Assembly (NCBI RefSeq): GCF_000142905.1
Contig: NW_013657677.1
Coordinates: 523,167 to 587,166 of the forward strand
DNA: 64,000 nt
Origin: Thecamonas trahens ATCC 50062
Lineage: Eukaryota; Protista; Apusomonadida
Reading direction: 5' to 3'
In this document: piece after piece, positions 1-64,000 of the stretch
Numbering within the stretch: position 1 is the stretch's first letter
Layout: the number at the start of each line of letters is the position of its first letter
The notes under the pieces: model-generated
Told to the model about the DNA's origin: nothing
What the model saw: the letters and a program-made list of their open reading frames with translations, nothing else
Databases searched by the model: none
Position numbers and translations under genes: made by a program

Positions 1-158
1 CCCCCACTCCCACTCCCCTTCCCTCCCCACCTGCTGATCCCCCTCCCCTTCCCCCCTCCCCCCCCTTCTACACTCACCCCCCCCCCCCCCGTCCACCACC
101 ACCCCCCCGCCCACCACCACCACCCACCACCCTACCTCTACCCTTACCCCCCTGCCAG

Positions 159-2176
159 TGCACCCGCAATACGTCCTGGCTGTGGCGCTGGTGCTGTGCC
201 TGGCTGCCGCTCCGTGGTCGGCCCAGGCAGCAAAGGGCTATTTTTCTGCTGCAGACGCAACCGCTCTGCAGTCGTCGGCTGCCGCCGTCCTCACCGACAG
301 CTCGGCCGCTGTGGAGGATGTGGCCGCTGCCGTCAAGGTTCTGACTGCTGTGGGTGCTCAGCTGCCTCACGGCGTCTGTGCCGCCCTCAACAAGGCTGCG
401 GCTGGCGCTCAGAAGCCGGTCCTCGTGGCGGCTGCCGTCAAGGCCCGCGCTGCCGCCAGCTGCACCCCGCTCGCCTCGGACGCTGAACTCGCTCTCCTCA
501 CTGATGCTGCCGATGCGGATAACGCTGTCGATCTGGCAGCGGGCATTGACGGGCTGATGGCGGCGGGCAAGTCGGTGCCAGCCGGTGCCCTTGACGCGCT
601 GCTCGAGTTTGCCGACGAGGACGCCACCTTCCGGGCGGCGGCCGACGACGAGTACGGCTCGATTGCAGTGGCTGGCAAGGTTCTGCCGGTGGTGGCTGCG
701 GCGCTGGACGCCGGCGTCGAGGCCGACGCCGACGCGCTCGACGGCCTGGCCTCGGGCCTCGAGGACCTGATGGCACTCGCCGAGAGCTCGGCTGACGGCC
801 AGCTGCTCTCGTTCTACGACTCGCAGGCGCCGTCTGTGGACCCGCTGGTGACGACCGGTGGCGTGCTCGGCTCGCTGGAGGCGCTCACGGCTGCGCTCAA
901 GACCCCGGTCCCGCTGTCGAAGGCGCAGGTTGCAGCGCTCTCGCGGTATGTGCTGGCGCGCAAGGGCGTGTCGGCTCCGGAGCTCGGTGCGTCGCTCCTC
1001 GACGCGCTTGCCTTTGTGCAGTCCAACTCGGTCGGTCTTCCGCTCGTCATCTCGGTTGTCCGCTCCTCGGTGGAGCTCTCGGCCAAGGGTGCCGAGGCCG
1101 CCGTGGTGGTGGCGGTGACCGATGTCCGCGGCAACGCAGTGACCGGTGCCAGCGTGGTGCTCCAGTCTGCACGCGCGGCGGCTGAGCCGGACACGGTCCT
1201 CTTTGCCAACCAGGAGCTCGAGCCTGCGGCCGGCGTCACCGGTGGCTTTGCCTTTCCGCTCCTGCAGGCTAAGCCTGCACCCGGGTACTACATGCTTGAG
1301 TTTTCTGCGAGCGCCGGCGCCAAGACGCTGCCTGCGACTACGGTGATCGACGCCAAGGTGGTGACCGATGCCGAGGTCAAGACCTGCTCGCTGGCACTGG
1401 TGCAGGACGATGTCGGCGGCTCGGAGAAGGTCAAGTACCCGTGCGCGGCCGGCAAGAAGGTGCCTGACGTCATTGCCGCCGACTCGTTCCACGAGCTCGA
1501 CCTCGCCCTCGCCATCCGCTCGTCAGTCTCCAAGCGCCCGCTCACCCCACACCAGGTCTTCCTCCGGTTTGTCAACGAGGCCACCGGCGTCGACACCGTC
1601 TTTGTGGTGCCGGCCAATGAGGCCGAGACCGGCCACAAGCTGACGGTTGCCTTTGGCGCCGCCGCGCCCGAGTTTGGCTCGCTCTCTGGCCGCTACACCG
1701 CCCAGATCGTCATCGGCGACGCCTTCCTCACCCAGGCCATTGTCTGGGAGCTGGCCACCTTTGACCTGTACTTTGGCGCCGACGCCCCCGTGGCAGCTGC
1801 GGCCTCCTCGGGCGCCCTCCCGGACATTGTCCACCAGTTCCGCCAACCCGAGGCCCGCCCGCCGGCCGCCATCTCGATGGCATTTACCGCCGCCACCCTC
1901 GCACCGCTCCTGGTTCTCGGATTCCTTCTCCTCCGGGCCGGCGCGAACATTGCCAACTTCCCCACCAGCCAGCCGCTCATGATCCACGCCGTGGCCTTCC
2001 ACGCCACCATCGGCGGCATCGTCCTCCTCTACGTCACCTACTGGCTCCAGCTCACCATGTTCCAGACCCTCGGCTACCTCGCCATCCTCGGCACCGCTGC
2101 TCTCTTCTTTGGCAAGGCCCTCCTCTCCAACCACACCGCCTTCCGCCTCACCGGGCCCAAGCTGCACTCTGAGTAA
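159..2176 (+). CDS. RPN2: Oligosaccharyltransferase subunit ribophorin II (RPN2/Swp1); probably the second exon, with the first exon upstream of the window
   Basis: Signal peptide, PHQVFLRF, EIVHQFRQPEARPP-like motif (DIVHQFRQPEARPP) and three C-terminal TM helices. The ORF has no ATG start; ACTCAC at 72-77 and the first downstream AG at 157-158 suggest an intron acceptor. Confidence 0.9.
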
Positions 2177-2336
2177 CATACCACGAGACCTGCTGTCACC
2201 GCCCGTCGCCTGGCTGCCCGTCGCCCCTCCCCCTCCCTCCCTCCCCACACCCCCACACACACCCCTCCCCACACCACACACACCTCCCCACACCACACAC
2301 ACTACACACACACACACCTCACACACACCTCCCTTC

Positions 2337-3425
2337 ATGGCCACCCCCACCCCGTTCGAGCGACTCGCTCTGCACGGGGTGGCCCATGTCCGCGCCGCCG
2401 TCTTTGCCCGCACAACGGCCGCCGCCGCCGCCGCGCCGGCCGCCGCCGCCGCCGCCACAGCCATCCAGGCGGCAGCACGTGGGGCAGCAGTGCGGCGGGA
2501 GGCGAGCGAAGCAGCAGCCGCAGCCGCAGTTATCCAGCGGGCCTGGCGGGCACACCTCGCCCGAGCAGAAGGCGAGGCCGCCGTAGACGCAGCTGCTGCT
2601 GCCCTCGCCGCCGCTTGGTACGCCGCCGCAGCCACAGCCATTCAGCGGGTCTTCCGTGGCTTCATCTCGCGCAAGTATGTGGCGGACATGCAGCGGCGGC
2701 GGGCGTATCTCGATGCGGTGGCGGCGAACAACGCCGTGGTCCGCAAGGAGCTCGACGCCTATGCCGCTGCCTCGGCTGCCGCGGCAGCAGAGGCTGACGC
2801 CGCCGCCATGGCCCACGCCTTTCTCTCGGCCGCTACCTCGGTCCACCACCTCGTCGGCACTGCCGCCATCCCGGGCGTGTTTACCCCTGCCGGTCGCCCG
2901 CCGCCCATCTCGCCGTTTGGTGACACCGTGGAGGAGTCGATCAAGTACGCGTTTGCCCGCCAGATGGCCGCCGCCCCGGCGCCGCGCGCCACCGGCCCGC
3001 CCCGCCCGCCGTCCTCGGTCTCGCCCAACGCCATGTCGTCGCGTGCTGCTACGCGACCGCAGCCGGCGGGGCCGTTCAAGCCGCGCACAAAAGTCTGGCG
3101 CCAGCGCCTCCGTGTGGCACAGCCCTCCACCAAGCGCGCCGACCCCTACGACGCCTCCAAGCACGTCGCCCGCGACGAGGCCCGCCTCTCCAAGCTCCTC
3201 CGCGTCGTGCCCGACGACTTTGTCGCCGTTGTCCCACCTTCCAAGGATCCGCCACTCCCGGTAGGCTCGGTCCGTGCCTCGGATCCCTACGCCCCGCTGA
3301 GGCCCGACAAGATCTTCCGCGCCAACGAGCCTGCCGCAGGCACCCGCCCGCGCTTCCGCGCCACCTTCCGTACCCGTGATCACTTTGGGCAGGATCCCGA
3401 GGACTACGCCAACGTCGTGGTGTGA
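2337..3425 (+). CDS. SPATA17: SPATA17-like IQ-motif (calmodulin-binding) flagellar protein
   Basis: Three IQ motifs (AIQAAARGAAVR, VIQRAWRAHLAR, AIQRVFRGFISRK) and the HHLVGTAAIPGVF motif characteristic of SPATA17. ATG at 2337 follows a CA-rich leader. Confidence 0.7.
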   Translation: MATPTPFERLALHGVAHVRAAVFARTTAAAAAAPAAAAAATAIQAAARGAAVRREASEAAAAAAVIQRAWRAHLARAEGEAAVDAAAAALAAAWYAAAATAIQRVFRGFISRKYVADMQRRRAYLDAVAANNAVVRKELDAYAAASAAAAAEADAAAMAHAFLSAATSVHHLVGTAAIPGVFTPAGRPPPISPFGDTVEESIKYAFARQMAAAPAPRATGPPRPPSSVSPNAMSSRAATRPQPAGPFKPRTKVWRQRLRVAQPSTKRADPYDASKHVARDEARLSKLLRVVPDDFVAVVPPSKDPPLPVGSVRASDPYAPLRPDKIFRANEPAAGTRPRFRATFRTRDHFGQDPEDYANVVV

Positions 3426-3458
3426 GTCAACCCCTGCTTTATCCCGCATCTACCGCTG

Positions 3459-4184
3459 TCACTCGCGCCGACGGACCTCAAAGCTCCCGTCGCTCCGCCC
3501 GATAAAGACCTCGCTGGCAAGGCCGGCAAAGAGCCCGTTGTCGACCACGCCCGGAATGTTGTTGATCTTCGCCTCAAGGCCGGCCACGTCGGCCGCAGCG
3601 ATGACCCCAAAAGCAGCATCGAGCACAAAGTTGCCGTTGTCTGTCACCACCGGCCCGGCCTTGGCCTTGGCCATCCGCAGCACCACGCTTGTGGCGCCTG
3701 CTTTGACCAGGGCAGCCTTGGCAACAACCCACGCGCCCGGCAGGACCTCGATTGGCACCGCCCACTTGGTCCCCAGTGCCCCGGTGTCCTTCGACTCGTC
3801 CACAAGCAGGATGAGCGTCTTGGCGTTGGCCGCCACTAGCTTCTCCTGGGTGTGGGCCGCCCCGCCGCCCTTGATGGCGTTGAGCTCGCCGTCGATCTCG
3901 TCGGCGCCGTCGAAAGCCACATCCAGCTCGGGCGTCTGGTTCAGATCTGAGAGCACCAGGCCAGCCTCCACAATCAGCTGCTGTGACTGGAACGAGGTTG
4001 GCACGCACACCACCGATGTCCACCCGTGCTCCTTGGCCAGCTGGCCCAGCCGCTCGGCCGCAAACACCACCGTCGAGCCAGAGCCTACGCCTACACGCAT
4101 CCCCTCGCCCGCATGGGCTTCGACTGCTGCATAAGCCGCTGCACGCTTTGCCGCATTCACTCCCTCGTTCCCATTGCTGCTCAT
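3459..4184 (-). CDS. RPIA: Ribose-5-phosphate isomerase A
   Basis: GVGSGSTV, DGADE, IKGGG and GPVVTDNGN motifs. Confidence 0.96.
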   Translation of the reverse strand: MSSNGNEGVNAAKRAAAYAAVEAHAGEGMRVGVGSGSTVVFAAERLGQLAKEHGWTSVVCVPTSFQSQQLIVEAGLVLSDLNQTPELDVAFDGADEIDGELNAIKGGGAAHTQEKLVAANAKTLILLVDESKDTGALGTKWAVPIEVLPGAWVVAKAALVKAGATSVVLRMAKAKAGPVVTDNGNFVLDAAFGVIAAADVAGLEAKINNIPGVVDNGLFAGLASEVFIGRSDGSFEVRRRE

Positions 4185-4315
4185 GTCTTGCCTTTGGCTT
4201 GCCTGGCTGGGCGACGTGTGGGCGACAACACGGCGCAATTGCTGATCGCTGGATGTCTCTGTCTCATCCGCAGCCACACACACACACACACAAACACCAG
4301 TTCACAACACATTTA

Positions 4316-7300
4316 TCATCGCAGCCGCGGTGAGACAACAAGGCCACGCGACCGGGTCTGTGTCCGCGATGACATCATCGGCCGGGTCGGGGTGGTGTTC
4401 GCGGCCGGGCCGGTGCGAGCGCCAGCCCCAGGCCGGGTCGGAGTGAGCCCAGCTGCGACCATATCAAAGGTGGCCGAGCCCGCGGGCGTGCGGGTGACGC
4501 CGGCGACGTGGGCAGATTCGGGGATCTTGCGGGTGTCAGGCGCTGGTGCGCCAACGGGCTGCATGCTCGGGAGAGCGCAGACTCGTGCCGCCACCGCCGC
4601 CGCCACCACGGCAACCATGGCCAGCCACACGTACCACCACGAAAAGCCCGAGCCGCCGTGGGCGGCCACCTTGTGGTTCCGCGGCACGTCCCAAGCGTCG
4701 TCGCGCCCGGCTGCCGCCAAGCCTCCAGCCTCTGGGGTCGGCGTCGGCGGCGGTGCGGTGCGGGTCGCCCGCTGCGCATGCGTTGCGTCGACCGAGACGC
4801 CGGCACTGTTGCTCGGCACGTCGATCCGGCCCGAGCCCCGCGACGTCCGCCGCGCTGCCGTCCCGGTTCCGGCCGGATCGTACAGCACCCGCAGCCGCAT
4901 CTCCTGCCCGGTCACTGTCGACACGAGCACGAGCTCGACGTCAGACCACGGGCTGCTCCGTGGCGCGGTGCCGGTCAGCACCACCTGGAGGACCACCACC
5001 GACGACGAGTTTGACGTCGTCGCCACCGCCACCTTGTCGCTCGCTCCGGCCACGCTCACTGCCATCTCGCTTCCCGGGCCAAGAATCTCTACCTCGGCCG
5101 ACGGCGACGACTGCGAGAGTGAGACGCCTGCAGACGGGAAGACCGAGAACGCCGGCGCGTACGCAACCTTGCGCGAGCCGCTCACCTCGCCCACCTTTGC
5201 CACTACCTCCAGCTCGCGCAGCGTCGACGGGAGCAGCAGGTCCGTCACTGCCGGAGAGAGCGGCGTCACCACGCACCCGCGCCCGCTCGCCGACGCCAGC
5301 GCCCAGCCGCGCGGCTCGACGTTACACACTAGCGGCAGCTTGTGATCAAGCCCGCTCCTCTCGCCGAGCGCAAGCGGCCACTCGGCCCCGCCCTTGGCCC
5401 CGCCCCAAACTGTGACCGGGAACAGGTACTCGCGCCGGAGCCCATCGGCCGTCACGCCCACGTTGGTCATCAGCTCCGCGCCGCCGGCCTCGCTGCCCAC
5501 CTCGGCCCGGACCGGCTCCACAACCCACACGTGCGTGTACGTCCGCTCGTGGCCGAGCACCACGTGCACCGTCGTCGTCCCGAGCCCAACGGCGCGCGCA
5601 GCCCCGGTCACAGGATCGACCGCCACCACGCTCGCGTCACCGGAGCTCCACTGCGCCGTCGCCGTGCTCACTGGACCGTCAGCCGCAACCCCGGCCACAA
5701 ACGCTGGCGAGAGTGCAAACTGGATCCGCCCGCCAAGTGCCACTCGCGGCGATGCAGGCGTCACCGCCTCGCCCACAACAACACGCACATGTCCCACCAC
5801 CTCGCTGTTCGACGCCAGCGCGACAGAGACCAGAGCCGCGCCCTGCGACGCCCCGCGGACCGAGAGCGAGCCGTCGTCGGCAACCGTCACGGCCACCCGC
5901 CCCGGATGCGACACGCTCACCGCAAACTCGAGCTTGGCCGCAGGCACCGAGAACTGCCGCCCGAGGTCGTCGAGCACCCGGATCTCGTACCGCCGCACCC
6001 CGCCCATCGGGAGCGCCGCGTCGCCACCTGCACTCGCCTCGCCACTCTCGACGTCCTCGTCAGTCCGCACAATCGCAATGTGGTCAATGGCCGCCACACG
6101 GACGCCCACAAGCACAAACTCGCCGTCAGACGTGTCACGAACGGCCACAAACCCGGTCCCCATCTTGGCGCTGGCATGGACACAGCCCGAGCCGTCGACG
6201 ACCAGCTCGGCGTGCCCGGCCACGCCACTCCCACCGTGCTCCGGAATCATCCGCGGCTCGCTGGCGTCCTCTTCAACCTCATCGGCGTCCTCTCCAACCT
6301 TGCGGATCCGCGCCAACGTCGGCGGCCGCAGCTCGGCCGGCGGTGCACTCACCACCGCAAACTCGAGCGACGATGACCGCAGACCGTCGCGGTTGGTGGC
6401 GATGCATGCCGAGCCGAGTGGGTGGATGACCAGCAGCGGCTCGCACGGCGGCGGCACAACAAGCGATAGCACCGGGAGAACAGTGAGTACCACCGAGTCG
6501 GTGTACGACACCACGCTTGTCTCGCCTCCGCACGCCACATCGGCCTCGTACGTCACCGACACCGTCGCTGTTCCTGGCGACAGCGCCCACGCCATGATCG
6601 AGAGGTCGCCGTTGGCTGACACAGCAGTCGCCTTGGCCTCGTGCTGTGACGCGAGGCCGACCACGCCGGCGCCCGACGTCACCTCCCACCGGAAGCTCGG
6701 CTTCCTCCCTGCAGCAAGGATGGCAAACGTATGCGGCGATTCGCCGCGCGAGCCCTCAACGGCCAGCGCAATTCGCGAGCCGGCCAGCACCACCGCGTTC
6801 GGCACCGCAATCCGCACGCCCGCAAGCTTGCGGACCGTAACCGGGACCGTCGCCGACGCATACACCATCGACGCCTGAGCCGCTGTCTCGTACCCGGTCG
6901 CTGCCACGGTGAGCACCGTTGTCCCCACGTCGAGGCCAACAACCTCGCCAGTCATCGGGTTTGCCACCTGCGCCACACCCGAGTCCCTGATCTTGTGCAC
7001 GTGCTCGACGTGTGCCGACGGCCCGCCAAGGACAAGCACCTGCGCCGACGCCCCGCACACCAGCTCGATGCTGGCAGGCTCGAGCCGGAGCGGTGGGAAG
7101 ACCGAAATGTGATGTGCGCCAGAGCTGAGCTGCACACCTGACGCTGTCGTCACAGTTGCTGTCAACCTCGCCGTTCCGAGCTCGCGCCCGTGGATCTTGT
7201 ACCGCGAGAGGTCCGACGGCGAGAGCGTCACCGCCGTCACTACAGCCTCGTCGTCGATCACCAGCCGCACCTCCATAAACGCCAACTGCGGCGCAGGGAA

Positions 7301-10300
7301 CGCCTTGTGGCCTGGCGCATACACGGTGATCATTGCCTCGACTTCGGATCCGTAGTGCACCATCGACGGGAGCTTCAGCTCGACACTCGCAAGGTCTGCC
7401 ACGGTGACCGGAATAGCCAGCGGCGCACCACCCACGAGGCACGTGTCGCTCGCCACCAGCGTCGTCGTCCCGATCGCCAGCGGAACCAGTGAGACGCCCG
7501 GAACCCCGTGCCCGAGCGGCGTAATCGCCACCGGCTCGGCGCCGCTCGTCTCGGCCAGGCTAAAGCTGACGTGGCCCGAGCCGTGGCGGACAACCACAGA
7601 GTCCTTGTTGTCGGCAGCCGAGAAGAGGACAACCGCAGGCGGATCGACAACCGGCGCCGGGCGGACCTCGAGCTCGACCACGTGCTCCAGACGCGCCCGC
7701 GACGACCACCGCGACCGTGCCACAGCGCCAAGCGTCCGCGTCCGCGCCGCAGAAAGCACCTCAGGTGCGTAGCCCGAGACAGCAACCCGGAGCTCGAGCG
7801 AAGTCGCCTGCTCGCCGACCGAGAGCATGGCAACGCCGTTGCCTGCGTCAAGCGCAGCGCTCGCCGGTGTCGCCGCCCATGTCACAGCTAGCGAGGTGGC
7901 GTTGTCAAACACGGCGCCGTTCTCGGCAAGGACCCGGACTGCCAGCCGAACGTCCTGGTTCGCCTGCAGCGTGTATGACGAGGCCACCGACGAAGTGCCG
8001 ACCGGCGCCCGCACCGAGCTGCACTCGTCGCCGAGCTCGCGCTCGCCAACACTCACGTCGAGGGTGTGCGGCGGGGCGCAGACAAAATCGACGTCGACCG
8101 TTTCGCGCGCCGGCACCGGGTTAGACGCAGACGGTGCGTTGGTGACGGCAAACACAAGCGTTGCGTCCACATGCTGCAAGCACGTGACCCGATACGCGTA
8201 GCCGGCAGAGGCGGAGACCGGCTCGATGCGGATTGCACCTGACGGCTGGCCCGGCGCCAGCAGAGAGACCTTGTGGGTAGACGGCTCAAAGACCCAAGGC
8301 GCAGGGCCGCCGGCAAAGGCAAACGTCCACGAGGTGCCAAGCGCCACCAGCGCGCCTGGCGTGCCTGCTGTCACCGCGGGGTGGCAAAGAGGGCAAGCTC
8401 GGCCATGTGCGGGCCGAATGAGACCTGAAGCGTGGCCGTGCCTTCGCCGAGAGCCCGGACGCGGATGGCGTGGCAGCCGCCGGGCGCGAGTGACGCACCG
8501 CTCGATGTGTCGAGCCGGAAAATGCCCGGGTCGGTGATGCGGAACCGGAACGGGAGAATCGAGCAGGCGGTGAATGCTTCGCCGCGGGCGTCGAGGACTT
8601 GGACTGATACCTCGAGCGCGCTCCCGACCTGGACCTCAACCAGCTGGTCAGGAAAGCCGAGCGCAGCCGGCTCGGCGACGGTAACGTTGGCGGCGACGCC
8701 GTTGAACGGATCAGAGGTGTCGCTGACATACAGCTTGCCGGCGCCAGCACGGGCGTGCGCCTCAATGATACCTGTGGCGGCATCGAGGAGCGAGAACGGC
8801 GGGTGGCCACTCGCGGAAGCCGTCGAAAAGTGGAACACGCCCGAGCCACCCGATGCCGCAAAGGCAAATGTCTGGCCCGGCGGAAGGTGAACAGCGCTGG
8901 GCAAGAGGGCGAGCGGCGGACCGACAACAAACTCGGCCGAGCCGTCGACGGCCCGGGCGGTGAGATCAACGGCTGCGAGAGCCGAAGCCAGATGCGAGGC
9001 AAGCGAGAGCGGACGAGAGAGCCGGACAAGCCGGGCCGTAGCCGAGCCAGGCCCAGACGCGGACTTGGTCATCGCCCACACTGCAGCGCCGTTGGCCGAC
9101 GTGTTGCGCGGCTGGACGAGCTCGCGCGGAAGCTCGACCTCAAAGTGCATGTTGGCAGTCGCCAGCAGCTCGCGGTCGTCCGAGTCGTGGACATGGACGG
9201 CGACCTCGTACCGAGCCTCGTGCACAAGGGTCCACGGCGCGGGCATGGCGAGCGAGCGTGGACTTGTCCGAATAGGCTGCGCGGTGAGGGTGAGATAGTC
9301 CGGAAGCGCGACACGAACAAGGGCATGGACCGAGTTGAGCTCGAGGTCGGCGGCCGAGACGGTGACGGTGGCGACGCCAGGGCGGAGCGCGGTGGCGAGG
9401 CCGGTCGCCGGATCGACGTGGAGCACTTTGGCGTCCGACGACGACCAGGAGTAGCTCGCATCCGGCATGGGTATGCCCACCAGCGGCGCCGACGCCGATG
9501 CCGTGGCGTTGGAAGCCCATGAGGTGGCGCCACGGGTAAAGAGCTTGTACTGGAGTTGGGTGCCAGGGACAAGGCCCACAGGCGTGTACGGCTCGAGGTG
9601 CAGTGGCTCGAGGACGGAAATGTCGGCCGAGGCCGGCTCCACCGACGCCGAGTCCTCACCAGAGAGGCGCAGCGCAACGGTGGCCGTGCCGGTTGCTTCG
9701 CCGCGGAGCACAACCTGGAACGAGTGCAGGCCGCGGTCATGCTCGGCCTCAGCCATGCCGTAGTCTGCGGCGTGAGCCATGGCGAGGACCTTGGGCGCCG
9801 AGACCGACCAGGCGAACCGGAGGCCCGAGAGCGAGTTGAAGACATTGCCCTGGGCGTCAAAGGCCTGCGCTTCGATGACCTCTGCGTCGCCGCGGTACAT
9901 GGTCCGCGACGTGGTGAGGATGGCAAGCGAGGCGATGGTGTCGACAAAGACCTCACAGCGGAGGACCGTGCCGGTGGCGCGGTCAGAGGCAAAGACCCAG
10001 ACCGAGGCCCGCTCGCCGTCGGGCAGCGCATGCGCAGTGAGCACAATCTCGTCAACACAGTCGAGCCCCGTGGCCGGAGCCGATCGAGCCGCGGCAGCCG
10101 GAGCAAAGGCCACCACCTCGGGATTCGACGACTCCCAGGCAAAGCATCCGCCGGAAGCCGAGAGCGAGTGTGTCGCACCATGTGGAAGGAGCAGGTTGAG
10201 CGACGAGATGGAGGCAGCTCCTGCAGGTGAAGCACTGCTCATGCCGACCACCATGGCCAGTGCCATCAGCAGCGGCAGAAGCACCAGCGCAGCTCGCCCA

Positions 10301-10329
10301 GACCAGGCGGTCCTCTGGTTGCGCGCCAT
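4316..10329 (-). CDS. NUP210: Nuclear pore membrane glycoprotein gp210/Nup210, split by a 1-nt frameshift near 8380
   Basis: Signal peptide, LNLLLP, ASGGCFAWESSNP, LRCEVFVDTI, AQAFDAQGNVFNSLSGLRFAW, repeated Ig-like (Big_2) segments, a C-terminal TM and a TP-rich tail. ORFs 8371..10581 and 4316..8374 join if one C is added. Confidence 0.9.
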
Positions 10330-10617
10330 CTGATCCCCGGGTCGCACACCCCGCGTGAGTTGGCGTGCGGCAGAGGGGAAGCGAAAGGGGATGTATGTGT
10401 GTATGGAGGGGGGGGTGGAGGGGTGGAGGGGGGGAGGGGTGAGGTGTATTCGGAATACGCGTACTGGTTGGATGTTGGCGCGCTGTGCTGTGCGAGAAGT
10501 GTGTCTTGGCAGAAGCATAGCATAGCTACGAAGCCAAGGCCGAGGCATGAGGCTATGACGGCTGTGGGACGGCGCGGACATGGTCGCACACCACGGTGAC
10601 TCAGGTCATCAGCAGGT

Positions 10618-11738
10618 TCAATCCTTCTTTTCTCTGGCGTCAGTAGAGCGGTTGGTGGTGCGATGGACAGGGGCACGCCCAGAGCGAGATGATGACTTGG
10701 CCGAGGTAGGGATCGGGGGCGGGCCGGCGAGAGCGTACATGAGCGGCGACCAGCCGAGGCGGGTGCGAAAGTCGAGGGTGAAGCCGGACCGGGCCTTGCA
10801 GCCAAGAAGCAGTGCCGGAGTACGGGCGTAGTAGAAGCGGAAGCGCGGATCGTCGAGATACTTGGGCGTCGGCTCGGAGGATGTGGCGACGGGCGAGGAC
10901 CAGATGCCGGCGAAAAAGGTGACGGTCGCCAGCAGGTGGGCGAGCGGGAGAAAGATGACTGCGATGTGCCAGGCCGGCTCGAGGGTGTGGATAGCCTGCG
11001 CAAGCGGCATGAGAGACATGCCGAGCCATACAAGGAGCTCGCCTACGTAGTGCGGGTAGAGCGCAGCGCCGTAGAGGCCCGATCGCGAGCGGACGTGCCT
11101 GACTCCGGCCTTGACCTGCTTGTGCACCCTCACCATCCGCGCGCCGTCGGCGAGGGTGACCAGGACCATGCCGGTGGCAAAGGTGGCAAGCGAGCAGTAC
11201 TCGATCTCGGCAAACGGGAAGAGGACCGTGCCGACACGGTCCGGAATGCGGTTGGTGTACGCCGGCACAATGCCCATCAGCGTCATAACGCTAGCCTGGG
11301 CGATGACGTAGCTCACCCGCCGCGGCAGCGACTCCCACAGCGCACGATAGCGATCTTGGAGGTGCGCTCGCCGCGACGGCGGCCTCCAAAACTGATAGAA
11401 CATGAGGTGGAACGCCAGCCGCATGGCCCAGATGATCATCATTACCAGCAGCGCCTGCGATCGCAGTGAGAGCGCGTTGTTGGCGAGCATCGTCAGCACC
11501 GTGATCAGCACCAGGCCTAGCGGATACGAGAGATCAAGAAACTGTACGTTTCGAATGGTGTGAGAAAGAGGCGATCTCTCCCTCCCCCCCCCCCCCCCCC
11601 TTACTCGCTCTCGATGCTTACCAGCGTCCGTGATGAGAGGACCGAGACCATGACCAGTACCGACGCGTTAAAGACGAGCGAGGCAACAGCGGTAAAGCCA
11701 ACAAGCATCGAGTCATGCTCAAGATAGACATAGTACAT
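10618..11738 (-). CDS. DUF1295 / steroid 5-alpha-reductase-like membrane protein; exons 11738-11622 and 11541-10618
   Basis: WAMRLAFHL, DRY, SGLY...YPHYVGELLVWLG, FRFYYARTP. An 80-nt GTAAGC..CAG intron restores an in-frame hydrophobic N-terminus. Confidence 0.8.
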
Positions 11739-11748
11739 GATTGGCGAG

Positions 11749-11749
11749 G

Positions 11750-11818
<69 letters not shown>

Positions 11819-11836
11819 GTGTGTGTGTGTGTGTGT
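11749..11836. repeat. (GCGT)n/(GT)n microsatellite
   Basis: Directly visible, immediately upstream of the DUF1295 ATG. Confidence 0.95.
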
Positions 11837-12174
11837 CTGCGAGCGAGAGCTAGGTACTGAGCAGGACTGTGCGCCAACAGCCAAGAACAGAATACAACCA
11901 CAACCTCCTACACTGTCCCCTCACTGCCCTATTCCACGTCGAGCTGTGTAAGCGAGCTGTTGTACCCGAGTGCAAGGCAGAGAAAGGAGTGTCGTGCTGT
12001 GTCTTGTCTCGTCGTGTCGTGTCGTGCCTTCCCCCTCCCTTCCTCCCTCCCCTCCCCTCCCCTCCCCTCCCTCTGCTCAGACTTGAGCTACCCCCTCCCC
12101 CTACCCCCCTCCCCCTACCCCTCCCCACTCCACCCCACCCCACTCCGACCCAACGCTTCGACGTAGTTTTGCAT

Positions 12175-14535
12175 ATGGCTGGCGAAGGGGAGGTCGATGT
12201 GCCACAGGCGCTGGCCTCTATTCGGGCCAACTCGTTGCTGCTGCTGGAGCACCTTGAGGTTGCTGGGGAGCGGGAGGGTCAGGTGAGAGAGGGTGGCCGA
12301 GACGGACGGGCCGACGATGGCGGTCAGCACGCGGTGGCTATGGGCGAGTGGATCCAGCTGCGGAAGGAGGTGCACTTGCGGAGAATTCAGCTGGTCGATG
12401 CCTGGGCGGAGGCTGCGGCAGGGGGTGGTCGGGCTGCCGTCCATGGCGTGGGCAAGCTCAGCGTCGCGGGCATGCTCGCGCTTCTCAATGGCGGAGACGC
12501 GGTCATCGCCTCGCTCAAGGAACGCCTGGTGGAGCTGGAGACGACGATGCGTGAGATGCAGATGGCGAGAGCTCGCAGCTCGCGCACAGGCGGTCTGGCG
12601 TCGTCGGTCCAGATTGTACGCGAGGCGTGGACTGGCGACGGTGGCCGCGCCGACGAGGCCGGCGCAACCACGCTCCGTACCCAGCTTGAGGCCATTGTCT
12701 CGCCGCCGGGAACGGTCGAGGCGCTTAACATCAAGGCCTTTATCTCACTCTTTTACAGTGAAAGCGAGTCGGCGTCCACACCTGAGGTTTCCGATGCCGA
12801 GCCCGAGCCCGAGGCCGGCGTAGGACAGTCCCTCGTCGACGAGTTCGACATTGTGCAGGGCAGCTCCGGCGAGGTGCAGGCTTTCCTAGAGGCGCTGGCG
12901 GATCTCGTGCTCTTCCGTCACCCGCATATCGAGGCCGACCGCGACGCGGTGGTCTATGCGCTAGAGGACGTTGTCTTTCCGGCGATTTACAACCGGGCGC
13001 TGCGGCTTGTGCGCGACGAGGCCGGCGACGCGCGGCTGGCTGCGCAGTGCAAGGCGTTTGGCCATGTCACCCAGTCGCGGCTTGGCATTGAGCCGCGATA
13101 CCAGTCTGTGCAACTGGTGCCGTTTGCGCTTCCGATCGCGCTGCTCAAGGCAGTGTACGTGTCGGTGACCCCGTCTCGCAAGCTCCGTGCGCTGTTTGAA
13201 GCCGCACAAGCGCTGTTTGACGAGCTCCATGCCGCCGTGCCCGAGACCCCGGTCTCAACGGACGTTTTTCTGCCCGCCTTTATTTACGTCGTGATCAAGG
13301 CCAACGTCCGCGGCCTGGCGACGACGCTTGCCTTTCTCAACCGATACGCGCTTCACCAACTGTTGCTTGGTGAACTCGGCTTTGTTGTCTCCTCGCTCGA
13401 GCTCGCCGCCGAGTACGTCACCGGACTTGACGTTGACGCACTGCCTGCGCCCGATGTTTGCCTTCAGGGTCGACCGTTTCTAGTTGCCGAGCGCGAGCGG
13501 TACCGGGCGTTCTGCGATGCCGACGACAAGTTTGACTTTCGGCCCGGCCCGCCGGTGCGCGTCGCCGATCACTGGCTGCTGGCAGTCCCGGCCTGGTTCT
13601 GGCACCCGCAGTACTTTGCAGCGACGCTAGTGGTGCCTGCAGGTAGCTTGGCGCTACCGGCCGCCACCAGCGGACCTGCCGTTGTCACCGGCGTGGTGAC
13701 AGCCTCGTCGAACCTCGCGCCTGCCCAGGCCGCGTACATCGACTCGGTGTTTTTCAGCCCACCTCCGCCACGGCAAGTGATCAGCATCGATGTCTTTGAC
13801 TACGAAGCCGTCGACGACTCGCCGCAAGCTGCGCTCATCGTGGCCGGCGATGCCGGGGCAGCGTTGCAGTGCGCGCCGGTCGCCACGGACACAGTGTTCT
13901 GGATTCCCGGCGGCGATTTTGACGCCGTCTCGCGGACTGTGTACACTGCAGTCATGGCTGAGAAGCTCGGCATTGTGGATGGCTCGCACTACGCGGGTCA
14001 CGTCGTTCCCGACGCTCTCCCGGGCGCCACAGTGGTGGCGTGGGATGAGAGTCTGGGATGTGGCGAGGAGCTTGCGGAAGCTGTTGCCGCTGCCTACGGT
14101 CCGTCTTGGGGTGCGCTGTGGAGCGATGCCGATGTGGGCAGCCGCGTTCGCGCCCTTGTTGTGGCGCTCCAGCACGCGCTGCACATTCTCGACGCGCTCC
14201 CGGTCTTTGTCCCGGTCCAAGAGCAGTTTGGCTTTATCCTCTCTGCCGCGCTCACTGCGTTCCAAGCCAAGCACGGCCTTGCCGCAAGTGGCGGGCGGCT
14301 CGATCCGGCAGGCTACAGCGATGTCATGGGCGTTCTCGAGGCACGGCGAGCGCATCTGGCGCGGCTTGGCCACCTCGATCCGGACGCCAGCCTCGCCCAG
14401 CTCCTGCGCACCCCGCAACTCCTACGCGACGCGGTGCGCGCCTTTCAGCGGTCAGAAGAGCTGTTTGTGGACGGGCGCCTCGGTGCCAAGACTATGGCCG
14501 CGCTCTCTTCCCAGCATGGCGAGCTGGTTGCGTGA
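12175..14535 (+). CDS. VPS9-domain (Rab5-family GEF) protein with a C-terminal Stb2/Stb6-like region containing peptidoglycan-binding-like repeats
   Basis: VPS9 motifs TPSRKLRAL, STDVFLPAFIYVVIKAN and GELGFVVSSLELA. C-terminal AVRAFQRSEELFVDGRLGAKTMAAL. Confidence 0.75.
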   Translation: MAGEGEVDVPQALASIRANSLLLLEHLEVAGEREGQVREGGRDGRADDGGQHAVAMGEWIQLRKEVHLRRIQLVDAWAEAAAGGGRAAVHGVGKLSVAGMLALLNGGDAVIASLKERLVELETTMREMQMARARSSRTGGLASSVQIVREAWTGDGGRADEAGATTLRTQLEAIVSPPGTVEALNIKAFISLFYSESESASTPEVSDAEPEPEAGVGQSLVDEFDIVQGSSGEVQAFLEALADLVLFRHPHIEADRDAVVYALEDVVFPAIYNRALRLVRDEAGDARLAAQCKAFGHVTQSRLGIEPRYQSVQLVPFALPIALLKAVYVSVTPSRKLRALFEAAQALFDELHAAVPETPVSTDVFLPAFIYVVIKANVRGLATTLAFLNRYALHQLLLGELGFVVSSLELAAEYVTGLDVDALPAPDVCLQGRPFLVAERERYRAFCDADDKFDFRPGPPVRVADHWLLAVPAWFWHPQYFAATLVVPAGSLALPAATSGPAVVTGVVTASSNLAPAQAAYIDSVFFSPPPPRQVISIDVFDYEAVDDSPQAALIVAGDAGAALQCAPVATDTVFWIPGGDFDAVSRTVYTAVMAEKLGIVDGSHYAGHVVPDALPGATVVAWDESLGCGEELAEAVAAAYGPSWGALWSDADVGSRVRALVVALQHALHILDALPVFVPVQEQFGFILSAALTAFQAKHGLAASGGRLDPAGYSDVMGVLEARRAHLARLGHLDPDASLAQLLRTPQLLRDAVRAFQRSEELFVDGRLGAKTMAALSSQHGELVA

Positions 14536-14651
14536 TGGCCGTCAAAGTGGGTAAATGGCCAGCCATGCCGCGGGTGTACCGGCTGCTCAGCCGCTCCTTC
14601 CCGCTCTCCCGCGGTCGACACCGACTGCACGCACCTCTCTGTCCGCTTGGC

Positions 14652-15962
14652 ATGTCGGTGGACCCGGCGTCACTGACCATTCCGGTGACGCACCTCGCAG
14701 TGGCTGTCCTTGGGGCAGAGCGTGTGGGCAAGACGACGCTGCTAACGAGGCTTCTGACCGGCGGCGAGCCTGCGGAGGTGACGGGCGACGAGGTCGACGA
14801 CGGTGGGCTGACCGAGGGGTTGGGCGGCGCGGCAGGCGGTGACGGGACAGGCACAGGTGCCGGCACGCATCGGGTGAACAAGCTTGTGCCATCGTTGTCG
14901 ATCGGCCGGTTGGACCGGGCATCATCGCTGTCGCGCACCATGTCGCTGCAGTACACCATGTCGATGGACAGCGCATGGAGTGCCACCTCCAACGGGGGCG
15001 GTACCGGCTCGGGCGATGGCGAGGCCCGGTTCTTGGGAGCGGTTCGGGCGTCGAAGCAAGTGCGGCTGTCTGACTCGGCATACTTGCTGGAGTTGCAGGA
15101 AGTGCCGGGCTTGTTCGGGCCGAGTGCGCCGCAGGCGGTCTCCGCGCTGATGGCAGCACAGGCAGTTGCAGTCGTCTACGCGCTCGACGATGCGAGCTCA
15201 CTAGCGCCGGCGCTAGCGTACATTGACAGCGCGCGACGAGTGCTCGGGCCGGGCGTCCCGCTCATTCTTGTGGGCAACAAGGCCGATGCGCGCCGGGCCA
15301 TTCCGTTTGACGAGATCCTGGCCATCAGAGAGTACTACGACGTTCCCGGTATCGAGCTCGCGGCGACCGACTCGTTGACTGCCATTCATCGGGCGTTTGC
15401 GCTGCTTGGAGCGTGTGTGGCGCAGCGGCGGGCGGGGCTGATCTCGGCCGGTGCGCGGGTGGCGGATCGTGTCGGGATGCCGAGCCCGGGGCCGGCGCTT
15501 GCGGCGGTGTGGGCCGCGCACGCCGACGTGTTGCTGGCGTGCGGGTGGCTGATGTGTGCTGACGGGGTGTCATGCCCACGCGAGCTGGAGGCGCTGGTGT
15601 GTGCGGCGGTGGCACACGGCGCGGGCCTCGCGCGGGCAAGCAAGAGACGACATGGCGACGACGGCGAGGGCGGCGGCGGCGGCGAGGGTGGCGGCGGCGA
15701 CGATGGCGGCGAGGCCAGCGACGAGTCGGACGACGGCGGCGACTACGATGACAACAGCGCACTGCTCACCCCCGAAACGCTCATCAACGAGAAGACGCGA
15801 CGGCTGTTTATCCGACTGCCAGGCGCTTCACACGAGCCGCGGGTGGGCCTCCGCGACCTTGTGGCGCTGGTGACGACGACGTCGTCGTCGGCTGCGGCTG
15901 CGGCGTGGGCATCCGAGTCGTTTACGCCGCCGTCGGCGGTGGCGCGCTACCCGCAGACATGA
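14652..15962 (+). CDS. Atypical Ras-superfamily small GTPase with a long insertion and C-terminal extension
   Basis: G1 GAERVGKT, G3-like EVPG, VVYALDD, G4 VGNKAD, G5-like ELAA. Confidence 0.7.
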   Translation: MSVDPASLTIPVTHLAVAVLGAERVGKTTLLTRLLTGGEPAEVTGDEVDDGGLTEGLGGAAGGDGTGTGAGTHRVNKLVPSLSIGRLDRASSLSRTMSLQYTMSMDSAWSATSNGGGTGSGDGEARFLGAVRASKQVRLSDSAYLLELQEVPGLFGPSAPQAVSALMAAQAVAVVYALDDASSLAPALAYIDSARRVLGPGVPLILVGNKADARRAIPFDEILAIREYYDVPGIELAATDSLTAIHRAFALLGACVAQRRAGLISAGARVADRVGMPSPGPALAAVWAAHADVLLACGWLMCADGVSCPRELEALVCAAVAHGAGLARASKRRHGDDGEGGGGGEGGGGDDGGEASDESDDGGDYDDNSALLTPETLINEKTRRLFIRLPGASHEPRVGLRDLVALVTTTSSSAAAAAWASESFTPPSAVARYPQT

Positions 15963-15968
15963 CAGATG

Positions 15969-17457
15969 CTACGCGCCGTCCATGAGGGCGAGGAGATCGT
16001 CCTCGTCGCCGAGGCCATCGGCCTGGTGCTCGGGGCTCGAGCCTGGATTGTTGTTGAGCGCGGTCATGATGGAGCTGAGCTCGGTGTTGGCAGCATAGTG
16101 GGTGGCACCCATGGCGTCTTGGGCGTCAATGACGATCATGCCGGACGTAGCCGGGCCGTCATCGTCAGAGGTGTCCGAGTCGTCGCCGCCAAGGAGCGAG
16201 CCGGTGGCGACGGCGCGGGCTGGAGCGCCGGGCACGGCCGGCTTGCGGGCGGGCGAGTCTGCGGCGCCGAGGTCCGGGAAGAGATTGACCAAGAACGGGG
16301 TTGCCGAGGCCGGCTCGTCGACAGCCGGCTCGACGCCGAGCATGGACGAGAGCATGGCGAGCTCTGCACGGGCGAGCGCAGCGTGCTTGGCGGCCTCGTT
16401 CTTGCGGAGCTTGGCCTTGGGCAGCGCCTTTGCGGCCGACTTGGAGCGCAGGTTGCGGTCAAAGATGGACTTGGAGAGGCCGCGGCGCTTGCGCGAGCGG
16501 CGCTTGCGGTTCGACTCACCGGGGCCCGACTCTGTGGCTGCGGCGGTGGCCTCGGCATACATGTTAAAGCCGTACGGTGAGGCGCGGTCCTGGGCCGGAA
16601 TGGTACACGGCTCGAGCGTAGCGAGCGTTTCAAACGCACCGGTAGTGCCCGACGGGGCATAGATGATGGCGCCCGGGACGTTGAAGAACGGCGGGGTGAC
16701 GCCCTGCAGCGTGTCGACAATAAACGTGCCGTCGGGCCGCTGGATGGACGAGTTAAGGAAGAGGGAGACCTTGACGCGACGATCCTGGAAAAAGGCGAGG
16801 ATGGTCTGCTGGACGAGCATCCAATCGCCGTAGGTGAGCGAGTCGTAGATCGAGCCGATGCGGGCGTCGGCGGCGTCAATGGCGGTGATGACCTCGGCGG
16901 CGTTGCTGGCGGCGGCAACAATGTTGCGCAGCTCGTCGAGATGGTTGCGGGTGATCTGCAGGATCTCGGGCGGGATCGAGGCGGCGATGACATGGTACTT
17001 GAAGCCCATCGACATGAGGTCAAAGAGCTTGGACATGGAGTTGTCTGAGAGCTTCATGATCGACGCGTGTGCCAGGTCCTGGAACATGGTCAGCAGCTGC
17101 TTTGGCGTGTACACCAGCTGCGGCTCGAAGAGCGTGTCCAGCAGCGAGGGCTTGAGCAGGGCGAGGACGACATCGCCGAGGACTAGGTCTGCGGTGAGTG
17201 CGATGCCAAGAGGAGGGGTAAAGACAGGCAGGAAACAACAACGGCAGCCTACCTCTAGCAGCTTTGGACGCGCCGATGTTCTGTGCAGCAAGACGCTGCT
17301 GGAGGACAAATACCATTTCGGCACCCATGTTGAGGGCGAGGAGCGGGACAGCAAAGACAGAGGCGGCGCCCGAGGTCCGTCCCGAGCTGGACGTCTTGGA
17401 GCTATTGCTCCCACCGCCGCTGCTCCCGCCGCTCCCGCCACCAGCCACAGCAGACAT
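15969..17457 (-). CDS. OSCP1: OSCP1 (organic solute carrier partner 1), cilia-associated; exons 17457-17253 and 17182-15969
   Basis: PLLALNMGAEMVFVLQQRLAAQNI, LAHASIMKLSDNSMSKLFDLMSMGFKY, FFQDRRVKVSLFL and terminal EDDLLALMD. Intron 17183-17252. Confidence 0.92.
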
Positions 17458-17514
17458 GATTGTTGTGCGTGTGTAGCCTGCGTGCACGTATGTGTGTATG
17501 TGCGAGGGGAGTGT

Positions 17515-17519
<5 letters not shown>

Positions 17520-17597
<78 letters not shown>
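17520..17597. repeat. (TG)n microsatellite, about 39 units
   Basis: Directly visible between the divergent OSCP1 and MED7 genes. Confidence 0.97.
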
Positions 17598-17598
<1 letters not shown>

Positions 17599-17694
17599 TA
17601 TGTTCCATCGCCTGCAGGGACTGGAGTTGGGTGTGGTGGACGGTGAGCGGAGAGCGACGGGCCAGGTCTGGCGGCCTGGGCTGGCGGCTTAGGC

Positions 17695-18564
17695 TTGGGC
17701 TTGGACTCAAGCTGCCGCGGGAGGGTACACTTGTCGCACACCAACAGCGAGGGAGGGCGTGGTCGGAAACGGTGGTTAGTGTGGCTTGCGCTGCCAGCTC
17801 CTCCTCCTCCGCCGCCGCGACCAGAGCCAGGCGCAACGTACACCATGTTTGGGGAGAGCGTGACAGCTGGCCCGGTGCCGAGCACTGTGCTCGCACGGGA
17901 CGCATTGGTGGTCGATGGCGTGTCGACGGCTTCGCCGGCTCCGTCCGCCGTCCCGGCCCTTCTCACTTCGCTGCTGGACGCCGTTGTCCGGAGCTACCTT
18001 GCCCTGCTCCACACGCTCACCCACTCTCCAGATGCCGCCGATGGCGCCATTGTCTCGCTCCGATCGATGCTGTACAACATGACTGTCCTCACCTCCTCCC
18101 TCCGAGCCAACGAAGCGCGTCTTGGCATCAAGAAAGCTCTCGAGGCCGACGTCGCTCGCAAGCGTGCCCTCCTCGCCGACTTTGCCTCCCTTCGTCCGCA
18201 CATCCAGAACCTGCTTGCCACCGCCCGCTCCGCCATGGTTGCCAAGGCCACTTCCCTTGCCAACCAAGTCGACGAACTCGTGGCTGCTGCGCCCAGTCTT
18301 GCTGACGTTGCCGAGACCGGCGCCCCGCTGCCGTCGCCCACCGTCGCTCGCCCGGCCTCCCCGCCGTCGTCGCCCTCACTGCCGAGGCGCGCCGGCGTCG
18401 ATCCCACGGCTACTGCGCCATCACCGCGCCGTACCCTTGCTTCTGGATCTACCCTTCCATGCCCACGCGAACTGACGCACCCGGCATTTGCACCCGTATC
18501 ACCCCTTATCTCGCCGTCGCTCACTGCAGCCATGGCCGCACTTTGTACAAGTCGCGCCGAGTAA
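17695..18564 (+). CDS. MED7: Mediator subunit MED7 (start uncertain, probably an upstream exon)
   Basis: PPPPP..YTMFG followed by the helical MED7 pattern (YLALLHTL..P, NMTVLTSSLRANEAR matching INEYRPHQAR). Confidence 0.65.
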   Translation: MGLDSSCRGRVHLSHTNSEGGRGRKRWLVWLALPAPPPPPPRPEPGATYTMFGESVTAGPVPSTVLARDALVVDGVSTASPAPSAVPALLTSLLDAVVRSYLALLHTLTHSPDAADGAIVSLRSMLYNMTVLTSSLRANEARLGIKKALEADVARKRALLADFASLRPHIQNLLATARSAMVAKATSLANQVDELVAAAPSLADVAETGAPLPSPTVARPASPPSSPSLPRRAGVDPTATAPSPRRTLASGSTLPCPRELTHPAFAPVSPLISPSLTAAMAALCTSRAE

Positions 18565-18900
18565 CAGCCTCGTTGACAACAAACGTTTGACAGATTTCTT
18601 TGCCGGGACAACTACCGACCGCTCGTCGCTCTCCTTCTGCCATCGCCACCGCCCGTGCATCCTCTAGCTACCACCCAGCGTGCCAGCTCCCCTCGCACAC
18701 GTGCTTGGCGTTGTCTCGCATCCTTGACATGCTCTGCACAGGTTGGCGTGGTTCGTCGGAATGATGCTTATTGGAACGCGGGTCAGCGCTATTGTGCCAA
18801 TCAAAGCCGTGGCGCTGACTAGAGCGAATAGTTGGCAGGCGCGAAGAGCGCAAGCTGCCAGCGGCCGTCGCCCCTGGTCAGTCGGCACCGCTCTTGGGTG

Positions 18901-21900
18901 ATGCACGGCCTCATTCCCGCACTTGTGTGTGGTCTTGCACTCGCCGCGGTCTTGCCACACGTAAAGGGCGTGCTTACCGGGTATGCTCCGCCTTCCAACG
19001 TCACCCTTGTCGGCATTTACCCGCTCACCGGCTCGCTTGCCGGCCCTGGAGCGCACGTCCACACCGGCGTCTTACTCGCCATCGAGGATATCAACCGCAA
19101 CCCGAACCTTCTCCCCAAGGTATGTCCCGCACCTTGCTAATCCCCCCTGTTCCCTTGCTCCCTGGCGTGTAGCGCCAATGCATCCACGCAAGAGTCTGCA
19201 GAGACTGTACTCCCACTCCTCTTTCTCTCTTTCTTCCCCCCTCCCCCTCCGTCTCCCTCCCCCGCTTCCCCGCCCACCTCCTCCCGCGCCCTCTGTCTTG
19301 TGTCGCTCCGCCGTGCTCAACTTGCTTTTCGCCGCGTGGCCGGGTCCACGGCACGATTTTTTCCGGGACCAATTTGTTGCGCTCCGCACAAAGGCCATGA
19401 GGTGGCACTCACAGGAACACGTGCGTGGTGGTGGCGGCAATGCGTCATGGCCTTTGGCTCCACCAAATGGTGTGGGCGATGACAGACTATGCTGTTGCTG
19501 GATGCGTATGACAGCGAGGGATCCGCGTCTGACGCCACGCTTGGCATGTTGACTGCCATCCAGAAGCACGGTGATGAGATTGTGGGCGTGGTCGGCGCCG
19601 GTGTCTCGTCGGTCTCGCGTGCCATCCAAAACATCGCGTCGCTGTTCAAGCTTCCGCAGATCTCACCAGCGTCAACAGCATCGGTGCTGTCGGACAAGGA
19701 CGCGTACCCAACTTTTGCGCGTCTGCTGGCGCCCGAGTCGTTGCGTGGTGCGGCCATGGCGCGGATCATCAAGGCGTACGGCTGGAAGCGAGTCATGGTC
19801 ATCTTCCACTCGGACGACTACGGTGCGTCGGCCGGACAGGCGTTTGCAGCCTACGCCACAGAGCTCGGAATCGAGGTCACGGCGCAACTCTCGTACCGCG
19901 CGGGCACCTCCGACTTTTCCCAGGTTGCCTCGCTCATGCAGAAGACTACCCGGACGCATGTGGTTTTTCTCGCTGGCTTTTCCTATGAAATGGCCGGCAT
20001 TTCAAGGAGCTCTCGGCGCGCAAGCTGCTTGACGGACGTTTCATCTTCTGTGGCGGCGACTGGATGACCTCTGAGTTTATCGCGTCGACCGACCTGCCGG
20101 AGCGTGAGCTGGTGGGGCTCATTGGCCTTGTCTCATCATTTGAGGAGACTGCGCACACGGCCCAGTTTCGCGCTCGTTGGCCGTCACTCAACGAGACCCT
20201 GTATCCCGCAGCCAAGTTTCCCGAGCCGACCGCCTTTGCGCTCTTCTCGTACGACGTGGTCACGCTCTTTGCACATGCGATACATGCCGCCATTTCTGCC
20301 GAGACCGACGTGTACGACGGCCTCGCGCTCATGGATCGCATTGCGCAGACGACCTTTATCGGTCTGACAGGGAACATCACACTCGACTTTAACTACGACC
20401 GCGTCTCGCAGTACTCGGTGGTCAACTACCAAGGTGGTGCAAATATGCGGACCGTGGGAACGTGGCGGGTCGACCAGACGCTACATCTCACCACCCCGCT
20501 TCGGTTTTCGGGCAACACCACCGAGATACCGTTCCTGAAAGAGGATGTGCCAACGTCTGAGAGCAACACAGTGTTTATTCTTGTCATTGTTCTCTCGACC
20601 ACGATTGTGGTCATTGTCGGCGTCCTCCTGCTGGTAGCAGTCCTGATGTTGCGGCGGCGGCGGGCGCAGGTGGTCAACCTCGAGGTCCAGAACAAGCAGC
20701 TCAATCTCGAGACGCGGGCGCTCAACTCGCGACTGGACACTCTGTCGGAGATGACGTCGGCTGAGTCGGGTCGGACAACGACGTCGCCGGTAATCGACAT
20801 TCCGGTCAACCAAGTGCTAAGCCTACTGTGGCGGCTGCAGGGCACAGTCCACTCACCGAAGGATCTGCAAGACATCAACGCTGCCATCGAGGCCATCCAG
20901 TCGAACGTCTTGTTTACACCCGAGACCAAGGACGCGAACACAGCGTCGCGCGACTTGGACACCCGCGAGTGGATCCGCGCAACACTCATCGAGTCGCCAT
21001 GGACCGGTGAGGCGCAGACCGGCTTGTCGCGGGCCATGGCCTCGATCTCCCTCTCGGCAACCGGCAAAGTCGACTCCCTCGACCAGTCGGGTCAGCTCGC
21101 CGCCACCATTCCTGGCCTCGCCGACCCGGACTTTGACATATTCACCTACGCGCACACAGACGCTATGCCTCTCCGCTCTATTTTCGTTGCCATTGTTCAA
21201 GAGCGCGGCCTCCTCTCCGTGCTTGGCATCGACAAGGTCAAGTTTGCCAAGTTTGCCAAAGTCCTCGACCTCGCGTGCGAGGGCACCACCAATGCCTTCC
21301 ACAACGTCCTCCACTCGGCACACTCTCTCCAGTACGCGCACTACATCCTCACCTCGTCGGGCCTGTACAATATCCTCTCGCCGCTGGACGCTTTTGCCGC
21401 CTTTTTGCTGTCGCCATCAAAGACATCGGCCACCCGGGCGTGACGGCGTCGTTCCTGGTCAAAACCCAGTCAAAGATCGCCATCCGCTACTCGAATCGGT
21501 CGGTCCTTGAGCTGCACCACCTCGCGCTCGCCTTCCAGCTGGCCCTCTCGCCCGAGTTCAAGCTCTTTGCGCCGCTCTCGCCTGCCAAGTTTGACCAGTT
21601 CCACAGGCTGGTGACAGACCTCGTCCTCGCATCAGACATGCACCGACACGTCGAGTTTATGTCGCGGTTCTCGATCACGCTCGGTTTGTCGATGCCTGGC
21701 GCGCGCGCAGTGCCGCCCGCAGCTGACAGAGCAAAGCCCCACCCTAACGGGATGCGGCCGACTGGTTCCTCTGCGCGCGAGGCGCTCCTCACCCGACTGC
21801 GCGGCGACGACAAGCTCCTCCGTCTCGCCCTCGCCATGCTCGTCAAGCTCACGCCGTTCTCGTTTGTCGCGCGTCCGGCTCCACTGAGCAAGGTCTGGGC

Positions 21901-22440
21901 CCACCGGTTCACCTGTGAGCAGTTCTCGCAGGGCCGCAAAGAAGCCGCGCTTGGAATCGCCGTCTCTCCGTTTATGGACGGCAAGTCGACGTCTGTCACC
22001 AAGGGCCTCACCTCCATCGCCCGCATCGTAGTCAAGCCCATGTTCCAGGCTTGGGTCGCCGCCTTTGGCGGCATCGAGCTCACGTCCAACGTCAATGCCT
22101 TCCTCACCACGTGGCTCACCAAGCTCCCCGAGGTGGCCGCCGCAGAGCACGACGCCGCCGTCGCGGCCATGACTGCTTACGACACTGCCTACTTTCGTAC
22201 CCTGAGCAAGCTCACCCACACCGTCAACTCGATGTCGCTTCCGGCCATTGCAGACGACGGCGCTGGCAATAGCAAGGCCCGCGCTTTGTCGAGTCGCTGC
22301 TCTCGTACGCCGGCGATGTCCACGATCCGGAGCTCATTTCGGCCATGCCGTTGGTCGATGATCGGCTGGACATCGCCGACGACGTCTGTGCGTTCTCCGA
22401 GCCTGCCCTCACCACTGCGTGCCAGGAAGAAGATAGCTGA
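18901..22440 (+). CDS. Single-pass receptor: signal peptide, ANF-receptor/Venus-flytrap ectodomain, TM, coiled coil and degenerate class I PDE domain. Intron 19120-19485; frameshifts near 20000, 21402 and probably 22276
   Basis: LAIEDINRNPNLLP, GVVGAGVSSVS, PQISPASTASVLSDKDAYPTFAR, YGWKRV and FIGLTGNITLD (Venus flytrap). TM at about 20572-20650. FHNVLH, DIGHPG, SVLELHH, LASDM, QGRKE and SPFMD (PDE). Confidence 0.8.
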
Positions 22441-22621
22441 TGCCGACGCTTTCGAGGTTAAATTCTCCGCCATGCATCATTTGCCCGACTGCACTCTGCG
22501 GGCGTGGCGGGCGGCAGCAACTTGGTTGTGGGCGGCTCGCAGCCCGGCGGTGAGTCGCTGACTCGCGGACCCACGCTGCCAAAGCGAAAGTCGCCACCGC
22601 TCGACTCGACTCCCGCCCCGC

Positions 22622-22897
22622 ATGCCCCGCTCCCCGCTTGTCCGCGTCGGTATTCCCTTTGTCGGCTTTATGGTCGCCGGTCTATACGGCGCGACGTACA
22701 TGATGGACAAGAAGTTCGAGCGGTCGACCGCGAGCAAGACCAATGTGACGCTCGAGGAGCGGACAAAGAGGCACGTCAAGAAGCGCAAGGTCTCCATCGA
22801 GGAGGAGTACCAGCGCCTCCGCGATCACGCCGCGGAATCCGGATCAAACTATGAGAACAAGCCTGTGCCTCGCACAAACGCTCCGCGATCGCTCTAG
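22622..22897 (+). CDS. COX16: Cytochrome c oxidase assembly protein COX16
   Basis: GIPFVGFMVAGLYG TM, SIEEEYQRL and YENKPVPR. Confidence 0.85.
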   Translation: MPRSPLVRVGIPFVGFMVAGLYGATYMMDKKFERSTASKTNVTLEERTKRHVKKRKVSIEEEYQRLRDHAAESGSNYENKPVPRTNAPRSL

Positions 22898-23273
22898 CGC
22901 ATGGCTGGCCACCGATGCGTTGGCTGATGCTTCATGCGGCGCCGGGCTTCGAGGCGTGCCGGCCGGGACCTGGCTGGGCCTGCTGCGCGGACCAGATGTG
23001 CGCTGATGGGGCCAGGATGCTACAGGGTGACGCAATCAAATGTCTTTGTCGACTCGTGAGCATGGCGAAGAACACATTGTCTGGGTCTTCTCGGTCTGGC
23101 TTCACACTGGACGGCGTGGAAAGCATTGGCTGGGCGTGGGCTGGGGACCGGCGGACGGGGAACGAAGCGACGCGACATGCCGTCGTCGCCAGCAGCGAGC
23201 GGCGGACCGGCGGCTCAACCCGCCCCCTTGTGGCGAGGCTGGCTTTGGGTAAACGCATAGAACTCGTCTGACG

Positions 23274-25880
23274 ATGCTGCGGGGCGGAAGCGGAGCAACG
23301 TGGCTGACCAGCAGCATCCGCGGGTGGGCACGGTGGTACCAGGCGGCTGCGGTTGAGGCCAAGTGGCGCACACGCTGGGCTGCGGCGGCGGCCAAGGACG
23401 GCGCGAGGATGGACACGCTGGGCGCCGCCCGGTTTGAGAGCGGCGGCGGGGCTGACATGGCGGCTGCGGCCGGGCCTAACGACGGTGCCAGGAAGGGCTC
23501 GGGCGAGAAGGCGTATGTGCTGTCGATGTTTCCTTATCCGTCGGGCGAGCTGCACATGGGCCATGTCCGTGTCTACACCATGTCGGATGTGCTGGCGAGA
23601 TACGCGGCGGCGCGCGGGCGCAAGCTGCTGCATCCGATGGGATGGGACGCGTTTGGCCTACCGGCGGAGAACGCGGCTCTACAGCGCGGTGCGCATCCGG
23701 GTGAGTGGACAAAGCGCAACATTGCGTCGATGCGCGAGCAGATGGATGCGCTCGGGCTCGGATTCCAGTGGGAGACGTCGGACGTGTCGACGGCAAGCCC
23801 GGCGTACTTTGCCCACACACAGCGGCTGTTTTGGAGATGCACAAGGCCGGCCTGGCGTACATGGATGAGGCGCCGGTCAACTGGGATCCGGTCGACGGGA
23901 CAGTTCTTGCCAACGAGCAGGTAGACGCCGAGGGCCGGTCGTGGCGGTCGGGCGCGCTGGTGGAGAAGCGGCATCTGCGGCAGTGGTTTGTGGCCATCAC
24001 AAAGTACGCACAGCCTCTGCTTGACGGCCTTGATGCCCTCGAGTGGCCAGCGCAAGTCAAGCACATGCAAGCCAACTGGATCGGCCGCTCCGAGGGATAC
24101 CTCATTCCGTTTGGCGACGGGCTTGAGGCCTTTACCACCCGACCAGAGACGCTGCCTGCGGTCGAGTTTGTCGCTGTTGCCCCAGGCTCACCGCTTGCCG
24201 ACTGCGAGGCGCGGCACCCACTGACGGGACAGCGCCTCCCGGTCTACGAGGCCGAGTACGTACTTGATGGCTACGGGACCGGAGCAGTGATGGGCGTGCC
24301 ACTGGCGGACGAGCGCGACGCGGCGTTTGCAGCGTCGCTGCCGTCCGGCGGCTCGGCCCTTGCTGCTCGCGGCGTGTCGCTGGACGACATTGCGCTCGAT
24401 CCGTGTCCGAACGCTCTAGCTGCTGAGCTGCGTAAGCTCGGCGCACGGCCGCACGTCCAGTTTCGACTTCGCGACTGGCTAGTCTCACGTCAGCGGCGGT
24501 GGGTACGCCGATTCCGATGATTCACTGTTCAGACTGCGCCGAGGCGGTACCGGTGCCCGACAGCGAGCTTCCTGTTGTGTTTCCTGACGGCATCAAGTAC
24601 GGCGTGGCGTCCGCGTCGGCGTCACTCGATGACGGGGCCAGCAGCGAAGGCCCAGATCCAGTGCTCTCGGCGTGGGCACACGAGGTTTCGTGTCCGCAGT
24701 GTGGATCTCAGTCTGCCGTCCGCGAGACAGACACCATGGATACGTTTGTGGACTCGTCGTGGTACTTTCTCCGCTACGCCTCGCCGTCGTCGCCTAGCTT
24801 CCCGGCTGAGAAGAAGGCCCTTGACGCGCTGCTTCCGGTGGACGTCTACATCGGCGGCATCGAGCACGCTATCCTTCACTTGCTCTACGCCCGGTTTGTG
24901 ACCCACTTCCTGGCTGACCGCGGCCTCGTCTCGGTCCGCGAGCCGTTTTCCAAGCTCCTCGCCCAGGGCATGGTCCACGCGCCCACGTACCAGGTGCAGG
25001 GATCAGGCAAGTACCTTGCACCTCATGAAGTTGCTGTGGCCGACGACGGGCAGGCGTGTTGTCGAGCAACTGGCGAGCCGTTGGTGGTGACCCACGAGAA
25101 GATGTCCAAGAGCAAGTACAATGGCGTCGATCCGGTGCCGTTGGTGGAGGAGCATGGGCGGACGTGCTGCGGCTGTTCATGCTCTTCAAGGCACCGCCGG
25201 ACAAGGTGCTTGACTGGGACGATGCCGGGATCCAGGGACAGGCACGCTGGATGCGTCGGCTGGCGCTGCTGCCGTCGACAGTCACGGCACTGCCAGAGAA
25301 CGCTGCCGTCGAGGGTGCGGCGGCTGTGGCCGCAGCGGGCGTAGTCGACGCCACCAATGAGGCGCTCGAGGCGGTGACGCGCGCGTTTGAGAAGAGCAAC
25401 GCGTTCAACACCGCTGTGGCGGCGCTGATGAAGCTTTCGACGGTTGTGGGAAAGACCGCAGCCGATGGAGCTGCGCCTAAGGCGACCCTGCTGGCGGCCA
25501 TGGAGCGGCTAGCGGTGATGCTGGCGCCGATGGCGCCGCACCTCGCAGAAGAGCTTTGGGAGGGCCTTGGACACCGCGAGTCCGTTCTCACCGCGCCGTG
25601 GCCCGAGCCGCTGCCTGTGGTGCAGCTTGCGGCGGGGCCTGGCGACGAGTGCATCGAGGTGGTGGTCCAGGTCAACGGCAAGAAGCGCGGCTCGGTGAGC
25701 ATTGCCGCCGATGATGCGGTACGCGGGAGCGAGGACAAGGTCCTCGCCACCATCCGCGAAGCCGCAGCCGACAACGTCGGCCTTGATCGAGCCCTCGCCG
25801 ACAAGGACGTCGTCCGCGTTGTCATTGTCCCGTCACGTAGCCCGAACGGCCACACCCTTGTCAATGTAGTCGTGCGATGA
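23274..25880 (+). CDS. LARS2: Mitochondrial (bacterial-type) leucyl-tRNA synthetase; three 1-nt frameshifts near 23830, 24502 and 25157
   Basis: [13 protein letters not shown] (HIGH), [57 protein letters not shown] and VQVNGKKRG, with an N-terminal presequence-like region. Confidence 0.93.
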
Positions 25881-25917
25881 GGCACAAAGCCGGCTGGATG
25901 CCATCAACTCGATTAGT

Positions 25918-27712
25918 TTGAGAAGAGGATTGGCGGGCGATGTGAGCAACAGCTCCTGGCTCCGGCCGACATGGGTCAACGGCAAACGTTGTTCGTGGGT
26001 GAAGTGGCGCGGATGTTCCATGAACCACCACGGCACACTCCTGCTAGCTGCCAATTCTATTCTGTCCCGCAACAAACGCTGTCGATACCACAGTCGGCGC
26101 TACACTCGCGACTTGCGGTCTCGCCCTACACCCCACGTCACAAGCGAGCCCAACTTGGGCAAGGTGCACGCAATGCCAGTCCAAGTATGGGGCTGGTCGA
26201 CACAGGGAGGCGGCCGGGTGGCGACGTATGATTTAATACGGCATGCGGCTGACGACGAGTCGGGCAGGCCGCTCGTCACCCTGCCAGCGATGATGCGGCT
26301 GACCTCGTGGCCAAAGACACGGCGCGGAGAGATCTTGCGGCGGACTAGAGGTGAGGGCATGTCGGTCAAGGAGGCGCGGGCGCTGAGGGCACGGATGAAG
26401 CAAGATGAAAGTCGGCTAGTGGCCCGGCGGCTGTCGCGAGTGAGCGGCGCCTCCAGCACCGCGACATCATTGGGGAGCGGCATGACGATGTCGATGCAAA
26501 CCAAGGCACGAGTCCGCGGACTCATCGAGTCTGAGGCCGTGTCGGCGACGAGCAAGTTGGCGTCGATCGACGAGCTGTATGCGCAGCTGTGGAAGAAGCT
26601 CAAGAGGCTGCACATGATGCAGCAGGCAGAGCGGCTGGTCCACTGCCCGACATCCGACGAGGCTATCTCACCGATCTCGGAAAAGGCATGGATCGGATGG
26701 ATGTGTTAGACGTGGCATCCATCCCGCATCGCAGCAGAACAAACCGACTGGCTCGCAAACGTCGCTTGCGCCGGCTGACTGAGCAGCCACGTGGACCGCC
26801 GAGCGCGATCGAGTCGTTTGGCAGGTACATCGGCTCAGCGTCGTCGTCGGCACCGGGCAGCTGCTCGAGCTCGTCAGAAGGAGGCAGCGACTCGGACTCG
26901 GGCTCTGAGACAAGCTCCGAGACGGGCCCTGCCTCGGATTCGGACTCGGAGTGCAGTTCGAGTTTTGGCAGTGCAACGTCATCGTCATCGTCGACACCGC
27001 CGTCAATTGATGCTGAGGCCGAGGCCATTATGCTGGCGCGGAGATGGCAGCAGGCAAGGCACAACTCGGACTACAATGCACGACTTTTCAGCGGCGCAAG
27101 CCAGGCACCAGTGACATCGATCTCTACACCTCGCTGCCAGGGCACGGAATCGCGCTGTACGGCGTTGACCGTTCGGACATGTTCGGCTCGAGCAAGCAGC
27201 GGTCGCGGGCGGACATTGTAGACGAGCTGAACAAGGCGCTTGCTGCAGACTCGAGCAAGGCAAAGAACGAGGCCAAAACCGATATCCAGGCTGAGGCTGA
27301 AGAGGATGTCGACGTGGGCTCTACTCACAACGCCATTCCCACTCGAATGACGGCTACCGTGGACATTGGCGGTAGCAGAGCCGAATGGGACAACGACGAT
27401 GAGTTGGATTCACTGCCCGCGCTCCGGCACAAGCCATCATCTCACCGTGTGCGGTGGAACATGGCGGCGACGCAAGAGATAGTATTTAGCTCATACGCCA
27501 CGCTCACCACGCTCACCATAACGGAGGAGGAGCCGATGAGTGGGGAAGAGAGGTCGGCAACGCAGTCCCAGTCGTTGTCGCAGTCGCTCACGCCTGAACA
27601 TTCTTCTGAGCGGTTGGAGGCCATCGCAGAGTTGAAGGCCTGGGGCTCGACGCTCAGCTCGACGTTTTCCAAGATCGGCTCGCTCTTGAGCGAGCCAATG
27701 TCGTCACCCTGA
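25918..27712 (+). CDS. Hypothetical low-complexity, Ser-rich protein spread over successive frameshifted ORFs (25918-26709, 26589-27221, 27044-27712)
   Basis: Overlapping ORFs with protein-like composition. A T4 run at 27085-27088 joins the last two. Start uncertain and no recognisable domain. Confidence 0.4.
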
Positions 27713-27732
27713 AAGTGACGACATTGGTTGAG

Positions 27733-28389
27733 TTAGCGACTCCACCTTCCGGCAACGTCGTAGAGAGCGTCGTCGATCGAATCTGCCAGAGCGCCCAGGC
27801 TCGCGTGAGGGGCCTTGGACGCCGTCAAGGCCGAGACAACGTCGACGGCGTCGGCATAGCCGAGCTCGCGGAGGAGGGTGGCCGGTGGGACGTCGTCGCG
27901 ACCTTTCTTGGCCACAAAGCGCGAGTAGCCAAAGGCGTGAACCTTGCCCGAGTTGGGAGCCTCAAAGCGATGCTCCAGGTACATCCACTTGCCGTCGAAC
28001 GAGTGCAGCCGCGTGATGTGGGTGTATGCGGCGAGCGGCTTGAGCTCGCGCTTGAACCGCAGCGAGACGCCGCCATTGGCAAGATAGAAGCCATCCGCTC
28101 GCGACTTGGCCCACATGCCGGTGCCGACGGCAAAGGCGTAGCGACCCATGTCGGCCACGAGGTTGTAAGAAGCATTGTTCATGTGCAGATTAATATCGCA
28201 CTCGGACGGCCACACGCGCAGCGGCAGGCGCACACCCTCCAGCACATCGGGAATGCGGCCGTTGCGAAACTGCCACGCCACCGTGAGGAGGAGTCGGATG
28301 TGGAAGGCAAGTGGGAGGCCAGTCACATTGATAGCCGCAATGAGTACAAGTGCCCAGCCGAGCCACGTGGATGGGAGGTAGTCGAGCAT
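27733..28389 (-). CDS. THEM6-like / 4HBT hotdog-fold thioesterase
   Basis: RVWPSECDINLHMNNASYNLVADMGR, LRFKRELKPL and DGKWMYLEHRF, plus a hydrophobic N-terminus. Confidence 0.85.
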   Translation of the reverse strand: MLDYLPSTWLGWALVLIAAINVTGLPLAFHIRLLLTVAWQFRNGRIPDVLEGVRLPLRVWPSECDINLHMNNASYNLVADMGRYAFAVGTGMWAKSRADGFYLANGGVSLRFKRELKPLAAYTHITRLHSFDGKWMYLEHRFEAPNSGKVHAFGYSRFVAKKGRDDVPPATLLRELGYADAVDVVSALTASKAPHASLGALADSIDDALYDVAGRWSR

Positions 28390-28996
28390 GGCAGTGAGTT
28401 GGGTGGCACTGCCACAAGCCGTGTCAGCGAGAGAGAGAGAGAGAGGAGGAGTGGCGACACTCTCAGTTGCCAGCCCGATCCGCCTGCTCGCTCCGGTGGC
28501 TCGACGGGTTGAGAGACCTCGTCGCATTGGCAAGGCAAGCCGCATGTACACTTGCGCCCATCGATAGCTCGCGTACACGTGATGTCGAGGTAAGGAACGG
28601 ACGCCCGGAGGGCCGCTCGGAGGGCCGCCCGGCATCGTCGTCGTGCATCGTCGTCGAAGGATCGGTGCCGACTGTCTCGACGCCATCGTAGCTCTTGGCG
28701 AAGCCCGAGCCGCCTGCTCGCTCTACGTGCTCACGCCGTATGCCGACTGGAAGACGTTCGATGCGATGGAGATTGCTGCCGGCAGCGTGAACGGGCGGAG
28801 CCGAGCCAAGCTCGTCAGCTGGGTCGATGTCTTTGGTGCGCTGGTGATCGTCCTTTGCGGCGGGCAGGCAGTCTTCCATGTCGTGGCCCTTGCAGGTGCT
28901 GCACCAGTCCGCCTGCCACGCGCATACCCCCTCACCCGCCCACACCCCACCCACGTACCTGCATCCCCTGCTACACTGTCACCTCCGCCTCGTGTC

Positions 28997-29887
28997 ATGT
29001 CCGACTACGAGTACGAGTACGCGACTGAGAGCGAGTCCGGCTCGGTCGAGGCTGCCACCGAGGAGGACGTGCTGGCGGTCATGGTTGAGACCATCGATGC
29101 TTTGGAGGATCTGGTCACGGCCCGTAGGGATGCAGACGGGACAACATCGACGTTTTTCGCACGCGCTAACGAAGTCCGAGATGCACTTGTCGCCGTCCAG
29201 GACATGCTCGAGGCGTGGATCGATCCAGACGTCGACGACGAGGAGCTCGAGCGGGTCAGGCGCCGCCTGGCCGACATTGTCGACGCCGGCCGGACAGTGA
29301 TGGTATCGTCCAAGGCGACTCTGGCGACGGCGCCCAAGCTCTCGGCCTTTGTGGCCCGTGACGACGCCATTGCAGCCATGCTCGACGCCTTTGATGCCCT
29401 CCTCCCGAGCTACCCGTCCAAGGACCGCATCCACTTTCTGGGCAAGCATCTGTTGGCCTCGGCCGCCGATCGCCGCTCCGCCGCGCGCAACGTCATTGTC
29501 GACGATACTGCGGAGCGGAGCGGGGGAAGTGGGCCGAGCCAAGCAGGTCGCGGAGCCGGCAGCGGGGTTGGAAAGAGCGGCCAGGCAGCAAAGACCGCCG
29601 CCGCGGTGGCTGCCGCGGTGGAGACGCTGCTCGACGGGGCGCGCGCGCGTGAGTCTGCACGTGAGGCCGCCCAAGCCCACCGCACAGCACTACTTGACGT
29701 CGGCGACATTGCCGCGATCGAGGCGTACGTCGAAAAGCGGTCGCGCGGGTTTGCCGTGGCTGCGGCGGCCCGCCGCGACGGGCTCGACGCCGACCTCGCC
29801 GACCTGCTCGACGGACTGCAGCGGACGTTTGCCGGGCGGCGCCGCGAGCGGCGGGCCAAGCACGGCCTCCCACTCGATGACGACTGA
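28997..29887 (+). CDS. Hypothetical alpha-helical protein starting MSDYEYEY
   Basis: 297-codon ORF with host-like codon usage after a C-rich leader; no family recognised. Confidence 0.6.
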   Translation: MSDYEYEYATESESGSVEAATEEDVLAVMVETIDALEDLVTARRDADGTTSTFFARANEVRDALVAVQDMLEAWIDPDVDDEELERVRRRLADIVDAGRTVMVSSKATLATAPKLSAFVARDDAIAAMLDAFDALLPSYPSKDRIHFLGKHLLASAADRRSAARNVIVDDTAERSGGSGPSQAGRGAGSGVGKSGQAAKTAAAVAAAVETLLDGARARESAREAAQAHRTALLDVGDIAAIEAYVEKRSRGFAVAAAARRDGLDADLADLLDGLQRTFAGRRRERRAKHGLPLDDD

Positions 29888-29903
29888 AGCTTCCTGCTGA
29901 ACT

Positions 29904-30325
29904 TTACATGCCGTTGTCCGACTTGTACTTTTCCCACGCGTTGTTGAGGATAAAGGCGATTTCGGTCGAGAGCGCAACCTGCATTGCGGGTGCGTCCGCG
30001 GGCAGCTTATCAGGATACAGCTTGCGACAGGCGTTAAAGTACGCCTTGCGCACACCGGCGCCATTCATCAGCTGTGTGAACGAGACTTCCTTCCAGCCCG
30101 AGTCGGGCCACGTGATCTCATGCAGCGTCGAAAGGAGCGCCACCGCGTTGCCGCGCTTCTTCTCGGTCGCCCATCCGGCAATGACCGGCGCCACCGCAAG
30201 CTTGGCTGCCTCGAGCTCCTCGGCCGCCGCGTCTTCGGCCTCGAGACGGTTGAGGTGCTGCTCGCGCGCCACGCGGACTTGCTCCGCAACCTCGGCCTCA
30301 CGAGCTGCCTTGAGCTCGGTCCGGT

Positions 30326-30360
<35 letters not shown>

Positions 30361-31560
30361 TCAGGCGCAGGTGCGGGTGATGCTGCGGCTGACGTCTTGG
30401 ACTTGCGTCCTGCATGCAGGCGCATCCGCGACGTTACGCAACTGGGGAGCTGTTGTGTCACGGAGCGGGACCGAGACAAGCGGGGGCGTGGCGACCGCTG
30501 CCGACGACGGCGGCGGGCCGCCGGCAGGTCGGTCGCTGCGAAGCATGGACGAGAGCTTGGAGCCGATCTTGGAGGCGCGCTGGCGAGCGGCGGCAAGAAG
30601 CGAGCCGCCGGTACCAGGTGCGCTGCCCTCGGCCGCCGCCCGGGCTTGCGCTGCCTCTTGGGCGTTGGCGAGGACAAGCGGGACCATTTCGCGGAGGTTG
30701 GCAGCGACTTCGGTCGATGACTCCATGGCCGAGAGGAGGAGGTCAAGCACGTTCTGCGGCTCAATCGAGTAGAGCTCAACAAGCTGGTCGCGGATAGTTC
30801 GCATCTCGCCAGGCGTGACTTGGACATCACCTGAACGCGGCATGCTGGTCGGCTGCTTGGCCGGCTGCTGGGTTTTGGCCGCACCGCGCTGCCGCGGCGG
30901 AATCGACGGCTCACGGGCTTGTGCTGCCGGCTCCGGCGCAGGTGCAGGCTCAGACGCAGGCTCCGGCGTCGCCGCCACCGACCGCGGAGACGTGCCCGAG
31001 ATCGATGAGAGCATATCAAACGGATCGGCGACCGCGGGAGCCGGCGAGGAGTCTGATGCTCGCGAGAGAGTGACAATGGGCGCAAAGGCCGAGGTCGGCG
31101 AGAGCGGCGGGGCCGGCTGGGACTGCGACTCTGCACCACGTGCCGATGTCGGAGCCGACGATGCCACCGAGCTTCCTCCCGAGCTGGCAGTCGACGAAGG
31201 CGCAGGTGACGCCCGGGACGAACCTGCAGTCGACGGCGGAGCCGAGACCGAGGCACCCGGGCCGGTCTGGGCACCTGCCGAGGCCCAGCCGAGAGAGGCA
31301 AAGGCATCGTCGAGATTACCCAGACCGCCCGCCGCCCGACTATGTCCGTGCTGAGGAGGGTGGGCAGAGCTGGCTGTCGTCTTTGCCGTCGTTGTTGTTG
31401 TGGTCGTCGAAGGCTTCGGAGTGCTCCCACGCGAGGCCATGGCCGCCAGCGGGGTGTTGGCACGCTCAGCAGCAGCAGCTGCAGCAGCCACGCCCACGCT
31501 TCCACGTGGTGTCCCCTGAGACGACGCCTGCATCAGTGCCGCAAACGGGTCGTCCGACAT
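29904..31560 (-). CDS. Auxilin/Swa2-like protein: DPF motifs, CUE-like domain and C-terminal J domain (frameshift near 30410)
   Basis: DDPF and DPFD motifs; IRDQLVELY..VLDLLL..EVAANLREM (CUE-like); LLSTLHEITWPDSGWKEVSFTQLM..VRKAYFNACRKLYPDKLP..AFILNNAWEKY (auxilin J domain). Confidence 0.8.
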
Positions 31561-31710
31561 GTTGGTGGGTGGGTGAGTGGAGTGAGGTGGCGTGGCGTAG
31601 TGTAGGGGTTGGCCTCGGCCGACGTGACCGGTCGGTGACACGGGGTTTCCGGGCGTGGCTTTCGGGGGAGGGGGGGGGGGGGGGCGAAGGGAAGATCGGA
31701 TGGCGGGGAT

Positions 31711-32937
31711 TCAGTCCATGTACTCGAGGCCAAAGAGGCGACGGAGCTGCTCGTAGAGCGGAAAGAGGACGAGGTTGAGCGGAGCAAGGCGGACAAAGAA
31801 CGCGGTCCAGCCGCGGTAAAAGACCATCGGGCCTTCATCACGGATCATGCATGAGGCGCAGTGGATGAGGCCGCGGTACGACTTGCCCATTTGCGGCGCG
31901 GTCTGGTATCGGGTCATGAGGATGTCAGCCGGAGCCGAGAGGGTGGTCATAAAGAAGGCGGCCACAATAGAGGCAACAACGTGCAGGACCGGGCCGTCAC
32001 CGAGGAGGCCTGCAGCCTTGGCGCGGGTCTTGGTCAGATCGTAGGCCGTGAGCTGACCGGTGGTGATGAGCGCTCCGCGAATAAGTAGGGCGCCGGCACC
32101 CCGATACAGTGCGGTTGGACCTTCGTCGCGCGCGATGGTGTAAAGGGCATGGAAGAGGCCGCGGTAGCGTGGCGGCGAGCCGGCCCTCGCCCCGGTCGTT
32201 AGCACGCCGTCGACCACCTTGCCGGCCTCGGCCTGCAGCCGGACCTTGACCTGGTACGTCGGGGTGGAGACCCAGTAGCCCAGGCCGCCAGCAGCAAACG
32301 AGGCCAGCGCCATGGCAGCCGGCGACTTGCTGGCAGCGTGTGCCTCGCTATCGGCCTCGCCGGCCGAGAACTGCATGTCAAGCCAGTCGCGGAGGAGCGG
32401 ATAGAAGCCCATGCGGAGGCCGGAGGAGCACGCGATCGACGCCGAGTTGGCCAGCATGCCCGGCTTCCACAATCCGCGCCACAGTCCTTCGGTACGGATC
32501 ACCTGTCGCGCAAAGGCTACAATGTTGCTCGGCTTGCCGCCCTCGCCCATCCGGCCCATCGCCGCCCGCACCGCCTCGCCGCCCTTGGTCGAGCTCGAGC
32601 TCGTCGACGCCTGGCCCGGCGGCGAGACCTGCCACCGGATGCGCAGCGTGTCCAGCGGGTTGAACATTGCCACTGCAAGCCCCGCACTGTTGCTCGTCGG
32701 TACAGCCACCAGCCCCATGGAGCAACGTGACATCCCGCCGTCACACTGCCTGTAAGTCTGCTGAGCACTGGCCCTCGCTCCCCGACAAGGATCCCTCCCC
32801 GACACCCCGCTCTCACTACCCAACCACCAACTGCCACGCCTCGGCCACGCTGTGCCTGACGAGACCTACCTGCCGAGCGATGCAGGGATGTTCTTGGCCA
32901 GTTCGCTCTTTGACTGATCCACCTTGCTCTGCCGCAT
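31711..32937 (-). CDS. Mitochondrial carrier (SLC25; oxaloacetate/dicarboxylate/UCP-like); exons 32937-32870 and 32686-31711
   Basis: Three carrier signatures (PLDTLRIR, PTYQVKVR, PADILMTR), GQLTAYDLTK and FYRGWTAFFVRLAP. GTAGGT..CAG intron. Confidence 0.9.
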
Positions 32938-33407
32938 GATCGTCAGGTGTGGCGTGAGAGTGAGGTGCCCCCGCCACGCAAGGCCAGCCATCGCCCACAG
33001 CTGCACTTTGATCACGGTCATGCGCAGCATTCACAAGAGCAGGGGGAGGGGGAGAGGACTGACGGTCAAGCCGGTGTCATGAGCGTCAACGAGTCTCGCG
33101 ATCGCGAGACTTGCACAAGAAAGAGACCCTGAAGCTGTGTCCGGGCAAGGCCGCGGCTTACAGCGGCGACTGTCGGCCGAGCGGCTGCCAGCCGCTGCCG
33201 GCCGGCCACCCATCAGATCAGTGTCTCCATCGGTCGGCAAAGCCATTGTGACCGGTCGGTCACGATGGGCCACAATGGGTGCTTTGCGGTGGTAGACATG
33301 GCGCAAAAAGAGGAGATGTTTGCAGGCAAGAAAGCCCTGGCACGCGTGTGGTTCCCTCCAAACTCCCGCAACAAGGGTGGCTCCGGCTTGGACCACAGGA
33401 CAGCGAG

Positions 33408-34280
33408 ATGGCAGCAGCTAGATACGACCACTTGACAAAAGCAGCAATGATGATTGGACAGTGTGTAGGCGTGCTGGTGCTGGTGTGTATGCTCGGTATG
33501 GCTCTGTCTGCTGTGGTCGACCCCGTGTACACCGGCCACTCTTCGTGCAATATCAAGGTCATTAACAATGGCCCGTCCGGCTGCACCATGCCGGCCCACA
33601 TCGGAGAGGACATCTACGAGATGGCCAAGACTCATCAGCTGGTCATCGAGGGGAGGGTCTCGGAGGTCTCGCTGGTCAACACAACCGGCAACGTTGCTGG
33701 TCTGTCTCTCTCCACCACCCTGTGGCAGCCGATCGGCAAGGGATCGGCTATCGGCGTGTGGAATGAGGACACCCCGCTGGCCAACATCTCGTCGACTGCA
33801 GTCTACTCTGGCGCGTATGCGCTCCAGCTTGATACGCCGATCGATGACGGCAAGCGCTTGACGTGGTCTGTCAACGGCGGGCTCTCGTCCTCGGACAAGA
33901 GCGCCGTCTGGTCAACCCATCTCAGCCTCCGCCTCGAGATTGTTGTCGGCTTCTCAAGCGTGTGCAACGGGTCCGACTGCCACAACTGCGTCTCCGACCC
34001 GTCGATCTGCCGCTTCTGCCCGGCATCCGAGTCGCGCTCGCGTGGCTGCTGGCCAACCTCGTTCTCGCACACTTGCTTCGACTCGATTGCCCAGTGCGAC
34101 GCGCCACCGCCGCCCGCGCCGTCGCCATCGCCGAGCGGCTTGTCGACCAGCAAGATGGCCATTGCTGTTGCCGGTGGTGTCGGCGGCCTCGCTGTCATTG
34201 CCGCTATCTTCTTCTTTGTCTGGCGTGCCCGTGCGTCGAAGACGGGCTCAGCCGAGGGCTCGGCTCTGCTCAAGCCGTAG
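33408..34280 (+). CDS. Small type I membrane protein with a Cys-rich (PSI-like) domain and Pro stalk
   Basis: Signal peptide, CHNCVSDPSICRFC, PPPPAPSPSP, TM, and a C-terminal EGSALL dileucine motif. Confidence 0.7.
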   Translation: MAAARYDHLTKAAMMIGQCVGVLVLVCMLGMALSAVVDPVYTGHSSCNIKVINNGPSGCTMPAHIGEDIYEMAKTHQLVIEGRVSEVSLVNTTGNVAGLSLSTTLWQPIGKGSAIGVWNEDTPLANISSTAVYSGAYALQLDTPIDDGKRLTWSVNGGLSSSDKSAVWSTHLSLRLEIVVGFSSVCNGSDCHNCVSDPSICRFCPASESRSRGCWPTSFSHTCFDSIAQCDAPPPPAPSPSPSGLSTSKMAIAVAGGVGGLAVIAAIFFFVWRARASKTGSAEGSALLKP

Positions 34281-34439
34281 CTGCGTCGGTAAACCACGAC
34301 CTTTTCTGCCCGCCCAGACCTCTCGCCCACCCCCACCTTGCAACGGGAAAGTGAGGAGGAAGATAGAGATAGAAAGCGGAAGTTAGGAAGACGCACCCAC
34401 ACACCCTGCCGCCGCACCCACCCTTCACGCAGCTACGGC

Positions 34440-36179
34440 ATGGCAAGTCGGAGCGGGAGCGGGAGCGGGAGTGGGAGCGGGAGCAGGAAAGGGGAAGACA
34501 ACGACGACGACGGAACGGGCGCGTCGGGGGTCGGCGCGGCGCTTGCGGGGCGGATGGCGCTCAACACAAACAAGGCTGGGATGGGCAAGGTCGATGCTGA
34601 GGCGGTCAACAAGATCATTATGTCTATGTCCGAGGGCTCGCGGTATCTAGAGGCTGAGAAGGAGCGGCACGCCCGGACGGCAGTGCGCATTGCCGACATG
34701 AAGGCGCGGGCGAGCAAGATCGGAGCGGTGCAGCGGGCCGGCATGGCGCGCAAGGCAGCAGTCATGCTAGAGGCGCTGGAGGCTGAGCGCGAGCTGGGCA
34801 CGACCATGGTTCTTGTCGACATGGACATGTTCTACGCCGCCATCGAGGAGCGCGACAACCCAGAGCTCCGCGGCAAGCCGATGGCGGTCGGCGGCATGTC
34901 GATGATCTCCACCTCCAACTACGTGGCGCGCCAGTATGGCGTCCGCGCGGCCATGCCGGGCTACATCGGCAAGGCGCTTTGTCCAGAGCTGATTCTGGTC
35001 AAGTCGCACTTTGACAAGTACAAGGCCGCCGCCGCCACCATCCGCGGCATCCTCGCCGAGTATGACGAGCACGTCCAGGCCGTCTCGCTCGACGAAGCGT
35101 ACGTAGACATCACCGCCCGCGTGAAGGCGGTCATGGATGCCACAGGCAGTAGCCACGAGATCGCAGCAGGTGGCGTTGTTGCCGAGATGCGGCAGAGGAT
35201 TTTCGACGCGACACACCTGACGGCGTCAGCAGGCACCGGGCCCAACAAGCTGGTGGCCAAGATCGCGGCCGACATGAACAAGCCCAATGGGCAGACGTAT
35301 GTGGCACCAGACCGCGATGCTGTGCTCTCATTTATGGCGCGGCTCCCGGTCCGCAAAGTACCCGGCATCGGCAAGGTCACGGCCCAAGTGCTTGACGCGC
35401 TTGGTGTGCGGACGTGTGCGGACGTGCTCGGCGAGCGCCGCGGCGAGCTCCTGCTCTTGTTCTCGGCCAAGTCGTCGCGGTTCTTCTTTCGCGCTGCGCT
35501 TGGCCTCGGCTCGGGCTCGTCAACTACCACAGACGTTGTTCGCGTCCGCAAGTCAATCGGCCACGAGCGAACCTTTGGCGCAGTCTCAGCCCGCAACCAG
35601 CTCGTGGCCAAGCTCTCGTCGCTGGCCGGCATGGTTGTCCGCGACATGCAGGCCAAGAGCCTCAAAGGTGCGACGGTGGTACTCAAGCTCAAGACTACGG
35701 CGTTCAAGGTCATCTCGCGGTCGACAACGCTCCGTGCGCCGACCGACGCCTTTGACGATGTCTACGGCGCTGCTGTCGCCATGCTCCACGAAGAGCTCCC
35801 GCTCACGCTTCGCCTCATGGGCATTCGCATGACTGGTCTTGTCGACGCCCGCTCGGCCTCACTTCGCGACCACCTTGTCCGCGCTTCCGCCGCTCCGCTT
35901 CTCCCGCCGCTCGACTGCCCAGTCTGCTCTGCGCAGCTGCGGATCTCGACCGCTGCCATGAGCGCGCACGTCGAGGCATGTCTCGAGGGTGTCACCGAGG
36001 ACGCAGCCGCCAAGGCTGCTGCTGGCTCAGCTAAGGCCGGGCCTGCGGCCACGCTTGACACCTTTTTCGCGCACGCGCCTTTGCCACATCGAGCATCACG
36101 CGCCCGACGGCGAAAGAAGCCGCGGCGGCAGAGGAAGCAGGGCGCAAGCGCGGCTGGACAAGTCATTGTGCTCGACTGA
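34440..36179 (+). CDS. POLK: DNA polymerase kappa (Y family, DinB-like)
   Basis: NKAGM N-clasp, VDMDMFYAAIE, STSNYVAR, SLDEAYVD, DMNKPNGQ, RKSIGHERTF, a UBZ (CPVC..HVEAC) and a PIP-like TLDTFF. Confidence 0.96.
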   Translation: MASRSGSGSGSGSGSRKGEDNDDDGTGASGVGAALAGRMALNTNKAGMGKVDAEAVNKIIMSMSEGSRYLEAEKERHARTAVRIADMKARASKIGAVQRAGMARKAAVMLEALEAERELGTTMVLVDMDMFYAAIEERDNPELRGKPMAVGGMSMISTSNYVARQYGVRAAMPGYIGKALCPELILVKSHFDKYKAAAATIRGILAEYDEHVQAVSLDEAYVDITARVKAVMDATGSSHEIAAGGVVAEMRQRIFDATHLTASAGTGPNKLVAKIAADMNKPNGQTYVAPDRDAVLSFMARLPVRKVPGIGKVTAQVLDALGVRTCADVLGERRGELLLLFSAKSSRFFFRAALGLGSGSSTTTDVVRVRKSIGHERTFGAVSARNQLVAKLSSLAGMVVRDMQAKSLKGATVVLKLKTTAFKVISRSTTLRAPTDAFDDVYGAAVAMLHEELPLTLRLMGIRMTGLVDARSASLRDHLVRASAAPLLPPLDCPVCSAQLRISTAAMSAHVEACLEGVTEDAAAKAAAGSAKAGPAATLDTFFAHAPLPHRASRARRRKKPRRQRKQGASAAGQVIVLD

Positions 36180-36197
36180 GTGCGGCGCTGCGTTCGC

Positions 36198-36626
36198 TCA
36201 ATAGCGGTAGCGGGTCGAGTAGTCGATAGGCGAGACGGCAAGGCCCTTGCCCTGTGTAGCGGCCACGTAGACGGCCTCGATGATGGAGATGAGATCGTCC
36301 TCGTCCTCGATGAGAAAGTTGATCTTGTTGTTGTTGCCCGACGAGACGTCGACGAGGATGTGGCGGTTGCGGTAGAAGAACATGATGGTGCACGAGTCAA
36401 CGAGCTCGTACATGACGGTAAACTCGGGAACCTCAGAGATGTCGACGACATAGATGACAGCAAACTTGGAGACCTTGTCGGCAATCCTGGCCAGGATCTC
36501 GTCCTGAGCCATGCACTCGGGCGACCAGTCGTGACCCCATCGGATAATGACCACCTTCTCCTCTTCGGTCACAATGGCCTGGTCCACAGCCCACCCAGAC
36601 CCGAGGTGCGGGAGCATGTACGACAT
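36198..36626 (-). CDS. TXNL4A: U5 snRNP protein Dim1/TXNL4A
   Basis: MSYMLPHL..GWAVDQAI..EEKVVIIRWGHDW through GKGLAVSPIDYSTRYRY. Confidence 0.97.
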   Translation of the reverse strand: MSYMLPHLGSGWAVDQAIVTEEEKVVIIRWGHDWSPECMAQDEILARIADKVSKFAVIYVVDISEVPEFTVMYELVDSCTIMFFYRNRHILVDVSSGNNNKINFLIEDEDDLISIIEAVYVAATQGKGLAVSPIDYSTRYRY

Positions 36627-36853
36627 GGCTCACGCGGGAGGGAAGAGTCGAGTGTGGCGGGTCTCTCTCCGTGTGCCGCGACGGTGGTGGTGGTGGTGGT
36701 GGTGGTGGTGGCGGCCGCGGCGAGTGGCCCGAGTCGCGTTCAATGGCACCCGAGCTGCCTGCCGCCTCCCACTACACGTCTGCCAATATGGCAGCAAAAC
36801 AGGTGGGTGACGCTTGCCTTTTACGCGGCTGAGCGGTTTAACACTTGTTGCAT

Positions 36854-38465
36854 CTAGTGGTGCTGGGGTGATGAGGCCATGATGGCGGCGTCAAAGGCCG
36901 GGATCGAGGACGTGAGCGAGGGCGACATGGCGACATCGGTGTACTGTGCGCCGGACGCGGCAAACCGCGGAATGCGCCAGTGGCTCGATGGCACCGTACC
37001 GTCGAGTTCGGACGCGGGCTGGGTGTAGAGCAGCGAACCGCCCTGCGGTGGATCTGCGGGGTATGCCGGCCAGGCGTAGCGGCGCGCGGGAGAGGCTCCT
37101 GGGTATCGAACAGGCGAAGCTGCAGGCGACAGCGGTGGGCGTGGCGACGGCGGCGGCGGCGGCAGCGGGTCAGCCCCGAGCTGGGCTGACGAGTTCTGTG
37201 CAGCGCGCCGTGCGGCGCGGAGCTCCGCCATCTTGGCAGCCACTTGCTCATCGACTCGCGATCGGCATCGACCTGCTGTGCCGGGCGACGGGGTTGTGTC
37301 GGCGGCGACCGACGATGTGGCCACCGCCGCCACCGACGCCGCAGCGGCAGCATCGGCTTGCCGATGGGCAAGCGACGCCGCGAGCGAGGTAGCGACTGGC
37401 GCGGGGGCTACAGTATTGAGTTGGGCGAGCAAGACTGAGCGGAGCTCGGCTTGCGCGTCTGCCATCGCCGACTTTGCTTCCGCCGACGCGGCCGGGAGCG
37501 CGGCAAAGGTCGCTACCGCAGCAGTGCGGCTGGCGCCATCAGCCGAGAGCCGGGCCCGGGCGTGCGCGGCGCCGGCGGCTCTGCTCTCGGCCACCTCTTC
37601 CCTCACACGCCGCTCCCATGCGGCTGCGCGCAACGATCCCTCGCCTGCGCTGCCATTCTGAGCCACCAACGCCCGCAGCAGCGCCACAATTTCCTCCTGG
37701 GTCTCGCGCATCTGTGACTTGGCCGGTGATGGCAGAGGTGGGGGTGACGGAGACGGCGTCTTTGGGCGCGGTGAAGGCGACTTGCGTCGGCTCGGTGATG
37801 GTGAACGCCGCCGAGGGGGCGACGGTGAACTCGGCTTGGGCAGCGTCGAGGACTCGACTGTGGCCTCCACCTGCGGCACCACGGCCACACCCCGGATCCT
37901 TGCCTGACGCATCCGCCGCTCCCTCGCAGCACGCGCCACGCGTTCTCTGTGCGACAACTGCGACTTGCGTTCTGCAAAGATAATGAGTAGCGATTCGTTG
38001 GCCAGAAGGGAGAGGTGCGGAGGGAGACAGCCCCCGAAAAAAAACCCGCTCCTCGCCAGCTGCATGCACCGTTGGCGCCAAGGACAGGCGAGTGACTACC
38101 AGCGAGGACGGGGGAGAGGGGGAGAGGACGGGGACGGGGAGGAGGTACGTACGCTCACGGAGAGCAGCCTTCTTGGCAGCGAGCTCGTTCTCGTAGGCGA
38201 CATAGGTTCGTGTGTAGTGGCGCGAGGCAGTGCCGGCAGAGAGGGTGAGCGGGACCGAGGTACGGCGCGGTGCAAAGAGCGGCGTCTCTCGGGCGACCGA
38301 GCCGTCTCGGCCGAGGCGGGCAACCTTGAGGCGGGAGCGCCTACGCGTGCGATCCGGGTGGTAGCCACTGCGGGTGCTCTCTCGTGCGGCTGCTCTCCGC
38401 ATCCGTGCTTCGGCTATCAGTCGGGCTTCCAGCCCGCTTTGCGTCTCACCAGCTTTGGTCGCCAT
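36854..38465 (-). CDS. Hypothetical coiled-coil/Pro-rich protein; exons 38465-38153 and 37971-36854
   Basis: A GTACGT..TACTCAT..TTTGCAG intron (37972-38152) joins two ORFs in frame. Confidence 0.6.
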
Positions 38466-38575
38466 GACCACTTCCCGGCCCGCAGAGTGAGGTGCGGCGA
38501 CTTGGCGAGTTGGTCCTCCTCGGCCCCGCTTGGCCTTGACTCGCCGACTAGGTGGAGGGGGGGATCTTTACAACG

Positions 38576-39274
38576 CTACGCCATGCCGTACTTGCGGCGG
38601 AGCTCTTCGACTGAAAGGCGCGCCTCCTCATTGAGATCATTGAGCTCGGCGGCAACGTCCTCGGCAGCGAGATCGGCCTCGGCCTCGGCGATGCCGGTTT
38701 CATCGTCGAGCTCATGATCGTCAACAAACTCTTCGTCCTCATCGTACTCTTCGGCATCGTCGTCGCTCTTGCCGTCGCTGTCGTCGTCGTTGATGTGAGC
38801 CTCGGCCATGGCTGCGTAGCGCGCACGGAGCACCTCGATGGGGATGTTGGCCTCGTCCTCCAGGCCCTTGATCTCGTCCTCCCCTCCGAGCCCGCCGAGC
38901 GCCTCTTCAGCGGCGATGCCCGACTCATCGTCCACCTCATTGTCCGCCACAAACTCGTCGTCGTCGTCATCATCGTCATCATTGCCATTGCTCCGATCGA
39001 GCCCGCGGCCGTCGAGCGCCTTTGCCTTCTTTTTGCCCTTGTCCTTGTCCTTTGCCTTTTTCTTGCCCTTGTCCTTGCTCTTGCTCTTGCCCTTGTCCTT
39101 CTCCTTACCCTTGCCCTTGCTCTTGCTCTTGCTCTTGCTCTTGCTCTTGTCCTTGCCCTTGCCCTTGTTTTTGCCCTTGCCCTTGTCCTCGCCCTCGTCA
39201 TCGCTGTACGAGTACGAGTACGAGTACGTATACTCGTCGTCGTCGCCGTCGCTCCCGTGCTTGCGCTTGCTCAT
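38576..39274 (-). CDS. Small acidic/Lys-rich nuclear protein with two MIER1/SWR1-like acidic repeats
   Basis: NLS KRKH, YS repeat, KG/KS tract, and two copies of DDE[ST]GIA..E....E...L.[DE]EA.[IL][PS][IV]E.LR.[RK]Y. Confidence 0.7.
   Translation of the reverse strand: MSKRKHGSDGDDDEYTYSYSYSYSDDEGEDKGKGKNKGKGKDKSKSKSKSKSKGKGKEKDKGKSKSKDKGKKKAKDKDKGKKKAKALDGRGLDRSNGNDDDDDDDDEFVADNEVDDESGIAAEEALGGLGGEDEIKGLEDEANIPIEVLRARYAAMAEAHINDDDSDGKSDDDAEEYDEDEEFVDDHELDDETGIAEAEADLAAEDVAAELNDLNEEARLSVEELRRKYGMA
39020..39190. repeat. Coding hexamer repeat (TTGCCC/TTGCTC)n encoding a KG/KS tract
   Basis: Directly visible. Confidence 0.9.
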
Positions 39275-39842
39275 CCTCGGCGCAGGTGTAGAGTGGTGTG
39301 CCGGGTGTGTCGGTGCCTCGGCGTGTTGACCGCCGTCGACTCGTCGCCGCACACTCTGTGGCCGCTGCATGTGTCACCCGATGTGGCTGCCATTGTGAAC
39401 CCAGCGTCCGCCAGTCACTGTAGTTGTAGCTTGTTGCCATAGCCATCGCTTCAACCATCGTCATTGTCGTCATTATCGCTATCGCCATCGCCAACGCCAT
39501 CGCCATCGCCAACCTACGCCTGTGGATCGATCCAGCCGCGCTCGATGGCCGCTCCCGATGGCCGCTCTCGATGGTCACTTAGGTATGGTAGACACACTCA
39601 CCCCCAAGTGATAACACACATCATGACCATCATAGGTGGCGTGGACCATCCCCACAACATCGGGACGTTGCCAACTGACATTGCCACACCATTCATTTGG
39701 CGAGTAATGCCGTGACATGCGCACGTCACCGAGTTGGCGCCACCCGGGCGAGGAGCAAGCAGAGCAGACTGGGCGGACAGGGCGGGAAGAGGGACAGGTA
39801 CAGAGCACACCACACTCCACTACACCACCGCTACATCTCCAA

Positions 39843-39925
39843 CCACCTCCACCACCACCACCACCACCACCACCACCACCGCACACCCTTGCCCATCAGC
39901 GCACACCCTTGCCCATCAGCGCACA
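39843..39925. repeat. (CAC)n tract plus a 20-bp tandem duplication GCACACCCTTGCCCATCAGC
   Basis: Directly visible. Confidence 0.85.
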
Positions 39926-40075
39926 CACACACACACGCACCACCACACCCTTGGCCTCCACCACCCACCCACCACCACCACCCCGAGCCTGCATACATCG
40001 CATCACATCACATCACACACACATCACACACGCATACATACATATCACGTCGACGAGGAATACATACTGGAATCG

Positions 40076-41002
40076 ATGTCAGGAAGAGAGGCCAGCGAGT
40101 CGAGGTCGAGCAGGAGAGTGCGGAGCAAGAAGGAGAAGGACAAGGCAAAGGGCCGCAACTACAAGGCAGAGTACGCAGAGGCAAAGAAGGCGTACGACCA
40201 GCTCAAGGCAAAGTATCTGGACTTGCTGGCTTCGGTCGGTGACGGGGAGGCCAAGCAAGCCCGGAGCGAACAGGCCCATGGAGACGATGGGGCAAACGGG
40301 GCAGAGCGGATCCGCGAGGGCCTCGCTGCGAGGACGGAGGCGCTGCAGCTGAAGCGCGAGAATGCGGCGCTGGTTGCTCGTGTCGCTGCGCTCGAGACGG
40401 AACTCGCCGCAGAGGCCTCGCACAAGGCCAAGGTGCTGAAGGAGCGCGACGAGCTCGAGGTCCAGACCCGCGAGCTGGAGGCCTCCATGTCGGCCTCGAT
40501 GGAGTCGGTGGCCTCGCTCTCGGCCACCATGCGCCAGGTTGCCCCGCTTGTCGAGGAGCTCGAAGGCCTCAAGGTCACTCACTCGAAGCTCCTCAAGTCA
40601 CACTCCAAAGTCCGGCGCCGCCTGGAGAAGAAGCAGAACCAGCTGCAGCTGCTGCGCGCCGAACTGGAGGCGCTCGACGCCCGCGACGCACCCGAAGCCG
40701 GCTCGCCCGCCCGCGTCAAGATGGCGGCGGCTGTTGCCGCAGCCTCAGCCGGCGACGCCCCGCAGGCGATTGCCGACGAGCTGTTGGCGCTCCCGGTTGT
40801 CGCTGCGGCCATCGAGCGCGCCTCGATGATGGCCAAGATCTCGTGCACCATGAAGTCGGTCGAGACCGAGGCTCTCTTGCTAGCCACTATGGACGAGCTC
40901 AACGAACTTAAGGTCCAGATGCGCCAGCTCGCCGAGCTCAACAACGAGCTCAACGCCGAGAACATTGCCCTCCTCAGCCGCATCACGTCCCCGCGCCAAT
41001 AA
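40076..41002 (+). CDS. Coiled-coil protein of unknown function
   Basis: Long heptad-rich E/K/A/L ORF with ATG at 40076. Confidence 0.65.
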   Translation: MSGREASESRSSRRVRSKKEKDKAKGRNYKAEYAEAKKAYDQLKAKYLDLLASVGDGEAKQARSEQAHGDDGANGAERIREGLAARTEALQLKRENAALVARVAALETELAAEASHKAKVLKERDELEVQTRELEASMSASMESVASLSATMRQVAPLVEELEGLKVTHSKLLKSHSKVRRRLEKKQNQLQLLRAELEALDARDAPEAGSPARVKMAAAVAAASAGDAPQAIADELLALPVVAAAIERASMMAKISCTMKSVETEALLLATMDELNELKVQMRQLAELNNELNAENIALLSRITSPRQ

Positions 41003-41014
41003 CAGCACTCTGCT

Positions 41015-42720
41015 TTACTCGCCACTCCCACTAGCCTGCTGCAGGCCCGATGCCCACGACACGGTCGGCACCGACGCGCCAGCCGCAACCGGTGCCCGCA
41101 TGGGACGACTGCCGCCACCGCCCGGCACCGGCCGCGGCCGTGCTCCGCTGAGCGTCGACCCGTACTCGGGAAACCGCTCTGCCGATCCACCGCCGAACCC
41201 ACGCCCCGGCCGGATGGCCGCCTGCGGCTGCAGCAGCGATTGCTCATGGGCGCGCAGCCGCTCCGCCGATGCAATACCGCGCCGCGACCGCTTCTTGGCC
41301 CGCCGCGTCCGCTTGCGCCGGATGTACCACTTGGACCGCCGGCACATGATGATGAGCGGAATGGCGAGGGCAACAACGCACACCGCGAGCACCACGATGA
41401 CCACAGAGAGAATAAGCCGGAACGCCGGCGGCGGCGGCGGCCCTTGTGTGGGCGAGACCGGGAAGATCGGCGGCGGCGGCGGCGGCTTTGGTGCTGACGG
41501 CGGCGGCGGCGACGTTGGTGGCGGCGGCAGATTTCCGAGCTTGAAAATCGAAAACTGGGGCATGATGCCGCGCTCGTTTCGGCACTGAGTCACCATAAAG
41601 GTGTCCCACGAGGCCACCAGCGTGGCGTTGCACTCGTCAAACACCTGCGCCGTCCCAAGGTACGGCAGCATCTGGGTCCGGGTCACTGTCGCCGCCGCCG
41701 GCTGGACCGCGTAGTAAAACACGCCCCCGGTCTTGGCTGCCGCTGTCGCGGCCAAATCGTAGTCGAGGATCGAGTCGTCAAGCCGACGCTGAAGAACGGA
41801 AAATGCATAGATTTCGATGCCATCGACCCAGAGCACCTGCCCGCTCTCGCCCGAGTTGTACACACTGAGCGTCCGCGGCGTAAATTGGGCGCCATTGACA
41901 GGGCCGAGGTACTGCAGGGCCTTAAAGTCATCAAGCAGGATGTGGCCGAGCTCGGGGCCTTCGGACGCCTCGCACGCCGCAATGACTGTTGCGTACTCGT
42001 TGTCGATCGAGGCCGCAATGAACTTGGGAATTGGCGCAGCATCAATAACTGTCACGTCCGACGTATCGTGGTCCACGCTCAACAACGTCGCCTTGTACTC
42101 GCTCATCAACACCAGCCGCGAACCGTTGGCTGTGATGAGCACGTCCTCGGGCTTGGCCACGTCGGACTGAGGCACGGTCTTGCCCACCATCGACATCGAG
42201 TACAGGTCCAGGACCACAAACGAGAGCCGCCCAACAGCCTCGCCAGTCACCGGATCCAGCCTTCCATCGGTGGCCGGCGCCCATGCGAGCTGAATGAGGG
42301 CCCGACCCGCGTTGAGGATGATAACCCGCTCCATGTCGCCGAGAAAGACAAACGAGTTGACCGACGCTAGCGTCCTTCCATCGAGCTGATACAGCACGTC
42401 CGGGTACAAGACGTAGATGCTGGGCTCGGAGCCCGGGAGCAGTACGTCCTTCCCACCTGAATGTCCACCGCCTCGAACCGCTCCGGGTTCGCCGGCTTGG
42501 TGATCATTCCGAACGGTGGTATCGAGCTATGTGGCGTTGGCGATGGCGACGATGGCGGCGACGACGTCATTAGTGGCGACGGTGATGCGACTTGGTCCCT
42601 CTCGTCTGCTACAGTCGCTCTCTGACCCGCGGCCGCGGCAATGGGGACGGCTAAGGCAAAGGCGAGGGCGAGGGCAAGGGCGAGGGCCAGTCCCTGTCGG
42701 CTTGGTCGTCGACCGTGCAT
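41015..42720 (-). CDS. Type I membrane protein: signal peptide, beta-rich ectodomain, poly-Pro stalk, TM, basic tail (frameshift near 42450)
   Basis: ORF 42367..42720 provides the LALALALA signal peptide. It joins 41015..42409 with one added base. Confidence 0.6.
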
Positions 42721-43186
42721 GGGGGTAAGGGGGGGAGGGGGGAGGGGGAGGAGGGAGGGGAGAGAGGTGGGAAGGGGGGGGGAAGGAGAGGGGAGAGTGT
42801 TGTCTGCGTGCGCAGACGAGGAAGGGGGTGGGTGTCACACGTGCTTGTCATTTGGCCTGAACTTGGCCATTTGGCAAAGAGGCCGAGTAGCAAAGCGATG
42901 GCAGTGGCAAGGGCAAGTAGATGACCTCGTCGTCGCCTTCAAGGATGCTCCGATGGAGCTCGACATGCCGCTGGGGGAACGCTGTTGTGGACCGCGCCCG
43001 AGGTGTTGGCCACGACGGTCGCGTTAGCATGATCAAATCATGTGGGGAAGGGGGGGGGGGGGGAAAGAGGAGATGTAGATGTGTGAGAGGAGAGAGTTGA
43101 CAATGACTTTGTACATACTGGCGTGAGCGTTCGAGCTCGTCGATCACTTTGAACTGGGAGGGGTTCGGGAGCACGACGAAACATGC

Positions 43187-45083
43187 TCACGCAAACGGAT
43201 CGTTGAGGTTACGACCCTTGGTGTCCGTCTCGTCAAGGCCAGTAAAGGTGAAGCGCGACTTCTTGCCCGATGCAGCCTCCTTGTTGAGCTCGTCGCCCAT
43301 GAGGTTGTCGGCCTCGATGTTCTTACGGTAGCGGCGGTAGAGTAAGATGGCTGCGATGACGCAGCCGATGCAGCAGACGCCTGCGACGGCGAGCGAGGAG
43401 ATGAGGATGACCTTGCCGCGGATGGACTTGACCGGCGCCGGCGGCGAGGGCAGGACATAGTTGCACTTGTTGGCCGAGCACGAGGAGGTGTAGCCGTCGG
43501 CCGGGGTAAAGTCGAGGGTGCAGTCGGCGTTTGTGGTGCAGTCGACGCACTCACCGGCCTGGCAGACCTTGTGCAGGCCGCACACCGGACTGCATGGGCT
43601 GTCGTAGTACGGCGCGCCCGAGCGCGGGGCCGGTAGCTCGGTAATGTTGCCGGGCGAGTACTTGCAAAGGAGGAGGCCGCCGTTGTTGGCGTCGCAGTTA
43701 CTCACTGAGCCAGGCTGATCAAAGATGCCGCAGGGAATCGACGTGGTGCACTCGATGCAGTTGCCCGAAGCCACACAGGTGTAGCGCCCACATCGCTCGT
43801 CCGAGCATGCGCCATCAGTCACCATGGTGTCGTTGACCATCGAGTTATCCGCGTCGTAGGTGGGGACCCAGGCAAAGGGCCGCGCGCCGGTGCCGACAGC
43901 CGAGCCCTCAGCATCTGTCTCACCCATGGCCACCCGGGCCGGCACAGGCTGCGCGCCGCGGAGCGCGATGGGCTGGCGGCCCTCGAGCCGGCCGACAACA
44001 TAGTTAAAGTCATTGAGCGCCGGCTCGTCGCACGGAAAGATGACCTGCTTCTCAAACGCCTCGCAGTCGACGCGCTCCAGGGGGCCGCTCTTGGCCTCGC
44101 CGGCGTTGTACAGCGGCGTGTATGACATCAAGACCGAAAAGGCAATAAAAGGCACCTCGCGCTCGTAGTCGTAGATGTAGTCGCGGGTGTTGAACGAGGT
44201 GACCTCGGCCCGGAAGCCCGCCACCGTCGACGCGTTGAATGTGTCGCCAACCATCGAAGGCTGGGTCGTTGTCGCCAGCAGCGAGACCTCCTCCGATGCT
44301 GCAAAGGTAAACTCAGGCAGCCGGCGGAGCGTCGCGCCAGTGTCGACATCGCGGATCACCACCCACGCATTGACAACCTTGGCCTCGAGGAACGCCATTT
44401 CGGCCGAGATCGGGTTCGTCTCGCCGGTGAGCACCTTTCCATTTCGCGGTCGACGGCCAGCGCCACCGAGCATGTCTTGGCCGCTGTGATGTCTTCCAGA
44501 GTAGCTTCGACATAGAGAACGGACGGAAAGCTGGTTTCAAGACACCTCGTGAGTCTGACAGAGGAGTGGCAGGCTGACGGCCGTGCCGTTGCCCGAAAAA
44601 AAAAAAGGAGCTCACAGGCTCACCCTCGAGCGAATTGCATTGGCTGACTTTTGCAGCGGGCACGCGCCGAGAGGGACTTGGCGAGGACGGGAAGAGCGGG
44701 GAGGATGAGGATGGGAGAGAGGAAGAAAGGTAAGGTGGAGAGGGGGGAGGGGGGGAGGGGGAGGAGGGGAGGGGGAGAGGGGGGAGGGGAGGGGAACGTC
44801 GTGTTGTGCTGGTGTAGGCGGACTAGGGGCGGGAGGGGGAGGGGGAGCGGAGAGAGCACAGCGACAGGACGTACTTGTACTGGCAGACGGGATAGTCGGC
44901 AAGGGTGCGCGAGTTGTTGAGGCACTTGGAGAGGCCATTGTCTTCGGAAAAGAAGCGCGGCTTGGGAACAACCAGCTTCCGGAACTCGTTGAGCGGCTCC
45001 AGCGGCTTGGTGATGGGGTAGGGACAGGCGGAAGCAAGCGCCATGGCGAGTCCAAGGACCACCAGCGTCGTGCAAGCCTTCAT
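43187..45083 (-). CDS. Type I membrane protein with Cys-rich repeats; multi-exon, 5' structure uncertain
   Basis: Signal-peptide exon 45083-44875 ending at a GTACGT donor. Main ORF 43187..44473 has CQAGECVDCTTNADC repeats, a TM and a cytoplasmic tail ending DPFA. Confidence 0.6.
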
Positions 45084-45167
45084 TCGTCGGAAAAGAATGA
45101 GTCGAGTGAACGACAGTTGGTGGCAGAATGGCGGCGGCTGGGGAAAGAGGAAACTCGATGGAGACCG

Positions 45168-47133
45168 TCAAGAGTGGACCCGACGGGAGGAGAGAGCCTC
45201 ATCAGCGGTGCCGAGGCCGGACTTGAGGATGCGGGCCGAGGTGGAGGGCGAGATGTAGGAGAGCTCGTCGACGACGCGGGCGTGGACCCACTCGGGGAGG
45301 CATGCGGCGAGTTGGCGGCGACGTAGTTGGCGGCGGACTCGAACGAGAGGAGGGCATCAAAGCCGTCGGCGTCGAGGAGGGCGATGAGCGCTGAGCGGAC
45401 GGCCGGGAACGGCTCCTGGCCAATCACATGAGCGCGGACGTACTCGGTCGAGGGCTTAGCCGGCGAGGCCGAAAGGCAGGTGTAGCGGGTAGACATGGAG
45501 AGGATGTCGTGGAGGTGGGCGGCGCCGGCCGAGCCAAAGCCGAGCGTCTGGTTGGGAACGAGGAGCTGCAGCCGCTTGGAGGCGCCCTCGAGCGAGATGA
45601 CGCCATAGGTGTCGAGGAGTGCGTCGACGAGGACCATGACCGGGTCCTTGTCGGGCGCAGCCTCGCGGGCGGCGAGAATGATGTCAGTCAGCGCCTTGAT
45701 CTGCTCGGTAAGCGGGGCAGTGCCGGAGAGCGGGTCGGCCTCGGACGCTGACGCCTCCATCTCGGCAGTGAGGTCAGGGAGAGCGGCGAGGAGGCCGGCA
45801 GTGGCATCGGCAGCGGAGGCGGCGAGGTCCGGCGGCAGGATGGCGCCGGCACCGGCGGCGGTCGCCTCCTTGAGCGTCCACAGCTGGCCGTTGACCTCGG
45901 CGATGGACGAGAGCACCTCTGTCGCCCACTGCGACTCGAGGGCTAGCCGGCCGGCGAGCTTTTCGCGGCGGACCGAGGCCGTCGGCGACGCCGCCAGCAC
46001 CGCCATCAGATACGTGCGGGCGCGAACGGTTCGCGGCTCGGTCTCGACCACGTCGGGTGCCACCACCCATCGCGAGTGGATCCAGAAGACGTTCGAGCCG
46101 AGGAGGGCCGGAAAGGCGTCAACGGGCACATCCGGAAAGTAAGAGGCCAGCTGCGGGTGGCCGATGACATTGACGCGGACAAGGATCTCGGTCAGCCGCG
46201 CGGCCGGCTCCAGAAGCCGCAGCCGCGAGACGAGCGAGGTCGAGACAACAGCCGACGCTGACGCCGCCGCCGATGCCAGCATCTGGCCGCGCGCCGACGA
46301 GGTCTTGAGGCCCGACGAGGCCGTGGCCGGTGGGCAGAACGCGTTGAGGTACTCAGCAACAGTGAGGGCGCGCTCGAGGGCAGGCGACGGTGCGACTTGC
46401 GAGGCCGAGAGCAGGGCCTCGTCGGCGTCGGCGTCGGGCGAGCCACAGCCGGGCGCGAGCGGCAGCAGCGTCAGCCACTCTTCCTCCTCGATGAGCGAGG
46501 CCATGTATGCGTACGAGTTCTGCCGGCGATCACGGGCCATTTGCGACTCGGGCCGTGCAATCTTGACCTCGACCCGCGAGCTCTTCGGCTTGGCCTCCTC
46601 GGTCTCCATGGGCGCGATCTCGTCTTCGGGCGAGGCGTCCAAATGGCCCAGATACGGCCGCATCTGGAGGACGTTGGTCAGCGGCGAGAGCGTCGCCACC
46701 CCGTTAGCCATGGTCACTACGCACTGCTCTGTCGGCAGTGGAATGAGCTTGGACTCGAACTGCGAGTGGTGGAACGGATGATCCGGCTTGTCGTTGGTGT
46801 TCACCTTGTCGTGCATCTCCACCTCCATCCGGAGCACCCGCGCCTCAGGCTTGACTTTCACCTCATGCACGCTCGACACTGCCACGCCCTCTCCGCGCGG
46901 CTTGGTCGGGTACTGCAGCACTGTGTATAGTGTATCGTAACCGGATCCATCATAGTGAGTACCGCCGACATGCTCTCCGTCGCCGCCCTTTGCCCTCGGC
47001 ACGCTCTGCGGCGATGATCCACCCTCTGCACCCACAACGTACGATAGAGGGCATCCTGAAGCTCATGCGAAAGCACTAGGTCGTAGCTGGCCACCACTGG
47101 GTCGTCCTCGTCAGCCTTAACTACGTGGGACAT
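45168..47133 (-). CDS. POLR3E: RNA polymerase III subunit RPC5/C37 (Sin-like); intron 46921-47042, frameshift near 45300
   Basis: EDDPVVASYDLVLS..LYLLQYP, VKVKPE, LSPLTNVLQMRPYLGHLD and RRQNSYAY...EEEEW. Confidence 0.85.
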
Positions 47134-47830
47134 GTTGAGAGGGGGGGTGAGAGAGACGTGTGGGTGTTGGGAGTAGGGGAGGGTGGAGGGGTGGGGGGGG
47201 GAGAGGGGTGGGGTGGGGGAGGAGGGGGGGGGGGGGGTTCTGGATGGTTCGATCAGGGTCTGTGTGATCTTGGGTAACAGAGCGATGCTGATCGAAGCAG
47301 GTTGGACGATGGTGGCCCCGGCGGCTGCGGCTGCGGTGGCTGCGGCGGCTACTGTGGGGGAGGGGGGGAGGGGAGGAGGAGGAGAGACTGAGGTCAGTGG
47401 CCAGGTCAGATCCATGGAGCGATGAGGGTGCGAGGTCAGTGGCTGGAGGTCAGCGATGTGGAGTTGGCAAAACCAAGTAGCGTGGTGAGAAGGCACGACA
47501 AGCCGGTGATGAGGTCATCTCTCCCACATCAGTCCATCACTGTCGGTGTGAGCGGCACAAGACGAGAGAGAGGCACGCGAGGGAGGACGACACGACAAGA
47601 GCCGTCACACGCATCCACTCGACACCAGCAAGTGTTTTACCCAAGAGGTATGTGACAGTATGAGGTAGGCGGTGGCGGGTGGGTGGGTGGGTGGGTGGGC
47701 GGGTAGGGTGGAGGAAGGGGCAGATGGGCATGGTGGTGGCAGGGAGGGTGGTGCTGACGTCGTGAAAGAACACAGGATGGGGACATGCTCGGGTGTTCCA
47801 TGGAAGCTCACGGGTGGCTGATGGTGGTGG

Positions 47831-50313
47831 ATGAGCAGAGTTCAGAAGGATCGTAGCATAGCTCCGAGAACTATGGGGGGAGGTGACGTTGTTCCCACCT
47901 CCTCTGGTACCACTTCTCCGTCGGATGACGGATGGACTTTGGTGGGCTCCGCTGATGGCCGCTCGAGGTCGTCGTCGCCAGCTCAAGGCAGTTCGTCATC
48001 TGCCGATGTGTTGGCTGCCGATGCCGATGTAGTGGCTGCTGATGTGGCGGCTGCCGATGCCGATGTGTTGGCTGCCGATGCCGATGTAGTGGCTGCTGAT
48101 GTGGCGGCTGCCGATGCCGATGTAGCGGCTGCCGATGCCGATGTAGCGGCTGCCGATGCCGATGTAGCGGCTGCCGATGCCGATGTAGCGGCTGCCGATG
48201 CCGATGTAGCGGCTGCCGATGAGTTGGCTGCCGATGCCAATGTAGCGGACGCCGATGTGGCGGCTGCCGATGGTCCGGTGGCCGACAACCCCACAACACC
48301 GGCTGACAATCCCGGCACGTCGGTCGACAAGCTAGCAACCGCTCCATGCGCAGCAGATGGTCACACAGAGTGCAACCACGCCGCAGACGACGAGCTGCCG
48401 CCGTATCGTCCGCCAGACTCGCCAACGTACAACCCGAATCAGCGGCTGCGCTTGCGCGTCTCTCAGCCTCGGCCATCGCCGCCTGCGAACGACGTCGACC
48501 AGCCGCCGCCGCTGCGGGCCCGCTCGTCAAGCATTGGTTGCCGTCTCCCACAGCCGCAGCCGGAGCCACAGCCGCAGTCGCATCCGACGTCGCAGTCGCA
48601 ACCACGCCGCCCGCTTGTCCAGCTTGGCTTCATTCTGGCAGCGCTCGTCCTTGCGCTGCTTGTCTTCCGCACGCCGAGCTCGGCCGCTGACGCCGATGCC
48701 GTACCGTCGCTTGTGCATGCACTTGACGTCCACCCGCCGGCCTCGTTCTGTGCCACCCCGCAATGCCACCAGATCGTCGCCACCCTCACCGATGTCTTCC
48801 GCGAGTTGCATGCGCTCCGCCGCTCGGCGATTCGGAATCAGCTGGCAAGCGTGCTCGACGAGTACCACGAGGCCGTGAGCGAGCTCGAGACCGACGACGA
48901 TGACGTGCTTGCGCTCTACATGCAAACTGCCATCCTCCGCGGCTTCCACGGTCCGCACGGGCCCGCCGTCGGTCGGGTTGCGGGCTTGGTGCTGCAGCTC
49001 GCGCACTCCTCGACCGTGGGGTGGTGGCCGCCGCCGTTTCGCTCCGAGCCCAGATCGACGATGCGTCCGACGCCGCCGCGCTCGTTGCGCCCGAGCTCGA
49101 GCCTGTGTGGCAGCTCGCCAGTGCTGTCGTCCGAGCCGCAGCCAAGGTCTCCCCAACAGTCACCGCGCCGCGCGAGAGCGAGCTTCCGCGCGGCCGCGAT
49201 GAGCTGCACGCGCTGCTCGACGCCGCCGTCACCAACGCCGACAAGCTGGTCGCGGCCGCGCCCGAGCCGAGCCGCGATCTCGTGGCGGCGCTGAAGAACC
49301 GGTACAGCCTCGCCCGCACTGTGGCCGCCATCCGTCGCATCCGCGCCCGGCTGGCGGCACTCGGTCACCCTGAGCCGGCACCGACCCCGCCTCCGGCTCG
49401 TGGCGGCGCCAAGCACCATGGCAAACCGTACCGCACCTCAAAGCACACCAGCCACAAGCGCAGCAAGCGATGGACGCTCGCCGATGTACTTGCCAGGCTC
49501 CAGACCCGGCCGGACAAGATTCGCAACATCGACGAGGCCCGCCGTGCGCTTGCGACGGCCACACCCGCACAGGCCGCTGCAGTCGTCGCCGCCACCCGTA
49601 CCTCGTTTCAGTTCCTCGCCCACAAGGCCGGCTCCAAGACCACCAAGTACAATGCGCGCATCAACGAGCTTCACACCGAGCTGCGGGCCAGCCTCCGCGA
49701 AGGCTCGCGCACCTCCGGTGAGCTCGCCGACATCCTCGACCACATCGAGGGCCTCCGCGCCAAGCTCGCGCGCAAGTCTGCAAAGTGGGAGGCCAAGCGC
49801 GATAGGCTGATGCAGATCGCAGGATATGCGCTCGCGCAGGCACGGCCAGGCCGCCCCCGTCACCTCGCCGCCACCTTTGTTGCAGACCTCGCCGCCACCC
49901 TCCACACCGCCGCCGACTCGGCCACAGCCGCGCTTCGCGACGTCGAGCTCAGTTTCCTCGATGGCGCGCTCGCCGCGCTCACCGCCGCCGTGCCCTCAGA
50001 TGAGCTCTCCGATGAGGTCACGCGCGCATCGCGCTCGCTGGGCACCAAGTTGCGTGCCGCAAAGGCCAGTCTCGAGCGCCGTGCCCGCGAGCTCCGCGCC
50101 AAGCTTGCCGCCGTCGCCGACGACCTGGGCGCCTCGGCCGACAAGTGGAGCCGCCGCCTCGCCGGCCGGGTCCATGACGCCGTCAAAGGCATTTTGTCCC
50201 GCGCCCACACCTCGAAGCACACCAGCCACGGCAAGCACACCAGCCACGGCAAGCACACCAGCCACGGCAAGCACACCAGCCACAAGAGCCGCAAGTGGCG
50301 TACCCGCAGGTGA
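47831..50313 (+). CDS. Type II-like membrane protein: disordered N-terminus with a LIR-like motif and ADADVAA repeats, TM, helical C-terminal region with KHTSHG repeats (frameshift near 49020)
   Basis: ORFs 47831..49294 and 49021..50313 join by adding one G to the G4 run at 49018-49021. TM is LGFILAALVLALLVF. Confidence 0.55.
48001..48270 (+). repeat. Coding 21-bp minisatellite (GCCGATGCCGATGTAGCGGCT)n encoding ADADVAA
   Basis: Directly visible, with variant units. Confidence 0.93.
50215..50286 (+). repeat. Coding 18-bp repeat x4 encoding KHTSHG
   Basis: AAGCACACCAGCCACGGC tandem; one more KHTSHK copy lies at 49441. Confidence 0.9.
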
Positions 50314-50643
50314 GCGAGCACCTCGGTGCTCCGGCAGTTTTCCGCGTCCAAAAAAAGGTCGTAGTTCTCGCGGTACTCTCTTCTTTCGAGCACCCCCCTG
50401 CATCCGGATAGCATACTATCGTCACACACGCAAGCCTGGGTGTTAGTGACTGTAAAGTACATGCGCCACGTGTGTTGCGGTGCGATAACTGGCTGCTTCT
50501 CCCCGCAACCCGCGAGTTGACGACCTGGCCGCCGAGAACAAAACCGGCCGGCAACCATGCTGGGCCTTCCACTCTCACCTGGGCACACCTCTCCACACCA
50601 ACAATCAGGCAAGAACCCCCTCGGACACATCCACAAGCACACA

Positions 50644-51157
50644 ATGGCTACTGCTGTCGAGACTGTTACCCCCATCTCCGCCCCGATGGTCGAAGAAGCG
50701 CCTGCGCCCGCGTCGCAAGAGGTCAAGGTACGTGCCAGTGTGCGCGACCGAAAAAGGTCGTGAAAGTGGGCGCTGCGGTCACAACTCATGGGCTATACGC
50801 TGGGCGAAACAGACAAGCAATGCAGAGGCGGCGACAGAGGCCGAGGCTGAGGTCGAGGAGGTTGAGCAGCAAGAGGAGGTCGACGACGAGGCCGGCTCGT
50901 CATCGCCGTCCAACAAGCGCAAGCGCTCGCCGCGCAAGGCAGCCGAGAAGGCCCGCCAGTCGCTGAAGCAGAGCGCTGACGACAACAACGACGATGACGA
51001 CGATGACGACGACAACGACGCAGATGACGAAAGCGACGGCGGTGATGACGACGAGGATGACGATGATGACTTTGATCCCGAGGCCGAAGACGACGATGAC
51101 GAGGACGACGACGAGGACGAGGACGCGTCGCCCACGAAGAAGCAGAAGACGCTGTAA
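50644..51157 (+). CDS. Small highly acidic nuclear protein (prothymosin-like); exons 50644-50727 and 50813-51157
   Basis: GTACGT..ACTCAT..CAG intron, poly-D/E tract, KRKR, and a terminal TKKQKT NLS. Confidence 0.7.
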
Positions 51158-51178
51158 AGTAAACGCAGCAAAGCCTCA

Positions 51179-52464
51179 TCAGCCACGAGCGCGGACCTTA
51201 CACACCGCCGCATAGCCGAGGCCGCGGACAGTTATGCCTGTGGCGTCGAGTCGGACAGCAAGCGACTTGTCGGAGGGCATATGGTCGACGAGGACGCCGC
51301 GCTCGCCGGCGTGCTCGCCGCGGACAACTACGACGGGCTTGCCGATGGGCGGGAGGACCGGACGGAGGAGAGCCTCGTCGATGTCGACGAGAACGCGATC
51401 GGCAGGCGGGGTGCCGACGACGGCGACGGCCACGAGATGGCGCGGCGAGGCGTGGCGCGAGACAACAACGGCCTTGGCCTTGAACAGCGAGTCGAGCGAG
51501 GCGTCGAGGATGCGGACTACGGCGCCTGGAACAGCCCAGGTCGCGCGAGCAGCGTCGCGCGCCTCGCGCGCCCGAGTTTCCTGCAGAATGCGCTCCACGT
51601 TGGAGAGCGGTTTGGGGTGGGCCGGGAGACGCGCCGATGGTAGCGTAGCCGGAGCGGTACGAAGTGGTGCAGGCGGCTGAAGTGGATCGAGAGCCGCAGC
51701 CGGGCCACGCAACGGCGCAGGCTGCGCAGCCTTTGCTGGGAGCGCGACCGAGATGGTGTCCGAGTCCGGCGGGCGAGCGAGCTCGAGGACTGGGCCGGCA
51801 AGCGAGCCGGCGGCGCGTGCAGCGGCAACGGATGCCTCCATGGCGGAGCGGCGCTGGTCTTCAAGCTTGGCGGCGACGCGAGCCTTGCGCTTGCGCTCCT
51901 TTTCGGCGTGCTTCTCGCGGGCCGAGAGCACAGCGACGTCGATGTACTTGATGTACGGGTTGCCGTCGTCGTCGTAGGAGAGCTCGACAATGCCCTTGCT
52001 GCTCAGGTGCTGGGCAAACTCGTCGAGAGTCTTCCACCGAGTTCCGTTGAGCCTCACGTGCGATCTGTCCTGCACATATTCGTTGTGGACGTAGTTGACA
52101 AGGACCTTGCGTCCGCGATGGCGCGACTTGACCAGCTCCATAAAGTCGGCCTCAAACTGGTCCGAGAACATGGCGAGATACTTTTCCGGATTGGCGGCAA
52201 ACAGCTCCATCTTGGCCAGATGCCCTGCCGACCGCGAGTGCGCTTCAAACCCGTTGCGATCCGAGCACTCCTTCTCGCACATCTGGCAGTAGAACTTGAT
52301 CTTGCGCAGCCCACGCCGCTGTCTCGCGCCCTCTCGCCGAGCCGCCGGCTCGCGGTGAGTTCTGCTCCTTCCTCTTCCTCTCCCTCCCACTCTGACTACC
52401 CTGCATCCTCTCCTCCACCCTGACCTACCTTCTGGTTGCGGTCTGACCCGCCACGAGCCGACAT
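51179..52464 (-). CDS. KIN: KIN17 DNA/RNA-binding protein; exons 52464-52429 and 52318-51179
   Basis: GLRKIKFYCQMCEKECSDRNGFEAH zinc finger, HVRLNGTRWKTL and C-terminal KOW/SH3-like domains. Confidence 0.93.
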
Positions 52465-53059
52465 GGTTGTTGCGCGCAACGACGGGTGTTGGGCGACTCG
52501 CTGCCGCTGGACCGGATCTCCCGATGATGATGACGATAGAAGCGATGTGGGGATGAGTCTACATCGAAAGAGGCACAGCAAGCGGTCATGGCGTCATGGG
52601 GCGTGGATAGGTATCAGGAGAGGAAGGGAGATAGAGGGAAGAGGGGCAGATGATGCGATTTGATGGCTGGCGAGGGTGGGGGGGGGAGGAGGAGGATACC
52701 ACGAGAGTGTGATCGATGTGCGCGGGGCAACAATGGCCGAAAGTTGGCGAAGAGTGTCCTTGCTTTAACCAGATGCTTAGTTACTCAGATGATGTGGAGG
52801 GGACCGGGAGCGGATTTTGTATGATGAGTGACCATGGTGGCATGATGACGGCATGGTGAAGCTTGGCGTGATGCCAATGGCTCCCATCACAGGCCACGAC
52901 CGCGTCTCTGCTGTCACTCATGTCACTGAGGACGAGCGACGAATGAAGGATCGAACAAACCTTTGAAGGAACGAACGAGGCGAAAAGCCCACGCCGGACC
53001 AGTTGGCGACAAACACCAGCACAGACACACAACACGCCTCTCCCTCTCCCCGTACAACA

Positions 53060-54227
53060 ATGCAGGGTGTTTCCGCAGGTACGATCCCCCCTCCCCCTCC
53101 CTCCCCCCCCCTACAACCCCTGTTCTCTCCCCTCTCCCTCCCTCCCCTCCCCCCCCCCCCCCCTCCCACGACTCACCGCCCACGTCCTTCCCCTCGGTCT
53201 CCCGCAGGACTGCATTCTGGTGCCTTCTACGTCTCCCGGTCCGAGCTTCTCGGCTGGCTTAACGAGACCCTCGACCTGTCATACCAGAAGATCGAGGAGG
53301 TTTCGAACGGTACGTAGCTGTAGAGTGTGTATGGTGTATATGTGTGTGTGGGAGGGTGTGTGGAAGGGTGGCGGTGGTGGTGTAGGCGCGCGGAAAATTT
53401 GAAAGTTTGTGCAGTGTTTGGCGCGCGATGAGTTGGAGTGGTCACCGACACGTACTCACCGACGTGATGGACAACGGTGGATTGACAGGCGCTGCGTTCT
53501 GCCAGCTGTGCGACATGCTCTTCCCGGGCACTGTGCCGATGAGCAAGGTCAACTTCTCGGCCAAGTACGAGTATGACAAGCTCAAGAACTACAAGGTTCT
53601 GCAGTCTGTGTTTGAGAAGAACAACGTGCCCAAGGTGGTCGACGCGCACAAGCTCGTCAAGGGCAAGCCGATGGACAACCTCGAGTTCTTCCAGTGGTTC
53701 AAGCACTTTTTCGACGCCAACTACGCGGCCAACGCCGACGAGTACAAGGCTCTCGCCCGTCGCAAGGGCCAGGCCAACGCCAAGGCGCGGTCGTCGAGCA
53801 GGGCGCCCGGCGCGTCGGGCTCGCGCTCGCGCTCGCGGCCGCGCCCGGGCCAGGCACCGGGCTCGTCGGCCCGCCGGTCGGCAACTCGCAACGAGAACGC
53901 TCCGCCGCCGTCGACGGGCGCCAAGGGCATCTCAGCTGCAGCCATGAAGGCCAAGATCGACGAGGTCAAGGCTGCGCTCGAGGCCAAGCACGCCGCTGAG
54001 ATCGAGGCGCTCAAGGAGCAGGTTGCCAACCTCGAGCTCAACACCGACGCGCTCGAGAAGGAGCGCGACTTTTACTTGGCAAGCTCCGCGACATTGAGAT
54101 CCTTGCCGAGGCCCACGAAGACGAGGACATCCCGTTCCTTAAGCAGGTCCAGGATCTGCTGTACAAGTCCGACGACTCGGACGACGAAGGCGCCGACGAT
54201 GTTGAGGACGAGGCGGTCGAGGCCTAA
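53060..54227 (+). CDS. MAPRE: EB1/MAPRE microtubule end-binding protein; exons 53060-53078, 53208-53309 and 53489-54227 (frameshift near 54076)
   Basis: SRSELLGWLN, GAAFCQ, NYKVLQ, DNLEFFQW (CH domain) and LEKERDFYFGKLRDIEIL (EBH, after a 1-nt correction). Confidence 0.95.
53389..53424 (+). promoter_or_regulatory. Putative CDE/CHR (CGCGG-AAAA-TTTGAA) plus E2F site (TTTGGCGC) in EB1 intron 2
   Basis: Exact motif matches with the canonical 4-nt CDE-CHR spacer; function not shown. Confidence 0.3.
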
Positions 54228-54294
54228 GCGCTCTCGTCCTCGCTTTGCTTGCTCTTTCCTCTTGCTCTTCTCCCGAATTAACACTTCTTGTAGA

Positions 54295-56169
54295 CTACCT
54301 ACCGGCCGCGGCTGACTCGTCGGTAACGGTCACAGCAGGGTAGAGGCGGGGCGTGAGCCCGTCGCGACCGGGAGCAATGTCGACGAGCGGGAATCGGGTG
54401 TCACGGTCGTCCGGATCCGGCAGCACGACGCGGTCACGGCCAAAGCACGTGAGTGGGATGTGCGGCGCCGGAAGGGTGATGAAAGCCCGCGAGGTGGCTG
54501 GGACCGATAGGCTCGGCACGTGCCAGCACATCGCGCGTGGCCCCATGCCCGACTCGGCAGGGAATGGGCGGCAGCGACTCGTCGCTGTGGCTTTGCTCTC
54601 TCCGTCGCCAACGAGAAAGGCAGGCAGGCCAGCAGCCTCGTTAGAGAGGAATGGGCCTGCCATGGCGCGGCGCGACCAGAGGCCAAAGACTTGCTCGAGA
54701 ACAACGACCAAGTCGCGGGCGAGCTGATCAAGCGAGTACGGCTCGTATTCAGGCTCCCAAATCTCGAGGTAGCGGAGTGAGGCGTGATGGGCGGTTTCGG
54801 CGTGGAACGACGGCTGGCAGCCGACCGAGAGCCGCAGATCGACAAGCGCCGCATGCGGCGGTGCATACAGCGTGTGGATGAGTCCGGCGCCCGACGCGCC
54901 CATCACTACGTCGACGGAAGCAAAACGGGTGATAGTATCGGTGAACGAGCCGGCAAAGGTCTCTGAGACTACGTCCAGGTGCGGATACGCAGCGAGGGCG
55001 TCGACAAACGCGTCCTCGCCGTCGGGAAGGCGGAACGACCGTGAGCTGCGACGCGGAACGAGGATGGTGCGACTCCCGTTGAGCACTTGGTCATTGCCTG
55101 CCATGCCGGTCATGCCGTCGAGCGGCGCCTTGGGCTCGATGCCGAGCTGTTGCCAGACGTGAGCCCGATACGCGGTGGTGATCTCGCCGGGCGAAAAGTG
55201 CTGCCAAGCGGTGTCCGGCGAGCCGAGCTTCCCGCGCAGGGCTGGAAAGACTTCATCGTTGAGGTAGAGCAAGAGCGGACCGCGGCCGTAGCGGAGCCGC
55301 GGAATGCAAATCCGCGCGTCGGGCGATGCCGAGAGCTCGCTCGTAGAGCGGATGCCGCCGCCAAAGAGGATGCGCTCGAGAAAGGTTGGAAGCTCGCGGA
55401 TGACGGCGCGGGCAAGCCCGGGATTGAACACATAAAGCACGTTGTTGGAAGCCTTGTCGGACGAGAGCGTGTCGGCGAGCCACACGTTAAAGAACATGGG
55501 CATGATGATGTCGTTGTGCGTGTGCCACGCGTTCTCGGCGACCCACGGCGCGACCATAAAGACAGTCGAGTCTGGCGGGAGCATCTCGGTGCACAAGGCC
55601 TCATCGACGGGATCGTCGGTGAGCACCAGCCGTGAGGCCATGGACTCCGTCTTTGGGCCTTGCCAGGGATCGCTCAGCCCCTCTGGCCAGAGCTTGTACG
55701 GGATGAGAGTCTCGTCGGCGAGACCGGCGTCGATCTCGGCTCTGTCCGACTCGGAGAGGCCACCAAGCTCGATCTTGCCATCGCCACGGAGGACAACATT
55801 ATGCATCTCCCACACACTCGACCAGTTGTCCACCACCCGCTGGTACAGGTTCAGCGGAGGGAGGACGAGTCCAGCCCGCGACGCGCCCCATGCCGTGCTT
55901 GCCGGCGACAAAGGCCTTGAATGAACGGACGGGCCGGACGGGGCGGACGGGGCGGGCGGGGTAGATGGAGCGGGTGGAGCGGATGGAGTGGGCGGAGCGG
56001 ATGGAGTGGGCGGAGCACGATGTGATTGTATCCTCTGCGATGACTGTCGGCTTCCTTGCGCTGTGCTCGCCTGCGACGAGGCAGACAGCGTCGGCGTTCT
56101 CAGCTGGAGAACGACGACTGCAGCTATGGCAATGACAATACATGCCATAATGGGCTTGTTGCGTGCCAT
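54295..56169 (-). CDS. GT61-family (DUF563) type II membrane glycosyltransferase
   Basis: N-terminal signal-anchor, PSAPPT stem repeats, NAWHTHNDIIMPMF and DVVMGASGAGLIHTLY. Confidence 0.75.
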   Translation of the reverse strand: MARNKPIMACIVIAIAAVVVLQLRTPTLSASSQASTAQGSRQSSQRIQSHRAPPTPSAPPTPSAPPAPSTPPAPSAPSGPSVHSRPLSPASTAWGASRAGLVLPPLNLYQRVVDNWSSVWEMHNVVLRGDGKIELGGLSESDRAEIDAGLADETLIPYKLWPEGLSDPWQGPKTESMASRLVLTDDPVDEALCTEMLPPDSTVFMVAPWVAENAWHTHNDIIMPMFFNVWLADTLSSDKASNNVLYVFNPGLARAVIRELPTFLERILFGGGIRSTSELSASPDARICIPRLRYGRGPLLLYLNDEVFPALRGKLGSPDTAWQHFSPGEITTAYRAHVWQQLGIEPKAPLDGMTGMAGNDQVLNGSRTILVPRRSSRSFRLPDGEDAFVDALAAYPHLDVVSETFAGSFTDTITRFASVDVVMGASGAGLIHTLYAPPHAALVDLRLSVGCQPSFHAETAHHASLRYLEIWEPEYEPYSLDQLARDLVVVLEQVFGLWSRRAMAGPFLSNEAAGLPAFLVGDGESKATATSRCRPFPAESGMGPRAMCWHVPSLSVPATSRAFITLPAPHIPLTCFGRDRVVLPDPDDRDTRFPLVDIAPGRDGLTPRLYPAVTVTDESAAAGR

Positions 56170-56476
56170 GCCACCGCTATTGGGGAGACGTGAGCGTTGC
56201 GAGCAAGGTGTTGAGTGTGGGCGGCGGAGCGAGGTCAAGCCAGGGGGGGATCTGTCAAAGCCCCGGGCGCCGTAGCAAAAAAATTAGACAGCCCACCCCC
56301 CACCCGCCCCTTCTCCCTCTCGAAGCCACCTTCATGAAAAACCACCAACCGACGCCAAGCCACACACTCTCTGACCTCAGTCCGATCCCCCTCCACCCGC
56401 TGCCTCGGCTCCCCACTCGCACCACACTTCTTCTGACTTTGTCACCGCCTCATACTCACTCACTGAGCTCACAAAG

Positions 56477-57616
56477 ATGCGGGTGACGCGGACGACGTTG
56501 GTGGCATGGTGCGTGTGCGTGGTTGCGGTGGTTGTGGCGTGCCTGGTGGCGACGAGCGAGGCGAGGACGCCGTCGTACTACTCAGTGCTCGGAGTGACGG
56601 CCAAGGCGAGCAAGCGGGAGATCAAGCGGGCGTATCGGAAGCTCTCGCGGGAGTTGCATCCGGACAAGAACCCTGATGATCCGGATGCAAACAGCAAGTT
56701 CATGGAAGCGGCGCGGGCGTATGAGGTCCTCACCGACGAGAAGCTGAGGCAGATCTACGACCGCGGCGGAGTCAAGGCCGTGGAGAAGCACGAGAAGCAG
56801 GCGGCTTCGGGCCATGGCGGCGGGTTCAATCCGTTTGACATGTTTGGCTTCAACCGCGGCGGCGGCGGCGGCAACCAGGAGCGGCGAGGGCCGTCGATCG
56901 AGATCGAGTTTGAGGTCGCGCTCGACGCGCTCTACGAGGGCACCGCGCTCGAGGCGCAGTTTGCCAAGCAGGTCATCTGCCCCGAGTGCGACGGGACCGG
57001 CGCCGAGGATCCCGACGACGTGCAGACGTGCCCAGTGTGCGGCGGCCGCGGCGTCAAGATTACCCGCCACCAGATGGCGCCGGGCTTTGTCCAGCAGATG
57101 CAGACAACGTGCGACAAGTGCGGCGGCAAAGGCAAGATTGTCAAGTCGGTCTGCCGCGCCTGTCGCGGGCGCAAGGTCGTCCCGGGCTCGTCGGTCATCG
57201 ACATTGTGCTCGAGTCGGGCACGCCCGACGGCCACCGGGTCGAGTTCCCCATGGAGGCCGATCAGGCTCCCGACATGGTGCCCGGCGACCTTATCTTTGT
57301 CATCAAGACCGCGCCGCATCCGACCTTTACCCGTGACGCCAACCAGGTCGACCTTCATACCTCGGCCACAATCTCGCTCCTCGACGCGCTTGTCGGCTTC
57401 TCGACTCCGCTGGTTCACCTTGACGGCCACACCGTTGACCTTGAGAACGTCGGCATCACCCGCCCAGGCCAGGTCATCAAGATCGCCGGCGAGGGCATGC
57501 CGCACTTTGAGACGCCTGACATCCGCGGCGACCTGTATGTCACCGTCCACATCCGCATGCCGGCCCGCCTTTCGTCGGGCCAGAAGGACCAGCTGCGGAA
57601 GATCCTTGCCGAGTGA
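56477..57616 (+). CDS. ER-luminal class A DnaJ (Scj1/ERdj3-like)
   Basis: Signal peptide, J domain with HPD, G/F region, four CxxCxG motifs and a DnaJ C-terminal domain. Confidence 0.92.
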   Translation: MRVTRTTLVAWCVCVVAVVVACLVATSEARTPSYYSVLGVTAKASKREIKRAYRKLSRELHPDKNPDDPDANSKFMEAARAYEVLTDEKLRQIYDRGGVKAVEKHEKQAASGHGGGFNPFDMFGFNRGGGGGNQERRGPSIEIEFEVALDALYEGTALEAQFAKQVICPECDGTGAEDPDDVQTCPVCGGRGVKITRHQMAPGFVQQMQTTCDKCGGKGKIVKSVCRACRGRKVVPGSSVIDIVLESGTPDGHRVEFPMEADQAPDMVPGDLIFVIKTAPHPTFTRDANQVDLHTSATISLLDALVGFSTPLVHLDGHTVDLENVGITRPGQVIKIAGEGMPHFETPDIRGDLYVTVHIRMPARLSSGQKDQLRKILAE

Positions 57617-57713
57617 CGCGCCGATAAAGTGCAGCAATGACCCCGCAGGTCCAGGGCAGGGCTTTACTCGTCTGATCGCGCGTCTTTGTGTGCAGCAGCA
57701 GAGAGGAAGCGGT

Positions 57714-59514
57714 TTACTGGTCAGAGTGCAAGCTCGCCATGACCTGTCGGAGAGACTCGGCAACTTGGGCAGCGGTGGCGGCAGGGAGCGTCGACGCCTT
57801 TGCGCGGAGCCTGTCGATCTCGGCTACAAGCTCGGTGTTTCGCCGGGCAGAGCTAGTCTGGGCAGAGCCATCGGCAAAGGTGTCAAAGATCACCGCGAGC
57901 GACGGCGAGCGGGCGACCTGCTGAGCTGTCCGCGCCACCTCGGCCTCCTCGGCGACGAGCCACGAGTGGGCAATTTCGACGAGCGCCGTCCTCGCGACGG
58001 CCTTGATCTTCAGCTTGAGATACAAGTCGTCAAGCGCACTGGCGACGAGCTCGTTCACGATGCTCTTCAGCGCTTCTGGATCGATGAATGTGTCTGAGGC
58101 GTAGGCTGTGGGCAGACCCGAAGGCGGCAGCTGCTTGGTCACAGCATTGGGCTCAAAGCGGAGGTACGGGACCGAGCCCTCAACAAACATGTGGGCGAGA
58201 ATGACATCCTCCTGGGAAATAGTCTTCTTCCGGCGGTACTCGACGAGGATTCGGACTACGCCGAGAAGCGTGTTGAGGCGGGTGGTGAGCCGCTCGCGGA
58301 CGTCATCGTAGAGCCCGAGCGTAAAGTGCTCGATGCGGGCCGAGTCACGCGAGAGCTTGAGCGCGGCGACCGCGGCGCCCGCCGGAGTGGTGAAGCCCTT
58401 GGGTGGCTTGGCGGTGGTAGACGAGGCGCACGGCTTGTCGCTCGCGTCACCGCCTTGCGCCACCGACTTCCAAGTCTTGCGCAGCACAAGCGAGTTGCCG
58501 ACGAGGGCGGCGAGCTCGGCGTCGGCGCCGATGGCGGTCTCGAGGTCGATCGGCGTGATCCGCATTCGGCCGGCAGCTCTGGCGGCGTTGCCCGACAGCT
58601 CGACGATCTCGGCAACCAAGTATTCGAGGACGGCCGCGAGGTAGACCGGTGCGCTGCCGCTGACCCGGCCGATGACTATCGCCCGCATGTACCGGTGGAT
58701 GCGGCCGACCGGGAACTGCAGGCCGGCGCGAGTCGAGCGCGTTGTCGACCGGTATCCAGAGCCAGAGCCTGAGAACTTGGTCACAGCCTTGCAGCCTTCA
58801 GCAACGGCATGCTTGGTCAGCTCACCCTGGATGACAATCCTGACTGCCGTCTGGATCTCGCGCGACGAAACAGTAGTCTTGCCCATCATGGGCATGATTC
58901 TGCTGGCGAGCTCCACGATCTGCCGCAGGGTGTCAAACACAAACGCGTTGACCATCGTCATGCCTTGCTTGGAGATGCCTGCATCCGGATGGACCTAGCG
59001 TCCCGGACGTGGTTAGCACGTCCAGTTGTGGCCCAGAGCCATTCCGATCATAGCCAGCCCCGCATCGAGCCAGCCCCGCATTCGAGCCATCCCGATCATT
59101 GCCATCCCGGGATCGAGCCAGCCCCGCATTCGAGCCATCCCGATCATAGCCAGCCCCGCACCGAGCCATCGTCATCGCCATTCCCATCGCCACCGGCACC
59201 GGCACCGCCACCGTCACCGCCACCAGCACCGCACCCCCCCTTTTGTATGAGTTTTCGTATGTGTGTGTATGCGCGTGACATGCGCCTGTTGCAATTGTCG
59301 CGCGTGTAGTGTGTGTCGCCTGTTTGCTTGCGTGTCGAAAGAAAAAGACAGGCTTCCATTGCCACCCCCTCCCTCCCCCTCCCCCCCCCCCCCCCCCCAC
59401 CCCACCCCAACCGTCACCCACCCACCCCAACCATCACCCACATGGAACCCATACCTGCTTCAACACCTTGTAAATGTAGCTTGCAAAGGTCTCGCGACGG
59501 CGGGTGCGTGCCAT
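57714..59514 (-). CDS. Fused multi-histone protein H2B-H2A-(H4-like)-(partial H3-like), about 446 aa; exons 59514-59455 and 58994-57714
   Basis: Exon 1 MARTRRRETFASYIYKVLKQ splices in frame to VHPDAGISKQGM..SREIQTAVR..GELTKHAVAEG.KAVTKF (H2B). This is followed by RSTRAGLQFPVGRIHR..APVYLAAVLEYL.AE..EL.GNAAR (H2A) and two more histone-fold-like segments. Confidence 0.88.
59035..59170. repeat. Intronic composite tandem repeat (GAGCCATCCCGATCATAGCCAGCCCCGCAT-type units) in the histone-fusion intron
   Basis: About three imperfect copies are visible. Confidence 0.8.
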
Positions 59515-59668
59515 GGAGGGCTGTGCCGTCGAGTGGAATGGCCGGCCAACAACCAATGCTTGAATGCTTGGTTTGGCACATGCGGCAACACCTCACCACA
59601 CACGCACAATCGTGGTCACGGCGCCGAGGTTCAACTTTTGTACATTGAGAGGGTAGGGTATGAGGGGA

Positions 59669-62600
59669 TCAGATGGCATCAAGATCAACAGGAACATCGC
59701 CAGTGATCTCAAAGTTGATGCGCTTGGGCGGCTCCTCGGGCGGCTGGTAGAGAGTGCGGTAGGCTGAGCGGGTGGCGGCATACGGGACAAAGACGTCTGC
59801 GGTCTCTTGCGAGATAAACTCCGAGGCCTGGACAAACTTGTCGAGGGCGACGAGGAGCGAGGGGATCTGCGGGTTCGCGGCCTTGCCCTCGACCTTGAAG
59901 AGGCGGAGGATGATGACGGAGGAGACCTCGACAAAGAGGCGCGACGAGACGACGGCGCCGCGGGTGATAGAGCCCGGGCGGAGGTCGCGCATGGCCTCGA
60001 GGGTAATGGTGAATGCAGAGATGAGGAGGGCGGCGGCCTGGGCAAAGGCGTGGCCACCGAGCGGGGCGGCCTCGAGGTCGGGGTCGTAGCGGGCCGAAGG
60101 CTGGCCCCACACCGCGGTGCAGGAGAAGCAGGCGGCGAGGACAAAGGGGAGGCGGGCCCAGAGTTGGACGTCCTCCTGGACCTTGGTCACCTGTGCGCAC
60201 ACGCCGAGGAGCAGGTGGTCCGGGTCGCGGTCTGAGCCGCAGTACTTGGCGAGCTGGTCCATGCCTAGCAGCTTGGGCTCGCGCTCGTAGTTGATGGCGT
60301 ACTGGCGGACGGTCGACTCGACGACCGAGGCGATGAACGGGGTGGCGTCGCGGACGGCCTCGCGCAGCGCCTTGCGCAGCATGTTGCGGAGGAAGGTGAT
60401 GTTGCCGATGGCGACGACCGACGAGGTCAGCTGCGGCAGCGACTGGAACTTGGCGATGGTCTCGGCGGCGGGGTCTTCGGCGTGGTAGTTGGTGACGAGC
60501 TCCTCTGTGTACGAGCGGTTGGCGGCGAGGATCTTCTTCATCAGCACAATGTGCCGGCCGATGCCGTTGACAAGATGGTGGTCCATGACGTCGACACCGT
60601 ACGGGCCGAGGAGGGTGACGAGGGCGCGGATCTCGGGCTCGGAGAGAAAGTGCTGCGCAAACGGGCCGGTCCGCCCGGCAACCGGTGGGGTAATGAACGA
60701 CCCGTTGAGCGGCGAGAAGCAGACGCCGTCGACAACCTTGCGGAGGACAAACTCGGTGTACCACTTGGCGACAAAGTCGACCATGACCATGGCCTGCGGC
60801 TCGGCCTCGACTCCGGACTTTTGCTGCTCGAGTGTCGTCGAGAACGAGTGGTGGACCATGACCGTGCGGATGAGCTCCTGCACGTTCACGTCGATGTACC
60901 GCTCGACAAGGGAGAAGCCGTGCAGGTACGCTTGGAGCCGCGAGAGGAGCTGCGAGGGGCGGGCAATCATGCCCGATTCGGAGCGGCAGAGCTTGAGGAC
61001 AAGCGCTGAGAAGACGTCCTTGATGGCACGGACAAGGATTTCACGAGGAACAATGACCGAGTCAAAAACGCGGACGGCCTCGTGCTCGCCAAAGGCCATG
61101 CAGAGGTAGCGGAGGATGACAAGCGCCTCGGACATGCGCGCAACCGCATTGCGGTTGGCCGGAATCGACTCGGTGCCCGGAAGCGCACCGCCGGCGCTCG
61201 GGTTGACCGCCGTCCCGGCCGCCGCAGCGTCGCGCTGGGCCTGGAAGAGCTTAAAGGCCTCGACTGGCGCGAGCTGCGACTTGAGCGAGAGGATCGACTC
61301 GCCGACCCGCTGGCACATGTTGGTGATTTGCTTGGCCATGGCCGAGAAGACCTGGGTGGCGAGCTCGATGCCCTGCGAGCCGATGTGGACCCGCTCCTCA
61401 GGCAGGAAGCGCGAGGTCCGGTAGGCAAAGGTGTCGCAGACCTTGGCCATGGCCATCGAGTGCATGGCCAGCGGCGTCGGCGAGCCGACCGCGCCTTGGA
61501 ACATGGCGAGGAAGGTTGGGCGGTGCCAGAAGAGCATGTCGAGCGAGGCGTGCTTGAGGACCGTCGACTTGAAGTTGCCCACCACCTCGGCGTGCTGCGA
61601 AATGAGGTTGAGCCTCGCGGCAAGGTTCTTGAACGCGACGTTGGTCGGCTGGAACGGCGCCTGCTGCGAGCAATAGATGACCTGCAGCCGCATCCAGTTG
61701 AGCGAGATGGTCTCCATCAGCGCGCGGTTACCGGCCGACGCGTTCTCGCACGCGGAAATGATGTCTTCAAACACGTCGAGCGGCTCCTGGTCGAGCCCGC
61801 ACTCGGCCGAGAACGCGTTGAGTGCATGCTGCAGACCGTTGACGTCGGTCGTTTGCAGGTACTTGACATGGTACGCCAGGATATCGTCCTCGTACTTTTC
61901 GAGCAGGTCAACAAACGCATCGACGTAGTACACAATTGTCGGCACCGTCGGGTCCTCAAACTCGGCCGCGTTGTGCTTGGCCTTGGACTTGTTCGGAGGA
62001 AGCTCCTCGCGGCCGTGGTGGTGGACGTAGAACTTGATCTCGTCGGTGGCCAGAGCGCACGCCGCCAGCACCATCGGGAGCTTTGGGCCGAGAAGGCCCG
62101 GCTCGCCCGCACACATCGAGTACAGCGAGGCCAGCGCCTGCCGCAGCCACTGCCGCCGCTCGCGGTGCGTCGCTCCGGCGGTCTGGGTAAACGTCGTCGA
62201 CGTCTCGACCACAAACTTCTTCTGCTTGGTCAGGTTGATGGCCGAGCCGTTGAACGAGGCAAAGACCTGCTGGAACTCGTTGTGGATGACAACAAGCACG
62301 TCGCGGTGGACAGGGAGCATCGAGACGTACGAAAGAGCCGTCTTGAGGAGGCCAAACAGGTTGGCCGACGCCAGCTCGTTCGGACAAAGGAGGGTGCCAA
62401 ACAGGATCCACATGGTGTACTTTTCCATGTTGCGCGCCGCAGTGTAGATGGGCCCGTTGGCCGGCACCACCGCAGCCGCCCCGGCGTGTGACACAATCGA
62501 GATGTCGCCGTCGTCGCGGAGCTGCGCTGTCGAGAGCAGCTTCATGTACGGCATCTGCAGCGTGGTCAGCGCCGAGCCGACCAGCGACGAGATCGACGCA

Positions 62601-63160
62601 AACTCCTCGATGAGCCGCTCGCGCGGCTCAGAGTACTCCTGCAGGTACGTGCAAATGCCCGAGTAGTGCTCCTCCTCCTTGAGTTTCATCCGAAAGTACG
62701 CACGGGCGTAAAAGCCGACCACAATCCGGCGCTCCGCAACCGACGCCACAAGCATCTGCAGCTGCGCGTACGCCACCATCAGATCGAGGTACTCGGTCAT
62801 TTGGCGCGGGTTGATGCTCATGTCCAACGTCCGCGTCGACGTCGACATGTCCGCAAGCACCTTGTACGCCACCTCCTTGAACTCGAGGCACTCCTGGAAC
62901 ACAAAGTAGTACTCCTGGAGCTCGGCCTCGTACTGCTGCGCGTTGCGGTCGACAAGGTCGTACCCGGGCATGCTCTCAAAGTTGGGCGGGACAGACGGAA
63001 AGTGCTTCTCGATCGCCGCGTGCATCTTCTTCAGCGCCGGCTCGCGCATGGCCTCGGGCGCACGGTCCGAGTTGAACGTCGTCTTGAGGTTGTACACCCT
63101 CGTCAGCATACCCTGCGCGTGCTCATTGAGCAGCACAAGCGCTTCCGCGTTACTCGACAT
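59669..63160 (-). CDS. NCKAP1: NCKAP1/Nap1/Hem subunit of the WAVE regulatory complex (possible extra 5' exon)
   Basis: LNEHAQGMLTRVYNLK, WILFGTLLCP, HRERRQWLR, EPGLLGPK, PEERVHIG, LPGTES and LLGPYGV; about 1160 aa. Confidence 0.95.
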   Translation of the reverse strand: MSSNAEALVLLNEHAQGMLTRVYNLKTTFNSDRAPEAMREPALKKMHAAIEKHFPSVPPNFESMPGYDLVDRNAQQYEAELQEYYFVFQECLEFKEVAYKVLADMSTSTRTLDMSINPRQMTEYLDLMVAYAQLQMLVASVAERRIVVGFYARAYFRMKLKEEEHYSGICTYLQEYSEPRERLIEEFASISSLVGSALTTLQMPYMKLLSTAQLRDDGDISIVSHAGAAAVVPANGPIYTAARNMEKYTMWILFGTLLCPNELASANLFGLLKTALSYVSMLPVHRDVLVVIHNEFQQVFASFNGSAINLTKQKKFVVETSTTFTQTAGATHRERRQWLRQALASLYSMCAGEPGLLGPKLPMVLAACALATDEIKFYVHHHGREELPPNKSKAKHNAAEFEDPTVPTIVYYVDAFVDLLEKYEDDILAYHVKYLQTTDVNGLQHALNAFSAECGLDQEPLDVFEDIISACENASAGNRALMETISLNWMRLQVIYCSQQAPFQPTNVAFKNLAARLNLISQHAEVVGNFKSTVLKHASLDMLFWHRPTFLAMFQGAVGSPTPLAMHSMAMAKVCDTFAYRTSRFLPEERVHIGSQGIELATQVFSAMAKQITNMCQRVGESILSLKSQLAPVEAFKLFQAQRDAAAAGTAVNPSAGGALPGTESIPANRNAVARMSEALVILRYLCMAFGEHEAVRVFDSVIVPREILVRAIKDVFSALVLKLCRSESGMIARPSQLLSRLQAYLHGFSLVERYIDVNVQELIRTVMVHHSFSTTLEQQKSGVEAEPQAMVMVDFVAKWYTEFVLRKVVDGVCFSPLNGSFITPPVAGRTGPFAQHFLSEPEIRALVTLLGPYGVDVMDHHLVNGIGRHIVLMKKILAANRSYTEELVTNYHAEDPAAETIAKFQSLPQLTSSVVAIGNITFLRNMLRKALREAVRDATPFIASVVESTVRQYAINYEREPKLLGMDQLAKYCGSDRDPDHLLLGVCAQVTKVQEDVQLWARLPFVLAACFSCTAVWGQPSARYDPDLEAAPLGGHAFAQAAALLISAFTITLEAMRDLRPGSITRGAVVSSRLFVEVSSVIILRLFKVEGKAANPQIPSLLVALDKFVQASEFISQETADVFVPYAATRSAYRTLYQPPEEPPKRINFEITGDVPVDLDAI

Positions 63161-63863
63161 GTCTATTCCCTCCATACCCTCGCTTGTTAGTGAACCATCT
63201 TCCGTTTTGCCCGAGCGAGTCCCTTTGCCCGAGCCAGCCAGCCAAGCCAGCCAGCCAGCCAGCCAGCCAGCCACTCTTGCCCCCCGCAGCGACCCTAGCC
63301 CCCGTCGCCCCCACGCTGCCACACCCTCTCATTTCCTCCTCCTCCTCCTCCTCCACCACCCCTCCTCCACCCTCTCTCCCCACCACTCCTTCCCCCCTCC
63401 CATCCCTCCTCGCTTGCCGCAAGGAACACCTTGTCGGAAGGTCATGGTGGTGCCTTCCTCGTTCAGGCGAAAAAATGGCAACGGCCCCAAGGTCGGCTTC
63501 CGAGCTGGGGGGAGTGGTCATGCATGGTACGGGGAAGAGTAGCTCGTCTGGCATGGCCTACACTGGGGGGGGGATACCATGAACTATAGCTATGTCCATC
63601 CCTATCCCCTCCCCGCCCAACACACTCGCTTCTCTCTCTCTTCGTCCTCCCTTTCCTCTCTTGCTCATGCTCTCCTCGTCGACGTACGAATCCAAGCGCG
63701 GAGAGACCGGTGGCGAGTCGCCCAACCACGAGGTCGGCCAGCGAGATCAGCAGCTGCGGGGGGAGTTGTATGATTTGGGTGCGACCAATGGCAAAAAAAT
63801 TGTAATTGGTGCACAACCGTCACCCACGACCACGTGCGCACATACGCATTCATTGCCACAGCC

Positions 63864-63998
63864 TCACGGGGTAGCGTTGAGGCTCCTCGCCGCCGCCGCG
63901 CGCGGCTTCATCGCGCTTTTCACCCGCAGCATTGACTCGAGCTCGGTGACCTTGGCCTTGAGCGAGACCTGCTTCTCGCGGGCGGCCCGCGCGGCGGC
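63864..63998 (-). CDS. 3' end of a coiled-coil protein gene truncated by the window edge
   Basis: Open frame AAARAAREKQVSLKAKVTELESMLRVK...NATP ending at a TGA at 63864-63866. Confidence 0.55.
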   Translation of the reverse strand, partial: AAARAAREKQVSLKAKVTELESMLRVKSAMKPRAAAARSLNATP

Positions 63999-64000
63999 GA

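What the first reader, a model, noticed from the sequence alone, without database searches (positions are those of the whole stretch)
18901..22440. Venus-flytrap receptor coupled to a cyclic-nucleotide phosphodiesterase domain
Seen: once the 19120-19485 intron and 1-nt homopolymer slips are corrected, one protein carries a signal peptide, an ANF-receptor/class C GPCR-type Venus-flytrap ectodomain, a single TM, a short coiled coil and a class I PDE domain. Established: this ectodomain normally drives guanylyl cyclases (NPRs), class C GPCRs or iGluRs. Inference: this is the mirror image of a receptor cyclase, a ligand-gated 'receptor PDE' architecture, which I do not recognise as a characterised family.
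Basis: partly seen in the sequence, partly recalled or inferred. Interest (0 to 1): 0.8.

Follow-up and report, generated by a model that had tools for sequence, protein, structure and literature searches.

The report
Venus-flytrap receptor with dead PDE domain
This Thecamonas trahens gene encodes a single-pass surface receptor with a glutamate-receptor-like ligand-binding domain fused to a phosphodiesterase-like domain that has lost key catalytic residues. The fusion is real and apparently unstudied, but this copy probably signals without degrading cyclic nucleotides.

Summary
Window 18901-22440 (+) carries one gene: signal peptide, ANF_receptor Venus-flytrap domain, one transmembrane helix, coiled coil, and a class I PDE-like domain. 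The organism is Thecamonas trahens.

- **Intron:** 19120-19485 lies at the same phase-0 position as in two intact paralogs. Each paralog holds both domains in one uninterrupted reading frame.
- **Frame breaks:** all three are 1-nt deletions in T runs. The neighbouring single-copy LeuRS and a NUP210-like gene carry the same kind of break, so assembly error is more likely than a pseudogene.
- **Wider distribution:** the fusion also occurs in chytrid and blastoclad fungi, an MMETSP transcript, and marine and other metagenomes, always with a single transmembrane helix. I found no paper describing it.
- **Catalytic site:** the 'ligand-gated PDE' reading needs correction for this gene. All five members of the Thecamonas-type clade lack the zinc-binding His of the HD motif (Lys here). 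That His is kept in 113 of 114 other PDE domains compared.
- **Extra losses here:** the window copy also lacks Asp318 and the purine-clamp Gln369, so it is most likely a pseudo-PDE.
- **Intact relatives:** the fungal and other relatives keep nearly the full catalytic set and are the better candidates for true receptor PDEs.

Verdict: a new variant of a known kind, of moderate to high interest.

The parts
18901..19119 (+). Exon 1: start codon, hydrophobic signal peptide (MHGLIPALVCGLALAAVL...) and the first strand and helix of the flytrap domain, ending ...NPNLLPK.
   Evidence: ORF list and hydropathy. It matches exon 1 of the annotated paralogs P0001 and P0152. Codon-position GC is 0.70/0.45/0.71.
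19120..19485 (+). Intron, 366 nt, phase 0, GTATGT...ACAG.
   Evidence: Same position (after LLP[K/N/D]) as the annotated introns of the C4 paralog (368 nt) and the C37 paralog (258 nt). It shows no codon periodicity.
19486..20001 (+). Exon 2, first frame segment: flytrap lobe carrying the conserved Ser (VSSVS), Thr (AST), Glu (APE) and Tyr (DYG) positions.
   Evidence: Pfam ANF_receptor 2.3e-32. PDB best hits are mGluR8/7/6 at 3e-20. Motif alignment.
20000..20002 (+). Frame break 1: T3 run, apparently one T short (frame 1 to frame 0).
   Evidence: tblastn with the C4 paralog is colinear across the break: residues 2-166 then 165-659. Sequence context.
20001..20570 (+). Second half of the flytrap domain, including GGDW (the mGluR GSDGW position), plus the stalk.
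   Evidence: Pfam ANF_receptor 3.3e-13, profile positions 233-352. Alignments.
20571..20651 (+). Single transmembrane helix (VFILVIVLSTTIVVIVGVLLLVAVLML), followed by RRRR at 20652-20663.
   Evidence: Hydropathy. All relatives have the same single helix followed by basic residues.
20664..21128 (+). Juxtamembrane coiled coil (about 20664-20760, AQVVNLEVQNKQLNLETRALNSRLDTL) and a clade-specific helical linker (…VIDIPVNQVLSLLWRLQG…AIEAIQSNVLFTPET…).
   Evidence: Conserved in the three paralogs and in P0004 and P0006 ('link' profile; alignment). In the AlphaFold model of the C4 paralog the TM helix runs on as one helix, residues 439-503. No Pfam or Atlas match.
21129..21404 (+). N-terminal part of the PDE-like domain, including FHNVLHSAH (H160 and H164 kept).
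   Evidence: Pfam PDEase_I positions 1-37. Motif table.
21402..21406 (+). Frame break 2: T5 run, apparently one T short (frame 0 to frame 2), immediately before the HD motif.
   Evidence: tblastn is colinear: residues 165-659 then 650-906. Context. GC3 periodicity switches here.
21404..22200 (+). Main part of the PDE-like domain. It reads AIKDIGHPG (H200K), SVLELHH, LASDMHRH, KLTPFSF (D318P) and TKGLTSIARIVVKPMF (Q369L).
   Evidence: Pfam PDEase_I 7.4e-41. PDB alignment to PDE4C and others. Catalytic-site tables.
22285..22287 (+). Probable frame break 3: T3 run (frame 2 to frame 1).
   Evidence: Codon-position GC is 0.69/0.39/0.76 in frame 1 and out of phase in frame 2. There is no homology support, because the tails are not conserved.
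22285..22440 (+). Acidic C-terminal tail (FVESLLSYAGDVHDPEL...CQEEDS) and the TGA stop at 22438-22440.
   Evidence: Translation and codon periodicity. This is the weakest part of the gene model.

Best explanation
The locus is one Thecamonas trahens gene for a type I, single-pass surface receptor. It consists of a signal peptide, a class-C-GPCR-like Venus-flytrap ectodomain, one TM helix, a juxtamembrane coiled coil with a clade-specific helical linker, and a cytosolic domain homologous to class I cyclic-nucleotide phosphodiesterases.

It is one of three paralogs. These three loci hold all the ANF_receptor matches found in the genome. The three frame breaks are most likely homopolymer undercalls of the assembly, so the gene is probably intact in the organism.

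Inferred mechanism:
- The protein dimerises through the flytrap, coiled coil and PDE-like domains.
- A small ligand, probably an alpha-amino acid or similar, closes the flytrap.
- The rearrangement is passed through the TM and coiled-coil helices to the cytosolic dimer.

The PDE-like domain has Lys for the zinc-binding His of the HD motif, Pro for the zinc-binding Asp318 and Leu for the purine-clamp Gln369. The output is therefore probably not hydrolysis. More likely it is a conformational or scaffolding signal, for example regulated binding of a partner or pairing with a more intact paralog.

Shown here: the architecture, the paralogs, the residue losses and the distribution. Inferred: the ligand class, dimerisation, loss of activity and the nature of the output.
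For: Architecture and single gene:
- Pfam hits on the pieces.
- One ORF links the flytrap half, the TM helix and the start of the PDE domain.
- Two paralogs carry both domains in one open frame of 953 and 987 aa. They are annotated as single proteins P0001 and P0152.
- The intron position is conserved.
- The AlphaFold model of the C4 paralog has mean pLDDT 82, with blocks mostly above 90 in both domains and one long TM-plus-coiled-coil helix.
- The flytrap fold matches GABA-B, mGluR5 and CaSR ectodomains, target-normalised TM-score 0.74-0.80.

Frameshifts as assembly errors:
- All three breaks are 1-nt deletions in T runs with colinear homology.
- LeuRS has three 1-nt deletions, in T4, G3 and G3 runs, and is the only copy of its type in the genome.
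- The NUP210-like gene has one in a C4 run.

Pseudo-PDE:
- H200 is K, K, K, R, I in the five clade members, but H in 113 of 114 other PDE domains, including 10 of the 11 other T. trahens PDEs.
- Other catalytic residues are lost in scattered fashion across the clade.
- The window copy has the lowest PDEase_I score in the genome.
- The clade is monophyletic on a long branch in both the PDE and flytrap trees.

Ligand class:
- The Ser, Thr, Asp/Glu, Tyr and Asp positions of the mGluR amino-acid site are kept.
Against: - No transcript or independent DNA copy of this gene was found, so intactness is inferred from neighbouring genes.
- The window copy has unique extra losses (D318P, Q369L), as a decaying copy would.
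- The third frame break has no homology support.
- Loss of activity is inferred from residues only. A Lys in a metal site does not strictly exclude catalysis, and the C4 paralog lacks only H200, H233 and Q369 of the 11 positions compared.
Confidence: 0.6

Rival explanations
1. Active ligand-gated receptor PDE. The flytrap domain controls real cAMP or cGMP hydrolysis, and Lys takes over or is tolerated at the metal site.
For: - The fold and most motif positions are kept: H160, H164, D201, H204, E230, H233, D272, H276.
- Architectural relatives with nearly the full catalytic set compared exist: P0027, P0038, P0043, P0060, P0111, P0129 (motif blocks).
- The flytrap of P0027 sits in the same starred clade as the Thecamonas flytraps.
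Against: - Two of the four zinc ligands and the purine-clamp Gln are replaced in this copy.
- H200 is His in 113 of 114 other PDE domains.
- Clade members P0004 and C37 have lost three or four catalytic residues. This pattern is what relaxed selection on catalysis would produce.
Confidence: 0.12
2. Recent pseudogene. The three frameshifts are real and this third paralog is decaying.
For: - Three frame breaks in 3.2 kb.
- The lowest PDEase_I score of the 14 matches in the genome.
- Unique D318P and Q369L substitutions.
- NCBI annotates only a 459-aa fragment.
- Most other PDE genes in the assembly have long unbroken frames.
Against: - The same kind of break, always a 1-nt deletion in a homopolymer, hits the adjacent single-copy LeuRS three times and the NUP210-like gene once.
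- There are no in-frame stops or larger indels, and alignment to the paralog is colinear.
- Codon periodicity is kept to the end of the gene.
Confidence: 0.18
3. Two adjacent genes, a flytrap receptor and a separate PDE, wrongly merged.
For: The assembly as it stands gives separate ORFs, and the public annotation has only a fragment.
Against: - One ORF (20064-21440) contains the flytrap half, the TM helix, the linker and the start of the PDE domain.
- Both paralogs and P0004, P0027 and P0038 are single uninterrupted ORFs.
- P0060 is a single 3.7-kb record, described by the source as an MMETSP transcript, with a complete 1199-aa ORF.
Confidence: 0.02

Closest known systems
Receptor guanylyl cyclases (natriuretic peptide receptors GC-A and GC-B)
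   Same: ANF_receptor-type flytrap ectodomain, single TM helix, coiled-coil signalling helix, dimeric cytosolic cyclic-nucleotide enzyme domain. The enzyme is coupled directly to the receptor with no G protein.
   Different: The cytosolic part is a PDE homolog, not a kinase-homology domain plus cyclase. No Guanylate_cyc or Pkinase hit was found on any piece. The ectodomain is closer to mGluR, GABA-B and CaSR than to NPRs. The PDE-like domain is probably inactive.
Rhodopsin phosphodiesterase (Rh-PDE) of choanoflagellates (e.g. PMC8774190)
   Same: A membrane sensor fused directly to a class I PDE domain through a helical linker. Found in a unicellular relative of animals and fungi.
   Different: The Rh-PDE sensor is a multi-pass rhodopsin gated by light, and its PDE is active. 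Here the sensor is an extracellular flytrap with one TM helix, and the catalytic site is degenerate.
Class C GPCR ectodomains (mGluR, CaSR, GABA-B)
   Same: Best sequence and structure matches for the ectodomain. The Ser, Thr, Asp/Glu, Tyr and Asp positions of the amino-acid site are conserved.
   Different: No cysteine-rich domain and no 7TM domain, only a single TM helix.
Flytrap-TM-PDE proteins of zoosporic fungi and protists: Sorochytrium KAL7750821.1, Borealophlyctis KAJ3286403.1, Nowakowskiella KAJ3121466.1, an MMETSP transcript, and Logan and ENA contigs
   Same: Same domain order and single-pass topology. A single origin of the fusion is not rejected (AU p = 0.24).
   Different: They keep nearly all 11 catalytic positions compared (each of P0027, P0038, P0043 and P0060 deviates or is gapped at one), including H200, D201 and Q369 where aligned. 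They lack the Thecamonas-type linker. Their PDE and flytrap domains do not group with the Thecamonas clade in the trees. None has been characterised, as far as I could find.
Bacterial degenerate EAL or GGDEF receptors such as LapD (analogy only, from general knowledge)
   Same: A membrane receptor whose cytosolic nucleotide-PDE homolog has lost catalysis and works as a binding or conformational module.
   Different: Unrelated fold and nucleotide (c-di-GMP). There is no evidence here for nucleotide binding or inside-out signalling.

Membership tests
Class I cyclic-nucleotide PDE (Pfam PF00233) | Sequence homology to the catalytic-domain profile above the gathering score | tested here: met
   140.8 bits, E = 7.4e-41, on 21275-22558, plus the first 37 profile positions on the preceding frame. 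PDB hits PDE4, PDE9 and PDE3 at about 1e-22 to 1e-26.
Class I cyclic-nucleotide PDE (Pfam PF00233) | HD signature: His-Asp of HDxxHxG that binds zinc (H200, D201 in PDE4D numbering, numbering from memory) | tested here: not met
   The window reads AIKDIGHPG, so His is replaced by Lys. His is present in 113 of 114 other domains compared.
Class I cyclic-nucleotide PDE (Pfam PF00233) | Remaining metal ligands (H164, D318) and the invariant purine-clamp Gln369 | tested here: not met
   H164 is kept. D318 is Pro (KLTPFSF) and Q369 is Leu.
Class I cyclic-nucleotide PDE (Pfam PF00233) | cAMP or cGMP hydrolysis | not testable with these tools
   Needs an enzyme assay.
ANF_receptor / type I periplasmic-binding-protein flytrap (PF01094) | Two-lobe flytrap homology over the whole profile | tested here: met
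   Profile positions 31-185 (2.3e-32) and 233-352 (3.3e-13) on consecutive pieces. The paralog model matches class C ectodomains at target-normalised TM-score 0.74-0.80.
Receptor guanylyl cyclase | Cytosolic kinase-homology and class III cyclase domains | tested here: not met
   No Pkinase or Guanylate_cyc hit on any piece or paralog.
Class C GPCR | 7TM domain (PF00003) and cysteine-rich NCD3G domain | tested here: not met
   Only one hydrophobic helix after the flytrap. No 7tm_3 or NCD3G hit.
Rhodopsin-PDE | N-terminal microbial rhodopsin domain | tested here: not met
   No rhodopsin domain. The sensor is a flytrap.
Flytrap-TM-PDE architecture (unnamed) | Signal peptide or N-terminal flytrap, exactly one TM helix followed by basic residues, C-terminal PDEase_I domain in one polypeptide | tested here: met
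   Met piece by piece in the window. Met in one frame in the paralogs and in 8 other protein clusters.

The most novel reading that the evidence does not exclude
Flytrap-TM-PDE proteins would be an old, unrecognised family of chemically gated cyclic-nucleotide receptors in flagellated protists and zoosporic fungi. The fungal and protist members with intact sites would be true ligand-gated PDEs, for example amino-acid chemoreceptors of zoospores. The apusomonad clade would have turned the PDE domain into a non-catalytic module: either a cyclic-nucleotide sensor or a ligand-regulated scaffold. It would then be a eukaryotic counterpart of bacterial degenerate-EAL receptors and a rare case of a class I pseudo-PDE.
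Probability: 0.3. Interest if true: 0.8.

Novelty: new variant of a known kind. Interest (0 to 1): 0.6.

Why it matters
**Direct receptor control of degradation.** Direct receptor control of cyclic-nucleotide synthesis is textbook (receptor guanylyl cyclases). Direct receptor control of degradation is known to me only for the light-gated Rh-PDE. A chemically gated PDE family would fill that gap. It would give candidate chemoreceptors for zoospore and flagellate behaviour, and it would offer parts for chemogenetic control of cAMP or cGMP.

**A pseudo-PDE clade.** The Thecamonas clade adds a second point. It is a conserved, duplicated set of receptors whose PDE domain has lost its metal site, and metatranscriptome fragments fall in two of its protein clusters. 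That makes it a natural case for asking what a class I pseudo-PDE does.

**Annotation.** The locus is under-annotated because of homopolymer errors in the reference assembly. The neighbouring LeuRS and NUP210-like genes are affected in the same way.

Tried and rejected
- **Independent copy of the window gene.** I wanted one to settle the frameshifts and found none. The word-based protein search with piece C returned only the 459-aa fragment from the window itself. The search with the family alignment added only mGluRs. The metagenome locus scan confirmed no relative.
- **dN/dS on the pseudo-PDE domain.** I compared the C37 paralog with a metagenome scaffold. The two are 99.7% identical in DNA, with only 9 differences, so the test has no power.
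- **AU test on the full 119-row PDE tree.** It did not finish in three runs. A 44-row subset gave p = 0.24.
- **Linker region.** No Pfam hit and no usable Atlas hit.
- **Homology for the C-terminal tail.** None was found. The third frame break rests on codon periodicity alone.
- **Literature.** Searches for a flytrap-PDE or receptor PDE found nothing relevant. A search for the sequencing technology of the assembly was uninformative.
- **Rejected readings.** A receptor guanylyl cyclase relative (no cyclase domain), a class C GPCR (one TM helix), and two separate genes.
- **Joined model left out.** Every search used the pieces by reference, and the structure prediction was made on the intact C4 paralog.
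Full report
**Identity of the sequence.** The window is G000:C3:523167-587166 of a 28.7-Mb, 131-contig assembly. It is about 64% G+C. Exon 2 of a paralog is 100% identical to an NCBI protein of Thecamonas trahens ATCC 50062, so the organism is this apusomonad.

**Checking the observation.**
- On the + strand, four pieces in different frames carry the domains. ANF_receptor scores 2.3e-32 on 19489-20064 and 3.3e-13 on 20064-21440. PDEase_I covers profile positions 1-37 at the end of 20064-21440 and scores 7.4e-41 on 21275-22558.
- The 459-aa ORF 20064-21440 alone joins the second flytrap lobe, the only TM helix (20571-20651, followed by RRRR), a heptad-like stretch, a linker and the HNxxH start of the PDE domain. 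The receptor and the PDE part are therefore not two genes.
- The ATG at 18901 opens a hydrophobic leader.
- The GT..AG intron 19120-19485 (366 nt, phase 0) lies after ...NLLPK. The annotated paralogs have their single intron at the same place, after LLPN and LLPD, 368 and 258 nt long.
- tblastn with the C4 paralog is colinear across two frame changes: residues 2-166, 165-659 and 650-906, at 46-48% identity.
- Each junction overlaps by one base in a T run (T3 at 20000-20002, T5 at 21402-21406).
- A third change, at T3 22285-22287, is supported only by codon-position G+C: 0.69/0.39/0.76 in the new frame and out of phase in the old one. The tails are not conserved.
- The stop is TGA at 22438-22440.
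All searches used the pieces by reference.

**Are the frameshifts real?**
- The adjacent gene (23274-25880) is a bacterial-type, presumably mitochondrial, LeuRS. Its Pfam pieces are colinear and it is the only copy of its type in the genome.
- Its conserved motifs are interrupted three times by a missing base, in T4, G3 and G3 runs (23828-31, 24500-02, 25156-58).
- A NUP210-like gene on the minus strand changes frame between its Ig6 and Ig7 domains at a C4 run near 8372.
- That makes seven breaks in three genes within about 22 kb. All are single-base deletions in homopolymers, and one of the genes is a single-copy aminoacyl-tRNA synthetase.
- This is the signature of systematic undercalling, not of decay. 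I put assembly error at about 0.8.
- It is not proven. No independent copy of the locus could be retrieved, and the public annotation holds only the 459-aa ORF (P0005).

**The family in the same genome.**
- PF00233 matches 14 places in the genome. PF01094 matches only three loci, and each of them also has the PDE domain.
- The other two loci, C37:221043-223562 and C4:570193-572784, hold both domains in single open frames of 953 and 987 aa. They are annotated as single proteins: AMSG_07791 (1015 aa, P0152) and a 'cAMP-specific phosphodiesterase-4 B isoform' (1065 aa, P0001).
- An AlphaFold model of P0001 has mean pLDDT 82.3. The flytrap (about residues 35-425) and the PDE-like domain (about 630-990) mostly score above 90. 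One continuous helix, 439-503, spans the membrane and the coiled coil. Three shorter linker helices follow, then a disordered stretch.
- By Foldseek the flytrap matches GABA-B, mGluR5 and CaSR ectodomains at target-normalised TM-score 0.74-0.80.
- By sequence the window's first lobe is closest to mGluR8/7/6 (3e-20).

**Relatives elsewhere.**
- A profile of the family was searched against 1.84 billion representative proteins. Pfam scans and source look-ups followed.
- ANF_receptor plus PDEase_I was found in eight further clusters.
  - P0004 and P0006 come from ENA metagenome assemblies; P0004 is from a Tara Oceans marine metagenome. MERC metatranscriptome fragments fall in both clusters.
  - P0027 is a single ORF on a 71-kb Logan contig.
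  - P0038 is a single ORF on an ENA scaffold.
  - P0060 is a complete 1199-aa ORF on a 3.7-kb MMETSP transcript.
  - Three are fungal proteins: Sorochytrium milnesiophthora KAL7750821.1, Borealophlyctis nickersoniae KAJ3286403.1 and Nowakowskiella sp. KAJ3121466.1.
- All have exactly one TM helix between the two domains, followed by basic residues.
- The fusion is therefore a recurrent eukaryotic architecture. I found no paper on it.

**The catalytic site.** Residue numbers follow PDE4D and their roles are from my memory of the structural literature.
- The window aligns to PDE4 structures.
- It keeps H160 and H164 (FHNVLHSAH), D201, H204, E230, H233, D272 and H276.
- It has Lys for H200 (AIKDIGHPG), Pro for D318 (KLTPFSF) and Leu for Q369.
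- H200 is replaced in every member of the Thecamonas-type clade: K in all three paralogs, R in P0004 and I in P0006.
- Further losses are scattered across that clade:
  - C37: H164R and D201N.
  - P0004: H160R, H164R, D201G.
  - P0006: D318L, H233A, Q369H.
  - C4: H233A, Q369H.
- Among 114 other PDE domains, H200 is His in 113. That set includes 10 of the 11 other T. trahens PDEs and all six architectural relatives outside the clade.
- The one exception is a fourth degenerate T. trahens PDE, at C6, which is not linked to a flytrap.
- A loss shared by the whole clade, followed by unsystematic erosion of the remaining catalytic residues on a well-kept fold, is the usual pattern of a pseudoenzyme.
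- The six relatives outside the clade keep nearly all 11 positions. Each of P0027, P0038, P0043 and P0060 deviates or is gapped at one of them. These relatives are the plausible active receptor PDEs.

**Phylogeny.**
- The five clade members form one group (SH-aLRT 99) on a long branch in the PDE tree and in the flytrap tree.
- P0004 pairs with C37 in both trees.
- The window pairs with C4 and P0006 in the flytrap tree. The duplications therefore predate the divergence of these organisms.
- The flytrap of P0027 falls in the same starred clade as the Thecamonas flytraps. This is compatible with descent from an active receptor PDE.
- The three fungal proteins group together and apart from the rest.
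- Holding all flytrap-linked PDE domains together is not rejected (log-likelihood 21.8 lower, AU p = 0.24). A single origin is open, not shown.

**Ligand site.**
- Against mGluR4/5/6-like sequences, the window and its clade keep five positions that in mGluRs hold the alpha-amino-acid moiety (role from memory): the Ser of SSV, the Thr of AST, the acidic residue of PPD (Glu here), the Tyr of (N/D)YG and the Asp of GSDGW (GGD-W here).
- The basic residues that bind glutamate's side chain are not kept.
- An amino-acid-like ligand other than glutamate is a reasonable guess, nothing more.

**Conclusion.**
The flytrap-PDE receptor architecture is real, recurrent and apparently uncharacterised. This gene and its clade, however, are most likely pseudo-PDE receptors.
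- An earlier scan note on the same stretch (s1-751828) reached the same view of the catalytic site. I tested it independently here.
- The main open risk is that the window copy is a young pseudogene. I put that at about 0.18.

Noticed in passing
window 23274-25880 (+): The bacterial-type (presumably mitochondrial) LeuRS is the only copy of its type in the genome. In the assembly it is broken by three 1-nt deletions, in T4 (23828-31), G3 (24500-02) and G3 (25156-58) runs.
   Followed up: yes
window 4316-10581 (-): A NUP210-like nucleoporin gene changes frame between its Ig6 and Ig7 domains near 8372, at a C4 run. This is probably another homopolymer assembly error.
   Followed up: partly
G000:C6:307419-308078 (L014): A fourth degenerate PDE domain in T. 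trahens, not linked to a flytrap. It has H164R, H200F, D201Q, H233A and Q369R.
   Followed up: partly
G000 whole genome: ANF_receptor matches occur only at the three flytrap-PDE loci. No other ANF_receptor-containing gene, such as a class C GPCR or a receptor cyclase, turned up in this first-look search.
   Followed up: partly
L003 (ENA ERZ23486198, ACIN21-1_SAMN05421913 scaffold_4491): A metagenome scaffold is 99.7% identical in DNA to the T. trahens C37 paralog. The same species, or a very near strain, is present in that sample.
   Followed up: partly
L015 (Tara Oceans metagenome contig, PRJEB4352): P0004, the relative that pairs with the C37 paralog in both trees, is encoded as one intron-less 1076-aa ORF. 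A FAM221-domain gene overlaps its 3' end on the other strand.
   Followed up: no
window 17460-17600: A long (GT)n microsatellite lies upstream of the receptor gene. It reads as a poly-Cys/Val ORF artefact in the ORF list.
   Followed up: no

Follow-up and report, generated by a model that had tools for sequence, protein, structure and literature searches.

The window analysed here, a stretch of 64,000 nucleotides of contig NW_013657677.1 of Thecamonas trahens ATCC 50062, carries a fused histone gene of two exons on its minus strand (57714-59514). The public NCBI model of this gene (XP_013762554.1, here P0001) comprises 446 amino acids, 20 from the first exon and 426 from the second, to which it is 100% identical; it is annotated merely as 'histone H2A', a label from which the fusion is absent. 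Exon 1 (59455..59514, with the start codon at 59514) encodes 20 residues that match the start of P0001 and form a short basic N-terminus and the beginning of H2B helix alpha1. It is followed by a predicted intron of 460 nt with GT..AG borders (58995..59454), which starts with GTATGG, finishes with CTAG, and contains G-runs and short tandem repeats. Because an in-frame TAG lies immediately upstream of exon 2, splicing is required to join the H2B helix. This 60-nt first exon and its intron had been proposed in an earlier sequence-only reading of the locus, and both appear sound from the boundaries as read and from the same exon being present already in the public model. Exon 2 (57714..58994) forms an uninterrupted reading frame down to a TAA stop codon, read from the sequence at 57714..57716. 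Stops or mis-assembly between the H2B and H2A parts were looked for, and the frame proved to be open within one exon there; moreover, a DNA contig from a separate assembly (run X4), covering positions 57600-59093, shows zero differences. Runs X4 and X5 span the intron and thus represent DNA, not RNA, and no joint between the two exons was seen in the reads. The sole signal from an RNA library is a 238-nt contig with 100% identity from a marine metatranscriptome, for which DNA carry-over is possible. A histone 3' stem-loop (Rfam RF00032) was absent within 57300-59700 at E values up to 1, and at a canonical Thecamonas H3 locus the same model scored weakly (21.8 bits; curated cut-off 34). The fused gene thus does not carry the 3' UTR stem-loop that marks replication-dependent histone genes. 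An intron position common with the host H2B gene was considered and dropped, as the intron of the H2B gene on C28 lies four codons upstream, at a different site.

As stated in the earlier reading, the gene is located between NCKAP1 (matched at E 1e-222) and a DnaJ gene, in which DnaJ, CxxCxGxG and DnaJ_C domains were recognised. Its GC3 is 0.80 compared with 0.86 for its neighbours. The predicted spliceosomal intron, the host-like GC3 and the ordinary host genes on both sides leave no sign of a viral island, which supports the earlier claim that the fused histone gene is nuclear and host-encoded. Thecamonas also encodes a full set of ordinary histones and, in addition, at least five further fused histone genes: two H2B-H2A doublets (on C2 and C20), two H2B-H2A-H3 triplets (on C20 and C26) and an H2B-HMG-H2A fusion (on C29). 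In each of them H2B is followed by H2A in one frame, and all thus start like the quadruplet-like gene described here; the H4-like fold and the C-terminal half of the latter, however, are absent from the five others. The H2A parts of the fused genes on C2 and C26 group with Thecamonas' own H2A (SH-aLRT 85), whereas the H2A of the quadruplet-like gene does not.

A full-length, intronless orthologue of 459 amino acids (P0002) is found on eukaryote-like ocean contigs (62% GC). It is 44% identical to the Thecamonas protein over 400 aligned residues and 33% identical in the C-terminal half, it bears the exon-1 motif contiguously, and its Gly-rich linker between H2B and H2A is longer but situated in the same place. 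A USP gene on the P0002 contig has a Thecamonas counterpart with 60-70% identity. The orthologue is intact in five Tara samples, and its variants there differ at just eight codons, too few for dN/dS. When 1.84 billion proteins were searched with a single sequence as the query, the orthologue alone was found for the C-terminal half, and two protein clusters only carry this half among the 1.84 billion representatives. When contigs of viruses and of JGI metagenomes were scanned by pattern for the C-terminal profile, no further orthologues emerged, and a profile search of the Thecamonas genome recovered this gene alone, with no paralogue of the C-terminal half.

The N-terminal half of the protein consists of the remainder of the H2B fold (58764..58994, residues 21-97; Pfam Histone), a Gly/Ser-rich linker of 11 residues (58731..58763, residues 98-108) and the H2A fold (58476..58730, residues 109-193; Pfam Histone and CBFD_NFYB_HMF). 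Pfam Histone matches the protein twice (E 1.3e-16), and locally built models score 135 bits for H2B and 120 bits on the H2A segment. AlphaFold2 predicts this half with a pLDDT of 95-98. The H2B part aligns in VIA-align with solved H2B chains (Z 9.8, rmsd 1.1 A), and the model of both folds superimposes on the solved single-chain H2B-H2A 6w4l with a TM of 0.97, an rmsd of 1.0 A and 55% identity, and matches 8uqe_B with a Z of 29. The two folds are thus predicted to pack as an intramolecular H2A-H2B-type pair. The pI of this half is about 10, and basic DNA-contact residues are retained. With no stop or start between them, H2B and H2A represent a genuine fusion within a single exon, and the earlier description of two complete folds joined by a short linker stands, with the qualification that the H2A histone fold, as judged from its sequence, is complete but devoid of the canonical C-terminal docking region. 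Indeed, Pfam H2A_C does not match the fused protein, though it matches the fused genes on C29 and C26.

A Ser/Thr/Lys-rich second linker (58398..58475, residues 194-219), which is predicted to be disordered (pLDDT <50 at residues 201-221), leads to an H4-like histone fold at 58179..58397 (residues 220-292), recognised by profile matches. When a profile of the two orthologues was compared with the sequences of solved structures, 85 of the 88 weak matches were H4 (best E 0.0021). Hhalign aligned this third segment with H4 at probabilities of 87.8-95.9% (P 3.4e-6 to 6.4e-9; 72 columns in the best case), compared with 0.3-0.4% for reversed controls, and a locally built H4 model matches each of the two orthologues in an identical register. 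AlphaFold2 returns a helix-helix-helix layout with a pLDDT of 70-84, and the 'R-K-T' loop L2 and the Asp of alpha3 are kept. Similarity to H4 is detectable for the alpha2-L2-alpha3 core alone. The canonical basic H4 tail with its Gly-Lys acetylation motifs is absent and a Ser/Thr/Pro-rich linker precedes the fold, whose pI is 9.7 (5.4 in the orthologue) versus more than 11 in the H3 and H4 of Thecamonas. By these profile comparisons the segment is a diverged H4-type fold, well above chance, in agreement with what had been proposed for it.

The third linker (58098..58178, residues 293-319), again predicted to be disordered (pLDDT <50 at residues 298-321), is followed by a fourth helical segment in the position of H3 (57867..58097, residues 320-396), a candidate degenerate H3-like fold that is acidic (pI 4.6; 6.1 in the orthologue). 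Among the four histone classes H3 was the best for this segment, in the alpha1-alpha2 register, and H4, H2A and H2B gave nothing; the hhalign P values against H3 were 0.012-0.044, with reversed controls at 0.05-0.77. A locally built H3 model did not match the segment in either orthologue, and none of the alpha-N helix, the 'LPFQRL'-type motif of alpha1 and the Arg...Asp clamp of L2/alpha3 is conserved between both orthologues (alignment A1). The segment thus does not appear to be a canonical H3 or cenH3. AlphaFold2 modelled residues 320-360 with a pLDDT of 70-77 and residues 376-403 below 50, from an alignment that included viral quadruplets and by which the model was drawn toward the viral fold; structure prediction on the alignment of the two orthologues alone reached a pLDDT of 34.6. 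An ESM Atlas model of residues 229-382, which covers parts of both segments, best matched a Nucleocytoviricota histone-doublet cluster (TM 0.54, 135 residues aligned), with a 'transposase' cluster close by in the same search (TM 0.51). A Foldseek search of the fused protein against BFVD gave E values of 1e-4 to 1e-3 for H4-H3 doublets, aligned ranges not given, and in a PDB-wide structure search, which was swamped by the N-terminal pair, residues 237-356 matched generic helical hairpins only (Z about 7). Of the claim that an H3-like fold lies here, the position and colinearity stand, together with the weak H3 signal (P 0.012); the sequence match, in contrast, is not significant, and the segment is acidic. 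The term 'quadruplet' is therefore an interpretation of the architecture, and the gene is a candidate for an incomplete quadruplet. The protein ends in a tail of 50 residues (57717..57866, residues 397-446), which is conserved in the orthologue and belongs to no known family. As had been suggested, it is predicted to be helical, with two AlphaFold2 helices at residues 403-420 and 425-443 (pLDDT 59-76) whose structure matches are generic helical (coiled-coil) hairpins (Z about 6.5-6.9).

Trees were calculated for H2A and for H2B+H2A, a quick tree being used for the latter, and were star-like. In both, a viral triplet and histone repeats of environmental origin are among the nearest relatives of the H2B-H2A part (SH-aLRT 82-89), and P0055, an environmental quadruplet, groups with it at 89. 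A clade with Thecamonas' own histones was not rejected (p-AU 0.54). Domestication of a viral gene and fusion of host genes may thus both be compatible with the trees.

On balance we lean, at slightly better than even chances, towards a single-chain protein composed of H2B-H2A, an H4-like fold and a degenerate partner fold that has a specialised role in chromatin. The fourth segment would be this partner fold, pairing with the H4-like fold, and the protein would then consist of two tethered histone-fold pairs and a lineage-specific two-helix tail. The H2B-H2A half would be expected to bind DNA or chromatin. As the charge of the C-terminal pair is neutral to acidic, basic tails are lacking and the docking domain of H2A is gone, the C-terminal half might contribute to protein interactions or assembly rather than wrap DNA in the manner of an H3-H4 unit. 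The roles suggested earlier, a single-chain half-nucleosome or a histone decoy, are hypothetical, and the calculated pI of the C-terminal half (4.6-9.7, compared with more than 11 for genuine H3 and H4) speaks against its wrapping DNA in the canonical way. Most likely, the protein would have a specialised function in chromatin that does not depend on replication, as a 'hemisome-like' variant unit, and would not be a bulk histone.

Less probable, yet to be taken seriously, is an H2B-H2A-H4-like triplet whose last 150 residues form a helical domain not derived from H3, for instance a coiled-coil or other interaction module, so that the H4-like fold would pair in trans, for example with free H3 or with another copy. 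Such an arrangement would readily account for the failure of the local H3 model in both orthologues, for hhalign P values no better than 0.012-0.044, for the low confidence of AlphaFold2 at residues 376-403 and the acidity of the fourth segment, and for the PDB-wide resemblance of residues 237-356 to helical hairpins and of the tail to coiled-coil hairpins. It fits less well with the position and length of the fourth segment, which are colinear with H3 of viral quadruplets of the same order, with the Atlas model of both segments, for which viral histone-doublet clusters were the best match, and with the H3 specificity and correct register of the weak signal. We regard it as quite improbable that the protein is a plain H2B-H2A doublet variant in which the remainder is a fast-evolving helical extension resembling H4 by chance or convergence: Pfam finds nothing across the last 255 residues, and the single-sequence search yielded no more than the orthologue, as this reading would predict, but the predominance of H4 among the structure-sequence matches, the best hhalign result (95.9%, P 6.4e-9, versus 0.4% for reversed controls) and the independent matches of both orthologues in one register speak against it. 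Least probable of all, the gene could be left over from the insertion of a giant virus and be silent or decaying, or it could be an artefact of annotation, in either case without a functional product. With this reading the viral and environmental relatives in the trees would agree, but not the intact 446-codon frame, the conserved full-length orthologue with its intact copies in five samples, the host features of the locus, or the fusion inside one exon, which is thus no artefact like the animal fused cases checked by Talbert et al., which were mis-spliced neighbouring genes (PMC9145170).

The single-chain reading with a degenerate partner fold bears on the history of histones. Viral histone repeats have been argued to be relics of steps between the archaeal and the eukaryotic nucleosome (PMC11222145), and double folds resembling core histones are listed for animals only in a review from 2026 (PMC13088155). 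The Thecamonas gene is a host gene that is fused within one exon and has an intron; a related flagellate from the ocean has an orthologue, and the Thecamonas genome harbours five or more other fused histone genes. The gene raises the question whether transfer went from cells to giant viruses or in the opposite direction, and it offers a culturable cell for asking what tethered histones do. More tentatively, apusomonads may retain a gene family for single-chain histone repeats, with the quadruplet-like gene as one member, whose products are made and assembled into chromatin. If so, histone repeats would not be a viral peculiarity, such cells could have donated, or received and kept over a long time, the repeats of giant viruses that are at present interpreted as pre-LECA intermediates, and single-chain 'half-nucleosomes' would exist beside ordinary nucleosomes in one cell.

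H2B-H2A-H4-H3 quadruplets are known from Nucleocytoviricota (Talbert et al. 2022, PMC9145170; Irwin & Richards 2024, PMC11222145). The quadruplet-like layout has so far been described just in giant viruses and is said to be unconfirmed in cells; the Thecamonas gene is a cellular variant of it. We found environmental quadruplets of the same order (P0205, P0199, P0212 and P0156), the first of which is located on giant-virus-like contigs. In these four proteins H4 occupies residues 209-320 and H3 residues 316-434, compared with 220-292 and 320-396 for the corresponding Thecamonas segments, and viral-type quadruplets comprise 418-435 amino acids versus 446. The domain order proposed for the Thecamonas protein is thus colinear with theirs, and the spacing is very similar. 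The short linker between H2B and H2A is also common to both, the H2B-H2A parts are about 31-35% identical overall, and the fold in the H4 position is recognisably H4-like in Thecamonas, as it is in the viral proteins. In contrast to viral quadruplets, the Thecamonas gene resides on a cellular chromosome, contains a predicted spliceosomal intron and shows host codon usage, and its product has lost the H2A docking domain and gained an extra helical tail of 50 residues. Divergence is much greater in its H4 and H3 positions, where basic tails are lacking, pI values are 4.6-9.7 and H3 is unrecognisable by sequence. Expected of the viral type, on which MNase, crosslinking and gel-shift assays have been carried out (PMC11222145), are a strongly basic H4-H3 half suited to wrapping DNA and assembly into nucleosome-like particles protecting about 148 bp; the Thecamonas protein does not share this basic charge. 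Viral quadruplets furthermore occur without other histones, unlike the gene in Thecamonas with its ordinary full set. Among shorter fusions, the N-terminal 190 residues model like the H2B-H2A doublet of Marseilleviridae (7n8n chains B and D; Z 23.1 for 7n8n_D), but this doublet and the engineered single-chain 6w4l both stop after H2A, where the Thecamonas protein continues for 250 more conserved residues. Finally, the HSIH proteins of Miyake et al. 2026, in the account given of them in PMC13088155, are predicted double-histone-fold proteins reported from animals only, in which one fold resembles H2B and the other H2A, at high identity to core histones; they comprise two folds, whereas in the Thecamonas protein two further candidate folds follow.

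The fused histone gene of Thecamonas trahens ATCC 50062 occupies 57714-59514 on the minus strand of the window (contig C3), and its exon 2 translation is 100% identical to P0001, a 446-aa database protein (KNC50674.1 / XP_013762554.1) labelled 'histone H2A' and nothing more, whose record was used for all full-length analyses. From the start codon at 59514, exon 1 (59455-59514) codes for a short basic N-terminus and the beginning of H2B helix alpha1; it is followed by a 460-nt intron (58995-59454, GTATGG at its start and CTAG at its end) and by exon 2, an uninterrupted frame from 58994 down to the TAA stop codon at 57714-57716. An in-frame TAG lies directly upstream of exon 2, and the H2B fold is therefore complete only once the gene is spliced. 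The GT-AG intron proposed in an earlier, sequence-only reading thus has the expected borders; the first exon, which that reading regarded as missed by the ORF track, is real but not new, being already included in the public model. The flanking genes are, as had been stated, a DnaJ gene (domains DnaJ, CxxCxGxG and DnaJ_C) and NCKAP1 (E 1e-222), and the composition of the fused gene (GC 0.64; GC3 0.80 versus 0.86 in the neighbours) matches theirs. The intron stretch 59064-59420, where read contigs break off, contains a run of about 25 Gs as well as short tandem repeats; in one read run, single bases are inserted at 59233 and 59635.

That the gene encodes an H2B-H2A doublet is certain. Pfam Histone matches the protein twice (E 1.3e-16), locally built models score 135 bits for H2B and 120 bits for H2A, and AlphaFold2, run on a 41-row alignment, predicts residues 10-190 with a pLDDT of 95-98. 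The predicted pair superimposes on 6w4l, a solved engineered single-chain H2B-H2A, with a TM of 0.97, an rmsd of 1.0 A and 55% identity, and reaches Z 23.1 against the Melbournevirus doublet 7n8n_D, in agreement with the complete H2B, linker and complete H2A originally described. The two halves have basic pI values (10.3 and 10.0). The H2A fold is complete, and the C-terminal H2A docking domain is absent (no Pfam H2A_C match); H2A_C does match two other fused genes of the genome. The animal histone 'fusions' that Talbert et al. checked proved to be adjacent histone genes mis-spliced together (PMC9145170), an artefact ruled out here because the junction, an 11-residue Gly/Ser-rich linker, lies within one exon. 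Nor is the fusion an assembly join, since a separately assembled contig from a DNA run is identical to the window over 57600-59093; no stop or mis-assembly separates H2B from H2A, the exon 2 frame being open.

The C-terminal 253 residues have no Pfam match, and when 1.84 billion representative proteins were searched in full with HMMER, the protein itself and a single other cluster, P0002 (E 1.5e-20), were the only hits. This 459-aa orthologue, whose gene lacks introns and occurs on Tara Oceans contigs, is 44% identical to the Thecamonas protein over 400 residues (33% in the C-terminal half); near-identical copies were found in five samples, every one intact. For one copy the contig is 12.5 kb long (62% GC) and places P0002 next to a large ankyrin/dynein-AAA gene on one side and a USP-type hydrolase gene on the other. 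The Thecamonas counterpart of the USP protein, encoded on another contig of that genome, is 60-70% identical, which indicates that the owner of the Tara contig is a Thecamonas relative; there is no synteny between the P0002 and fused-gene loci. The C-terminal half is thus conserved within the protein but restricted to this lineage.

Segment 3 (about residues 220-292) is very probably H4-like, as had been claimed, and this assignment is well supported. Searched singly against solved-structure sequences, it gave one match, histone H4 (E 0.42); with a two-sequence profile, 85 of 88 matches were H4 (best E 0.0021), all in the alpha2-L2-alpha3 register. A cleaned local H4 model scored 17.0 and 8.8 bits on the two orthologues, matching each independently at a shared position, and did not match reversed sequences. 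Profile-profile comparison with H4 gave a probability of 87.8% (P 3.4e-6), rising to 95.9% (P 6.4e-9, 72 columns) with a virus-inclusive H4 profile, versus 0.3-0.4% for reversed controls and 0.4-28% for the other three histone classes where compared. When the two orthologues are aligned, neither the L2 'R-K-T' loop nor the alpha3 Asp varies; segment 3 has no H4 tail.

For segment 4 (about residues 320-396) an H3-position fold is plausible, with the evidence tilting slightly in its favour. Among the matches to an environmental relative are four H2B-H2A-H4-H3 quadruplets (P0205, P0199, P0212 and P0156; 418-435 aa) with H4 at residues 209-320 and H3 at 316-434, very close to where segments 3 and 4 lie, and MAFFT aligns them colinearly with the fused protein. 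The P0205 contigs (23% GC, dense with short orphan genes, with a YqaJ nuclease and TFIIB) have the appearance of a giant-virus setting. A histone fold requires a partner fold, and segment 4, as the adjacent conserved helical segment beside segment 3, is indirectly indicated as this partner. In hhalign, H3 was weakly the best of the four histone classes, in the alpha1-alpha2 register (P 0.044, or 0.012 with a virus-inclusive profile; reversed controls 0.05-0.77), and the local H3 model did not match; the segment is acidic (pI 4.6; 6.1 in the orthologue). Of the H3-like fourth fold proposed from sequence, the helical segment at the quadruplet H3 position stands, as a candidate H3-like fold.

Structure prediction gives further indirect evidence for a partner fold. 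The nearest structural neighbours of an ESM Atlas model of residues 205-402 are two Nucleocytoviricota clusters, one of them a 223-aa histone cluster (PF00125 in 99% of members, H4-type PF15511 in 33%) matching over 229-382 (TM 0.54/0.48, 135 aligned residues); an unrelated 'transposase' cluster reached TM 0.51, and the match is thus a lead rather than proof. In the 41-row AlphaFold2 model, pLDDT is 70-84 for segment 3, 70-77 for residues 320-360, below 50 for residues 376-403 and 59-76 for the two predicted helices of the proposed helical tail; as the alignment includes viral quadruplets, the model leans to their fold, and prediction from the two orthologues alone gave a pLDDT of 34.6. In a PDB-wide structure search the list was filled with matches to the N-terminal pair and with hairpins aligned to the tail; for residues 237-356 there were generic helical hairpins only (Z ~7).

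Fused histones are not confined to this locus. A genome scan with the Pfam Histone model revealed at least five further genes in which a single frame encodes both H2B and H2A: doublets at C2:214216-214365 (L020) and C20:411122-411256 (L025), H2B-H2A-H3 triplets at C20:387470-388368 (L017/L023; P0231, 339 aa, annotated 'histone H3') and C26:145760-146343 (L021/L022), each containing a frame change or intron, and an H2B-HMG-box-like-H2A gene at C29:157962-158903 (L012/L018). For the C2 and C26 genes, the H2A portion clusters with the host's own H2A. The genome also has ordinary singlet genes for H2A, H2B, H3 and H4. An own-genome profile search found neither the H4-like fold nor the C-terminal half in the other fused genes. 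A Nolandella sp. AFSM9 transcript (P0081, EukProt, 406 aa), from an amoebozoan, combines Pfam HMG_box and histone families as the C29 gene does, so cellular fused histones may extend beyond apusomonads. In the canonical H2B at L015:1140-1520 (C28), the 'YIYK' codons are followed by an intron of about 225 nt, which lies four codons upstream of where the fused gene has its intron; the C9 and C14 copies of H2B are uninterrupted at that position. Some 400 bp downstream of a canonical H2B gene on C14 there is a tRNA gene (L013:2204-2274, 55.6 bits).

The read runs that include the locus cover the intron and are therefore DNA, and no exon-exon joint was seen; a 238-nt marine metatranscriptome contig, 100% identical to 57932-58169, weakly supports transcription. 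No histone 3' stem-loop was found downstream of the fused gene, which fits a replication-independent gene. Among the loci searched, RF00032 gave no match near H4, H2A or H2B, and a sub-threshold one just downstream of canonical H3 (L003:1937-1982, 21.8 bits; curated cut-off 34).

In the H2A and H2B+H2A trees the fused gene and its orthologue group with P0055, an environmental H4-H2B-H2A-H3 quadruplet (SH-aLRT 82-89), and in the H2A tree also lie near a viral triplet; the AU test does not reject a clade uniting them with the H2B+H2A of Thecamonas itself (p-AU 0.54). Viral and host origin, and either direction of transfer, would thus be compatible with these trees. P0055 (L035:340-1518, on a contig of 50% GC), the nearest H2B-H2A relative in both trees, shares the lack of the docking domain. 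Further environmental quadruplets of its order are P0125, P0142, P0204, P0208, P0211, P0215 and P0217, and the metagenomic doublets P0045, P0060 (contigs of 21 and 99 kb), P0086 and P0111 are joined to an extra domain of 200-300 residues without known family, C-terminal except in P0111, where it is N-terminal.

A literature search found no paper naming the P0001 protein or treating fused histones in apusomonads. Reviews describe fused core histones in eukaryotes as unconfirmed or as a rule absent (PMC9145170, PMC10919886), and a 2026 review reports core-histone-like double folds only from animals (PMC13088155). Fused histone repeats are known from giant viruses; the Thecamonas gene is a cellular variant, most aptly described as a diverged histone repeat of quadruplet-like layout.
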